Positions 1-64,000 of a stretch of 64,000 nt of DNA are shown here, piece after piece. Position 1 is the first letter of the stretch. Each line of letters opens with the position of its first letter. The stretch is taken from the NCBI GenBank assembly GCA_964016885.1, contig OZ024743.1:119226001-119290000 (forward strand), written 5' to 3'. The position numbers and the translations under genes were made by a program. The notes beneath the pieces were generated by a model that was given only the letters and a program-made list of their open reading frames with translations, ran no database searches and was not told the DNA's origin. Source of the DNA: Eledone cirrhosa (lineage: Eukaryota).

Positions 1-168
1 GTGAAGTAGAAGGAAGGCTGGCTTACCGATCGACAGACATGATTTGTGAGTCCAGAATATTACTTGGGAAAAAGAAAGTGAGGAAAAGAACGAAAGAGGG
101 AGATACGACGATAAATTGATACAAAATGAATATTCACATGTATTTATATACGTATATATAACTATATA

Positions 169-247
169 CAGGGTGTCCCCAAAAATTGTATACACATGTT
201 TATTGAAATGGTGTTGAAGATGTATACATTTTTTTGTGGACACCTTG
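169..247. mobile_element. Tiny Tc1/mariner-type MITE
   Basis: Imperfect terminal inverted repeats CAGGGTGTCCCCAAAAATTGTATACA / TGTATACATTTTTTTGTGGACACCTTG, flanked by TA on both sides. Confidence 0.7.
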
Positions 248-305
248 TATATACATATCTATGCAAATAGTATATATATATATATATATATATACATACA
301 TACAT

Positions 306-336
<31 letters not shown>

Positions 337-519
337 AATATATATATATATAGTTAGTTAGTTACAACAGTTACACATACAGGTGCTTAAGTTTCGTTGG
401 GTTATACGCCCCAGCTCAATCAGCCTGTTATAAAAAAAGAAAAAAAAATATATATATATTTATACACGCACATACATATAATACATACATAATTACACAC
501 ACGCACAATACACACAGAC

Positions 520-579
<60 letters not shown>

Positions 580-805
580 GCATAATCTAATCATACACTA
601 CACACACGCACATGTATATATATATATGAAAGAGAGATTTATTTAATTATGTCTCATATAAGATAATACAATCAACTTTCTACAAAATACTATATAGTTA
701 GCACCCCAAACACTTAATTGGGATTATACTTAGGTATATCCTAATGTTTGTTGAGTGAGATGGAGTTGGTCAGAGTATCGCTTAAAGCTTTCTCTGTTAA
801 TGTAT

Positions 806-863
<58 letters not shown>

Positions 864-895
864 TCAATAGACAAAAAATAACTTAATAACGTCAA

Positions 896-950
<55 letters not shown>

Positions 951-954
<4 letters not shown>

Positions 955-1164
955 CGAAGGAAATGTGGTAAGGAACCAGATGGACCATAACGCACCAAAG
1001 TACTCAATACTTAGGGTAGTAGAGTGGGTAATAGGAACAAGTAGGACCCCGACGGCTGAGCTCAAGCCGTTTCGACGGGTAATTCTGGACTAAAAATACA
1101 ATGATTTTAATCCAGAATTACCCGTCGAAACGGCTTGAACTCAGCCGTCGGGGTCCTACTCGTT

Positions 1165-1169
<5 letters not shown>
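951..1169 (-). mobile_element. Fold-back element family A, copy 1 (probable Penelope-like terminal-repeat remnant) in (TA)n
   Basis: ~80-bp unique tail, then ~65-bp inverted arms (1031-1095 / 1105-1169, 3 mismatches). Flanked by (TA)n on both sides. Homologous to 4305-4512 and 59865-60059. Contains GAAAC-GGC-TTGARCTCA-GCC-GTC, the 3' half of a hammerhead. Confidence 0.7.
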
Positions 1170-1214
<45 letters not shown>

Positions 1215-1595
1215 TTAACATTAAGACAGATATTATACATGATCGTATTTATTGCATATTGTTTATGGAACCTATCGTGATATCGAGATTGTCCGGTTAA
1301 TCCTTTCTAGTCCATATGTACTCCTTGAATATAAACAGTGTGAATTATATTTCCTTCTTACAGTGTTAAGCACATTTGCCTAACTGCAAAAGTTTTCAGT
1401 ATTAATCATTATTATTGATAAAGAAGTCAGTATTATAGGGGAAATTGAAGGATAATAGTTCGGTATGTTTAGTAGAACGAACTTGGAACTATTCTTACTC
1501 TGCAAATACTTGAACCACTCAATCACGTCGCTTGCTTTGGAGCATGGATGTAGATTGTTTGTTGTAGTTGTACCCCCTTTCTATGTGCCGGTATG

Positions 1596-1665
<70 letters not shown>

Positions 1666-1973
1666 AATATGATAATAATGGAGCTGCGGCGTTGCAAATG
1701 GGATACATATGAAAAAGTGAGTCCTTCATCAGTGACCCTCCAACCGTGCCAGGCATTTCATCGCTTTAAGGGCCATATACCTCAGGTTGGTGCGAACAAC
1801 GGCTAAAAAAAGTCGTTGGGACACGTATATATATATATATAGAAACACATATATATATATATGGAAATACATATATATACAAATCTACATATAAATATAT
1901 ATGTATATGTATACATATATATATAAATGTACATATGAATATATATGTACATGTATATAAATATATATGTATA

Positions 1974-2051
<78 letters not shown>

Positions 2052-2279
2052 CACATGTGTAGCAACAAGGCTGGTGCCCCAGCATGGCCTCAGCCAGATG
2101 GCTGGAACAACTAAAAGAGTAAAAGAGTATATATATATATATAAATGTATATGCGTGTGTGTGCGTATTTACATTCATGTATATATATATATATATATAT
2201 ATTAATATACATACACATACATGTATGTATATATATATATATAAATGTATATGCGTGTGTGTGCGTATTTACATTCATG

Positions 2280-2316
<37 letters not shown>

Positions 2317-2360
2317 ATTAATATACATACATATATATGTATGTGTATATATATATATAT

Positions 2361-2400
<40 letters not shown>

Positions 2401-2495
2401 GTATATATACATATATATATTTATAGATTTATGTATGTATCTGTGTGTGTGTGTGTGTGTGTGTGCATATATGTACGTTTATATATATGTATATA

Positions 2496-2888
2496 CAGTT
2501 GTCCCCCGGTATACGCTGAAGTTACGTTCCTAGAGCACACGCGAAGAGTGAAAAATCGCGAATATTGAACGTGCTCCATAAAAATGCCTATAAACGTCAA
2601 AATATAACGTAAAATAAAATAAAAATAATAGTGAGGTCTTATGCGAAGGGGCGTCTAATAGGCCGTCAAATACGGTATATTGTTGTTAAAAATTTAGCGT
2701 TTGAAACTATATATTGCCACGAAAAAAGCCATAAAAATCGCGAAAGATATTTACGATTCCGCGAATATACGGTGGTTTCAACGAACAATTATTAGTTAGG
2801 TAGGGGTCTAAGGAAAATTGAGCGAATAACTGGAACCGCGAATGTCGGAGACGCGAATGCTGGGACCGCGAATGCCGGGTTTACACTG
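2496..2888. mobile_element. pogo/Tigger-like non-autonomous DNA transposon
   Basis: Starts TA|CAGTTGTCCCCCGGTATACGC and ends GCGAATGCCGGGTTTACACTG (imperfect TIRs beginning CAGT). CpG-rich interior with repeated CGCGAA motifs. Confidence 0.55.
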
Positions 2889-2960
2889 CATATATATATA
2901 TATAAGTTTCATAACTTAAATGGGCAGTATAGTATCAGGCCATGTCAAACACAGACACGC

Positions 2961-2991
<31 letters not shown>

Positions 2992-3382
2992 CGTGTGTGT
3001 ACGCGAAAAGGAAATGGAAACAACAAATAAAACAATACATTACAATGAAGAAATATATTATTTTAACGGTTGCTATATATATATATATATATATCAGAGA
3101 GAGAGAGGGAGAGGGAGAGATAGAGGGAGAAAGAGAGAAAGCGAATGAAAGATAGATAAACTGGTGCTGCCAATCAGATTATTTTTTTTGTAGTCACTCC
3201 CGCACATGTGCACATATGTATGCACTCGTAACTACAGACACACAGACACAGGCTGGGTTCGTTCACACAGCGTATTCTAGCACGCCTGCCTGTAACATTC
3301 TGTCTCTTCCCCTCCCCTCTCCCGCGTCCTTATTCTCTTCATCTCTCTTTCCTAACAGAAAAAATACGACGAGGAAATGATA

Positions 3383-4019
3383 AGTAAAATAATGGTTTCT
3401 GATTTAGGCACAAGGCCAGCAATTTGAAGGGGACGGGATAGTCGATTAAATCTACACCAGTGCATTACTGGTACTTTATTTTATCGACCCCGCAAGGATG
3501 AAAAGCAAAGCTAACCTCGGCGGGATTTGAACTCAGAACTTAAAGGGCCGTAACTCTATGCTGAAAAGTATGTTGTCCAGCGATCTCCCGATTCTGCCAA
3601 TCCAGCGCCAGTAAAATAATTGTTTCTACTTTTGGCACAAGGCCAACAAATACCCCAGTGCATTACTGGGACTTTATTTGATCGACCCTGTAATGATGAA
3701 AGGAAAATTAACCTCGGTGGGATTTGAACTCAGACCGTAATGGGCCGTAACTCTATGCTGTAAGGCATGGCGTCCAACTCTCAACTGATACTGCCAATCA
3801 ACTTACCTCCGACAGTAAAATAATTGTTTCTACTTTAGGCACAAGGCCAGCAATTACCCAGTGCATTACTGGTACTTTATTTTATCGACCCCGTAAGGAT
3901 GAAAGGCAAAGTCAACCTCGGCGGGATTTGAACTCAGATCGTAAAGGGACGTAACTATGCTGGAAAGCATGGCGTCCGACCCTCTACCGATACTGCCAAT
4001 CCACCGACAGTAAAATAAT
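3383..4019 (-). mobile_element. Three head-to-tail tRNA-derived SINEs
   Basis: Each ~190-220-bp unit reads on the minus strand: A-box-like TGGCAGWATCRG, B box GAGTTCAAATCC, central CTTTCATCCTTACGGGGTCGATAAAATAAAGTACCAG-like domain, tail GGCCTTGTGCC..AGAAAC. AGTAAAATAAT recurs at all four junctions. Confidence 0.9.
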
Positions 4020-4104
4020 GAAAATCAAAAGTATTTAAAAATTGTCAAAAAAAAACTGGAGATGGATGTGAACCATTGTGTGTGTGTCTGTGTGTGAGAG
4101 AGAG

Positions 4105-4598
<494 letters not shown>

Positions 4599-4889
4599 GC
4601 GAAGAGACGAAAAAGGTGACATTTTTGTAATAATTTTTGCTGGAGAAAACAATGTCAACAAAAGAAACCGAAAAAAGAAAATGAAGAATAGTAAGAAATA
4701 TATGATGGACCACTCATCACCATTTCCCTGGTGTGTGTGTGTAATTGTTTAGATAAGACCAGGATAAACAACGTTGTTATAGTTATTTTTGTTGCTTGGC
4801 TCTAGGTAAATTCTCATGAAGTTAATCAATGAAAAATATGTTACACTCATGAATATCTCTTTTATTTTCAGACTATATTATCTATTTAT

Positions 4890-4995
4890 CCCGCCGAGGT
4901 TAACTTTGCCTTTCTTCCTTACGGGGTCGATAAAATAAAGTACCAGTAATGTACTGGGTGATTGCTGGCCTTGTGCCAATAGTAGAAACAAATAT
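4890..4995 (+). mobile_element. 5'-truncated SINE, same family
   Basis: CCCGCCGAGGTTAACTTTGCC...GGGGTCGATAAAATAAAGTACCAG...GGCCTTGTGCCAATAGTAGAAAC. Confidence 0.8.
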
Positions 4996-6371
4996 TATCT
5001 ATTTATTGTGTCCGTTTTTTTAAATTGTGAAATGTGATGGCATGAGGATTTAGCTGTTGTTTATAGCGTGTCAATAGTAAAAACAAGAAGCTCCCTGGTT
5101 TGCTGGTTAGTAAATATGGTAGAGATGTGATTCATATTTGATGTGGCCAAGTCAGCGTTAATGTTATTCTTTGGCAAGGAAGGCAAGGAAAACAGATAGC
5201 GACTTCGATTGACGAAAACTACCACCAAAAACGGTTATCAAGGACTATAGATTCTAATTTATTCCTGATCTGAGGGATATTTAGCTGCCATTTCTATCAG
5301 ATTATGGGATCATGTGTAACTTTCCTCGTTGGTCAGTGGAGATAGAGATGTGCATTGTATACTACCTACCTCTGTAGGTCCTAGATATAAGGCAGCAAAT
5401 AAAGGCTTTTTGTGGTTCATCCTTTCGGGGTCGATAATTAAATTACTAGTCCACTACTGGGGTTGTTTCGTTTTTTTCTTTGTGACTCTTTCGGAATTAG
5501 CTCTAGCAGGCAAGGCGATGTCGTATTAAAAAGATGAAAATACATTCGGAAATGAGAAGCGATTAAATCTATTAGAATTTTTCCATAAAAATTCCTTGAC
5601 AATGCATAGTACTTATCAAAGACGCTATACGGGATCGTTCATCGTCCTGGTATAACAAAATATGAGAAAAGGAAAAAAAGTGCTAGTGCTACTGTAAAAG
5701 TTACCTGAGATACACCAATTGTTTCCCCATCCAATTACCGTTAAAGAAAGTATAACTAACTATCAGTCATATTAAGAATTCGTATTGCAATGTATCTAAT
5801 GGATGTTTGTGTTTCAAGCTGACGAAGAAAAAATAGGAGATACATGGTGTGTTCTGTTTACAGCTTCGTGTACTGAACCAATGAGAACTATGAGTTATAG
5901 ACTTAATCATAAAATTTAGTTATTTCTGACTAAGCACTAGGAACACTATTTAAAGTGATATTTTCGGCAATGATCTTATAACTTATTAAACATACATGAC
6001 ACTAGTTAAGTTTTATTTAAATACATTTTTAATGTAGTGAGTCAAAAATAATTTTCAACCATTCAAATTACACTCGATATGAGATGAAAATTCATTAGCT
6101 CTAATGCCAGGTTTAATTTTTTTTCTTTTTTAAAGACAACTAAGAAATACAAATTTATTAACAATTATATTGAGACATGCATTAGAGGGTGTGTTTGAGC
6201 TTTCGTAAGTATTATTAAACTATCTCAGCAAAGAATAATCTAAAACGTATGTTTTACACATTTGAACAGAATGGGGTTTCTGTGAAAATTAGCCCCTGAT
6301 AGGATTAGAAAGGTCATTCGTGAAGAATATAAAGATCCTTAATTTTCCACATACCACTATAGTATTTTTAG

Positions 6372-6690
6372 TTAGATGAAGCCATGCTGGGGTCTTCTTT
6401 TTCGCCCACTTATTCCTGAGAGGATCGTGGGCAGAGTCCTCAAACACTCCTTCCAGCAGGTGCTGTCAGAAGCAATCATTTTCAACTGATACAGTTGGAT
6501 CCCCAAGCAAGACCAGCCAGCGGGGTCTCTTCCTGGGTCTCCTGTCGGTTGGTTTCGCCCATAAAATCTGTCCAGCGATTCTTTCCTGAGGCATTCTAGC
6601 AACACGCCCATAGAATTGGAGCTATGATCTCTCACTGTGGAGAAGTAACGTCTCTGTCTGGAGTGACTCTCTGATCTCAACGTGAAGACT
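6372..6690 (-). mobile_element. RTE-clade LINE 3' end relic
   Basis: An alternative frame gives RMPQERIAGQILWAKPTDRRPRKRPRW, resembling the RTE C-terminal 'H..RM...R....L......RPRGRP..RW'. It ends in CCCCAGCATGGC, a tail also seen as isolated fragments at ~2067-2128 and ~36798-36854. Confidence 0.6.
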
Positions 6691-7591
6691 AGAAATATTA
6701 GCGAAATTTTTTGAAATCTCACCCTATTGTCTTAAAAGGAGAATGGTACATTGGAGAATGTAGTACAGTGCCCAGAGAAAAAGAAGGGGATTATAACACC
6801 TGGAATACTATATAATTTCAATCAAGGCTGATCAAGGAGGTAAGTGATGACAACGAAAATAAGAACAATCTAGGCCTTGATTTGGCTTTGTAGTTCAGTG
6901 CTTCCCTCTACATATTTGATTTAGAGTTCGTTTTTGCAGATTTTGGACTTTTGTCTTTTATAATAGCTTCGAGTCAACCAAATCCTTGCTAGCGAACTTT
7001 AGATGATGGAAACCGTGTGGGAGGCTGTCGGATGGTCACTTGCTTAACTTGGATCTTAGACTTTCTCCGTTAATCGGCTTATCATCACCACCTGGTCTTT
7101 GAGGGCATTTAGCAGTGCCTAATCTGTTGCCACCATTCGGATAAAATTTCTAGAGGCTTTGAAAATGTCATGGGTGCTTCGGCCAAGCAATAAAGAATTT
7201 GTAAATGATCAGTCAAATTGTTCACAAGAAATATTCTAGCTACGTCTATCCTTTCTTTTTATATCGTTATAATTACATCGTTCATATCACGTATTTTGTA
7301 ATATTGTGAGGTCTGATGATTTGAGAAACAATCAGTTGCTATTTCTAGTATGAGGCTCTCTTATTGGTTCGTAAGATTAACCCTGGTAAAGTTGTTTCGC
7401 CACGCTGGTCAGCCCTGATAGCGCAGACCACTAAACAAAGACATTCTAGCTGTAGCAATCCCGTCCTTCTCTTTAGATGCCCTTGCTTTACCAGGTATTC
7501 ACTTAATACCATGCAACTGGAGCTATTAACTGAAACATAATCATACTTTCAGAATTACTCCACACACGCACACACACACACGCGCACACGC

Positions 7592-7676
<85 letters not shown>

Positions 7677-7849
7677 ACTATTTCTTTAGTAGTTCCACAA
7701 AGTGAAGGAAAAAAATTAAGTCTGTGAGCATATATGTGTTTGTATGCATATTTCTAAATGCATATATCGACAGTCGATCGACTTTCGTCAAATCGGACCG
7801 AGGAAACAATGTTTCCATTGGTCTTTCCAATTGCTAATACTTCCTATCG

Positions 7850-7952
7850 GTCGCAATGCCCAAGGACATAACGCACTTCCCGGTCCAGTAATCGAACTCA
7901 TAACCTCACGATTGCGAATCCAATTCTCTAACCACTCAGCCACTATGCTTGC
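7850..7952 (-). mobile_element. Second, older tRNA-derived SINE family (head region)
   Basis: Minus strand GTGGCTGAGTGGTTAGAG (A box) ... GAGTTCGATT (B box) ... GTCCTTGGGCA. Decayed relatives occur near 22000-22130, 34170-34330, 36920-37008 and 45930-46200. Confidence 0.6.
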
Positions 7953-8609
7953 ATAGATGTAAATCTATATTTGTAGACCCATGTTTTATCCTATGAGTTG
8001 GGAATATAAATCTATATTTTCTTACTTGTTCTTTTCTAAAGTGGTAGGATGTGACTTCAGCATGTCGAACAGTCTCGGAAAGGCTCAATCACTGAGTCGT
8101 TACAATAATAACCGACAAAAGAGTGAACGAGTGAGACAGTCGATCAGACGGAAAGAGAGGCGGAAGAATCATTGAGTGAGTGAAGTAAGGATGAGGGAAG
8201 ATGAATGGAAAGAGTGAGTGAGTGAGTGAGTGAATGAAGGAGGTAGGGGTACTCAATGGAGAGAAAGTGATTGGCAAGTGGACGATTGATGAAATGAAGA
8301 TGGGCAGGGGAAACTGATAGGTCATAATGATATATGGATGGATGGATGGAGGGACGTACAATGGGGGAACGGATGCAGTGTTTGGATGGAAAGTAAGAAA
8401 AAAAAAGTGGTGGCATAATATATATATATATATATAGAATCGATAAAAAAATGAAAGACGACTGTCTGAGGCCATTCTAGGGCAACGACATTATATATAT
8501 ACATCTAAATATATATATATATATATATATTATAGTTAAAACAGAAAACAAAAACAATAGCGAAGAGTGCAGTACAAAGTGTTATTGTTTTTGTTTTCTG
8601 TTTTAACTA

Positions 8610-8671
<62 letters not shown>

Positions 8672-9149
8672 GCGAGAGAGAGGGAGAGAGAGAGGTGGCG
8701 TCGTTTTGCTTATCTAGGAAAACATTCTCCAACGTATTCTTTATTTAATTATGACGGTAATTCAGCTGCTATTTCTAGCTAGTCAAGTGACTGCTTGGAG
8801 TTTTCTTTAATTGCATCGGCAGTACACATAAGCCATAATATATAACGTATTATGTATGAAATTCTCAGAAGAAATGCAAACAGAGAACAGCAAATAATAT
8901 TGTAGAAACAAATACTAGCTATATTTCTTTGGCATGCGGAGGAGCTAAAATATTAAATGCAAGAGATAAACATATATAGCCCAGATTATTTTACTGTTTT
9001 CAGATATTGAACTATTGTGGATCTAGCTTTTCAAGTAGAATCCAATACTTATTTTATCACTATCAATTTGTGAAACCGCTAGATTCGGGAAATTTGTGTA
9101 AACGTAGTCAAACACACACACTGTGTTTGTCTTGTTTATCTTGAATTAT

Positions 9150-9258
9150 ATATACATACCAAGCATACATAAAAAGTATATATATATATATAAATACCAA
9201 ACATACATAAGAACCATACATATATATATATATATACATACCAAACATACATAAGAAC

Positions 9259-9292
<34 letters not shown>

Positions 9293-9317
9293 CATATCAA
9301 ACATACATAAGAACCAT

Positions 9318-9355
<38 letters not shown>

Positions 9356-9395
9356 ACCAAACATACATAAAAACCATACATATATATTTATATAT
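9150..9395. repeat. Minisatellite of CATACCAAACATACATAAGAACCA units separated by TA/CA runs
   Basis: About 5 visible copies. Confidence 0.75.
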
Positions 9396-9442
9396 ATATA
9401 TATACTTATACGAAGGGCAGTTTGTGTCCAAATTTTCCTCAG

Positions 9443-9854
9443 ACAGCCATTCCAAATAATTGTTTCAACGTTTGGCACAAGGCCAGCAATTACCCAGTGC
9501 ATTACTAGTTCTTTATTTTATCGACCCCGTAAGGATGAAAGGCAAAGTTAACCTCGGCGGGATTTGAACTCAGAATGGCAAGGGCCGTAACTCTATACGT
9601 CAAAGCATGGCGTCCGACCCCCTACCGATACTGCCAATCCACAGCCATTCCAAATAATTATTTCTACTATTGGCACAAGGCCAGCAATTACCCAGTACAT
9701 TACTGGTACTTTATTTTATCGACCCCGTAAGGATGAAAGGCAAAGTCAACCTCGGCGGGATTTGAACTCAGATCGTAAAGGGACGTAACTATGCTGGAAA
9801 GCATGGCGTCCGACCCTCTACCGATACTGCCAATCCACAGCCATTCCAAATAAT
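9443..9854 (-). mobile_element. Two tandem tRNA-derived SINEs of different subfamilies with a triplicated target sequence
   Basis: Full-length units ~9456-9642 and ~9654-9838. ACAGCCATTCCAAATAAT occurs at 9443, 9641 and 9837. Confidence 0.9.
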
Positions 9855-10959
9855 GGTAAGTGGAAGTTAACGTTCGCCACAGGCAGGACGATCTATAAAT
9901 GTATTGGATTCTTGATTCGGTCATTGTTTTGAATAAGCTGTCGAATGTCTGGTTGGATGGTATCTACTTTTTGTTTCGATGACAGGCTGTCCTTGGCTGA
10001 CAGGCTGTTCCCAAAGCTTAAATCTTCGTCTCGCCTATTTCCCCCCACTCTCCCTCTCTCTCGTTCCTTCTCTCACCCTCTCTGTTAATTTTTCCAACGT
10101 CTACTTCCAGAATAAATAAATAGATATATAGCCGTTGGCAAACAACGACAATGTCGCGTTCCAACTGAGGAGCCTACTCTACGTTCTTTAAACTTCCTGC
10201 TAGAAATAGAAGCCAAATTTTCAAATCACAAGCTTTCTATCATCCGAAAAAAAAAAGTAAAATCAATAGATTATTAAATCCAGTGTACACTGTGGCTGAG
10301 AAAAGGCATATCTCTCATTAACAGCCAGCCAAATTAGAGCGGATTTGGGGACTAAATAACAAGTTAATCAAATAAATGAAGACCTTCTACGCAACCGCTA
10401 CAAAACCAGCCAAGTTTCTTATAAATGAATTCCTATCCAATAAAATAAGTATAGGTAACACGCCAGGATCGAGTCAATTTTGAATTGCTTTTCTCTGGTA
10501 AATGTTGGTCTTGTGTCAATTAAAGAAAAATTAATATTCCGTGATTTAAACTGACCTAAATTTTTAAAAGAATATTGTGGCGAATTGGAAGTGTTTTAAC
10601 GCGTTGTATTAAATACCTCTGATTTATTTCCGACTCTTTATGTTTTAAGGTCAAACACCACCGTGGTCAACTTTGGGATTCGATCAGGGGCACTGGATTG
10701 GCGAACAAGATGTTTTGCAATATCTGCTCCGCCTCTGTTTATTCTGAATTCAATTTCCGCTTCTTTTTTGCAGACATTACAACTGGCAGAATGTATAAAT
10801 AAGGAAAATATTAATGAAAACTTAGTTTCCTTGGTCGAATCTAACGATTGTCTCCTTTTATTTCTAAATAAAAAAGACGGAATAGTTGGGGTCTGATAAA
10901 AATAGGTAAGTTCTACAGAATAACAACCGTATGAGTAGAACATATATAGAACCTAGATG

Positions 10960-11740
10960 AAGGCTGTAAGTGTATTAAAGCAACACGAAAAAAATCTATA
11001 TATGAAACCGATAAAATAAAAACTAGAAGCTAACTACATGGAAACAAGAGATTTAGATAAGGACAAAATAGAAACTATTAAAGAAACAAAATACAATGTC
11101 AGAATGGAATTACGAATTATAATGAAGTGAGAATGGAAAAACAAAACCACTCCATGGCCAATATTCCGAAGGATTGACAGAGAAGATATAAACCAGATTA
11201 AAAATTTTAAATAGTTCAAAATTCTAAGTTAAAAGCAGAAACAGAATGTTTGATATTATTTGCTCACAACTAACGTCTGGTGACAAACACTTACGAAAAT
11301 AAAATGGTAAAAGATCAAATGTTGACTATGCAACCAGTAAAACGAGACGGTTGATTACATCGCTACTCGGTGTCAAACCTTTGCAAAGTCCTAATATAGA
11401 CAGAGACACGATCAAGTTGTCAACTATTCCAACGCTCAGAATGAGGAGTGGAATAAACATGAACCAAACAAAATACATAACAGAGATTAGGTGGTAGTTA
11501 TCTGGAATATGCCCATCGAAACTGAAAAGAATAGATCAAGGCAAACCATGCGGATATAATAATCAAGTCTGCATGCAATCTGATAGACACCACGGACATT
11601 TATTTCCAAAATATCACCTGAAGCTACAGGCTGTCAAACTACAAGGGGCTTGAAGTTGAGACATTTGCCAATGATAATTGCATCACTTGGTATGTTAAAC
11701 AAAACATATATATAAAAACATACAAGGTATACCTGGACTC
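10960..11740 (+). pseudogene. Decayed C-terminal (RLE-side) fragment of an R4/Dong-like non-LTR retrotransposon
   Basis: Broken frames give LKAETECLI, QRHDQVVNY (RHD motif) and IWNMPIETEK, in the order expected downstream of RT in RLE-type elements. Confidence 0.55.
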
Positions 11741-11911
11741 AAAATATTAAACACAGTGACAAAAATAGAACTACTAGGTATAGCCTATATGTTTTGTAAG
11801 AGATTAGCGATTCAATAGTTAAAGTTACATAGTGAAATGCCTGATCAAAATACACTGTACAATGAGTACAATGAAATAATACACACGGCATATACTCTAT
11901 ACAATTAAAAC

Positions 11912-11960
<49 letters not shown>

Positions 11961-11980
11961 ATATATATATGTATATATAT

Positions 11981-13485
<1,505 letters not shown>

Positions 13486-14169
13486 CTAACGGATACTAAA
13501 TATACTAAATATACTAACAGCACATACACAAGCATCACTCTCTAAACAGCTGCAAAGTATTCATTCTACAAAATACACAACCACATAACTGACACTACAA
13601 GAAATAGACACCGATTATAGAACACATACAACACATATTCACCACGTATGAAAATAAATCAACTCACAATACACGTACTCTGCACTACAGAACATATATT
13701 AAGATAACACAAGACACAGCAAGCTAAACCACATACCGAATCAAAACAAATAAGTACATCGTACCAAAAAATAATACTATCAGGTACTGCACATTCCCGA
13801 GACACAGAGCTGTGCTCGGTTATGTAATGACAAGAAGGAAAAAAATTAAGACTACTAAAATCAACAGTAACAATGAGAGCAACGACAACAACGGCAACTG
13901 AGACAGCCATAAAACAGACGTACAATTATGTCGGTTTCCCAAAATATCTCTCATTCCATAATGAATTCTGAAAATAGCTTAGATCCATTTAAAAGTCTGT
14001 TGAACGACGGACGTTGTTGATATACTTATATCAATGATATACATCTGGGAAGTTTGTTTAGTAGATAAAGCAATATTTCATTTAGAACAGAGCACTAGAA
14101 CGAAAACAATATATATATAGATATATATGATTATACAGGTTTATACGTACAATTACTACAATAATAATC

Positions 14170-14200
<31 letters not shown>

Positions 14201-14334
14201 TACACACACACATATATATATATACATACATACATACACACACATACACATATATATATATACACACACACATATATATGTATATATATACATACACACA
14301 CATATATATATACACATATATATATGTATATATA

Positions 14335-14386
<52 letters not shown>

Positions 14387-15029
14387 TGTATACGTACATA
14401 CATATATGTATACAGACATATAGTAGTATGTATATATATATATATACATACATGCACACATATATATATGTACCGTATGGGTTTACCGAACATTTATTAT
14501 AATGTTCGGTTTGTTTGTAAACAAACAGCCCGAATTACGCCGTACAGTGTTCGGCAACCATCATCGCCCTTTTTTTCAATACTGACAAAGGAACGATGAA
14601 CTAGTTTAAAGCTTATTAGCAATCGTCAGCATCGTATACCTTCCTGTCAGATGATTGAACGTTTGAAAGTATATACTTTCCTTATGCATATTAACGGCTG
14701 GGCAGCCTACTTTGCATATCGAGTGAGTTAGTCGGCCGGGCGTACCGAAAACGATAAATGGAAAAGAATGATATGAAATTTCATTTCTCACTCTTCGTAC
14801 GGCTGATACTTAAATGTAAGTATGTATATATATATATATTGAAATTTGGAACGATATATCTTTCCAAAGTTAAAGCCAAAAATGATCAAGATATATTTTA
14901 CTTCTATTTCGATTTGATACTTACTTGAGCCGCCATATGAAATATCCCTCTTCTCATTTTAGATTATGCGAAAAAAGCTCTATCAACTTCATGTTTGATC
15001 TAAGAATATGTCATATTTCATAGGATTCG

Positions 15030-15400
15030 AAGATAGACTAACGCAGGCACAAAGTTCGCTAAAAGCAATTGGTGTGTGGGAACGCATTCATAACCAGTGG
15101 TTTTCCCGTTCTAGAAATGACGACTTCAGACTGGGAATGAGACAAAATAGGGTAGTTGAAGTGTACTCTATTCGATGACACTGGACGTATATGTTGCAGC
15201 AAATATATCCATTATCGTGGGCATTTTAATGTTTGACATATAGCTTTCCGACGTATATTGAAAGGGTATGGAAAACTTTTCAAGGTTGGAAATGATCTAG
15301 CTGAAATGATCTAGCTGTATGGAATCCCGAACAACGTATTGATTACTGCGCATACATGACAACTTCAAATGGTGATTTTGGACAGAGTCATAATGGAGTC
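15030..15400 (+). pseudogene. Highly decayed mariner-like transposase relic
   Basis: CAGTGGTTTTCCCGTTCTAGAAATGACGACTTCAGACTG = QWFSRSRNDDFRL, resembling mariner WF.RF..GDF.L. The rest is heavily disrupted. Confidence 0.4.
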
Positions 15401-15839
15401 TAGCCTGTTTGCATTTCTGTCGAAATACGGATTTCTAGTAGCATACTGAAACATCCTACCACCCATTTCGCACAATTTTTCATTCAAAAAATCCTATTAC
15501 TACTCTTGTATTCCACATTCGGTTTTTACCTATCTTTCAACCAACTGCTCAATTGAGCATATTTTATTTTTCCATTAATACTCTCACCTTTACTTCCAAC
15601 ACTCTTACACCTCCTTATTCAGGTTTAGTAATTTTCTTCGTATGTTCAGAGCAGGTGATGTTAGCTTGCCCAAAATCTAACTTAAATTATTTCACTTTAG
15701 AGGATTGGTTCCAATCGTAGAAGGATCTCCTTGTTAAGCATCGCCGATAAAGTCTATGCTAAGGGTCTAGCAATGTAATGTAGGGAGATTGTCGTATCCA
15801 AACTAGCTGACGAACTTTGCGGTTTTCACCCCGGACGCA

Positions 15840-16080
15840 GCACAGCCAACTAAATATTCACACTGCGGCAAGCCTTTGTGAAATCGTGGGGGTTATGTCA
15901 AGATGTATATTCTTGCTTTGTAGACTTAGGAAAGGAAGGTGACCGAGTTCCTCGTGACCTGATGTACAAGATTGTGCAGTACTATGGGATCGATAATCAG
16001 CTTCTTGTTTCCATGATGTCTCGAAACAAATACCCGAGAATTTGTTTCGGTTCATTGGTGTTAAAACGAAACCAATGACA
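15840..16080 (+). pseudogene. RTE-like reverse transcriptase fragment
   Basis: VYSCFVDLGKEGDRVPRDLMYKIVQYYGI matches the LINE RT motif FVDLEKAYDRVPR. Confidence 0.7.
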
Positions 16081-16406
16081 GCAGTGGGCACAAATGACTC
16101 AGAGGACAGAGTCCAGTGGCCACTGATCGGCAGAGAGAGACAATCCACGAAGTGGACGACGGGAAAAGGAAACACAAAAAAAAGACTGAGAGAGGAGAAG
16201 GAGAGGAAGAAGTGAGTTGGTGCATAGTAATGAGTAGAAGAAGGGAATAAAGAAAGGCGACGTACGAGACAAGTTCACACTTACACACATCTTCAACCTC
16301 ATCAGCTCTCAAACCAGCAAAATGGTTTCGCATGGCATAATTAAAAGTGGCATTTTAAAATGCTGGATCGGGCAAAAGAAAGATAAACCTTTCTGCTCGT
16401 ATAATC

Positions 16407-16481
<75 letters not shown>

Positions 16482-16593
16482 ATATATCATATTTATATCT
16501 ATCTATGTATATAAATGTATATATATATATACATACACATGCGCACAAACACATGCGCACACACACCTGCGCACGCACACACACACACACACA

Positions 16594-16713
<120 letters not shown>

Positions 16714-17184
16714 GACTGGTGCACTATCTTTGCTTGAGTTCTAGCGACAACAGTCGAAGTCTCCCTTAAATTTACATTGAAAAATATATATATAAAAATA
16801 TATATATATAGCAAAAAACCCGAATATTAAAGTAAATTTCATTGATATATATATTCCATTAAACTGAAGTACGAGTAATGAAATAGGAAAGGTTAGCTAT
16901 TAGAAACCGGATACAATGAAAAATTTCAAAAGCATAATTGAAAAATAAAGTGATGTTAATTTTTTTTCTTTCCTTCTTTTTTCTTATTTTATAAAGAAGA
17001 TAGGCAATTAATTAAAATGTAGCTCTTGAGGCTACAATTAAAATTAATGAAGGGTATGTTCTAGTTGCCGTTTTAATTTTTGACATTTTTCTTTCTTTCT
17101 GTTTTAATTTCTCTTCTTTTCTCTTAATAATAACAAGAACAGCAAGGAAAGAAAAATGAATATTATTATTATTATTACTATTAC

Positions 17185-17239
<55 letters not shown>

Positions 17240-17684
17240 CTATAAAAATAACTGTCCGTTCATGGCTAATTAAGTTTAGAAATGTTAAAGCTGCTTATGA
17301 ATATTTCCTTGTGAAAGTAGTGGCGGGTGTGTAGACTTTGTTAGCCTAGGCTAGACCAAGTTAGTTTAAATTAGGTTTGAGTTTGACCGAGGGTGCCATC
17401 TGTGTTGCAGCTTAATGATGTTTTTAATCTCAATGACAAATACTTGAGTTTAAATTGGCAGGGGTTTCGAGTGCAATACACGGCTGTATGTGTGTAACGA
17501 TGTCACGCTGTGAACAAGAGAGGAAAAAAGATGAATGCAATGCAACTGAAATACAAGTGTGTTCTAACATAAATACAGACATGAGTTTATCGAGTGCACG
17601 GTATGCCATATTTGGAACTGAGCATGTCTATTTGCAGTTATGAAAATATATTCTCCTGTGGCTGGTTTTCCTAAAGAATAAACA

Positions 17685-17744
<60 letters not shown>

Positions 17745-19249
17745 TGTCTGTCTGTGTGTGTGTGTGTGTGTATATATCAATATTCATGTGTGTGTGTATG
17801 TGTGTATTTGTGTGTGTTTATTCATATATATTTATGTATGCGTTTATGTGTGTTAGTTGAGAATTGACATAAACATTATCTGCTTATTTTATTAATAATG
17901 CATTGTTGCGTTGACAAAATGCAACACATTTTTTACGGAAACCAATAATCGATTATGTCTTGCTGGATATTTTGTTTTATTATCCCTGGAAAAGCCAAAT
18001 AAACCTCATGCAATATAAAGGCATAGTTTGAACCAGTATGCTCCTATATATATATATATACACACATCTATTTAAACCATAAAAATAATGACATACCTAG
18101 TTACCCCCAAAGTAGTTTATTTGTCCATGGCAAATATGTTTTTCTTTTTGAAAGAGAATAGAGAAGAGAGAGAAGAACAATGTTTCCGAAGTTATGTCGA
18201 CATATCTTTTCATTCAGTAAATCTGAGATAACATTTTATAAATATTTTTTTTAATTGAACATCAAATATCCATTAGATCAGATGTGTAAGAATAATCATG
18301 TGTGGTCAAAAGAGTTAAACAATGTTTATTTTTCATTTGCAAAACTAAAATTTAATATTCTGACTTCGGACAAATTCGAGACAGACCTATAATTTCGTGG
18401 TACCGTTCTGAGAGCAAACTCCCCTCCATTAGTAACCTCCCTATTCAAAGCCCAAAACAAAACAAAATTGAGTTATCCGCTGCACGCGAGATGAACTGTA
18501 AAAAAGAAAATCAAAATACAAAAGCAAATTATCTGTTGAATTAACTTTAAAAAAAAATGTAAACCTAGACATTACTTATCGATTCGTTGAATGCACATTT
18601 ACTATATGAGAAATGTAAGACGTAGAAGGCGATGCGGACACAAAACGAGATGTAACTTGTCCATATTGTCACACTTCTATGCACAACAAGTAATCAATCA
18701 TGAGCTGACAGAATGCTCAGTGTGTTTTCAAACCAGCAAAAAGCAGGGTCGTATTCGATATGCTTAATCTTCAAGTTGGTTTTCATGTTTATAGACGATC
18801 AGATCGGCAAGATCAAGGCTAACAGGGAGTTGTAGAACACAAACATCATACATATACATACGAGTAAAAGCATAATTGCAATAACAACAACAATGGAAAA
18901 AATGAACACAGGAGAAATATTAATAAATTGTATATTGCTTTTGACTGACACCTAAAATCAACCAAGTAATATGTAATGAAATAATGAATATAAGGATTTT
19001 AAATAAGGAAGCTAATAGCTGTATAGTTGCCATTTGCTATAACTAAAAGCTCTGTAGAAGTTGTGGACACATATGAAACATTATATCATCTCTTATTTTC
19101 AATAACTATGAATGGCATCCTGAACTGAAATATTGAACATGCTTCAGTTTGAAAACATTGCATATACTACGAGTGAGTGGCAGAGAAATAGAAATAGAGA
19201 TAGCGATAGATAGACAGATAGATAAATAAATAAATAGATAGATAGATAG

Positions 19250-19306
<57 letters not shown>

Positions 19307-19312
19307 TTCCGG

Positions 19313-19514
19313 TAATAATTGTTTCTACTTTTGGCACAAGGCCAGCAATTATTCCAGTGTATTCCAGTGTATTACTGGTTCTTTTATTTTATAGACCCCG
19401 TAAGGATGAAAGGTAAAGTTAACCTAGGCGGGATTTGAACTCAGATCATAAAGGGCCGTAACTCTTTGCTGCAAATCATTGCGTCCGACCCTCTACCGCT
19501 ATTGCCAATCCACC
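19313..19514 (-). mobile_element. tRNA-derived SINE
   Basis: Full-length copy of the major family with A/B boxes, central domain and tail. Confidence 0.88.
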
Positions 19515-20468
19515 ATAATAATGACACTCTCCCACATATATATTCAGACCTTTGTGAATTAAAAAGCCTATACATACATACGCAAGTAAATATATAGGAG
19601 GGGCGTGTGGTAAATACATACATACATACATACGTACAATATCTATGTATGTGCGATTGCGTGTTGTAAACAAACGTTACGAATGACTAGGTTGTTGACC
19701 TGTTGATCAAGAACTGCACATTTTTCTGAACTGTCAGCTACAGTGCAGTACAGTACACGGTACACACAATTTAATGTACATAACTTTAAATAGTTACCTA
19801 TTTGAAGCATGAGTATTGTTGGTTAAACATTATAATTATAATTAAATGTGTTGTTTAGTTTTTTTGTTTAGAATTTCGTCGGCTTTGACAAAGCAGGCCC
19901 ATGTTATCTATGCATTTTTTATCTCATGTTATTTAGCTGCTTTAGGCATTCAATTTGTCGATGAGGTTATATTTGAGGGAAATTGTCCTGCAATTTTCTG
20001 TATGGGGATTAATCACGGAGCATGTCACATGTTGGCTCGTTACTCTGGTCTTTATTAGTTTACAGTGTTGAGTTCAAATTCTACCACGGCTCCGAGAGAG
20101 AATGTGTTCTTTTTTTATACATTAACATAAACAGTAAAATCTCCATTGACAGTCTGATATCCCAGATATTTTAAGAATTAAACGTGAGTTCAGAAATACC
20201 TCGTTCTCTTTTGTATTATTCCATTTAATATGGTCCGTCTACAGAGTGTGTATTTGTGTTTTCTTTGCAGTAACATGGGGTGTTATATATAGATTCAATT
20301 GGTGTTCCATTTAACGTGTTGTTAGAGTGCTATTGTAGAGCGGTGTTTGTCTACATTGCCTTTCAGATATTGGAAGTGAATAAAATGGGCCGAAAATAGT
20401 TGGCAGTGGTTGCCCTCCTCGATAATGGGACACACTATGGCGTGTTTTCTGAGATCAATATATAGATC

Positions 20469-20537
<69 letters not shown>

Positions 20538-21387
20538 AGAGAGATAGAAGAAGGGAGGTAACAGAGAGAGGAGAGAGGCAGAAGCGCATTGTATGATGGT
20601 AACTTCAAGGAACACTTTCAAGATCGGTGACCTCGCTGGTTCGGAGTAATCGCAAATTCTTTTACACACATGTTTGTGTGCATGGTGGTGTGTATGCTGG
20701 TGTGTATGGTAAAGTGGAAACAATTAATTTTTGAGAACATTCACGTAACGTGTGCTATGGATATGAACTGGGCAGCAAATATGATTTCCTCCACAGAACC
20801 AACACAGTAGCTAGAACAAATTTATGATCAAAATTATTGTTTTTTCAGTTAGATATTCATATGTGTTTTTCGTTTTAAGAGATTGTTGTGTGATTTGAAG
20901 GGCGCTATTAGTAAAAGACCAAGCACCCAGGTAAATTAGTGCGAGCGTACATGTGTCTGTACATGTGTGTGATTTGTATGAGGTGTGATTATGTAATGGA
21001 TACAGACACGGTCGAGTTGTTAAGATATTTGATTTGCAATCGTAAACTTTCCGTTTGACCCAATTGTAGCTTCTTAGGAAATTGTCTAATACGAAATCAC
21101 CCGCTTGATCCAAGCACAGAAAGGAAAATTGGATTGATGAAAATGGTTTGGAAACAGTCGGAAGAATTGTACCTGTAACACTGTGTCAGGCTAAATTAGC
21201 CTGACAGCATGATAAGACAGATCCTGTTACTTAAAAGGGTACACATATTTATGAAATACTCAGATAAATACACATTAATTTAATGTTCCGTTAGTTCAGT
21301 TGTTAAAAAAAACTGGAATACTCTCCATCGAAACTGATGGATATCCGCTCATTTACGATGTTATATGCGGATGGTATGCGGTATGAG

Positions 21388-21478
<91 letters not shown>

Positions 21479-21767
21479 ATATACTGATGGACAATATATG
21501 TTTTCAAGTTTCAAGCCATGTCATGATGACAATCAGAGAGTTTCTTTCCCCACATTAGTTGTCTCTATCCTGTATATCAAACATCTGTCGTTCGCTATCC
21601 ATATTCAGGTCAACGGACACTGTACCCAGCCCCTCTATATACCATGATGGTAGTAAGCCCCAATTACTTTTAATATTTCATCTTCTAAATGGAACCAACA
21701 TTTATTTATATTTACCTGTTCTTATTTTTGAATCATTATTATCTTTTGGATAATAATGATTCAAAAG

Positions 21768-21958
21768 GGCGGTGGATTCGCAGTATCGGTAGAGGGTCGG
21801 ACGCCATGTTTTCCAGCATAGTTACGTCCCTTTACGATCTGAGTTCAAATCCCGCCGAGGTTGACTTTGCCTTTCATCCTTACGGGGTCGATAAAATAAA
21901 GTACCAGTAATGCACTGGATAATTGCTGGCCTTGTGCCTAAAGTAGAAACAATTATTA
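21768..21958 (+). mobile_element. tRNA-derived SINE
   Basis: GGGCGGTGGATTCGCAGTATCGGTAGAG ... GAGTTCAAATCCC ... AGAAACAATTATTAT. Confidence 0.9.
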
Positions 21959-22138
21959 TCTTTTAAAAATCATTTAAATGTCTCAAGGCACTATTTTGGC
22001 TGTGTAGTTATGCCATTCGTTTTGCTAACGCATAGTTCCAGGTTCAATTCCTCTCTACAATAGTTTGTGCAAGTGTCTAATATAGTCTCAGTTTGACCAA
22101 AGCTTTGGTATGACTGAAATTTGGTATACGTAAAATAT

Positions 22139-22316
22139 ATAATTGTTTCTACTTTAGGCACAAGGCCAGCAATTACCCAGTGTATTACTGGTACTTTATT
22201 TTATCGACCCTGTATGGATGAAAGGCAAAGTCAACCTCGGCGGGATTTGAACTCAGATCGTAAAGGGACGTAACTATGCTGGAAAGCATGGCGTCCGACT
22301 CTCTACCGATACTGCC
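22139..22316 (-). mobile_element. tRNA-derived SINE
   Basis: Near full-length copy, inverted relative to 21768-21958 and about 180 bp away. Confidence 0.88.
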
Positions 22317-22769
22317 ATAATAGGCTGCCAGAGGGATCGTTCCGGATTTGGGGTAGTAAACATTTTTATTACTTAACACTAATCAGCTGCAAGCATTCGG
22401 ACCCGGTTTCCAGTCTAAAGAGAGCTTCTCTTATTCACATCAGTTAACCCTAACTTGTAAATTTACGGACGAACGTGTACATATGCGTTCGTATATATAT
22501 TAACACATACATACACACAGATACATGCACACACACGCGCACGTACGCACACATATTAAGAAGTTATTCAACCAGACACTAAATCAGAAGAGGCCGAGAA
22601 GAGGGATTGAACCCAAATGATGTGGTTATGAAGAAAAACCCTTAATCACCCAGGCAAACACCCCTACACTAATACACACCCTTATGCACATATCTTTGAA
22701 TTGATATATAGTGAAATAGATAGATAGGTAAATAAATAGATAGATAGATAGTTAGATAGATAGAGAGAT

Positions 22770-22858
<89 letters not shown>

Positions 22859-22861
22859 TAT

Positions 22862-23823
22862 CTTTCTTTATTTGCCACAGGGGCGTACAAAAATGGGACA
22901 TTACAGACGTGACGGCGGGGGTTTTACATAAAAATAACATTAATAAATAACAATAAACTATATATAATAAAATAACAATTGAAATCCCCCATAGGGGGTA
23001 ACGTTACTGCGGGGTTATTTTACACCCCGTGGATAGAACAACCCTCAACACCAGGAACACGTTTTGTAGATGTTTCTGTCTTCCCTCTGTTTATCTTCTT
23101 CAACCTACAGGTTTATTTACGGAGACGGCCCATTCATTCGGGCCATTTTCGCCACATTCACGAACCTTTCAGCCAATTTACTGGGATGTAGCACCTCTCT
23201 TTCCACTCTCACCTTCCTCCTGAGGTGATACTTAAAGAGGGGGATAAGTTGTTGTCCGGAGAGAAAGTTGTTTGCCCTCAGTCCTTTTAACCTCGTCCAC
23301 CATATTACCTCTTTCGCCATAGCAACCAGACAGGGGAAAACCGTCTCTCCTTCGTTCTTAAATGAAGGCGGCGGGGTGATCCACACGATGGACTCGGCTG
23401 ACAACTGGATGCGTCCCACACGTGACAGCAGCTGTTCGACATAATTCCACAGGTCGGTCACCCCTGGGCACTGAACAATTGCATGCAGAACGGTTTCGAT
23501 GTCCTGCTCGCATCTTGGACAGGTCCTTTTGGCAGGATCTCTGCCGGGGCGTCCGTGCCTGTAGATTTTGTCTCGAACTGGTAGAGCTCCTCGGTAGTAC
23601 TGCCAGGCCAGAGACCTCTGAAAGTTATCCATAGGCCCTGGACGGAAAGTCCTCCCGAACAGACTGGTCAGTTTGTCCTCCTCGATGCCTAGAGTTTCCC
23701 CGAGAACGTCGTCGCACTTATCCTCCACTAATCCCCTATAGAATGTCGTCGAAGTGGAGTCTCCGCTGATTGCCGTTTCCGCTTGGTAGAGGGCTGTGAG
23801 CGCCTGTAGGCACTCGAGGTACC
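22862..23823 (-). mobile_element. 5'-truncated L1/Tx1-like LINE (C-terminal zinc-binding region plus 3' UTR)
   Basis: ORF 23117-23728 contains LAW..YRGALPV and CPRCEQDIETVLHAIVQC (CCHC, zf-RVT-like). The 3' UTR ends CCCCTGTGGCAAATAAAGAAAG next to a microsatellite. A similar tail fragment lies at ~58840-58920 (+). Confidence 0.8.
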
Positions 23824-25159
23824 ATAGATAGATAGATAGTTAGATAGATGAGTGTTTTGGTAATAGAGGTAAGATGCATTCACATTTCTAATATCTAATT
23901 AGAATTTGCTTTGCTCTGACTTGACACAAGGAAATGATACGGCATTGCGGTTGTGCGGGTTGGGTAGTTTTGACATAAGTGAGGCGGAGCAGGTCATGGC
24001 AAGATGTTGTCCCAGTGAAGTGGTGTAGTGGGGTTTAATGTGGTTTGATGCGGTGTGATGCGCTGTTAAGTGTGTGTATGAGGAAAAATTAGTCCCAAAA
24101 TGATTGATGAATATGTCTATTACTCTCAAAGGAAAAAAGAAGACATCATTTCGTATTCAAATTGGCATGTCAATGTAATAGGTCAGAGACACCAATAATA
24201 TAGTAATAACAATGAAGCTGGTTCAATACCAGTACTGGACAGTGATACTATTATTTAACAAGGGTTAGTATTATTATTGTTATTTATATGTTGGTGTTGT
24301 TTGTATATTTATTTATTTATCCCATTTTTATTGGTTTATTTGTTTATCTTTATTTTGTTGTCTTTATTTGCTTTGGCATATTTTGTCTGTGGTTGTATGT
24401 GTGCGAATGTACCTACGTTTATTTAACTGTATCTTTGCGTGTATCTGTATATATGTGGCATTTGTAGGTGTATGTGATTGTCTCTGCGTGCGTAAATGTG
24501 CCAGTATGTGTATTTGTATATGCACGTGGATACGTGTAAGTATGCGTAAGTTTGAGTGACCGTATTTTTGTATGTATCAGTGTGTGTGTGTGTGTGGGGG
24601 GGTGTAAGTGTGTATATTTATGTGTAGGTCTGTTTATATCCGTGTATATGCACGCTTAAGTCTGCATACTGTGCGGGCATTTGTGTATGTTTCTGTGTGT
24701 TACGTAAGTATGTATGTGTGTGTGTCTGTGTGTGTGGAGTCGAGATGCTATGGGAAACTTCATTGGGGTCAGAGAAGTTGTATCTTGATTTTTGAATTGG
24801 AAAGCTATGACAATTTTACTGCTTTTGATAGACAGCAGTTGTAGATGAGGCAATCGGTGCGGGTGGCCATCACAATACCCTCATCATTTTATACTTCAAG
24901 CAATCGTTTACTGTTTTCACTAAAACAGATTGGTATTCAATCGTTGCTGTTCTTACTTGGGCTGTTGCTGTTGTTATTGATGCTAATACTGTCTTTGTTG
25001 CCACCGTTTCGCTGCTGTTCAGCTAGTTATTTATTTCAATGTTGCTTGTGATATCCACTATATGAGATTACCATCTGTATTATAGTTACTTGGCTTCTGC
25101 AATCACCTCTCTCTCTCTCACTCTCTCTCTCTCTCTCCCCTCTTCACACACACACACCC

Positions 25160-25198
<39 letters not shown>

Positions 25199-25202
<4 letters not shown>

Positions 25203-25514
25203 GATATTAACAAATGGAAACTATATTTATAAAACCATATTTATTTCGTTATACATATTTCAAGGACACCAAGTTAAATTATGGTGTGCTTTCATCAGAT
25301 AAAATATAATATAGTGCAGTTTTATAAATAAATATTGACATACCCTTAAAGAATGCAACCATTACTTGAAATATGTATAATGAAATAAATATGGTTTTAT
25401 AAATATAGTTTCCATTTGTTAATATCGTATTTTTACTCCAATTATTTGTTGAGTGCTTTATATCAGTTATAAAAATATTTGCTTGTTGTATCCCAACAAT
25501 TTAAATAGAACTTT

Positions 25515-25517
<3 letters not shown>
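25199..25517 (+). mobile_element. Fold-back element family D with hammerhead, in (TA)n
   Basis: Inverted arms 25199-25263 / 25366-25430 plus an ~85-bp tail. Minus strand 25243-25305 reads ATTTTAT-CTGATGA-AAGCACACCA..TGGTGTCCTT-GAAA-TATGT-ATA-ACGAAAT. Confidence 0.65.
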
Positions 25518-25557
<40 letters not shown>

Positions 25558-25599
25558 TACTATGTAGAGTACGTTTTGAAAACTCATATATATATATAT

Positions 25600-26210
25600 G
25601 AGGAATAAAAATAACCAAGATTAAATTACATTAAATTATTTAATTATTTAATTGATTTACGAACGTTTCCATCAATACAGTAAGAAATTCCATTTTTTCT
25701 TCTATACTGATTTCTTCAGAAATAAATATTTCCTCAACATCATAAATATGTTAAATTTGCTTACGTTTTAGGAATGGAGTCATTTGGACATCGTTGCTAA
25801 ATGTTATTTATGTTGTTTAATATATTCTGAGGAAATAATTGTTTCTACTTTAGGCACAAGGCCAGCAATTACCCAGTGTATTACTCGTACTTTATTTCAT
25901 CGACCCCGTAAGGATGAAAGGCAAAGTTAACCTCGGCGGGATTTGAACTCAGACCATAAAGGGCCGTAACTCTTTGCTGCAAAGCATGGCGTCCGACCCT
26001 CTACCGATACTGCCAATCCACCACCAATTCTGAGGAAATAATTTAATGTAATTTAATCTTGGTTATTTTATTCCTTTTATATATGCTCTGTGATATTGTA
26101 AAAATTACTGTGATTGGAAATTTCCCGATTGGATTAAACTCTGAACTGTATTTCACCTATTTCGCTGTGGACTATAAAATAACATTTGAACTTTGAATTA
26201 TTCTTTACCT
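25600..26210 (+). mobile_element. Fold-back element family F (hammerhead-like) interrupted by a SINE
   Basis: Inverted arms 25601-25641 / 26035-26074 plus a tail. Minus strand 25654-25723 has CTGAAGA-long hairpin-GAAAC-GTTC-GTA. Stem I is weak. Confidence 0.5.
25836..26026 (-). mobile_element. tRNA-derived SINE with target-site duplication
   Basis: Full-length. ATTCTGAGGAAATAATT is duplicated at 25824-25840 and 26027-26043. Confidence 0.92.
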
Positions 26211-26353
26211 TATATGGTTGTTTTATCAACTAGTCTAAACTATATATAACTGAAAAAAAAAACACGTGGGTGAAAACACGGTAGACACAAACACGAGGAT
26301 AAATCCCGCTCATCAGCTGTCTTCTGTGGATCACTATAATTCGAATGCATTAA

Positions 26354-26772
26354 TCCCGTCGAGGTTATATTTGCCTTTCATCCTTAGGGGTCGATAAAAT
26401 AAAGTACCAGTAATGTACTGGGTATTTGCTGGCCTTGTGCCAAAAGTAGAAACAATTATATATATATATGCTTTGACGCATAGAGTTACGGCCCTTGCCA
26501 TTCTGAGTTCAAATCCCGCCGAGGTTAACTTTGCATTTCATCCTTACGAGGTCGATAAAATAAAGTACCAGTAATGTACTGGGTAATTGGTGGCCTTGTG
26601 CCGAAAGTAGAAACAATTATATATATATGCTTTGACGCATAGAGTTACGGCCCTTGCCATTCTGAGTTCAAATCCTGCCGAGGTTAACTTTGCCTTTCAT
26701 CCTTATGGGGTCGATAAAATACAGTACCAGTAATACACTGGTAATTGCTGGCCTTGTGCCAAAAGTAGAAAC

Positions 26773-26778
<6 letters not shown>
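26354..26778 (+). mobile_element. Three tandem 5'-truncated SINEs
   Basis: Units 2 and 3 both start at ATGCTTTGACGCATAGAG after a short TA run. Confidence 0.85.
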
Positions 26779-26845
<67 letters not shown>

Positions 26846-27177
26846 AAAGCATTGTGTATAATACAAGGTATAAAAAGAAGGCTTTGTTACACATGTGTGT
26901 GGTCACACCTCTATGTGTGCGCACTTGTGTGTATGCCTTTGTTTCTGACGACAGCGGGGACATATTTTATCGACCCAGAACATTTTAAACCATGTGAACC
27001 AGCGAATAATTGTATTCATAGCATAAATTAACTACATCAAACTGCACAAACTAATTTGTCAGATAGCCTACTAATTCTGCCATCCGACTTTATGTAATCA
27101 TTAACGCACTGAGTGAACTCACGCGCATACTTTCATACATATGTATACTTAATGACTGTTATTATTTTAGTTCTACA

Positions 27178-27620
27178 GGGCGGTGGATTGGCAGTATCGG
27201 TAGAGGGTCGGGCGCCATGCTTTGCAGCAAAGAGTAACGGCCCTTTATGGTTTGAGTTCAAATCCCGCCGAGGTTAACTTTACCTTACGGGGTCGATAAA
27301 ATAAAGTACCAGTAATGCACTGTAATAATTGCTGGCCTTCTACCAAAATTAGAAATAATTATTCTAGTTCGCTAGGGCGTTGGATTGGCAGTATCGTTAG
27401 GGCGTTGGATTGGCAGAATCGTTAGAGCGTCAGACACCATGCTTTGCCGTATAGAGTTATGGCCCTTCATGATCTGAGTTCAAATCCGGCCAAGGTCACC
27501 TTTGTCTTTCATCCTTACTGGGTCGATAAAATAAAGTACCAGTAACGTACTGGGGTAGATTTAATCGACTTTCCTCCTCCCAAAAATGACTGGCCTTGTG
27601 CCTATGCTAGAAATCATTCT
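27178..27620 (+). mobile_element. Two tandem SINEs (short and long variant)
   Basis: A/B boxes, central domain and tails in both. TAGTTC recurs at the three junctions. The second copy has a locally duplicated head. Confidence 0.85.
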
Positions 27621-27808
27621 TCTAGTTCTATGCATACACACTGATATCTAGGTATTTGGACATATAGCTCATGAATGCTAGCTAGAGAAATAATAGACAA
27701 GATATCTGTCTTTTGTTTCCTAAACTTTCTACAAATATCTAGACAACTCAGGAAAATAATATACTGCATATATGTACGTACATTGATGTTTGGTCTGCCC
27801 TACATCTT

Positions 27809-27864
<56 letters not shown>

Positions 27865-27866
27865 CG

Positions 27867-27910
<44 letters not shown>

Positions 27911-28333
27911 TGTGTGTGTGTGTGTGTGCGTGCGTGCATGCGCACGTGTGTGTGTGTGCATGTGTGTATGTGTGAAGGTGTATGCGCGTGTGTGTGTGTG
28001 TGTGTGTGCGTATGTGTGTGTGTGTGTTGTTGTTGCTTCTCATCAAAATCATGATTATATTCGTGTTACTTAAAATGTTAAAGGGCAATTCCCCAACCTG
28101 TCATTGTATTCCCTTCAATCAATAGTCAAATGTAACGATTCCTGTCTTAGAGATAATTCACTTTCTACTTCCTGACAATAAATCCATAACATGTTAGTTC
28201 ATTCTCTTAATTCTTTGCATCTCATTGTTTTCTAGGTATTTCTCCTTCTCACACACATTCTAATTCTCTTTACTGTTACACTTTTATGTGTATTTTACAT
28301 TTATCTTTCGCTTTACGTGCACTCACACACACA

Positions 28334-28400
<67 letters not shown>

Positions 28401-28404
28401 GTGT

Positions 28405-28501
<97 letters not shown>

Positions 28502-28503
28502 AC

Positions 28504-31160
28504 ATGAAACGCGTAGATTACTTCCCTTGCTTTTATCGAGAATCTAATTGTAATACGTGACGTATTCTATTCTATAGCGATTAGGTCTTCAAAATGTTTA
28601 TTATAAACATACAGAATATTTTCGAATATTCTATGTCTATATTCACATATATATCGCTATTTCAGAGCATTTATTCCAATTTCTAATTTCTGCCGGACCG
28701 GCAACCGCTCTTTCAAACCAGTTCCTGTACACAGCTAAGTATTCTATAAGTCTCTAGCTGTGTCATTCTCGATAAAAGCACTGGATATGTAGTCCTGATG
28801 ATTTCTAACGAGAATGAAACGCGTAGATTACTTCCCTTGCTTTTATCGAGAATCTAATTGTAATACGTGACGTATTCTATTCTATAGCGATTAGGTCTTC
28901 AAAATGTTTATTATAAACATACAGAATATTTTCGAATATTCTATGTCTATATTCACATATATATCGCTATTTCAGAGCATTTATTCCAATTTCTAATTTC
29001 TGCCGGACCGGCAACCGCTCTTTCAAACCAGTTCCTGTACACAGCTAAGTATTCTATAAGTCTCTAGCTGTGTCATTCTCGATAAAAGCACTGGATATGT
29101 AGTCCTGATGATTTCTAACGAGAATGAAACGCGTAGATTACTTCCCTTGCTTTTATCGAGAATCTAATTGTAATACGTGACGTATTCTATTCTATAGCGA
29201 TTAGGTCTTCAAAATGTTTATTATAAACATACAGAATATTTTCGAATATTCTATGTCTATATTCACATATATATCGCTATTTCAGAGCATTTATTCCAAT
29301 TTCTAATTTCTGCCGGACCGGCAACCGCTCTTTCAAACCAGTTCCTGTACACAGCTAAGTATTCTATAAGTCTCTAGCTGTGTCATTCTCGATAAAAGCA
29401 CTGGATATGTAGTCCTGATGATTTCTAACGAGAATGAAACGCGTAGATTACTTCCCTTGCTTTTATCGAGAATCTAATTGTAATACGTGACGTATTCTAT
29501 TCTATAGCGATTAGGTCTTCAAAATGTTTATTATAAACATACAGAATATTTTCGAATATTCTATGTCTATATTCACATATATATCGCTATTTCAGAGCAT
29601 TTATTCCAATTTCTAATTTCTGCCGGACCGGCAACCGCTCTTTCAAACCAGTTCCTGTACACAGCTAAGTATTCTATAAGTCTCTAGCTGTGTCATTCTC
29701 GATAAAAGCACTGGATATGTAGTCCTGATGATTTCTAACGAGAATGAAACGCGTAGATTACTTCCCTTGCTTTTATCGAGAATCTAATTGTAATACGTGA
29801 CGTATTCTATTCTATAGCGATTAGGTCTTCAAAATGTTTATTATAAACATACAGAATATTTTCGAATATTCTATGTCTATATTCACATATATATCGCTAT
29901 TTCAGAGCATTTATTCCAATTTCTAATTTCTGCCGGACCGGCAACCGCTCTTTCAAACCAGTTCCTGTACACAGCTAAGTATTCTATAAGTCTCTAGCTG
30001 TGTCATTCTCGATAAAAGCACTGGATATGTAGTCCTGATGATTTCTAACGAGAAAGAAACGCGTAGATTACTTCCCTTGCTTTTATCGAGAATCTAATTG
30101 TAATACGTGACGTATTCTATTCTATAGCGATTAGGTCTTCAAAATGTTTATTATAAACATACAGAATATTTTCGAATATTCTATGTCTATATTCACATAT
30201 ATATCGCTATTTCAGAGCATTTATTCCAATTTCTAATTTCTGCCGGACCGGCAACCGCTCTTTCAAACCAGTTCCTGTACACAGCTAAGTATTCTATAAG
30301 TCTCTAGCTGTGTCATTCTCGATAAAAGCACTGGATATGTAGTCCTGATGATTTCTAACGAGAATGAAACGCGTAGATTACTTCCCTTGCTTTTATCGAG
30401 AATCTAATTGTAATACGTGACGTATTCTATTCTATAGCGATTAGGTCTTCAAAATGTTTATTATAAACATACAGAATATTTTCGAATATTCTATGTCTAT
30501 ATTCACATATATATCGCTATTTCAGAGCATTTATTCCAATTTCTAATTTCTGCCGGACCGGCAACCGCTCTTTCAAACCAGTTCCTGTACACAGCTAAGT
30601 ATTCTATAAGTCTCTAGCTGTGTCATTCTCGATAAAAGCACTGGATATGTAGTCCTGATGATTTCTAACGAGAATGAAACGCGTAGATTACTTCCCTTGC
30701 TTTTATCGAGAATCTAATTGTAATACGTGACGTATTCTATTCTATAGCGATTAGGTCTTCAAAATGTTTATTATAAACATACAGAATATTTTCGAATATT
30801 CTATGTCTATATTCACATATATATCGCTATTTCAGAGCATTTATTCCAATTTCTAATTTCTGCCGGACCGGCAACCGCTCTTTCAAACCAGTTCCTGTAC
30901 ACAGCTAAGTATTCTATAAGTCTCTAGCTGTGTCATTCTCGATAAAAGCACTGGATATGTAGTCCTGATGATTTCTAACGAGAATGAAACGCGTAGATTA
31001 CTTCCCTTGCTTTTATCGAGAATCTAATTGTAATACGTGACGTATTCTATTCTATAGCGATTAGGTCTTCAAAATGTTTATTATAAACATACAGAATATT
31101 TTCGAATATTCTATGTCTATATTCACATATATATCGCTATTTCAGAGCATTTATTCCAAT
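28504..31160 (+). mobile_element. Tandem array of 310-bp hammerhead-containing units (non-LTR retrozyme-like), ~8.6 copies
   Basis: GCGTAGATTA recurs at 28511, 28821, 29131, 29441, 29751, 30061, 30371, 30681 and 30991 (exact 310-bp period). The only variant I noticed is T>A at 30055. No ORF. Flanked by (GT)n and (TA)n. Confidence 0.92.
28765..28853 (+). ncRNA. Type I hammerhead ribozyme (first of 8 complete copies, repeating every 310 bp)
   Basis: Stem I GTAGTC(28789-94)/GATTAC(28826-31); core CTGATGA 28795-801; stem II TTCT-AACG-AGAA; GAAA 28816-19; palindromic stem III ACGCGT; GUA cleavage triplet 28823-25; distal 16-bp helix ATTCTCGATAAAAGCA/TGCTTTTATCGAGAAT. Confidence 0.9.
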
Positions 31161-31236
31161 ATATATATATATATATATACAACCCCCACCCCCCACCCAC
31201 CCCCACACACACACACATCCACACACACACACACAT

Positions 31237-31271
<35 letters not shown>

Positions 31272-31545
31272 CAGAAGGTGTAGCGGCAGCACAGAGAAAC
31301 AACCCGGCAACTCTTTCCTGGTCAAGATGGTGTATCTCTTCCCTATCTGTTACGCACTATGATTCCTGAGAATACATAGTATTTTATAAAGTAAACAACG
31401 GTTAATTACCGAGGTTTGCCAAAAATTAAAAACAAAATTTGTTTTCGCTCAAAAATAGATGATACGTAAATGAATTCGTGTGTTTTGTAGCAGTATGAAG
31501 CTGTTTGCTAATAACGAATCAAATATTAATAATTTTATAATAATA

Positions 31546-32313
31546 CTAGCAGAATGGCCCGGCGTTGCTCGGGATTTGCTATAGGGTTCTTATATATTTG
31601 ATATATATTTATCCTTATCGAACCTCGTGAAATAAATACGTTTGTTTATATTTTGTTATTGTGTATGCAAAAATATCTGTCCATAAATATATAATTATAT
31701 ATATATATATATATTAAAATAACAGACTAAAGTTTAAGCAAAGAATCACTGCTTTCACCCTTAACGGGATATTCTACCTAAAAGCAGTATGAAGTACATA
31801 CACTAAGACTAATTGATGTAATCTTTGGCCTTGTTTGTTTATATTTTGTTTTTGTGTGTGCAAAAATATCTGTACACGAATATCTATATTAAAATAACAT
31901 ATCAATGTTTAAGCAAAGAATCGCTGCTTTCAACCTTAACGGGATCTTCTTAAACTAAAAAAATCAATCTGGAAAACAGGAAGACGTTCCCTGGCATAAG
32001 AATATACACACACACACACACTGATCGCGTCATAATGACGTAATGCAGATAGTCAGGCATACAGACAGATATTATGAAGGCGCGACGTCATATCTATGTA
32101 TCTATCTAAAAAGCTAAAGACTAAGAGAAAGAGAAAGAGTTCGCTAAATCGCTTAATGCGGTCCCTAGGGCATTGAAAATTTGAAATTTTTTTGCTCAAA
32201 ACACTTCCGGGATCATAAGAGTTACATGTATAAAGTTTGACAAAAACCGGTTGGGTACTTCTCGAGTTTTAGGGAAACAGACACACAGACATCCTCTGTT
32301 TTATATATATAGA
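31546..32313 (-). mobile_element. Non-autonomous Helitron
   Basis: Minus strand starts A|TCTATATATATAAAACAGAGG followed by TGTCTGTGTGTCTG. It ends with hairpin CCCGAGCAACGCCGGG, then CTAG|T. No TSD. Confidence 0.8.
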
Positions 32314-32437
32314 TTATTATTATAATGTATCTATATATTGAAATTTCTTTTTATTTATATGTATATAAATATACAAACATACATATATATATATATATAT
32401 ATTTGTGTGTGTGTGTCATATATACATTATAGATATT

Positions 32438-32619
32438 CAGTGAAATTCCGTTATAACGAACTTCACTGGGTATAAAAAATTCGTTGTTAGGAAAAATCTT
32501 TTATAGCGAGATCGACCGAAACAAATCGAGCGTTTGATTGTTATTACCTCAGGATTGCTAAAATTTCGTTATACTGAAACAATATTGTAATGTTATTCGT
32601 TATAACGGAATTTTACTTG
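32438..32619. mobile_element. pogo-like MITE
   Basis: TIRs CAGTGAAATTCCGTTATAACGAA / TTCGTTATAACGGAATTTTACTTG. Confidence 0.65.
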
Positions 32620-32744
32620 CATAATGTATGTAAATATCATCCACTTTCCCACATACTGTTTGATCAACATTCTTTGTATTTCATTTCTTTCCCGCCTCAT
32701 TCTTCAATTTTTTCTTACTTCCCCATCTACCATTATTTCTGTCT

Positions 32745-33126
32745 AGCATAGTTACGTTTCTTTACGGTCTGAGTTCAAATCCCGTCGAGGTTAACTTTGC
32801 CTTTCATCCTTACGCGGTCGATAAAATAAAGTTCCAGTAATGTACTGGGTAATTTGCTGGCCTTGTGCCAAAAGTAGAAACAATTATTTCTTTGTTTAAA
32901 TTATTCTCTCCGGTGGATTGGCAGTATCGGTAGAGAATCGGACACCATCCTTTGCAGCACAGAGTTACGGCCCTGTATGATCTGATTTCAAATCCCACCG
33001 ATGTTAACTACGCCTTTCATCCTTACGGGGCCGATAAAATAAAATATAAGTCACGCACTGGTGTCGATTTAATCGACTTTCCCCTCCCCAAAATTGCTGG
33101 CCTTGTGCCTATATGAGAAACCATTC
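32745..33126 (+). mobile_element. Two SINEs (truncated 32745-32888; long variant 32911-33126)
   Basis: Same family motifs. AATTATTCTC / AATTATTCCC flank the second copy. Confidence 0.85.
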
Positions 33127-33898
33127 TCTACGAATTATTCCCGTTAATTTAAGTGTCATATGTACACTAGAATATTTTACTATTTCAAAAAAAGTGTTGT
33201 TCTAATGCATACTTATTTTCTTTCCTACTTTTCCCACCCTTTCAATTACCAAAGCTAAATATTCACTATTATCTCTATATTTCTCCATTCCTTCTCTCTT
33301 TTCCTCTCACGATCACCAAGAGATCGTCTCTATAAACTTCTATTTTTTTTCTCTTTTCTTCATACAACAACAACAACAACAACAACAATAATAATAATAA
33401 ATAATAATAATAATAATAATAATAATCTACTCAACGACCGACATATCTATTATATTCTACGGTCCAGTGCACTAAGAAGCGTACACTTGGTTAGACGGAA
33501 GCTATTATATACAATTCCTCATTCCAATGAGTTTTTGGCAATTTTCGAGTGCATAAGTCACAAAGCCAAAGAACCAATTGGTATTTGGAGAATAGGGATG
33601 GCGGTGGGTAGCGTACTATCTCTGAGGTGAGCTTTGGATAATGTGTGTTGGGGAGATGTTAGTTGTGATGGTGGGATGAATACATAAGTAAGCTTAAGTA
33701 AACTGGAACGAATATCGATACCTGGTGATAGACATTAAGTAAAATCGTTCTTGATGATTACTGTGTCTGATGTCTCATAAATAGTATTACTGATATTAAA
33801 CGTATTTTTACACACACACAGACACACATATACATGTATATATACATAGATACATACATACATACATACATACATACATACATACATACATACATACA

Positions 33899-33932
<34 letters not shown>

Positions 33933-33943
33933 CATATATATAT

Positions 33944-34019
<76 letters not shown>

Positions 34020-35958
34020 GTTAGTATATATGTGTATATGTATGTATATATTTATACATGCGTACATTGCATACATGTATGGTCGAATAAGTAGAATTAT
34101 GCTTACATAAACACACACGCATAGAAACCCATGTATGTATATACATTGTGGCGTTTTTATGTAGAAACATAAGCATTACCGAGTCGTGAAGTTTACTTTG
34201 CTATCATATTGTCGCGACTTCGAATCCATTGTACTGTTTCTCGGGCAAGTGTCTTTTACCGTAGATTTTGGTGGACCCAAGTCCTTATTTCTGTGAAACT
34301 GGTTAAACAGATATTGTTTAGAATCCCGTCGGATGCGCAGTACTGAAATTAAAAAGTCCGGCTTTTTCACACACTCTATAATGCTGTTTCTGATGGAGGA
34401 TTACATTAAGGATATATATGTCTAAGTTGTAACTCATTGAGTAGGCACTTCAGCTGATCGTGCAACTTGAATTCGCCTTGTCGAAAGACGTTGGAGATCC
34501 ATTTAATATTTAATTTGTGAAAATACTTATATGTATTTACCGCTCTCGTTCCGCACTTAAAATTGTTAATGATTATGTCACACGGTGAGAATTTGGGTAC
34601 GTGAGATACAATCTCTTATTCAGAGCAAATATCTAAACATATTTTACTCTCCCCTAGGCATGAGTTATGATAGCGAATTGATAAAGTTGTTAGAATGTCA
34701 AAGAAAATGCCTTGGTGTATTTTTCTGATTCTTTGCTCTCTGAGTTCAAATCCCGCTGAAGTTGACTTTGTCTTTCATCACTAAGTGGTCGCAAAATCAA
34801 GTACTATCAGCGATTCTCCCCTCTCTTGGAATCGGTTCTGTTTATTCCAGAAAAAGAAGAGAGTTGAGTGAGTCGTTAACAAATTATTGTCATAGAAAAA
34901 AAAATTGATATGCTAATGAAACCGTTCAAAAATGTCTCGATTTACAGTACAAACCGGAACAAAAATAACGAGAAAAATCAATGAGTGGTATGCATGGAGG
35001 CTAGTACGAGATAAAACAAAACATATACACTGTTGGTGATTTAGAATTCAAACTTGGAAGTCACTAATTGTTTTGATATAAATTCAATCAGCGACGAATA
35101 CGTATTTACTAATGAATCTTTCAATCTCCTCCCTTTGATTCTCTCTCTCTGAGTCTGTCTCGTTTTAGTGTAATCTCGTATAACCACACCTATCTTGTTG
35201 ACGTGAACCTTAAGTAGATCAGAGCATAAGTTGATATTGATTACTGGAGAAAATAGCATTGATGTATTGTCTGATACTTCATTGGTAACAAGAGTACATT
35301 TAAACTGAACATACTAAATAGCTATTAGTATTTTGTCGGTGAAACAACCAACCAATCATCCGTAGTAGTTAACAGTCACTAGAGTCCAGGCACAACGTTA
35401 GTGGAATTTATTAAGCGGGAAAGAAAAAATACAATAGCGGAAACCAAAACATCACAATTCAATCAATATATATATACATACAAAAAGAAAATATACGTAT
35501 ATAGTGTCACTGGTTTCTTTCTTTAATATAAATATTGATTCAATATTAATGAATGATGGTTTCTTCCCCCCCCCCCCCTCTCTTTCTCTCCCTCTCTCGC
35601 TGTGAAGGTACTAAACGTTGGTGACAAAACAGATAAAGTGGTGCTTTCGAACAAAATGATGTCTGGTAATTGTTACACATAAAATTCACGGCGGCTCCTT
35701 TGTCAATTTTGCTATGTAAATGCAGTGAACCAATGATGTGCTTGTTGGCTGGGAGGAAATATGTTACATCGAAATTATTCTTCTCAAAATGCGATATAAA
35801 AAATACGATGACCGTAATTGTGCAGCGAAAATAACATTAGCAGGGACCCCATTTGCTCACCATACGGAGAGGTGGGGAGGGCGAGAGAGAATGAGGCGAT
35901 GGCAGTGGGCGTTCGGCTGCTCTTTCACCTTTTGCTAAAAGAATTGAATTACTGTGTA

Positions 35959-36160
35959 CATACTAAACTATATATACACGATCGAATTTCAAATACTAAA
36001 ATATATAACGATGAAATTTCAAATAATAAACTATATACACGGTCTAATTTCTAATACTAAACGACATATATACACGGTTGAATTTGTTATACTAAACTAT
36101 ATACACGGTCGTGTTTCAAATACTAAACTATATACACGGTCACAAATCACATACTAAACC
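35959..36160. repeat. ~31-bp minisatellite, about 6 copies
   Basis: ATACTAAACTATATACACGGTCGAATTTCAA-like units. Confidence 0.8.
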
Positions 36161-36739
36161 ATTACAACAACGCAAAATAACAACAATAAAGGTAACAAAA
36201 TTAAACATGATAACGACAATAACAATAACAAAAATGACAACACTGTTAGCACTAAGACATAATTCAAAGATCTGCAGTATATGCATAGTTCTATCGATAG
36301 TTTAAGAAATTATTAGCCTAAACATAATAGGATGCCATCACACACTAAAAAAAAAATTCCTACCGCTGGTTTTCACCCTCGAGTAAGTCGAACGCAAACG
36401 TACACACACACACACATATACCAATATAGAGACGACACCCTTTTACATGTATACATTTCAGGCATATGTGTGTGTGCAAGTCTGAGTGATGTATAACTAT
36501 CTGTAAGCATTCCAATTTTTCTCCACGTGTTCTTTACAGCAAAATATCGGTTGTGTGCGAATTCAGTCATTCGTATTTGCCCGTCTTCTTGCCGTTATGG
36601 CGAAGGTTTCTACCATAGCATCTAGTTTTATTCATGTGCAAAGAACCGACATGGTGTCGGCTAAACTCCGAGTAACAGGCTACTGGATCAGCCAAGCTAG
36701 TTTATGTATAGATTATTTGTTCTCTGTTTCTTAACACAC

Positions 36740-36788
<49 letters not shown>

Positions 36789-37027
36789 TATATATAAAGG
36801 GCTGTGCCCCAGCATGGCCTCAGCCGGATGGCTGGGACAGGTAAAAGATTAAAATATATATCTATATATACATACATATATATGTGTATTTATATATATA
36901 TATATTTATATCTAAGTCTATCTTAAGCCAGGTATCGCAACCCAGGAATCGAACCCAAGACATTATGATCGTAAGTCTAACACGCTAACCACTAGGTCAC
37001 GTGCCTCCATTATATATATAGCGCTCG

Positions 37028-37118
<91 letters not shown>

Positions 37119-37393
37119 ATATTGAAGCGCATATATGTAACTCACGAACATAAACATAGAACAAGACGCAGAAATATGTATAAATATTTTAGGTATGTTA
37201 TTATTAGTAGTAGTAGAATTGATAAAAATATATTTCTCATTTCTTCATCCTTTACTTTTCTAATAAAACTATTTTACTTCGGAAAATAGTAAAAATAAAT
37301 AAAAGTGCAACACTCCGGAAATAATCTTTCCACCAGTATAAACAAATAATCCATTATACACACACGCACGCACACACACACACGCACGCACAC

Positions 37394-37492
<99 letters not shown>

Positions 37493-37882
37493 ATATAATA
37501 TAATATAATATAATATAATATGCTCTAATAATCAATATTTAATACAACATAAATTCATATTTTTTTACTTCATAAACACTTTCCTTTTCAATTCCCTTCT
37601 GCTTACAAGAAGCAAACATTAAAAAGTATGTTATAGCGTTAACTATTCATGTATGTATCGTATCCGTATACTGCGCATCATTATACACTAGGAAAATATC
37701 AGTCCATTTTACGGTATGTAGGCTTACCTGTACAAACATGTTAGCATAAGATAATGATAATTTCATAAGTCAACCAGATTCAATGAAAAACTCACATATT
37801 TTTCTCATCTTTATCTTACTGTACTGTGACTGCTCCGCACTATATTGTGTTTTGATTTTTAGCGGGGGCGTGGCTGGGTAAA

Positions 37883-38071
37883 ATAATTGTTTCTACTTTT
37901 GGCACAAGGCCAGCAATTATTCCAGTGCATTACTGGTACTTTATTTTATCGACTCCGTAAGGATGAAAGGTAAATTTAACCTCGGCGGGATTTGAACTCA
38001 GAATGGCAAGGGCCGCAACTCTATGCGTCAAAGCATGGCGTCCGACCCTCTACCGATACTGCCAATCCACC
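37883..38071 (-). mobile_element. tRNA-derived SINE with target-site duplication
   Basis: Full-length, flanked by CTGGGTAAAATAAT / CTGGGTGAAATAAT. Confidence 0.9.
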
Positions 38072-38206
38072 TGGGTGAAATAATGTAACGAAAACTCAAC
38101 GGGTTAGTGTACAGCCATACAGCAACATAAAGATGGAGATGCTATGGAATCAATTGTAATTCAAACTGGATCGGAAACGTGAAACACTGAGTAGTGGTTT
38201 TCAAAA

Positions 38207-38460
38207 ATTCAGGCCCGAATAAAATCTGTCCTTCTCAACTGAAGAGTATTAAGTACACTTTGCTATAATCGTATGCGGAAACGCATATCGATATATGTAA
38301 GAAAGGTTGAGGCTGACCAAAAGGTCATTTATTCAGGCCCGAATAAAATCTATCCTTCTCCACAGAAAAATATTAAGTACCCATTGCAGAAACGTGTTAG
38401 CATTTATATTATATATCGATATATTTAAGAAAGGTTGAGGATGACCAAAAGGGCATTTAT
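38207..38460. repeat. Diverged tandem duplication of ~124 bp
   Basis: ATTCAGGCCCGAATAAAATCT...AAGAAAGGTTGAGG.TGACCAAAAGG.CATTTAT occurs twice. Confidence 0.75.
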
Positions 38461-38855
38461 AGTTTATTATATTCTTTCACAGATATATAATAAATATCAT
38501 TAAAATAATTATGGTCAAGAAATAATCCGATTGCTCAAGTATTTAAAGAATAATGTACGTATAATATTAAATCTTAAATAATAAGTTGTACATGAAGGAC
38601 ACAAAAAAGATACAATGAACAAAACAAATTAAATACAATGAAAAAAGAAGGTAAATACAATGAAGAAAGCAAGTAAATACAATGAACAAAAGTAAGCCAT
38701 CTTTTAAGAATCCCTTTTGTAATATTGATGTAATTGCTTGATAAAATTAGAAAAGAAAATACGAAAAAATATATCTGAAATATGAACCATTGCTAAAAGA
38801 AACAGTGACAATAAAAGGAATAACTAGGATATGCATAATCGTCATGGGTACTCAC

Positions 38856-39008
38856 TATCATTTGTGTCAGAAGATGGTGCTCGTGCAGAATGTGATTGAG
38901 GCGTTGATGGTATGGTTGGTGCTTGCTGTTGATGCTGTTGACTTGGAGACATTTGTGGCATCCTACCGGGAGAACCTAGACTTTGGTTTTGATTGACAAT
39001 TTGCCGAG
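38856..39008 (-). CDS. Probable internal exon of a host gene (Gln/Ser/Pro-rich, likely disordered segment)
   Basis: Acceptor TTTCTACAG|, donor |GTGAGT, 153 bp, symmetric phase 1, open frame RQIVNQNQSLGSPGRMPQMSPSQQHQQQAPTIPSTPQSHSARAPSSDTND. GC is higher than in the flanks. Confidence 0.65.
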
Positions 39009-39572
39009 CTGTAGAAATATAATAATAATAACAATATTAATAATAACTAAAATGTTCAAAGTATTAATTTCTCATACGCTGCACATTTTCTAAAAATGGT
39101 GAAGAGCAAATTAACTGTACCATAAATTGTATCACACCCCTTTCTATTAAAATTAACTTGACAAGATTTGATAACAGCCCAAGCGACTTCAAAGGAAGAG
39201 ACGAAATAAATCTATTTATAGACTGGTATTGCTGACCTACGGTCAAAACAAGCAGTAGAAATCAACAAACAAACCCCAATTCACAACAAACCAATGAGAG
39301 GACAAAAATAAAGTATAAAATTACCAACACTAACAGCCGCAATAACATCCACACCACCATCACCACAACTACCACAGTAATATCTGAAAAAGCAACATTT
39401 TCGAATAACACCTCCTTCAGCCCCACTACCAGCAACACCGCTATCGACACGAGCACAACCACTGCCTTAGTGGTAACTGGAATAATGATAATAATAATTA
39501 TTTCTACTTTTTGACACAAGGCCAGCAATTACCCCAGTGCATTACTGGAGCTTTATTTTATCGACCCCGTAA

Positions 39573-41675
39573 AAGAGTAATGGTCTCTCACTAGAGCTGG
39601 GTGCTCCCTGTAAAAAAATCACTTTACCCAGAGAGACGGCCAACTTTAGGTGGGCATTTGGACCCACAAAAATGCTTTATGGGAAAAAAAATTTAAATAA
39701 TGCACTAATAATCAGGAAGCACATCCCCTAGAAAGAGGCCAGTCTGAGGTCGAAAAGTCATCCACTGGTATAAACCCTTCTCCGAATACGGGAACTATCC
39801 CAACTTGAGCTCTACGTGTTCATTATCATCACCACTACAAAAAAGGGATAAATGGACCCGGGAACATTATAAAGTAATATACGTTTATTACTATGCACTC
39901 GATAAGCAATCTCAAAAGAGACACACCGTAAATTCTTATCAAATATTGAGAACACCCAGACAAGTTAGCAGACCATATTTGAACGAAAACAAGTTAGCAA
40001 ATGTTAGGAGGGATACTTTCAGATATAATAAACTCACAGATACGGAATTAATTGCGATCAGGCATACAGTGGAAACTATTAATATAGGACCGGAAGGCAA
40101 TGAAGAATCGGGAAAAAAGAGTAGCCAGCTACATGTTTTAGTTGAAATGTTATCATCTAACCAAATCAGGTAAAGGATTCAAGGAGTAAGAACACACCCG
40201 GGAAAGTGGGACAGTATTTGAAGACCAAGTATTTGCTTTAGAACACAGTGAGTCTATGATTGAAGTGAAACTGGAAATTCTGAATAAGCAAGCAGTTGTA
40301 AGAAATACAAGTATGATTGATAGAGAACCACCTCAAAAACTCTCAAATACACACCGATATAAAAATAAAATAAAAATTGGTGACAATGCAACAAAAGAAA
40401 TCATACAAGAATTAGAACTTGATCTTACCGAGTTAAATGGAATTGTTTACGTATCTCCTAGGATAATTGAAACAAGATGTATGCTTTCGAAATAACAAAG
40501 AAAGCCATACCGGAGAAGTAAAATTGAAGAAGATATTGAATTAAGAGGAAGGAATATATCAATATTAGATGAACTAAGCTCCGAAAATGATATTAGATTA
40601 AAAAAAGGAAGAAATAGATTGAATTAGATGCACAGAAAAATCCTATAAAAGTTTGCAGGAAAAGCATGAGAAGACATTTCAATAGCAGACCTAAGGATGG
40701 CACGTACAAAGGCTCATAGGTGGAAATCTTCTGGTAAATGTAGAGTGCCAGATTTCTGGCATTAATCGCTCTCACGCGCATACAAATGCTAGTCCAGCTG
40801 TTCAATGAAATTATGAAAGATCCCGACCGAATAGCAAGCGGTATTACTACTTACTAACAAAGAATCCTGAAACCAAAGATAGAAAAACATATCGGCCCAT
40901 AACCTGTTTATCCACCAATTATAATTTACTAACATATATGTTCATGGAGAAATCATATGCATTAAAAAGTGAACAACCTTTCTCATATTGAACAAATGGG
41001 TGTCGACAAGGATGTAAATATCAACTCTTAATTAATTGTACTTGAGAACTGTCATGACAAGTGCAGACATCTAAGGTCTGCATGGATACTGAAATCACAG
41101 GACATCTTCAAAATGTCTCCAGTAATTTAGAAATTTCTGAAATATAATATATCATTGTGGAACATGAATCTCCAAATAAATCATTCAAATGGAGTACTAA
41201 GTTCAAACAATATTAACATCAACTATAGCATTTTCCAAGTTGACTCACTTTCATCTCTAATATTTTTCATAGCTCTAATGCCTACTATTACAATTGAACT
41301 TAACAGAACAAGCTGCATTTATAAAATTGCCATCTATTTTATATGGATGACCTAAAACTATATGGCAAAGACAATGATGAGCTTGAGGGAATTTTACGTC
41401 TGTGAAAGCATTCAGTAAGGGTATCGGGATGGATTTGGAGCTTTATATGTGTGTCAAGTATAATTTCAAGAAAAGGAAGTTGATAAACTCAAATTAAGTC
41501 AAACTGGGTATTGAAACAGTGAAAAGAACATGAGCAAGACCAAACCTATAAATACCTTGATATAAATGAATACTTCGATGTTCAGCATGCAAGCAAGAAA
41601 GAGATCATAGGAAAGAATGTTATAGAAGAATACCAGCAGTTCTGAAATCTGAACCTAATGCACATAACAGATCAT
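39573..41675 (+). pseudogene. Decayed R4/Dong-like non-LTR retrotransposon (N-terminus and RT)
   Basis: Fragments KWTREHYKVIYVYYY, YRPITCLST, EQMGCR, SIFQVDSLSSLIFFIALMP (GIFQGDSLSP motif) and HLFYMDDLKLYGK, with many stops and frameshifts. Confidence 0.8.
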
Positions 41676-41689
41676 CCATCTTCACTTTC

Positions 41690-42760
41690 ATTTTCCTCTT
41701 CAAGTGAAACCTGAAAAAGTTAATTAGGTCTTCATCGAAGAGGAAGGTGCTTCTTTTCAAACATTTCAAACATGTTTACCACACGACATCTTCCGCCAAG
41801 GAAGTGCCTGTCTTTCTCGACTAAAGGAAGACGGTGGGACGATATTTATGATAATATGACGTAGCCTCAGCGCATGTTTGCGCATCATCAGCCATGGCAT
41901 GCATAAGCCTCTACGAAGTGGGTGTTAGCAAAAAGACCGCTTGATCATTGACACACATCTCTTCCACTAAAAGTGAAAGAACAAAGACTCCAGTGCGATC
42001 TGATGTGGTCCAGAACAAGGCATGGCAGTCAGATGTTAGTAGATGACGAACGCGATGTACACATTCGCTACCTCTTCCCTTACTTTCGTGAGTAGCTTCT
42101 CGGCCCATTTCTAGGTGAGAGTGGTCACTCTGGTCCTTACCAAGTCTTAGTTTTTATCCATTTGGAGGCCTAGACCAAACCACAGCCCGAGTAATTAAAC
42201 TAGTCCATCAGTCCAGCGCCCAGTGACGCTATCAGTCGGCATGAACTTGCCTATCGACTTTTCCTGGTTAATGTTTGTTCCAGTTATCGCTTCGTATTCT
42301 CCGGGATGCCTATCAACTTAATGTGAGCTGTTCGACACCACCATGGGGACGTCCTCGACTTATGCTTAAATGGACCTTCAATATCCTATTTCGCGCGCGA
42401 TGCTCTTTAACGTCTCCAACTTGCGAATTAGTGGCTCGAGAATCAATACATACTACAGAGACGAGAGGAGACAATTTTGGCGGACAGATCGCATGAGGTT
42501 GAACTGTTTCGAGAGGTTGTCGTTCACGCTGGCTAAAGAGCATATGTCGCTGTGCATTGCGGGGATTCATCCTCTGAAGACGACCCGAAACCGACGGTCT
42601 TGAGGATTGCCAACCTCATCGCTAACATCTTTTCAAAATTTAAAATTCTGTGTTTAGAAAAGTTATGGGCTTAAAATTATCGATATGGACTCCCTTGTTT
42701 AGCCTCTTTCTCGGCAGCGCCATCACTCCTCGGCACACAAATATGCCAATGCACACAAAC
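41690..42760 (-). pseudogene. Decayed L1/Tx1-like RT region
   Basis: NFKPITFLNTEFKI resembles the RT motif NFRPITLLNT..KI. GC-richer, disrupted coding-like sequence follows. Confidence 0.55.
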
Positions 42761-45144
42761 AGGGAGAGCAAAGCCAACAGATATTGTAATCCAAAGCAAT
42801 AAAGAAAGGAAGTGCCTCTTAATTGACGTTTCAGTCTCAACAGGCGACAATATGTCTATACAAAAATGAGGAAATTATTCAAATATAAAAATCTGGAGAT
42901 AGAAATAACTGGCTGAATGGTAATATTGACACCGGCGGGATTTGATAGAAGAATGTAAAAGAAAAGAAAGAAAAAAAAAAAAAAGAACAGAACAGAACAA
43001 ATGTGGCAAAACACTAACGAAAGATTTAACAAACAAGAACGAGAGAAAAAGAAGAATAAAAAGAAAGTATGGAAGAGGAAAACAAATGGAAAAGAATGAC
43101 AGAATCGACGGGGAAGAAGAAGAAGAAGAAGAAGAAGAAGAAGAAGAAGAAGAAGAAGAAGAAGAAGAAGAAGAAGAAGAAGAAGAAGAAGAAGAAGAAG
43201 AAGAAGAAGGGAAAACAAACTATTGCCCTTTTTCATAAATAACCATGGACTTCTAAAAAAGACAATGAAGGTAACAAACGTCAACTAACAAACATTTTGA
43301 AGAACTTCTTAAATAATATAGTAAATTACTATGTATTTCTATTGTCTAATATATATTATGGATTATCTCACTAATCATTCCATTGTACCTCGTGTAAACA
43401 CCATTATAGCACAATAGCCTAATACCACCCAAAACAAGGCAGGACAACCTATACACACACAACCGTATCATTCAACTCAAATTTAAAACAGGAATTAATT
43501 TAGCTGCAAAATATGACAAGTGAAACATTCCGAATGGTTTACATTAAATAACCTAGATTCCCATAGATATAACAAAAGAAAAAAGAGGTAAATTAGAAGA
43601 AAACGTTTCCACATTTTATATTTTCCAGTAACACTACCCCTCTCTTAAACTATTGCAAAAAATAAGTGCATACGGGGCGGTTTCATCGTCCTATGCGTAT
43701 CCCAGTTGTCGGCACTCCCATACATGTAGAGTTTATCACGAACTGGTAATTCTCCTTGGTAGCATAGTCAGGCAAGAGATTTCTGGAAATTGTTCATGGG
43801 CCATGGATAAACTTCCATGTAGAGAAAATAATCCTGATTCAAATGAAATTCAGGAGCCGAACAGACTCTTAAGTTTAAGAAGATATATTCTTAAAACTAA
43901 AAGAATATCAGAAAGAAAATAACTATGAAAATAAAATTTTAAAAGATGGTGAAAAATAAAATTAAGACTTTAAAACTATAAACATTGGGCACATATGTTA
44001 CAAAAAAACAACAACAGAAACAATACAAAAATACAACTCAAGTAAGAGTAACGCACTAACAGTTCGCACTAGACATACGCCACTGAAAAAAGAATATAAA
44101 TGAATGTAGATAAGCGAGAGAACGTTTTATAAAGCTGGAGATTTTCAATAGGTAGAAATAGTTAACTATCGATCGAATACTTTTTATGGATCAATAAAAG
44201 ATCCTTCCAAAGATAAAACCGAACGATTAAACAGTAACAAAAATTGAAATATAAAAATGCAAACAAGGCCAACTCAGTCTTCTAGGAAACAGACACAAAA
44301 TCAATATCAACAGAATACATCAAATAATTTATGCAGCAGTTGTAATTACAAAGGAAAGCAACTAATTCCAAGCAAACAACGAGTAATACAAACATCGAGA
44401 GAAATAGAAAATCAAAACGTTATCTCAATTTTTTTGAGATTGATATAAAAAAGACGGAAATGAAAAAAAAATGAAAAATTCAAAAACGAATATTAAGAAA
44501 ACAAGCAGAAACGATTTGTACAGAGATACAAGATTTAGTAAACATCAAAGAGCTGCGAAGATAATTGATCCAGTGTAAAAAAAAAAGAAATCGTTATTAA
44601 AAGTGACCATATTTTATTAAACTAACAAACGAGTCTATTGAAACCTGAAACGATCTTAAAAAGATCAAGGTAGACACCAATCGTGTACTAACAGAAAGAA
44701 GGAACAATTTTTCTGACTAACATTTCTGATGATTGACTATCCTTTTAATCAATAACAGACTTGAATATGTTGTTCCTTTTGCAGCGGCTAAAGTGAGAGA
44801 CAATGCCACAGACCTGGAATTGGATAGTTCAGTAGTTTCTCACATGACTACATTTTAAGTAACAAATTACAACACATGAATTCATAATTTATGAAGCAAT
44901 TTCAGTTCTAAATATTCGACACTTTAAAAAAAGATTTCACTCAATTCATGGTTTGAATACAGAGCGTGATATGTATATTTCTCTTCTCATTATTGGTCTA
45001 ATATTTTTGACTCATATGCATATGTTCTGTGTTGAGTCTGCGTCAGTTCCTAATTCGATCAATAGAAATGTTCATTAATGTAAATTAATGTGCAAGTGGC
45101 TGAGTATTCCACAGACACATGTGCCCTTAATGTAAGTAAATATA

Positions 45145-45212
<68 letters not shown>

Positions 45213-45233
45213 CAAGTACACACACACACGCAT

Positions 45234-45348
<115 letters not shown>

Positions 45349-46560
45349 TTTATATATATATATATACCAACATATATGTGTGTGCTTAAATTATCATTGT
45401 ATTCTTACTCAGGTTACTTGATATTAATTGAGAAAATTAAATAGGAAAACAAGGATACAATACAAAAAACACTAAGAAAACAATGAAAAAATCAATAAAA
45501 TATCATAAATCAGACCAAAAATATGACATTTTCCTTCACTAATTTATATTTATCATTATTATTGACGTTTTGGTTCCTGTTACGTTTTATGTAATACGAT
45601 AAAAAAAACATTAACAAAAAAAACAACTAAAACTAAGATTGAGATGGCTGACACGGCTTGGCGCCAGTATGTATAGATAAATATGTTCTTCTAGTATAGG
45701 TACGGGAGACATTAAAACAATGGCCGTCGCTTCATCCGCTTGGTAATTAATTTGTTTGTTATTCTGCTTTGTGGCTGCTTTTTGTTTATGGCTGTAATTT
45801 CTGACTTTCCGTGCTAACTATTGTAAAGATAACGTGTCAGTATTATTAATTATTGTTTTATTTATGGTTTTAATATTTAAAACACTGCACACTCTGTATA
45901 TATGTACGTACATATGTTTTTACGCATATATTAGGGCAGTATGACCTAATGGTTTAGAGGTTCGCTTCACTATCAGAAAGACCTTGGTTCGATTTCACAG
46001 TGTAGCAATTTGCGCAGCTGTGCTCTACCATTATCCCGGCCTAAGTTAAACATTCTTTGTGATATTATGTAGATGTGAGTGTGCGTTTGAGAAATTCACT
46101 TCACACACATGATATCCATCTTGGGCATGTGTTTTTATCTTAGCCTCGGGTGGACATAATGTTTGTGAGTAAAATTGGGTAGATGGTAATTGTTGGATGC
46201 ACTCTATCTAGAATTCAAAAATGCAGCCTGGTAACATGATTTCAAGCTTATTCGGTTTGGATATTACGTTAAGGGTATATGTGTTTGTAGAATTCTCTAC
46301 CATTTACACCTTAATTTACGAGCTGGAAGTTCGGTTGATCGAACAACTGAAAGCTCATCAACAAAACAGAAGAAATTGAATTTATCAATTACATCAACAT
46401 AAATTAGGAAGATCTAACATCAGGCATAGATGAAATTACCTTAAATTTAGCTACTCACACTGATGGATTCGCATCAAGTAATCAAATGCAATGTGCGAAA
46501 AGGGCTCGCCAAAAGCTTAACACTTATTCTATGGTACTTGTTCTCATTCTTAAATGAAAT

Positions 46561-46910
46561 ATCGCTATTTCAGAGCACACATACCAATTTCTAATTCATG
46601 CTGGGCCGGTACCGCTCTATATGTTAATGAGTTTAAACAGTTCATAAACATAACTGGAATTCTATAAGAATCCAGCTTCTTTAGCTTTCGGCAAAAGTGA
46701 AGAGGTATGTAATCTTGTCAACCACTTACAAGTGAGAAACGGTCAGAGTCGATTACTCCCCTTTTGGTTTTGCCGTGACTAAGTATGTGACGTTAGTCAC
46801 TACCTTAAAATTCATAACGAATGGCCTTCAAAATGTTTTTAAATATACATGCAGTATATTATTAAATATACAATACCTACATTGATATTATATACATCGC
46901 TATTTCGGAG
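46561..46910 (+). mobile_element. Diverged single-unit relative of the 310-bp retrozyme-like repeat (335-bp period)
   Basis: Shares ATCGCTATTTCAGAGCA, CCAATTTCTAATT, ACCGCTCT, ATTCTATAAG, GTGACGT and CTTCAAAATGTTT in the same circular order. Terminal redundancy ATCGCTATTTCRGAG. Degenerate HHR at 46709-46756. Confidence 0.8.
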
Positions 46911-48877
46911 AACCAATACACATATCTAATAGTAAGTGAAGAGTTATTGCTGTAATCGTTGTTTTTGTTTTAGCCTCAGGTCAATTCGGATTGGACAAAC
47001 ATTATCAAATACATACCAGCCGTAACGATCCCACCTATGTCTAGTGAATATTATATCACAGAATAATATAGACCATTCAAATAATATAGACCATTTTTCA
47101 GATAACGTTTAAGTGCAACACATAGTGACTTCTATAACACATACTATTGATACATACATGAATAAGATGCCTAGCTAAGTTTTATTTTATTTTATTCTAT
47201 ATTTTTATCTATTTAAAAACAGTATTTATATTTTTATGCAAAAGAGTACGATACTCACCAGTATTCAACAATCTAGATTCCCTACAATAAATCTCTATAT
47301 AAATAAATATCTCTTAACTTGAATAAAATAGTTATAACATTGAAAGATTTTTCAAACAATCTATTCCTAATTGTAAACACAAGTACCAATAGATTTAGTT
47401 GACAATATACACGGTGTATATAAAAAAACATAACATTGAACAATCTCAAATATAATATAACAATCTCAAAGGTACGTTAAATATATATAATTTCTCAAAT
47501 AATGTCAAATATGGAAGTTTAATAATTTACAATAATTTTTAAGTAATAGTTTAAAGCAAGTTGTAGAGAATTCTTTAGGTGAATATTGACACTATGAGGC
47601 ACTTGGATAATTGCTGTTCTTGTTCCAAAAGAAGAAACAATTAATAAAAATGTCAAGTTACTACGTTTAAGGAATACATTCTTAAATAAAGCAAACCAAT
47701 AAAAATGTTAAAGATAAGTAAATATCTTAAAGAACCACGTGGTTGTGAAGCGAATGTTTTACTGATATAGAAATATATTAATTTGGACATATCAAAAATA
47801 TATGTATCTATAATAATAGATTGTTGAAAATAAATCCCATAAGCAATGAATGATGGCTGACCTATGACCAAAAGGTTTCTTCGGCCGTGACGATCACATC
47901 TGTTTTCAGACAAATCGTACCATATGACTTGATTTATCCAGCGTGTTCTTGCTTTTGTTAAGATTGTAAGGTAAGATTTAACAGCGATGTGGCTTATATT
48001 CCGAAAACAGATCACCGCCCGCGTAGATATTCATTAAATGCCACTGATTGAAAATCTACTGCCACTCGATTTCTGAAAAATTCAAACACTCCAATGTGGA
48101 ATCCTCTTAATGTTCTGCACCTGCCTATTTTCAATGTAAAATGCCTCCACAGCTATTATTAAGTAAGTGCACAACAATATTTTTTTTTATTACGAATATA
48201 ACTTGGTACCGCATTTCTATTCTTCCCGTATGGTTGGGTGTTGGTTTCTTAATGAGAGACACTTTTTTGCTTCGACAAGATTTATATTCAAATCTGCTGG
48301 TTTCCCACACTCCCTCCACATCTTGTAATCTTGGTGGGCTTTGTCAATAACACCCGTATCAACTAGAAGACAGTTTGTACTGGGATTCCTAGTATCAGTT
48401 GCCTCTTTTACTGCTAACCGAGGGAGGAAAAATAAGCACACACAATCCTTTAGTTTTTCTGGTTATCTAGTGGGAGAAATGTAGAAAGTTATCTTAATAC
48501 TCGAGAACGAACGGTGCATCACATTATACTCCACTTGACGACCCTAAGAGAGAGGCAGTGGTGCTAAATCGGGTGATGAATTAAATTTACCAACCCAGGA
48601 ACAAATATGGTCGCTTCGACTGGCTTCCGAGGAAATTGTATACCACATTTCCGTTACAAGGCTTTTATAGAAACAGGATTATTGTAAAGGACACTTGCCT
48701 AAGCTTGTAGTAATTCGGTTACCTGTGACTGATTTAGTAATATCCTACGAAGAGAGAGGTCTGTCTCCGGACTATTCTATTTGATGTTTAACTCCAGCCG
48801 TTGTTGTTATTGCTTAATTCTCAGTGAGATTCAATTGAGCCTTCTTATGATCAAAGACATCCCAACCTTAACCCCAT

Positions 48878-49060
48878 TGGTGGTGGATTGGCAGTATCGG
48901 TAGAGGGTCGGACGCCATGCTTTGCAGCAAAGAGTTACGGCCCTTTATGGTCTGAGTTCAAATCCCGCCGAGGTTAACTTTGCCTTTCATCCTTATGGGA
49001 TCGATAAAATAAAGCACCTGGGATAATTACTGGCCTTGTGCCAAAAGTAGAAACAATTAT
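48878..49060 (+). mobile_element. tRNA-derived SINE
   Basis: Full-length copy with a small deletion before the tail. Confidence 0.88.
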
Positions 49061-50762
49061 CTCTTTATGTATCTAGGCCTACATTACCAAATGTCACCTT
49101 GTTCGCAGATATTAACAAAAAATTACTATAATCACCAACATGGAAAAAAGTACTCGTTATAAAATGAGTGACCTGATAAGTAAAGTTCTCTCCTCTATAT
49201 GATGAGGCACCATTAACTCAGATCATATATCTGAATCATCGTTTTGTGTTGTCAAAAATTCATTTAATTTTGTTAATTTGAATTTCATAGACGTAGAGAC
49301 CAAGCCGTGTTTATCATAAAAATGCCTTTTTTTTATATATAAAATACTTTCAAAAGTTCATCTTTTTCCTGTCTTATCACTTCTTTTTTGGCAAAAATAA
49401 ATGCGTTAATTTTTTGAGAGCGGTTAATTGGCAGAGTAGTTAGAGCTTTTCTGGTCATTTTGTTCTGAGTTCAAATCCCTTCGAGTGAGGTCAATTTAGT
49501 TTTTCATTTTTCCGAGGTCGATGAAATAGAATACAAGTAAAGTACTCTCTTGCTTTATACTACAGGTAATCTTTGCAAACATGCGATATGTGCAAGTAAA
49601 ATCCACATCAATATTATATTTCTCCAATACTCTCCACTACCTCTCTTTCACTCAATTTGGATCTCATGAAAAGGGATAACAAAAAGGAAAAATATGAAGG
49701 AAAATGTCATGCTTGCGATACCTACTTTAAGATAAATAGAAACATTTCTTAGAATATATATTGTTTTACTGATAATGAAGAAATTTTTGTTTCTATATGA
49801 ATGAACAAAATAACGCAGAAATCAAATAATTTGGTATATCTGCATCTTAAAACTTGATGCAGTTACTTGCAGCAGTAGTTTCTCCGGTATTGTTAGCTTG
49901 AATGAAAGAATATTATTTTATTCGCTAATAAACAATTCTCATTTTTATTTTTACCTTTTCTCATGATGCATCTTAAAAATATATTGTTTATCTTAAGTAT
50001 TTAATGTAATATCATATCTCAGACAGTTTCTTAATTGTTCGTTGGTAAGGACAGATGTGATTTTTTTATACAATAAATATACAAGAGTCTCGCTATGTAT
50101 AATTTTAATTGTGATCATGTTAAAACTCACTAGGTAGAGAAGCCAAAATAAGTGAATAGCTAGGATGAATTTGCAGTAACACTAACCTAGTGCGGTTATG
50201 AAGGCATATACGATATATTTATGGACAATACATATAACAAGAGTCTCGCTGTGAAGGTTTTAAGCTCTAACCGTGCTACGACTCTATCTCTCTTTCACCC
50301 CCTCACGCTCTCTCTCGCTATCTCTCGCTATCTTTCTCTAAACATTCGAGAGAAAACGGGTGACGAAAGTTCAACTGAATCTCTACTCCTCTCGTTCAAT
50401 TTTAATGTATGAAATTATGGTAAAAATATTAATGAGAATTGTCTTTTCTAAATCACGTAAGGTTCTTTGTTTCATAAATCCCAAATAATAACGATAATGA
50501 TGGTGATGTCTTTTGTGGTGATACTGATACAGGTGTAGTTGATGGTGGTGATACTGAGAAGAAGAAGAAGAAGAAGAAGAAGAAGAAGAAGAAGAAGAAG
50601 AAGAAGAAGAAGAAGAAGAAGAAGAAGAAGAAGAAGAAGAAGGAGGAGGAGAAGAAGAAGAAGAAGAAGAAGAAGAAGAAGAAGAAGAAGAAGAAGACGG
50701 AGAAGAAGAAGAAGAAGAAGAAGAAGAAGAAGAAGAAGAAGAAGAAGAAGAAGAAGAAGAAG

Positions 50763-50803
<41 letters not shown>

Positions 50804-51070
50804 CTTAATATGTGCAGCCGTCAAATTAATTAACAGAGTAGGTTTGTTAACACTATTTCCGTTGGGTTTGATTAAATATTCTACGCATCGCTTCCGCTGA
50901 ATTTGCTTGCAGGTCTTGCCCATCAAAAACAAAAAGACAGAAAAACAGACCTTGTCGACAAAGGTGTGAAGGAGACAAAGGGTGATATATATATATATAA
51001 GGGGAAATGGAATAGATAGGAAAATTGATAGAGCACACACACTCATGTTTATCTATCTATATATATATAT

Positions 51071-51200
<130 letters not shown>

Positions 51201-51277
51201 CATATATACATACATACACACACACATATATATATATATATGTATGTATGTATGTATATATATATATACATACATAC

Positions 51278-51309
<32 letters not shown>

Positions 51310-51362
51310 ATATGTGTATATATGTATATATATGTATATATATGTATATATGTATATGTATA

Positions 51363-51406
<44 letters not shown>

Positions 51407-51816
51407 GGTGTGTGTGTGGGTGTGTGTGTATAGTGAAGTGCGCTAGCAACAGAAGTGGATGATAAAGTTATAGCTGGATAAATACAGAGTGTGTAATCGA
51501 GACTACACTAAAATATATAAATATATACACATATCTAATATGTAGGCATGTAACCATGCCAGTGAATACGAATTTCCCTGTACATTGAATACATCATAAA
51601 CACCTTTATTCGATTTACGAATCTAATTGGCGTGTATATCATTTAATCCACCATAAGGAAACATTTGGTGAGTATTTATGAGTATATATATATACAATAT
51701 CCCTATATATTTTTAGTATCATTTTGAGATGGATGTATTAATTTGCATATAATTAGCACTTGTGTTGGTAATTAAGATAAGATATACATTAAGAAATGCG
51801 TTAGCATCCGAATTGT

Positions 51817-51914
<98 letters not shown>

Positions 51915-51984
51915 GAGAGGGAGAGAGAGAGTGTGCGTGTGTGTGTGTTTGTATGAATGTATACATATATATATGTATATATTT

Positions 51985-52023
<39 letters not shown>

Positions 52024-52170
52024 TTCAAATATACATACATACATGGAAAACTAGGGGGAGTAGAAACAGTGACAAACGAACTGGTTGCTGGGAAGAGTCA
52101 GTAATTTGTTTGGAATGTTGGCTTTCTATAGAAGATAGATAATATAGGGATAAACATTTATACACACACA

Positions 52171-52202
<32 letters not shown>

Positions 52203-52203
52203 T

Positions 52204-52245
<42 letters not shown>

Positions 52246-52628
52246 GGATCGAATGAGCAGTGTGGTGTGGTGTGGTATGGAATGGTTGTATGGTTATTGG
52301 ACGTGAAGAAAACACCGAAAAGGAAACGAGAAATGTTGCGAAACCACTTCATATTAAAAGTTGATTAAGTCCAATGTCGAACCAGTGATGTAGGAAATTA
52401 TATTATTGTTGTAGGAGAAGGCTTGTGTTATAACATATATTATACTATTTCAGTTCTACACATTTCTCATTTGGCTTTCATTGCTGCTTACTTCCTACAT
52501 AGTCTGTCTGTCTGACTGACATCTAACCAAAGAAATTGATTTAGCAGGTGACAGTGGCGATGACGACGAAATATCCTCACGAACACAAACACATATATAT
52601 CATTTATACGTACACACACACATACACT

Positions 52629-52693
<65 letters not shown>

Positions 52694-53198
52694 GTGTGTA
52701 TATATGTATGTATGTATAATATATATGCATGCGTGTGTTTGTATAGCAGTTTAAAATGGTGCGTCGAATAAAATGTAGCCTACTGAGTTACCTCCCTTAT
52801 AGCAAAATGCTGACTTACGTAGTTTGATAAATACCAGGGTCTATATAATCGTATAAAATGCTTGAAAGTTGAGTCCAAGCATTGTCGTAATACAAAGACT
52901 GAAAGTCGTAAAGTCTCTGCAGTTACGCACAAAAGCGAAAGCTAATTTCACAGTGAATTATCAGCTTCAAACAAGTAGAATTATGATTTTACATAGTTTA
53001 ATTCTTACAATTGTTTCAGAATATCACACAATAGCTCGCTCACCAAAAGCTTTAAATTTCATTAACTTAGAGAAATCAGGATGGATTAAAATATCACAAG
53101 AAGGGACGGAAGCTACCCATTTATTTCCAGCCTTAAACTTAAATATGATTCAGTTTTTCAATTTTTTTCAATATATATACAGCTATAACAGCAAATAC

Positions 53199-53252
<54 letters not shown>

Positions 53253-53258
<6 letters not shown>

Positions 53259-53650
53259 GTGAGGTTTTTTTTACAAAATGAAAAATAACCGAGGTGTCCT
53301 ACACGAGTGGAAGTATAAAGAAAAAGGGATGAAATCGAAAATGCAACTGAAGTCTTATTTTTTTTTTTTTTTTTTTTTTTTAAATATATATATTTATTTG
53401 GTTCCTTTACCGGTTTCGCAGTTCTTCTGCTTTTCAAAAGGTGAGTTGAGATGGAGGGTCTGTGGTTTTTCTTACATCTGTGAGAAAAACCACAGACCCT
53501 CCATCTCAACTCACCTTTTGAAAAGCAGAAGAACTGCGAAACCGGTAAAGGAACCAAATAAATATATATATTAAAAAAAAAAAAAAATAAATAAAAAAAA
53601 AAAAATAAAAAAATAAGACTTCAGTTGCATTTTCGATTTCATCCCTTTTT

Positions 53651-53657
<7 letters not shown>
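53253..53657 (-). mobile_element. Fold-back element family C with a hammerhead in each arm, in (TA)n
   Basis: ~60-bp tail, then arms 53314-53472 / 53483-53657, differing mainly in a poly-T/A run. Confidence 0.75.
53514..53551 (+). ncRNA. Minimal type I hammerhead with U3-A8 variant core (mirror copy at 53404-53441, minus)
   Basis: CCTT-TTGAAAA-GCAG(AAGAA)CTGC-GAAA-CCG-GTA-AAGG: 4-bp stem I, 4-bp stem II, palindromic stem III ACCGGT. Confidence 0.75.
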
Positions 53658-53719
<62 letters not shown>

Positions 53720-53722
<3 letters not shown>

Positions 53723-53945
53723 ATAATAATAATAAATTTGAAGACTAAAATCAAAAGTGGCCTTGTTAAGGATAAATATATATCAAATATATAAGAACCG
53801 TAGAGCAAATATTTATTAAAATAACAGATTAAAGTTTAAGCACAGAATCGCTGCTTTCACCGTTAACGAGTTTCAGAAGATCCCGTTAAGGGTGAAAGCA
53901 GCGATTCTTTGCTAAAACTTTAATCTGTTATTTTAATAAATAAAT
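53720..53945 (-). mobile_element. Short fold-back copy of the terminal repeat of the adjacent Penelope-like element
   Basis: 53720-53868 matches 53965-54108. The inverted arm 53869-53941 carries AGTTT-CAGAAGA-TCCC(GTTAA)GGGT-GAAA-GCA..TGC-TA-AAACT. Confidence 0.8.
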
Positions 53946-53964
53946 ATATATATATATATATATA

Positions 53965-56800
53965 GTAATAATAATAAATTTGAAGACTAAAATCCAAAGA
54001 GGGCTCGATAAGGGTAAATATATATCAAATATATAAGAACCGTAGAGAAAATATTTATTAAATAACAGATTAAAGTTTAAGCAAAGAATCGCTGCTTTCA
54101 CCCTTAACAGTATCTTCTGAAACTAACAAAGTCAATCTGTAAACGCAGAACTGGATATTTCAAAAAACGTTGCAACCGGAGGAAGACAGGAAGACGATAC
54201 TTTGGTTCGTGGAAACGTTCGCTGGCTAAGAACGGGAAAAAACGAATATAATACGTCATTAATAGGAGCGGTGAAAAACAATACGCGCAAAGACAGAACC
54301 ACGTTTATAGTATAATAGAGGTCGTAGACTAATGTTCTCTTCGGTGGTGCATAGAGACGTTCTCTGGCGATGAACGAAAAAACCGAAGATAATACGTCAT
54401 ATGTGGAGCGTGGAGAACAATAGCACGCAAAGACAAAACCACGTAAATGTTATAGCAGAAGTCGTAGACTAAATTCTAACTAGGAGGCCGAATGAATCTC
54501 CGCTACGGAGTTAAGAACAAAGTAAATAAATACAATACAGAAGTAATAGAAATAAATAAATACATACACGCAAACAGAAACGTACATACACAAGCATACT
54601 CAAAAACTTACCATAGGTAAACAAAACCACGCACATATAAATATGTGTGTGTGTGTAAGCGTGTATACAAATAAATAAATAATTATATAAACGTATATAA
54701 ATAAATAAATACGTATATAACAAGCGCACACACATACCTACATGTAAATACACGAATGTTCGGACACGTAAGTCAACCAAAATATGAAGTACACATATAC
54801 ACACGCCCTACATACGTACGAACCTGCATACTCACACAGACGCAAAACTCCCGTATACACATAGTCGAACCATATGTACCAGAATATATAAAAAAATTAT
54901 ACGCCATAACAATCAAATATACGTACGAGAAGGTATACGTACCTTCACAAAACATACGGATAATATATACTTACCTATGCAAATAAGTAAAGGTATAAAC
55001 AAAAGATATACTTAGCTCCCACATCGAGACGTAAAATATCCACGTATAGATCGTACTATCCGTTAGGGTATAACGTGGGGCTGTAATACAGAAAAGTTTT
55101 GTGCAATTTATGTTTACAAGCCGAAATTGCCTCAGATTTTTTATTTAAGATGTGGTCTGTGGCGTAGAGTATTTCCAGGGCCTCAGCGGCGCAGAGGTCA
55201 CATGGTCTTTTATTTCCGTTATACGATCTAGCCCTCGCTAGGATCTCCCAGTGTAACTTATATTGGGTGTGGTTGTCTTTTAGACTCCAGATATAAGCTG
55301 AAAGTGACGTCATATTCCTTCTTAGAGGGTAACGAAAAGAATGGGTATGCATGTAAAGACGCTGCTTGAATCTATTGGTGGTTAACCCTATGTAGGCCCT
55401 ACGGGACGTGGGTGTTACAACCTTACATTTGTAGACAATGTTACTAGAGAGGCATTTACCGGATAGGGGCAATCAACCCGATTCCTACAATTACAGTTAG
55501 TACTAACTACAGGGTTGCACGTGTTCCTACGGCTAGGTAGTTTAGCTAAATTTGAAGCTGTGATGTTATGTACAAGGTTAGGAGTTGTAGAGTAAGAAAT
55601 TTTAATAGTATTTCTATTAAAAAGTTTACTCTATTTATGTGTAGGGGGAAAATGCTTCGTAATAAGGGAAAGAAAGATCTTAGCTAATGGTGTGGCCACC
55701 TCAATATTATATGGTGGGTTATACCAACAAATGCGACGGGATCTATTTCTTCTAGGTCTATTTTCGTACTCTGTATATGCTTCCTTATCGACAAATCCAC
55801 TTCGAGCAAGAGCTTCATTGTAATAAGTGGAATGGTCGTTGAAAATACGCTCGTTGGTGGAAAGACGGGAAAGCCTCAACGAAACGTTTCTTACCAGGTT
55901 CTTGGTTATGCTGGCAGGATGGTTGGAATGCTTACTTATGTAATTAAGCGTATCATTCGGCTTTCTATACGGGTAATACAACCCATTCAATAGGTTGAGG
56001 GTAACGTCGAGGTAATTAACGACCGAGAGATTGGCCTCAACTTGTATAGAGAGGTTGAAGCCTTTAAAGAAGGCTGTGAGTTCTTTTCTGAACCTGTCGC
56101 AAGCACGAGGTCCGCACTTAGTCATGGTCAAAAGACCATCGTCACGGTACAAACCACCGCCCGCGTTGGGGAATTCGTCCTTGATAGAGAAAAGAAGGAA
56201 AAGGCCGATAAGATCAGTAACCTCCGCGTGGTTTTGTTTACCTATGGTAAGTTTTTGAGTATGCTTGTGTATGTACGTTTCTGTTTGCGTGTATGTATTT
56301 ATTTATTTCTATTACTTCTGTATTGTATTTATTTACTTTGTTCTTAACTCCGTAGCGGAGATTCATTCGGTCTCCTAGTTAGAATTTAGTCTACGACTTC
56401 TGCTATACCATTTACGTGGTTTTGTCTTTGCGTGCTATTGTTATCCACGCTCCACATATGACGTATTATCTTCGTTTTTTTCGTTCATCGCTAGAGAACG
56501 TCTCTATGCACCGAAGAGAACATTAGTCTACGACCTCTATTATACTATAAACGTGGTTCTGTCTTTGCGCGTATTGTTTTTCACCGCTCCTATTAATGAC
56601 GTATTATTCGTTTTTTCCGGTTCTTTGCCAGCGAACGTTTCCACGAACCAAAGTATCGTCTTCCTGTCTTCTTCCGGTTTTAACGTTTTTTGAAATATCC
56701 AGTTCTGCGTTTACAGATTGACTTTGTTAGTTTCAGAAGATACCGTTAAGGGTGAAAGCAGCGATTCTTTGCTTAAACTTTAATCTGTTATTTAATAAAT
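53965..56800 (-). mobile_element. Penelope-like retroelement (Neptune-type), 5'-truncated with an inverted duplication of its 3' region
   Basis: RT and GIY-YIG remnants on minus. 56226-56800 is the reverse complement of ~54052-54632. An extra ~85-bp tail is present only at the 53965 end. Both ends abut (TA)n. HHR-like motifs at 54074-54124 (-) and 56729-56779 (+). Confidence 0.9.
55056..56227 (-). pseudogene. Penelope-like RT/GIY-YIG polyprotein, C-terminal part, disrupted
   Basis: AEVTDLIG..GLYRDDGL (RT catalytic motif), VNYLDVTLNL, PYRKPN..YI...SNHP, WYNPPY, linker CNCRNRVDCPLSGKC, then NIVYKC..AYIGLT..FKQRLY.H (GIY-YIG). Premature TAG at 55631-33 and a 1-nt frameshift near 55468. Confidence 0.9.
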
Positions 56801-57003
56801 ATATATATATATATATATATATATTCTCACAGACATATGCATATAAATATACACCCATACACATATACATTTATAAATCATACATATATATATAGAGAGA
56901 GACATACAAATCACCTTACAGATATATACTGGCACCCACATGTACACATACACACATACACTTAGATACAAACACACACACTCATATGCATATATATAAA
57001 CAC

Positions 57004-57795
57004 ATATATCCTGATGGGAGACTTCAATGCACATGTTGACACTGACGACCTCACATGGAAAGGAGTTATAGGGAGAAATCGCAACCCCGATCTAAATACG
57101 AATGGATAGGCCTAACTAGACTTCTGTTCTAACAATGGAATCTCTATTATGAACACCTTCTTCCAGCATAGAGATATCCATAAATATACATGGTATAAGG
57201 GGTGTCAGAGACAGAGATCCATAACTGATTTTATTATTGTCTCTGATCTCTGATCTCTTTGATTCTGTGCTGGAAGTTCGTCTTAAGAGAGGGGCTGAAC
57301 TGTCAACTGATCTCCATCTAGTTATCAGCAACTTGAGACTACCTAAAACCAAAGAAACCCACAAAACAAAGAGGTCCAAGCATTAGTGGATGAGGAAATC
57401 AGGACGAGGTATGATGATACTATTGCATCTAAATTCAGAGAACGCCCTTAGCAAACTGAGGACATTGAGACAGACGTCAGATTGTTCTGTATCAGCTGTT
57501 AAATGCTGCGGGCGAAAGACGCTTGGTGTGGCACCGGATGGCAGGAAGATCCCCTTGGTTCAATAGAGGGGTCAAAGATGACATCCGAGCAAAGAGGCTT
57601 ATATAGCTTGGCTTGGAAATAGATCCTCCTTTTTGTACTTGCGATACAAGTAGGCATGAAGAATCGCAGTAGAGTCAGTAAAGGCGTCGCCGACTTTGGG
57701 GTTAAACTGGAATCCAACTTCAAATCAGCAAATAATGTGATCTGGCAGATCATCTGCCGACTTGGTAATAAAAATCCCTCCTCCACACCTGCTGT
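57004..57795 (+). pseudogene. RTE-like LINE APE endonuclease fragment
   Basis: ILMGDFNAHVD..TWKGVIGRN..PDLN.NG, LDFCSNNGISIMNTFFQHRDIHKYTWY and RSITDFII, with stops and frameshifts. Confidence 0.82.
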
Positions 57796-57945
57796 ATAAA
57801 CCTATTGAGCTTAAATCTTCTCAATCGCAATTTATCTTCTAGTAACTATATTTGTTCTCATATATTATTATTTCTAATAAAACAAAACAAATATATATGA
57901 GAAAATGTATATACATGTGTGTGTATATATGCATATGTGCACACA

Positions 57946-58015
<70 letters not shown>

Positions 58016-58918
58016 TGAGTATTGAAACAGGTGAAAAAGTACTCAATCCATGGTACATGTTTCAGTATATTTATTGCTTCAGCCCCACAGTCTCCTACAA
58101 TGATACATCGATTTTCTCTTGTGTGATCGTTCAGTGTCCATATGTGATACTTTGGGGGAAGATTTTCTACTATAGTCTTCGGTCAACTAATTGTTATGTT
58201 CTGTGTCGAGTAATCGTATCTTATTGAATTCTTAAGACACACAATATTGTAATGACAATAATAGAATTCTTTGTATATGAATATTTTATTCATTTTTCCT
58301 CATAAGCCAGCCCGAAAGTTCACGTCATAGCATATTTTCGTTAGCTTTACCTTTATCCTCACAAATCTCTGACCGAACTTCATCTAATCCAGATAGAGAA
58401 CACAATATATTGCTTGCCGTAAACACCTGTGAAGCTATGAACAACGACTTGATAATAAGCAGTCAAACAAACAAACAATACAAGCAACCAACAAGCAAAA
58501 GAAAATCCATATTCAGATCAGGCAAAAACTCAAGTGGTTAAATTTTATACGACAGACTACTTTACATTGGCTTGAAGTTAAGGGAAGAGGAGCATAGCTG
58601 CAGAGTAATATCTTGATCCCCACTCCACGCCGCATCACTATCCTTTGCCATTATTTTCCCTCCACATCCCCTTCACTACCCATACTGCTACAAAACAACT
58701 ACTTCACTTCCAATAGATATAGCGACGGAGCAATCACTTAAGATATTATATTAGATTATTATTGCTGTTGTTCGTGTTGGCAAACGAATTATTATTATTA
58801 TTATTGTTCCTATTGTTGTTGTTGATGTTGTTGGTATTCTCGACCTTATTGTAAACCCCCACTGTCCCTGTCTTTGTATTGTCCCCTACATGTCGGCCCT
58901 TGTGGCTAATAAATGAAA

Positions 58919-58980
<62 letters not shown>

Positions 58981-59725
58981 GTTATAAATAGTATCTGTAG
59001 TAGTAGTATTGTCGTTGTTATTTTATTATCATTGTTGTTTTAATCTGATTACCGGATTATTCCAAGAGAGATAGAGAGAGAAACACGGCTTTACTCCTTG
59101 ATCGGTCCTTAACTACTTTATGTCAACATGTCCACAGCTTGGCTTCTTTTACAAACACAAAAAGTGAGACATTATCACTAGATATCCGATCTGCTTGTTT
59201 AAGAGGGAAGGGGTGACGAACAAGTGTAGAAAGGGATGCCTTTTGCTGTTGAAGATTTTTTTTTCTATCTTTTATCATTTTATATAAATATTTCTTTCTT
59301 TAGTTTTGCTATTCGGTGGCGATTAAAAGAGACTTTAGTCGTATGGAAGGATAAAAATACAACAACAAAATAGAATGGTCGTCGTTGAAGAAGAGGGTGG
59401 TTGGAGGTGAAGAAGACAAGAACAAATACAGAAAACTTTGATTATGCTGTTTATGATGACGATGATAATGATGATGACTACATGGTGATGGTAATGATGA
59501 TGTGGATAGTTGAAAGATGAATAAGAAAGCCAAAAAATAGAAAAGATAAAATGTATAAATATAAATACAATAATATAAGTGCGAGTAATTTAACGGTTAG
59601 TGTGTTTGATCACGAATATAGGAACGTGTGTTCGATTTCTGGGAGGACGTTTAGCTCTTCAATAAGACACTATTTCACGTTGCTCCAGTTCAGGAACTAT
59701 TTTTCGTCCAACACACGCTTGAGGT

Positions 59726-59762
<37 letters not shown>

Positions 59763-59772
59763 ACACACACAC

Positions 59773-59806
<34 letters not shown>

Positions 59807-59864
59807 GCACACACGCACACATACACCCACGCACATACACACACGCACACATATATATATGTAT

Positions 59865-60059
59865 ATAGCAGAGGAGTCAGGACACCGACGGCTGAGCTCC
59901 GGCCGTTTCAACAGCTAGATCCGATATAGCTGTTGAAACGGCTGGAGCTCAGCTGTCGGGTTCCTGACTCTTTTCCTATTACCCACTCTACTACCCTAAG
60001 TATTGAACACTCTGTTGTGTTATGGTCCACCTGGTATCCTACCACACCCTTTTTGTTAT
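59865..60059 (+). mobile_element. Fold-back element family A, diverged copy 3 (opposite orientation)
   Basis: Arms around GATCCGATA, then CCTATTACCCACTCTACTACCCTAAGTATTGA, the reverse complement of the family A tail. Confidence 0.7.
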
Positions 60060-60070
60060 ATATATATATA

Positions 60071-60234
60071 TACAAATTTTAGTACAGCATTAACGAAGCT
60101 TTAGTTGGCGGCCAAGCTAACGAATGCAAATTCGGTATGTAGCTTTAGCACTCGAATGGGAATAGTACTCCAGAGTAATAACAATACGTTTAGACAGCTT
60201 AGCAAATCAAATATAGCGATCGGCAGTCCAGCCG
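60071..60234 (-). mobile_element. Solo terminal segment of the 11981-12778 element
   Basis: Reverse complement of ~12612-12777, with the same AAATTTGTA end, in (TA)n. Confidence 0.75.
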
Positions 60235-61199
60235 ATATATATATATATATATATATATAATCGCTAGTAGCAATTATAACACTGTTGAACCATAATAGAG
60301 GTGTATATTAAAGTAAATATAAACATATTTTACGTTTGTATACAATAAACAAATGGGTAGCTTTATTGCCAAAGAAAAATATTTTTTCTTAACGAAAACA
60401 CTTATTTTTCTCTATGTTCCTCTGTGAACATATTACAAAGTTGCCCGCGTGTTTTGAGAATATCAGACAGCCTTGTTTCAGGATTTGTTAATCTTCCACC
60501 CAATCCTTACTGGGATGGAAATAGACTAGAGTATCTTTAGAATTTTGCATGATGAACATTTGCTGGAGTTGTTCATTTGCATATAGCAAATAGAAAACAT
60601 CGGCTGTAAAACTCGTTTGCATATAGTGCGAACTTGGCTGGTTCTATCTAATTAGTTAGTAGCGCTAAAGCAGTGTTTATGCATCATAGAGGTGTATATG
60701 AAAGCATATATAAACATATAGTATACCTTTATATATAACAAACATATGGGTAGCCTCGTTTTCACAGATGAATATAGACAACAAATTTTTTTTTTTTCGT
60801 TTTATATGATGACAGCATCCAGGTGTTCCAGTATTAGCCATCGCTTGAATTTTCAAACACGCTTCTGCGTTTTTAGATCATGGCTGTGACTTTTTAGACC
60901 AGCAAGATTTCTATATTCTCTGTTACAGATGTGGCCTTTGGTATGGTTGTCACGTACTTTTATGTGCCGCTTCAGGCCTCCTGTTGATTGGCAGACTTTA
61001 CTACATTGATGACAGTTTATTATACCATACGCATCAAGGTAACCTGCATCAGCCCTTTTTACATGGCTCTCTTTGATTCCTTTATCTAGCTTTCTGAAAC
61101 AGGCTCTGTCATACTTATTGCGTATCAGCTCTTTTTAGTCTCTTTCGCTTTCTGGCAGTTTCACTTTCAGGACCTTCTTAATGTTGCTTTTTAACCTTT

Positions 61200-63150
61200 T
61201 ATAATTTCTTCAGGCCGTTTCAAAGTGTATTTTCCCTTCATATAGAGCTTCCCTGTGCCAAGTTCGATCATTGGCAGATTGTTCCCAGTCTCTAGCGGAG
61301 ATGTCAGCTTTTGTCAAATATATTTTCACACAAACCTTGAACGTCATCTTAGGTTCATGAGGTGGATATATGCCATAAGGAATTGTTTGGGTAACATACA
61401 GTCCCACATTCTCACCACATGTCAAACTCATCGTCAACGGTGTTGCAAGATAATCGACTTAATACTCTGACAGCAACTTCATTCAATGACATCAATATCA
61501 CACATATATCCTCCAATGTAGATCCAAGATTCGACAAAGGCTCCGCTGGTAAAAGCAACCCGGCAGTTCTGACGCTTCCGATAAGTATCACACGTCTCAC
61601 AAGAGCACAGTAGAGATGACAATACACAAGTCACGTAGATGTTAACTTTAGCACCAATAGAAATATCTTGCTAAGATCATAGTCGCTTTTCCAACTTTCC
61701 GAAGGTGTCATTAGTTTTCCTGATTATTGATGGTATTTCAAATGACTCTGCAAACTAGCTTCACTCTTGCATACCATTTTATGGATATGGCACACATGAG
61801 TCATTCTGATAATCTTTAATGTAACTTGCACCCTATGCACTGTCATTCGCCACTTGAGTCCAGCAGCAGCCATACAAACCTTGTCGCAAAACTGGCACAA
61901 ATACTCCGCAGCCCTAACATAATCAGCCCCAGACTGCTGATTGCTGTGAGCTCTTAAAAGACTTGCAAGCCCAGAACGAGAATGAACAATGTTTCTGCAG
62001 ATGTTACGGACATACTCCGACCGTTTATTCTCCGGGTCTGAGTCTACATCACTTGTCCTAAGTGCTCTTTTAAACTGTGAATGCTCCACCCTTTTGACTT
62101 CAAAGCGATTACAACCATCACTCACAAACCAGCCTTCTCCAATCAGAGCTACTCTCTGTCACGTCTTCCCGATTCTCGATAATAATACCAAGAATCTTCA
62201 GGTTGCCTTTAGCAACATCGCCTGGGGCGTTTACCAAGTGTTAGATCTCCATGCCAAATTTGTTTAGGTATCCTCTCATCTCGCATCCGACCTACATACC
62301 CTGCCTAATACAGTTGGTTTCGAATGAGCAGTTTTTCCATGCTGGATGTATTGGTCCGCTGCAGAATAATGGTGCCAGGTATAAATAACTACCACACATA
62401 ATGTTCAAGATACACCTTAGGCATTTTGGTGGAATCTTTCCAATGTCTTTACATGATGCCGGTATATGACCCATTCAGGACACAGGATTGGTTGATACTT
62501 ATCTTAGTGCCAATCGAGATGCCGCTGGTCAACCGGGCCCGTCCCTCCAAACTACAGAATGCTTTGCAGGCTTTTTTCGATACTTAGTTTGATTTCGGAG
62601 TTCAATGAACCATCTCAAGAGAAAGCACTGTAAAGTTAGAAAAATATATCAACAATATATCAACTTCAACCCCCGAGCAAAAATGTTGGGATCGGTGTAA
62701 TGTTGCCCAGGAGGAGGTGTATATATGTTAATGGTAAATCAGAAAGCAGTGCATGCCCCATAAAACAGGTCCATGATTGCCTGAATGTCCTCCTCGATCT
62801 GAGCAGCAAGGTCTGCATCGTAACATACAGCAACTCTCTGATGACAAACTGTAAAGACTTTGATTTGGTGCTAAATCGTGTCACGTTTAAAATGTTACTT
62901 GTGGCACTGAAACGCAGATCACACCAACATCGCAATTATGAAAAGTATATATGAGAATTATAGCAAAGAACAGAGAACAGAGTTCGTGCTAGGATATCCC
63001 CTTGCTCAACATATTTGTCGAGGGATATGGATTCAGACAGAAAACCATTTAAGTTAATGCTCCCTTTCATACGTAGATGAAGTTGTTTGAACTTGCTCAC
63101 GAAATCCGGATGGCATCCTACCTTACTACGAATGATCTACAAAGCATACC
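61200..63150 (-). pseudogene. Decayed RTE-clade LINE(s): RT through C-terminal C2H2-like fingers
   Basis: IRELLY (RELLYADD motif), PKCLRCILNI, CQFCDKVC.AAAGLK..MTVH and a second finger ending LQSHLKYH. A second C-terminal fragment (DWEQSANDRTW..ALYEG..HFE) lies at 61210-61400. Confidence 0.7.
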
Positions 63151-63502
63151 TATTCACGGAGACAAAAGCTTTAGTGAGATCAAAATATGCGCGTTTGCAA
63201 CAAACACACACATACACATTTATATATGTATACATATATGTATTTATACACATACATACGCATACATGTATGTATATACCCACATACACGCAAACATCCC
63301 TACTCAAGCTTCCACATGTACACTTACCTATACAGGAGTCAATATGAGATTATTGTTGTAGTGTGCTAACCTGGGTGTGGCTCTTTGGTGTGTGCTGGTG
63401 TGCTGAGGAAATTCAGTCAGGGTTGGGAGTTCGAGGTACTAGCTTTATGAATTAAGTCCGTGAGATGTAAAATTTTGAAAAGTGAAGAGACACACACACA
63501 CA

Positions 63503-64000
63503 TCTATATATATAAAGTTGTATTCCTGTCTGTTTGTTTCTTCACGAACTACTCTTATGGTTTTGGAGATAGACCCCCATAACCGTATATATCTGAAAAT
63601 ACATTGCCCAGGGTACTTGGATAAGTATATTTCATTTTTTCCCTTCGATTTATATGAAATTTAAACCATAGGTAAATGACAAGATAGGATACCTATTCAC
63701 AAAATTTCAGCAAATTTCAATAATATTAAGACACCCTAATGGGGGTTAAATCCCCTATTAGGGTACCCCGGGGGCACAAACCCCTGCCAAAAAATTTTAC
63801 CTTCGATTTATATGAAATGTAAACCATTGTGTGCTCAGTCTGCGCATGCGCCACATCCGGGTGTCTGTGTGTGTTTATGTTCATTTATTTATTTGTTTAT
63901 TTACATGTTACTGGTTGGTTGTTTGTTCTATGTGTGTGTGTGCTTTCATTTTGTCCTTAATTGTAAGTTGTGATGTTGCTGTTCCACTCATGTTTTCTAT
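63503..64000 (+). mobile_element. Possible 5' part of another non-autonomous Helitron
   Basis: A|TCTATATATATAAAG followed by CTGTCTGTTTGTTT, like the 5' end of the 31546-32313 element. No CTAG 3' end seen in the window. Confidence 0.45.

What the first reader, a model, noticed from the sequence alone, without database searches (positions are those of the whole stretch)
46561..46910. Diverged sister retrozyme-like monomer with structural covariation and a shared endpoint motif
Seen: a 335-bp unit colinear (circularly permuted) with the 310-bp repeat. Its HHR region is GTAATC-TTGTCAA-CCACTTACAAGTGA-GAAAC-GGTCAGA-GTC-GATTAC. Stem I is kept, stem II has a different sequence but still pairs (CACTT/AAGTG), and the distal helix is replaced by CGGCAAAA/TTTTGCCG. 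The core shows U3/A8 plus an A6>U change that is probably inactivating. This copy begins and ends at ATCGCTATTTCRGAG, and the big array also ends about 12 nt after this motif. Inference: the pairing is under selection, the family is old and diversified, and this conserved motif may mark the RT recognition or priming region.
Basis: partly seen in the sequence, partly recalled or inferred. Interest (0 to 1): 0.75.

Follow-up and report, generated by a model that had tools for sequence, protein, structure and literature searches.

The report
Dead sister retrozyme with Penelope tail
This is one decayed copy of an older lineage of a non-coding repeat that carries a hammerhead (self-cutting RNA) fold, and copies across the lineages end at two fixed points on either side of one conserved motif, which likely marks where a Penelope-type jumping-gene enzyme starts copying the RNA into DNA.

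Summary
46561-46930 is a 335-bp unit plus about 25-35 nt of terminal redundancy, 66% identical to the 310-bp array unit. It belongs to a dispersed older lineage (B) of a retrozyme family with at least seven other lineages in this genome. B folds as a type I hammerhead with a fixed U3-A8 core. A6>U and a broken stem III are private to this copy, which is predicted dead. Across lineages 17 of 31 hammerhead pairs change on both sides. The endpoint motif is the longest invariant block of four lineages. It is not a 5' boundary (8 of 90 B 5' ends nearby, 7.3 expected). It lies between two fixed 3' ends, and 50 of 52 head-to-head insertions pair one short with one long end. That is the Penelope 'tail', shown in vitro for another element to span two reverse-transcription starts. 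Only the young lineage has arms of 2 or more units (23 of 34, against 0 of 240). The helper clade (Hydra or Neptune type) is unresolved. The class is known, and this scan already reported the array lineage and its two-armed ends elsewhere in this genome.

The parts
46561..46895 (+). One full 335-bp retrozyme unit of lineage B, 5'-truncated at the first base of the motif; the copy is 90.6% identical to the lineage consensus over 370 nt
46561..46577 (+). 5' copy of the 17-nt motif, the longest invariant block in lineages A-D; predicted to hold the 3' strand of helix P1 (46563-46568) and the 5' strand of helix P2 (46571-46576)
46600..46619 (+). Conserved small hairpin P3 (46600-46609) and predicted 3' strand of P2 (46614-46619), just downstream of the long end
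46687..46777 (+). Type I hammerhead domain: long stem I (distal helix, 3x1 internal loop, proximal GTAATC/GATTAC at 46709-46714 and 46751-46756)
46715..46721 (+). Core positions 3-9: U3/A8 is lineage-wide; A6>U at 46718 is private to this copy
46723..46734 (+). Stem II CACT-TACA-AGTG, with a C.A mismatch at 10.1/11.1
46739..46750 (+). Stem III, broken by private CC>GA at 46746-46747; the lineage's predicted cleavage site is after GTC at 46750
46814..46872 (+). Predicted 5' strand of P1 (46814-46819, one decay change) and two AT-rich hairpins
46885..46897 (+). TA-rich zone where 'short' 3' ends fall in other copies (inferred RT start 1)
46896..46930 (+). 3' tail: second motif copy up to the 'long' end (inferred RT start 2); exact end 46919 or 46930
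28504..31160 (+). Young lineage A array, 8.6 units of 310 bp, C3-G8 core, minimal palindromic stem III, long (tail) end followed by (TA)n

Best explanation
The stretch is a decayed genomic copy, predicted inactive, of an older lineage of a non-coding hammerhead repeat (non-LTR retrozyme), likely inserted by the endonuclease and reverse transcriptase of a Penelope-like element (PLE) that would start copying at one of two fixed sites flanking the conserved motif. Shown: homology to the array; lineage structure; compensatory pairing; private lesions; two fixed 3' ends about 26-31 nt apart; one of each end per head-to-head insertion; scattered 5' ends; (TA)n targets; the same two-end layout in protein-coding PLEs of this genome. 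Inferred: a tandem transcript or RNA circle was the template; a PLE protein dimer nicked both strands of AT-rich DNA and primed internally, one strand at the short site and the other at the long site; in this single-armed copy synthesis began at the long site and ran a little over one unit. The motif is likely conserved because it forms the RNA structure around the start sites.
For: Covariation: 17 of 31 pairs with a change on both sides, 0 of 500 shuffles as high, slid controls 1-6; near-intact B copies fold by energy alone into the three-stem hammerhead, z -8.3 and -5.3. 3' ends: A 34 of 34 arms, B 43 of 90 pieces, C 43 of 72, D 64 of 78 at the two sites, about 8% expected. Short+long pairing 15 of 15 (A), 10 of 11 (B), 6 of 6 (C), 19 of 20 (D) among insertions with both outer ends typed. 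Hydra-type and Neptune-type PLEs here have the same two ends and (TA)n targets. Craig 2021 passages describe 5' truncation, inverted partners and a 30-40-bp tail on one end. Frangieh 2024 shows in vitro that the tail is the sequence between two internal RT starts and that both DNA strands are cut and extended. U3-A8 is a published natural core variant.
Against: No autonomous PLE with this exact tail was found; the PLE sample was 30 Hydra-type, 30 GIY-YIG and 20 further loci out of many thousands. No target-site duplication was found at this copy and its 3' flank is not a (TA)n run. 31 further head-to-head insertions in B-D had at least one outer end that could not be typed. Covariation around the motif is weak (5 of 33 pairs, 29 of 500 shuffles) and RNAalifold prefers a different pairing there. 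The shuffle control ignores relatedness. Rfam RF00163 matched neither the window nor four lineage copies at E<=1.
Confidence: 0.85

Rival explanations
1. The unit is the solo terminal repeat (pLTR) or truncated 3' end of an autonomous PLE, not a separate non-autonomous element.
For: Same ends and targets as PLEs; B copies are mostly about one unit or less; PLE pLTRs here also carry hammerheads, some with U3/A8.
Against: After the tail the sequence returns to the same unit, head to tail, up to 1.9 units in B-D and 27 in A, with no ORF. PLE protein hits in the loci searched were fragments away from the units' 5' ends. The hammerhead has a long canonical stem I.
Confidence: 0.07
2. A satellite spread at the DNA level (extrachromosomal circles, unequal exchange), with the hammerhead a relic.
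For: Lineage A arrays are 98-100% homogeneous; no RNA data are in hand.
Against: Fixed 3' ends with scattered 5' ends, short+long pairing in 50 of 52, dispersal over many chromosomes, and compensatory RNA pairing between lineages.
Confidence: 0.05
3. A SINE-like element mobilised by a LINE, with a (TA)n tail.
For: Dispersed, 5'-truncated, sometimes 5'-inverted copies ending in simple repeats.
Against: Both arms of an inverted insertion carry a proper 3' end, at two different internal sites; arms exceed one unit; no LINE-like 3' homology was noted, though none was searched for systematically.
Confidence: 0.03

Closest known systems
Metazoan non-LTR retrozymes (Cervera and de la Pena 2020, PMC7229834; parts 2-4 of 6 read), especially the axolotl pair Rtz_331 / Rtz_353
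   Same: Non-coding 310-335-bp unit, low GC, type I hammerhead; two or more related families in one genome, one with a minimal palindromic helix III and others with a longer helix III; mismatch at the base of helix II.
   Different: At least eight lineages here, with the C3-G8/U3-A8 swap among them; lineage B was found only as copies under two units; cleavage and circular RNA are untested here; the paper's parts read do not map insertion ends.
Retrozymes as non-autonomous PLE derivatives (Li, Clavereau, Pollet 2026, bioRxiv 10.64898/2026.07.22.740005; parts 1-3 of 5 read)
   Same: PLE link; monomer, dimer and multimer forms; families with a high share of monomers.
   Different: Their evidence is co-occurrence and pLTR homology in vertebrates; here it is insertion-end anatomy, and no clear pLTR homologue was found.
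Poseidon_Ac internal initiation (Frangieh et al. 2024, PMC11167929; parts 1-2 of 4 read)
   Same: Two adjacent ends defining a tail; AT-rich targets; both strands used.
   Different: Autonomous element tested in vitro; here a non-coding passenger, by inference from genomic ends only.
Hydra and Neptune clades of PLEs (Craig et al. 2021, bioRxiv 10.1101/2021.04.23.441226; passages read)
   Same: 5' truncation, inverted partner, tail on one end, (TA)n bias, hammerheads in pLTRs; both types are present in this genome with long RT-endonuclease frames.
   Different: They encode RT and GIY-YIG endonuclease; tails measured here are 64-88 nt (Hydra type) and about 36-55 nt (Neptune type) against about 26-31 nt for the retrozyme.

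Membership tests
Type I hammerhead ribozyme (lineage B) | Conserved core with 3-8 pair, GAAA, NUH and three stems | tested here: met
   41 of 54 parsed B copies read TTGACAA; near-intact copies fold into all three stems; U3-A8 is published
Type I hammerhead ribozyme (this copy) | Intact core and stem III | tested here: not met
   A6>U at 46718 and CC>GA at 46746-46747; stem III not formed
Type I hammerhead ribozyme | Compensatory base pairing | tested here: met
   17 of 31 pairs, 0 of 500 shuffles, slid controls 1-6; R-scape itself not available
Type I hammerhead ribozyme | Match to Rfam RF00163 | tested here: not met
   No hit in the window at gathering score; none on four lineage copies at E<=1 (the one RF00163 hit lies elsewhere in L298)
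Type I hammerhead ribozyme | Self-cleavage | not testable with these tools
   Needs transcription assay
Non-LTR retrozyme | Non-coding unit of 150-450 bp with low GC and one hammerhead per unit | tested here: met
   310-335 bp, about 31-34% GC locally, no ORF
Non-LTR retrozyme | Tandem organisation | tested here: inconclusive
   Met by lineage A (23 of 34 arms of 2 or more units); lineage B reaches only 1.56 units head to tail, matching the 'monomer' class of the 2026 preprint but not its 'active' definition
Non-LTR retrozyme | Expressed as linear and circular RNA | not testable with these tools
   No usable RNA run
Non-LTR retrozyme | Target-site duplication longer than 4 bp when present | tested here: inconclusive
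   None found at this copy; most other copies sit in microsatellites
PLE-mobilised element | 5' truncation and inverted 5' partner | tested here: met
PLE-mobilised element | Tail of about 30-40 bp on one end only | tested here: met
   about 26-31 nt; short+long in 50 of 52 typed insertions
PLE-mobilised element | Microsatellite target bias | tested here: met
   All 20 arm ends are followed by TA-rich runs; not so at this copy
PLE-mobilised element | Shared terminal sequence with an autonomous partner | tested here: inconclusive
   Partial likeness to Hydra-type tails and a 26-nt match to one Neptune-type 3' region; no exact partner
PLE-mobilised element | Internal RT initiation at the two ends | not testable with these tools
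   Needs in vitro assay as in PMC11167929

The most novel reading that the evidence does not exclude
The ribozyme sets the copy number of each insertion. The dimer-only hammerhead of lineage A keeps the RNA circle closed, so the PLE enzyme rolls up to 27 rounds, whereas lineages with a 3-5-bp stem III reopen their circles and leave under two units. All lineages dock a Hydra-type reverse transcriptase through one conserved two-helix RNA element that brackets both start sites.
Probability: 0.22. Interest if true: 0.75.

Novelty: new member of a known kind. Interest (0 to 1): 0.45.

Why it matters
The copy itself is a fossil. Its value is comparative. It opens a series of at least eight lineages of one retrozyme in one genome, which gives real covariation for the hammerhead and shows that the tail region outlasts the ribozyme sequence. 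That ties animal retrozymes to the two-site internal initiation known for one PLE and names a 17-nt motif and two start sites to test with purified enzymes. The contrast between long young arrays and short older copies gives a test of whether circles are the template.

Tried and rejected
Rfam gave no hammerhead match to these units. A DNA search of the genome with the array unit returned nothing because common words are skipped; patterns were used instead. Expression: no RNA holder listed. Runs X1 and X2 each hold a 340-nt contig of the array unit, but their kind is not on record and tandem DNA gives the same contig, so it was not used. 'Copies begin at the motif': rejected; the apparent clustering came from the query's own ends. 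'Cleaved linear monomers are the templates of B-D': no clear pile-up of 5' ends near the cleavage site (B 4 of 90, C 5 of 72, D 8 of 78 in a 19-nt window). 'Older A copies are short', the test of array collapse: only 9 matches, all in 99-100% identical arrays, so it is uninformative. An exact-tail PLE partner: 2 pattern matches, not inspected further; none in the PLE loci compared. Pairwise likeness of the A and B motifs to Hydra tails was weak. No Naiad-type frame was recognised among the 50 GIY-YIG loci inspected. A covariance model was not built; pair counting was used instead.

Full report
Observation. The motif ATCGCTATTTC stands at 46561 and 46896 and once in every 310-bp unit of the array at 28504-31160. 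The stretch aligns with the array unit at 66% over 358 columns, score 109 against at most 38 in 1000 block shuffles. The host is a 3.0-Gb animal genome; that it is an octopod is my recall from its repeats and was not tested.

The copy belongs to a dispersed family. A search of the own genome gave 1773 candidates, of which 40 were scored; the best places on many chromosomes are 81-89% identical. In the alignment of 30 copies the core reads TTGACAA, stem II CACT-TACA-AGTG and stem III ACGGT-(1 or 3 nt)-ACCGT. A6 is intact in 28 of the 29 other copies. Contigs of run X3 show A at 46718 in 885 of 898 depth units. The window copy differs from the lineage consensus at 35 of about 370 columns, among them A6>U and CC>GA in stem III. 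It folds without stem III (z -1.85), whereas L020 and L107 fold into the full three-stem hammerhead (z -8.3, -5.3). So the lineage had a complete ribozyme fold and this copy is predicted dead. That A6 is essential is recalled knowledge.

Lineages. An exact 32-mer of the array hammerhead has 4090 matches, a relaxed descriptor 13,901, the lineage B 32-mer 29, and a U3/A8 descriptor 145; reversed controls gave 0. I sorted 137 distinct units by regular expressions into A (array), B, C, D, E, F, G and H, with 5 unassigned; F, G and H rest on 2-4 copies each. Consensus identities run from 69-73% (A against B-D) to 91% (B-C). Median identity of copies to their consensus is 99.8% (A), 96% (D), 93% (C) and 92% (B).

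Covariation. On 17 genomic copies, chosen as the best 1-3 per lineage plus the window copy, 17 of 31 named pairs have a change on both sides, including the 3-8 pair (13 U-A, 4 C-G). No shuffle of 500 reached this and slid controls gave 1-6. RNAalifold finds stems I and II by itself but not stem III, whose length varies. The shuffle ignores relatedness, so this is not a p-value. C3-G8 goes with U.U at 10.1/11.1 (A, D) and U3-A8 with C.A (B, C, E, G, H). U3-A8 is described for Schistosoma PLE hammerheads (PMC4209133, passages), and a U.U base of helix II for axolotl (PMC7229834).

Ends. I mapped 19 A loci (the first arrays listed on contig C1, plus the window), 41 B, 40 C and 39 D loci. Most B and all C loci were picked by hammerhead patterns and so are unbiased for ends (7 B loci came from a 101-nt hammerhead query); D loci were picked by a 246-nt query and are biased towards longer arms; two duplicate loci were dropped. 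3' ends fall at two sites, in the TA run just before the motif or 24-34 nt into it: A 34 of 34, B 43 of 90, C 43 of 72, D 64 of 78 pieces, about 8% expected. In head-to-head insertions with both outer ends typed, one is short and one long in 50 of 52; 31 more in B-D had an untyped end. 5' ends are not enriched at the motif (A 2 of 34, B 8 of 90, C 5 of 72, D 2 of 78; expected 2.8, 7.3, 5.9, 6.3). The window copy is single-armed with a long end, and no target-site duplication was found.

Meaning of the motif. Craig et al. describe a 30-40-bp tail on one end of PLE insertions. Frangieh et al. show with purified Poseidon protein that the tail is the sequence between two internal RT starts, that both DNA strands are cut and extended, and that ribozyme activity is not needed for insertion in vitro. 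PLEs of this genome show the same layout: three Hydra-type families (713-719-aa frames, CxCx5C linker) with ends 64-88 nt apart, and Neptune-type families with tails of about 36-55 nt. The 17-nt motif is the longest invariant run of lineages A-D and persists with changes in the older lineages. Folding each consensus puts it in two helices, P1 and P2, with pair probabilities 0.5-1.0. One P2 pair is A-U in 96 of 106 A-D copies and G-C in 5 of 11 older copies. Overall covariation there is weak (5 of 33 pairs, 29 of 500 shuffles) and RNAalifold prefers another pairing, so the fold is a prediction.

Helper. Unresolved. For Hydra type: every Hydra-type end is followed by a GCTC...GAGCAC-like stem; B matches 9 of these 10 letters in register (20 of 3000 shuffles) but A only 8 (211 of 3000); the older motif matches the tail of a further pLTR-like repeat with no ORF found (4 of 5000 shuffles, best of 18 comparisons). 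For Neptune type: closer tail length, U3/A8 hammerheads, and a 24-of-26 match of B to one Neptune 3' region (0 of 200 shuffles, absent in a sister copy and for A). My odds: Hydra 0.5, Neptune 0.3, other 0.2. The Hydra lead came from scan note e1-8805697.

Array or monomer. Arms of two or more units are 23 of 34 in A and 0 of 240 in B-D (maxima 27.3, 1.56, 1.69, 1.94). A's stem III can form only as a dimer, B's and E's also as a hairpin, and PMC4209133 notes that dimer-only hammerheads spare monomeric circles. Against this link: C and D hairpins score 0 kcal/mol yet their copies are short, 5' ends do not pile up at the cleavage site, and age is confounded, since old arrays could have collapsed by recombination. 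No older A copies were found to separate the two.

Novelty. The class and its PLE link are in print. Six searches listed no paper on a cephalopod retrozyme or on mapping retrozyme ends; supplements of PMC7229834 were not opened and those of the preprints are closed, and either may list this family. This scan already reported lineage A and its two-armed ends several times; my end mapping preceded that look-up. Look-ups by this sequence and by words found no note on the older lineages. Verdict: a real but dead copy; a new member of a known kind; useful as the comparative key to the family.

Noticed in passing
window 53970-56800: Decayed Hydra-type PLE on the - strand (RT thumb and GIY-YIG fragments, CxCx5C linker) between inverted terminal repeats, one ending in (TA)n and the other with an 88-nt tail; the same family has 713-aa frames elsewhere.
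   Followed up: partly
L250-L269: Three Hydra-type PLE families have two fixed 3' ends, each followed within 2-10 nt by a GCTC...GAGC(A/C)C stem with loops of 8-70 nt.
   Followed up: partly
L401:580-1333, L402:7633-8343: A pLTR-like repeat whose minimal hammerhead core is nearly identical to lineage A's and whose tail hairpin is ACTC...GAGT-AC; no ORF found in the fetched flanks.
   Followed up: partly
L290-L309, L332-L351: Lineage D is closer to B and C (82-87%) than to A (69%) yet has A's C3-G8 core and U.U pair and a different proximal stem I: a second core switch or a recombined ribozyme.
   Followed up: no
L353, L354, L355, L359 (contig C1): Lineage A arrays differ from each other at N7, 10.1 and loop II while each array is uniform, as expected if each insertion was copied from one template.
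   Followed up: no
L221, L225, L231, L234, L246: Neptune-type PLEs here carry minimal U3/A8 hammerheads with the palindromic stem III ACCGGT.
   Followed up: partly
L178:1498-1796: An old lineage G copy with A's palindromic stem III holds two hammerheads in tandem, 253 nt apart; a single case.
   Followed up: no
window 3453-4019, 9443-9854, 26352-26788: Short tandem copies of a 160-200-bp SINE-like repeat; the SINE label is recalled.
   Followed up: no
window 23117-23839: 240-aa frame on the - strand with a weak zf-RVT match below the curated cut-off, probably a LINE remnant.
   Followed up: no
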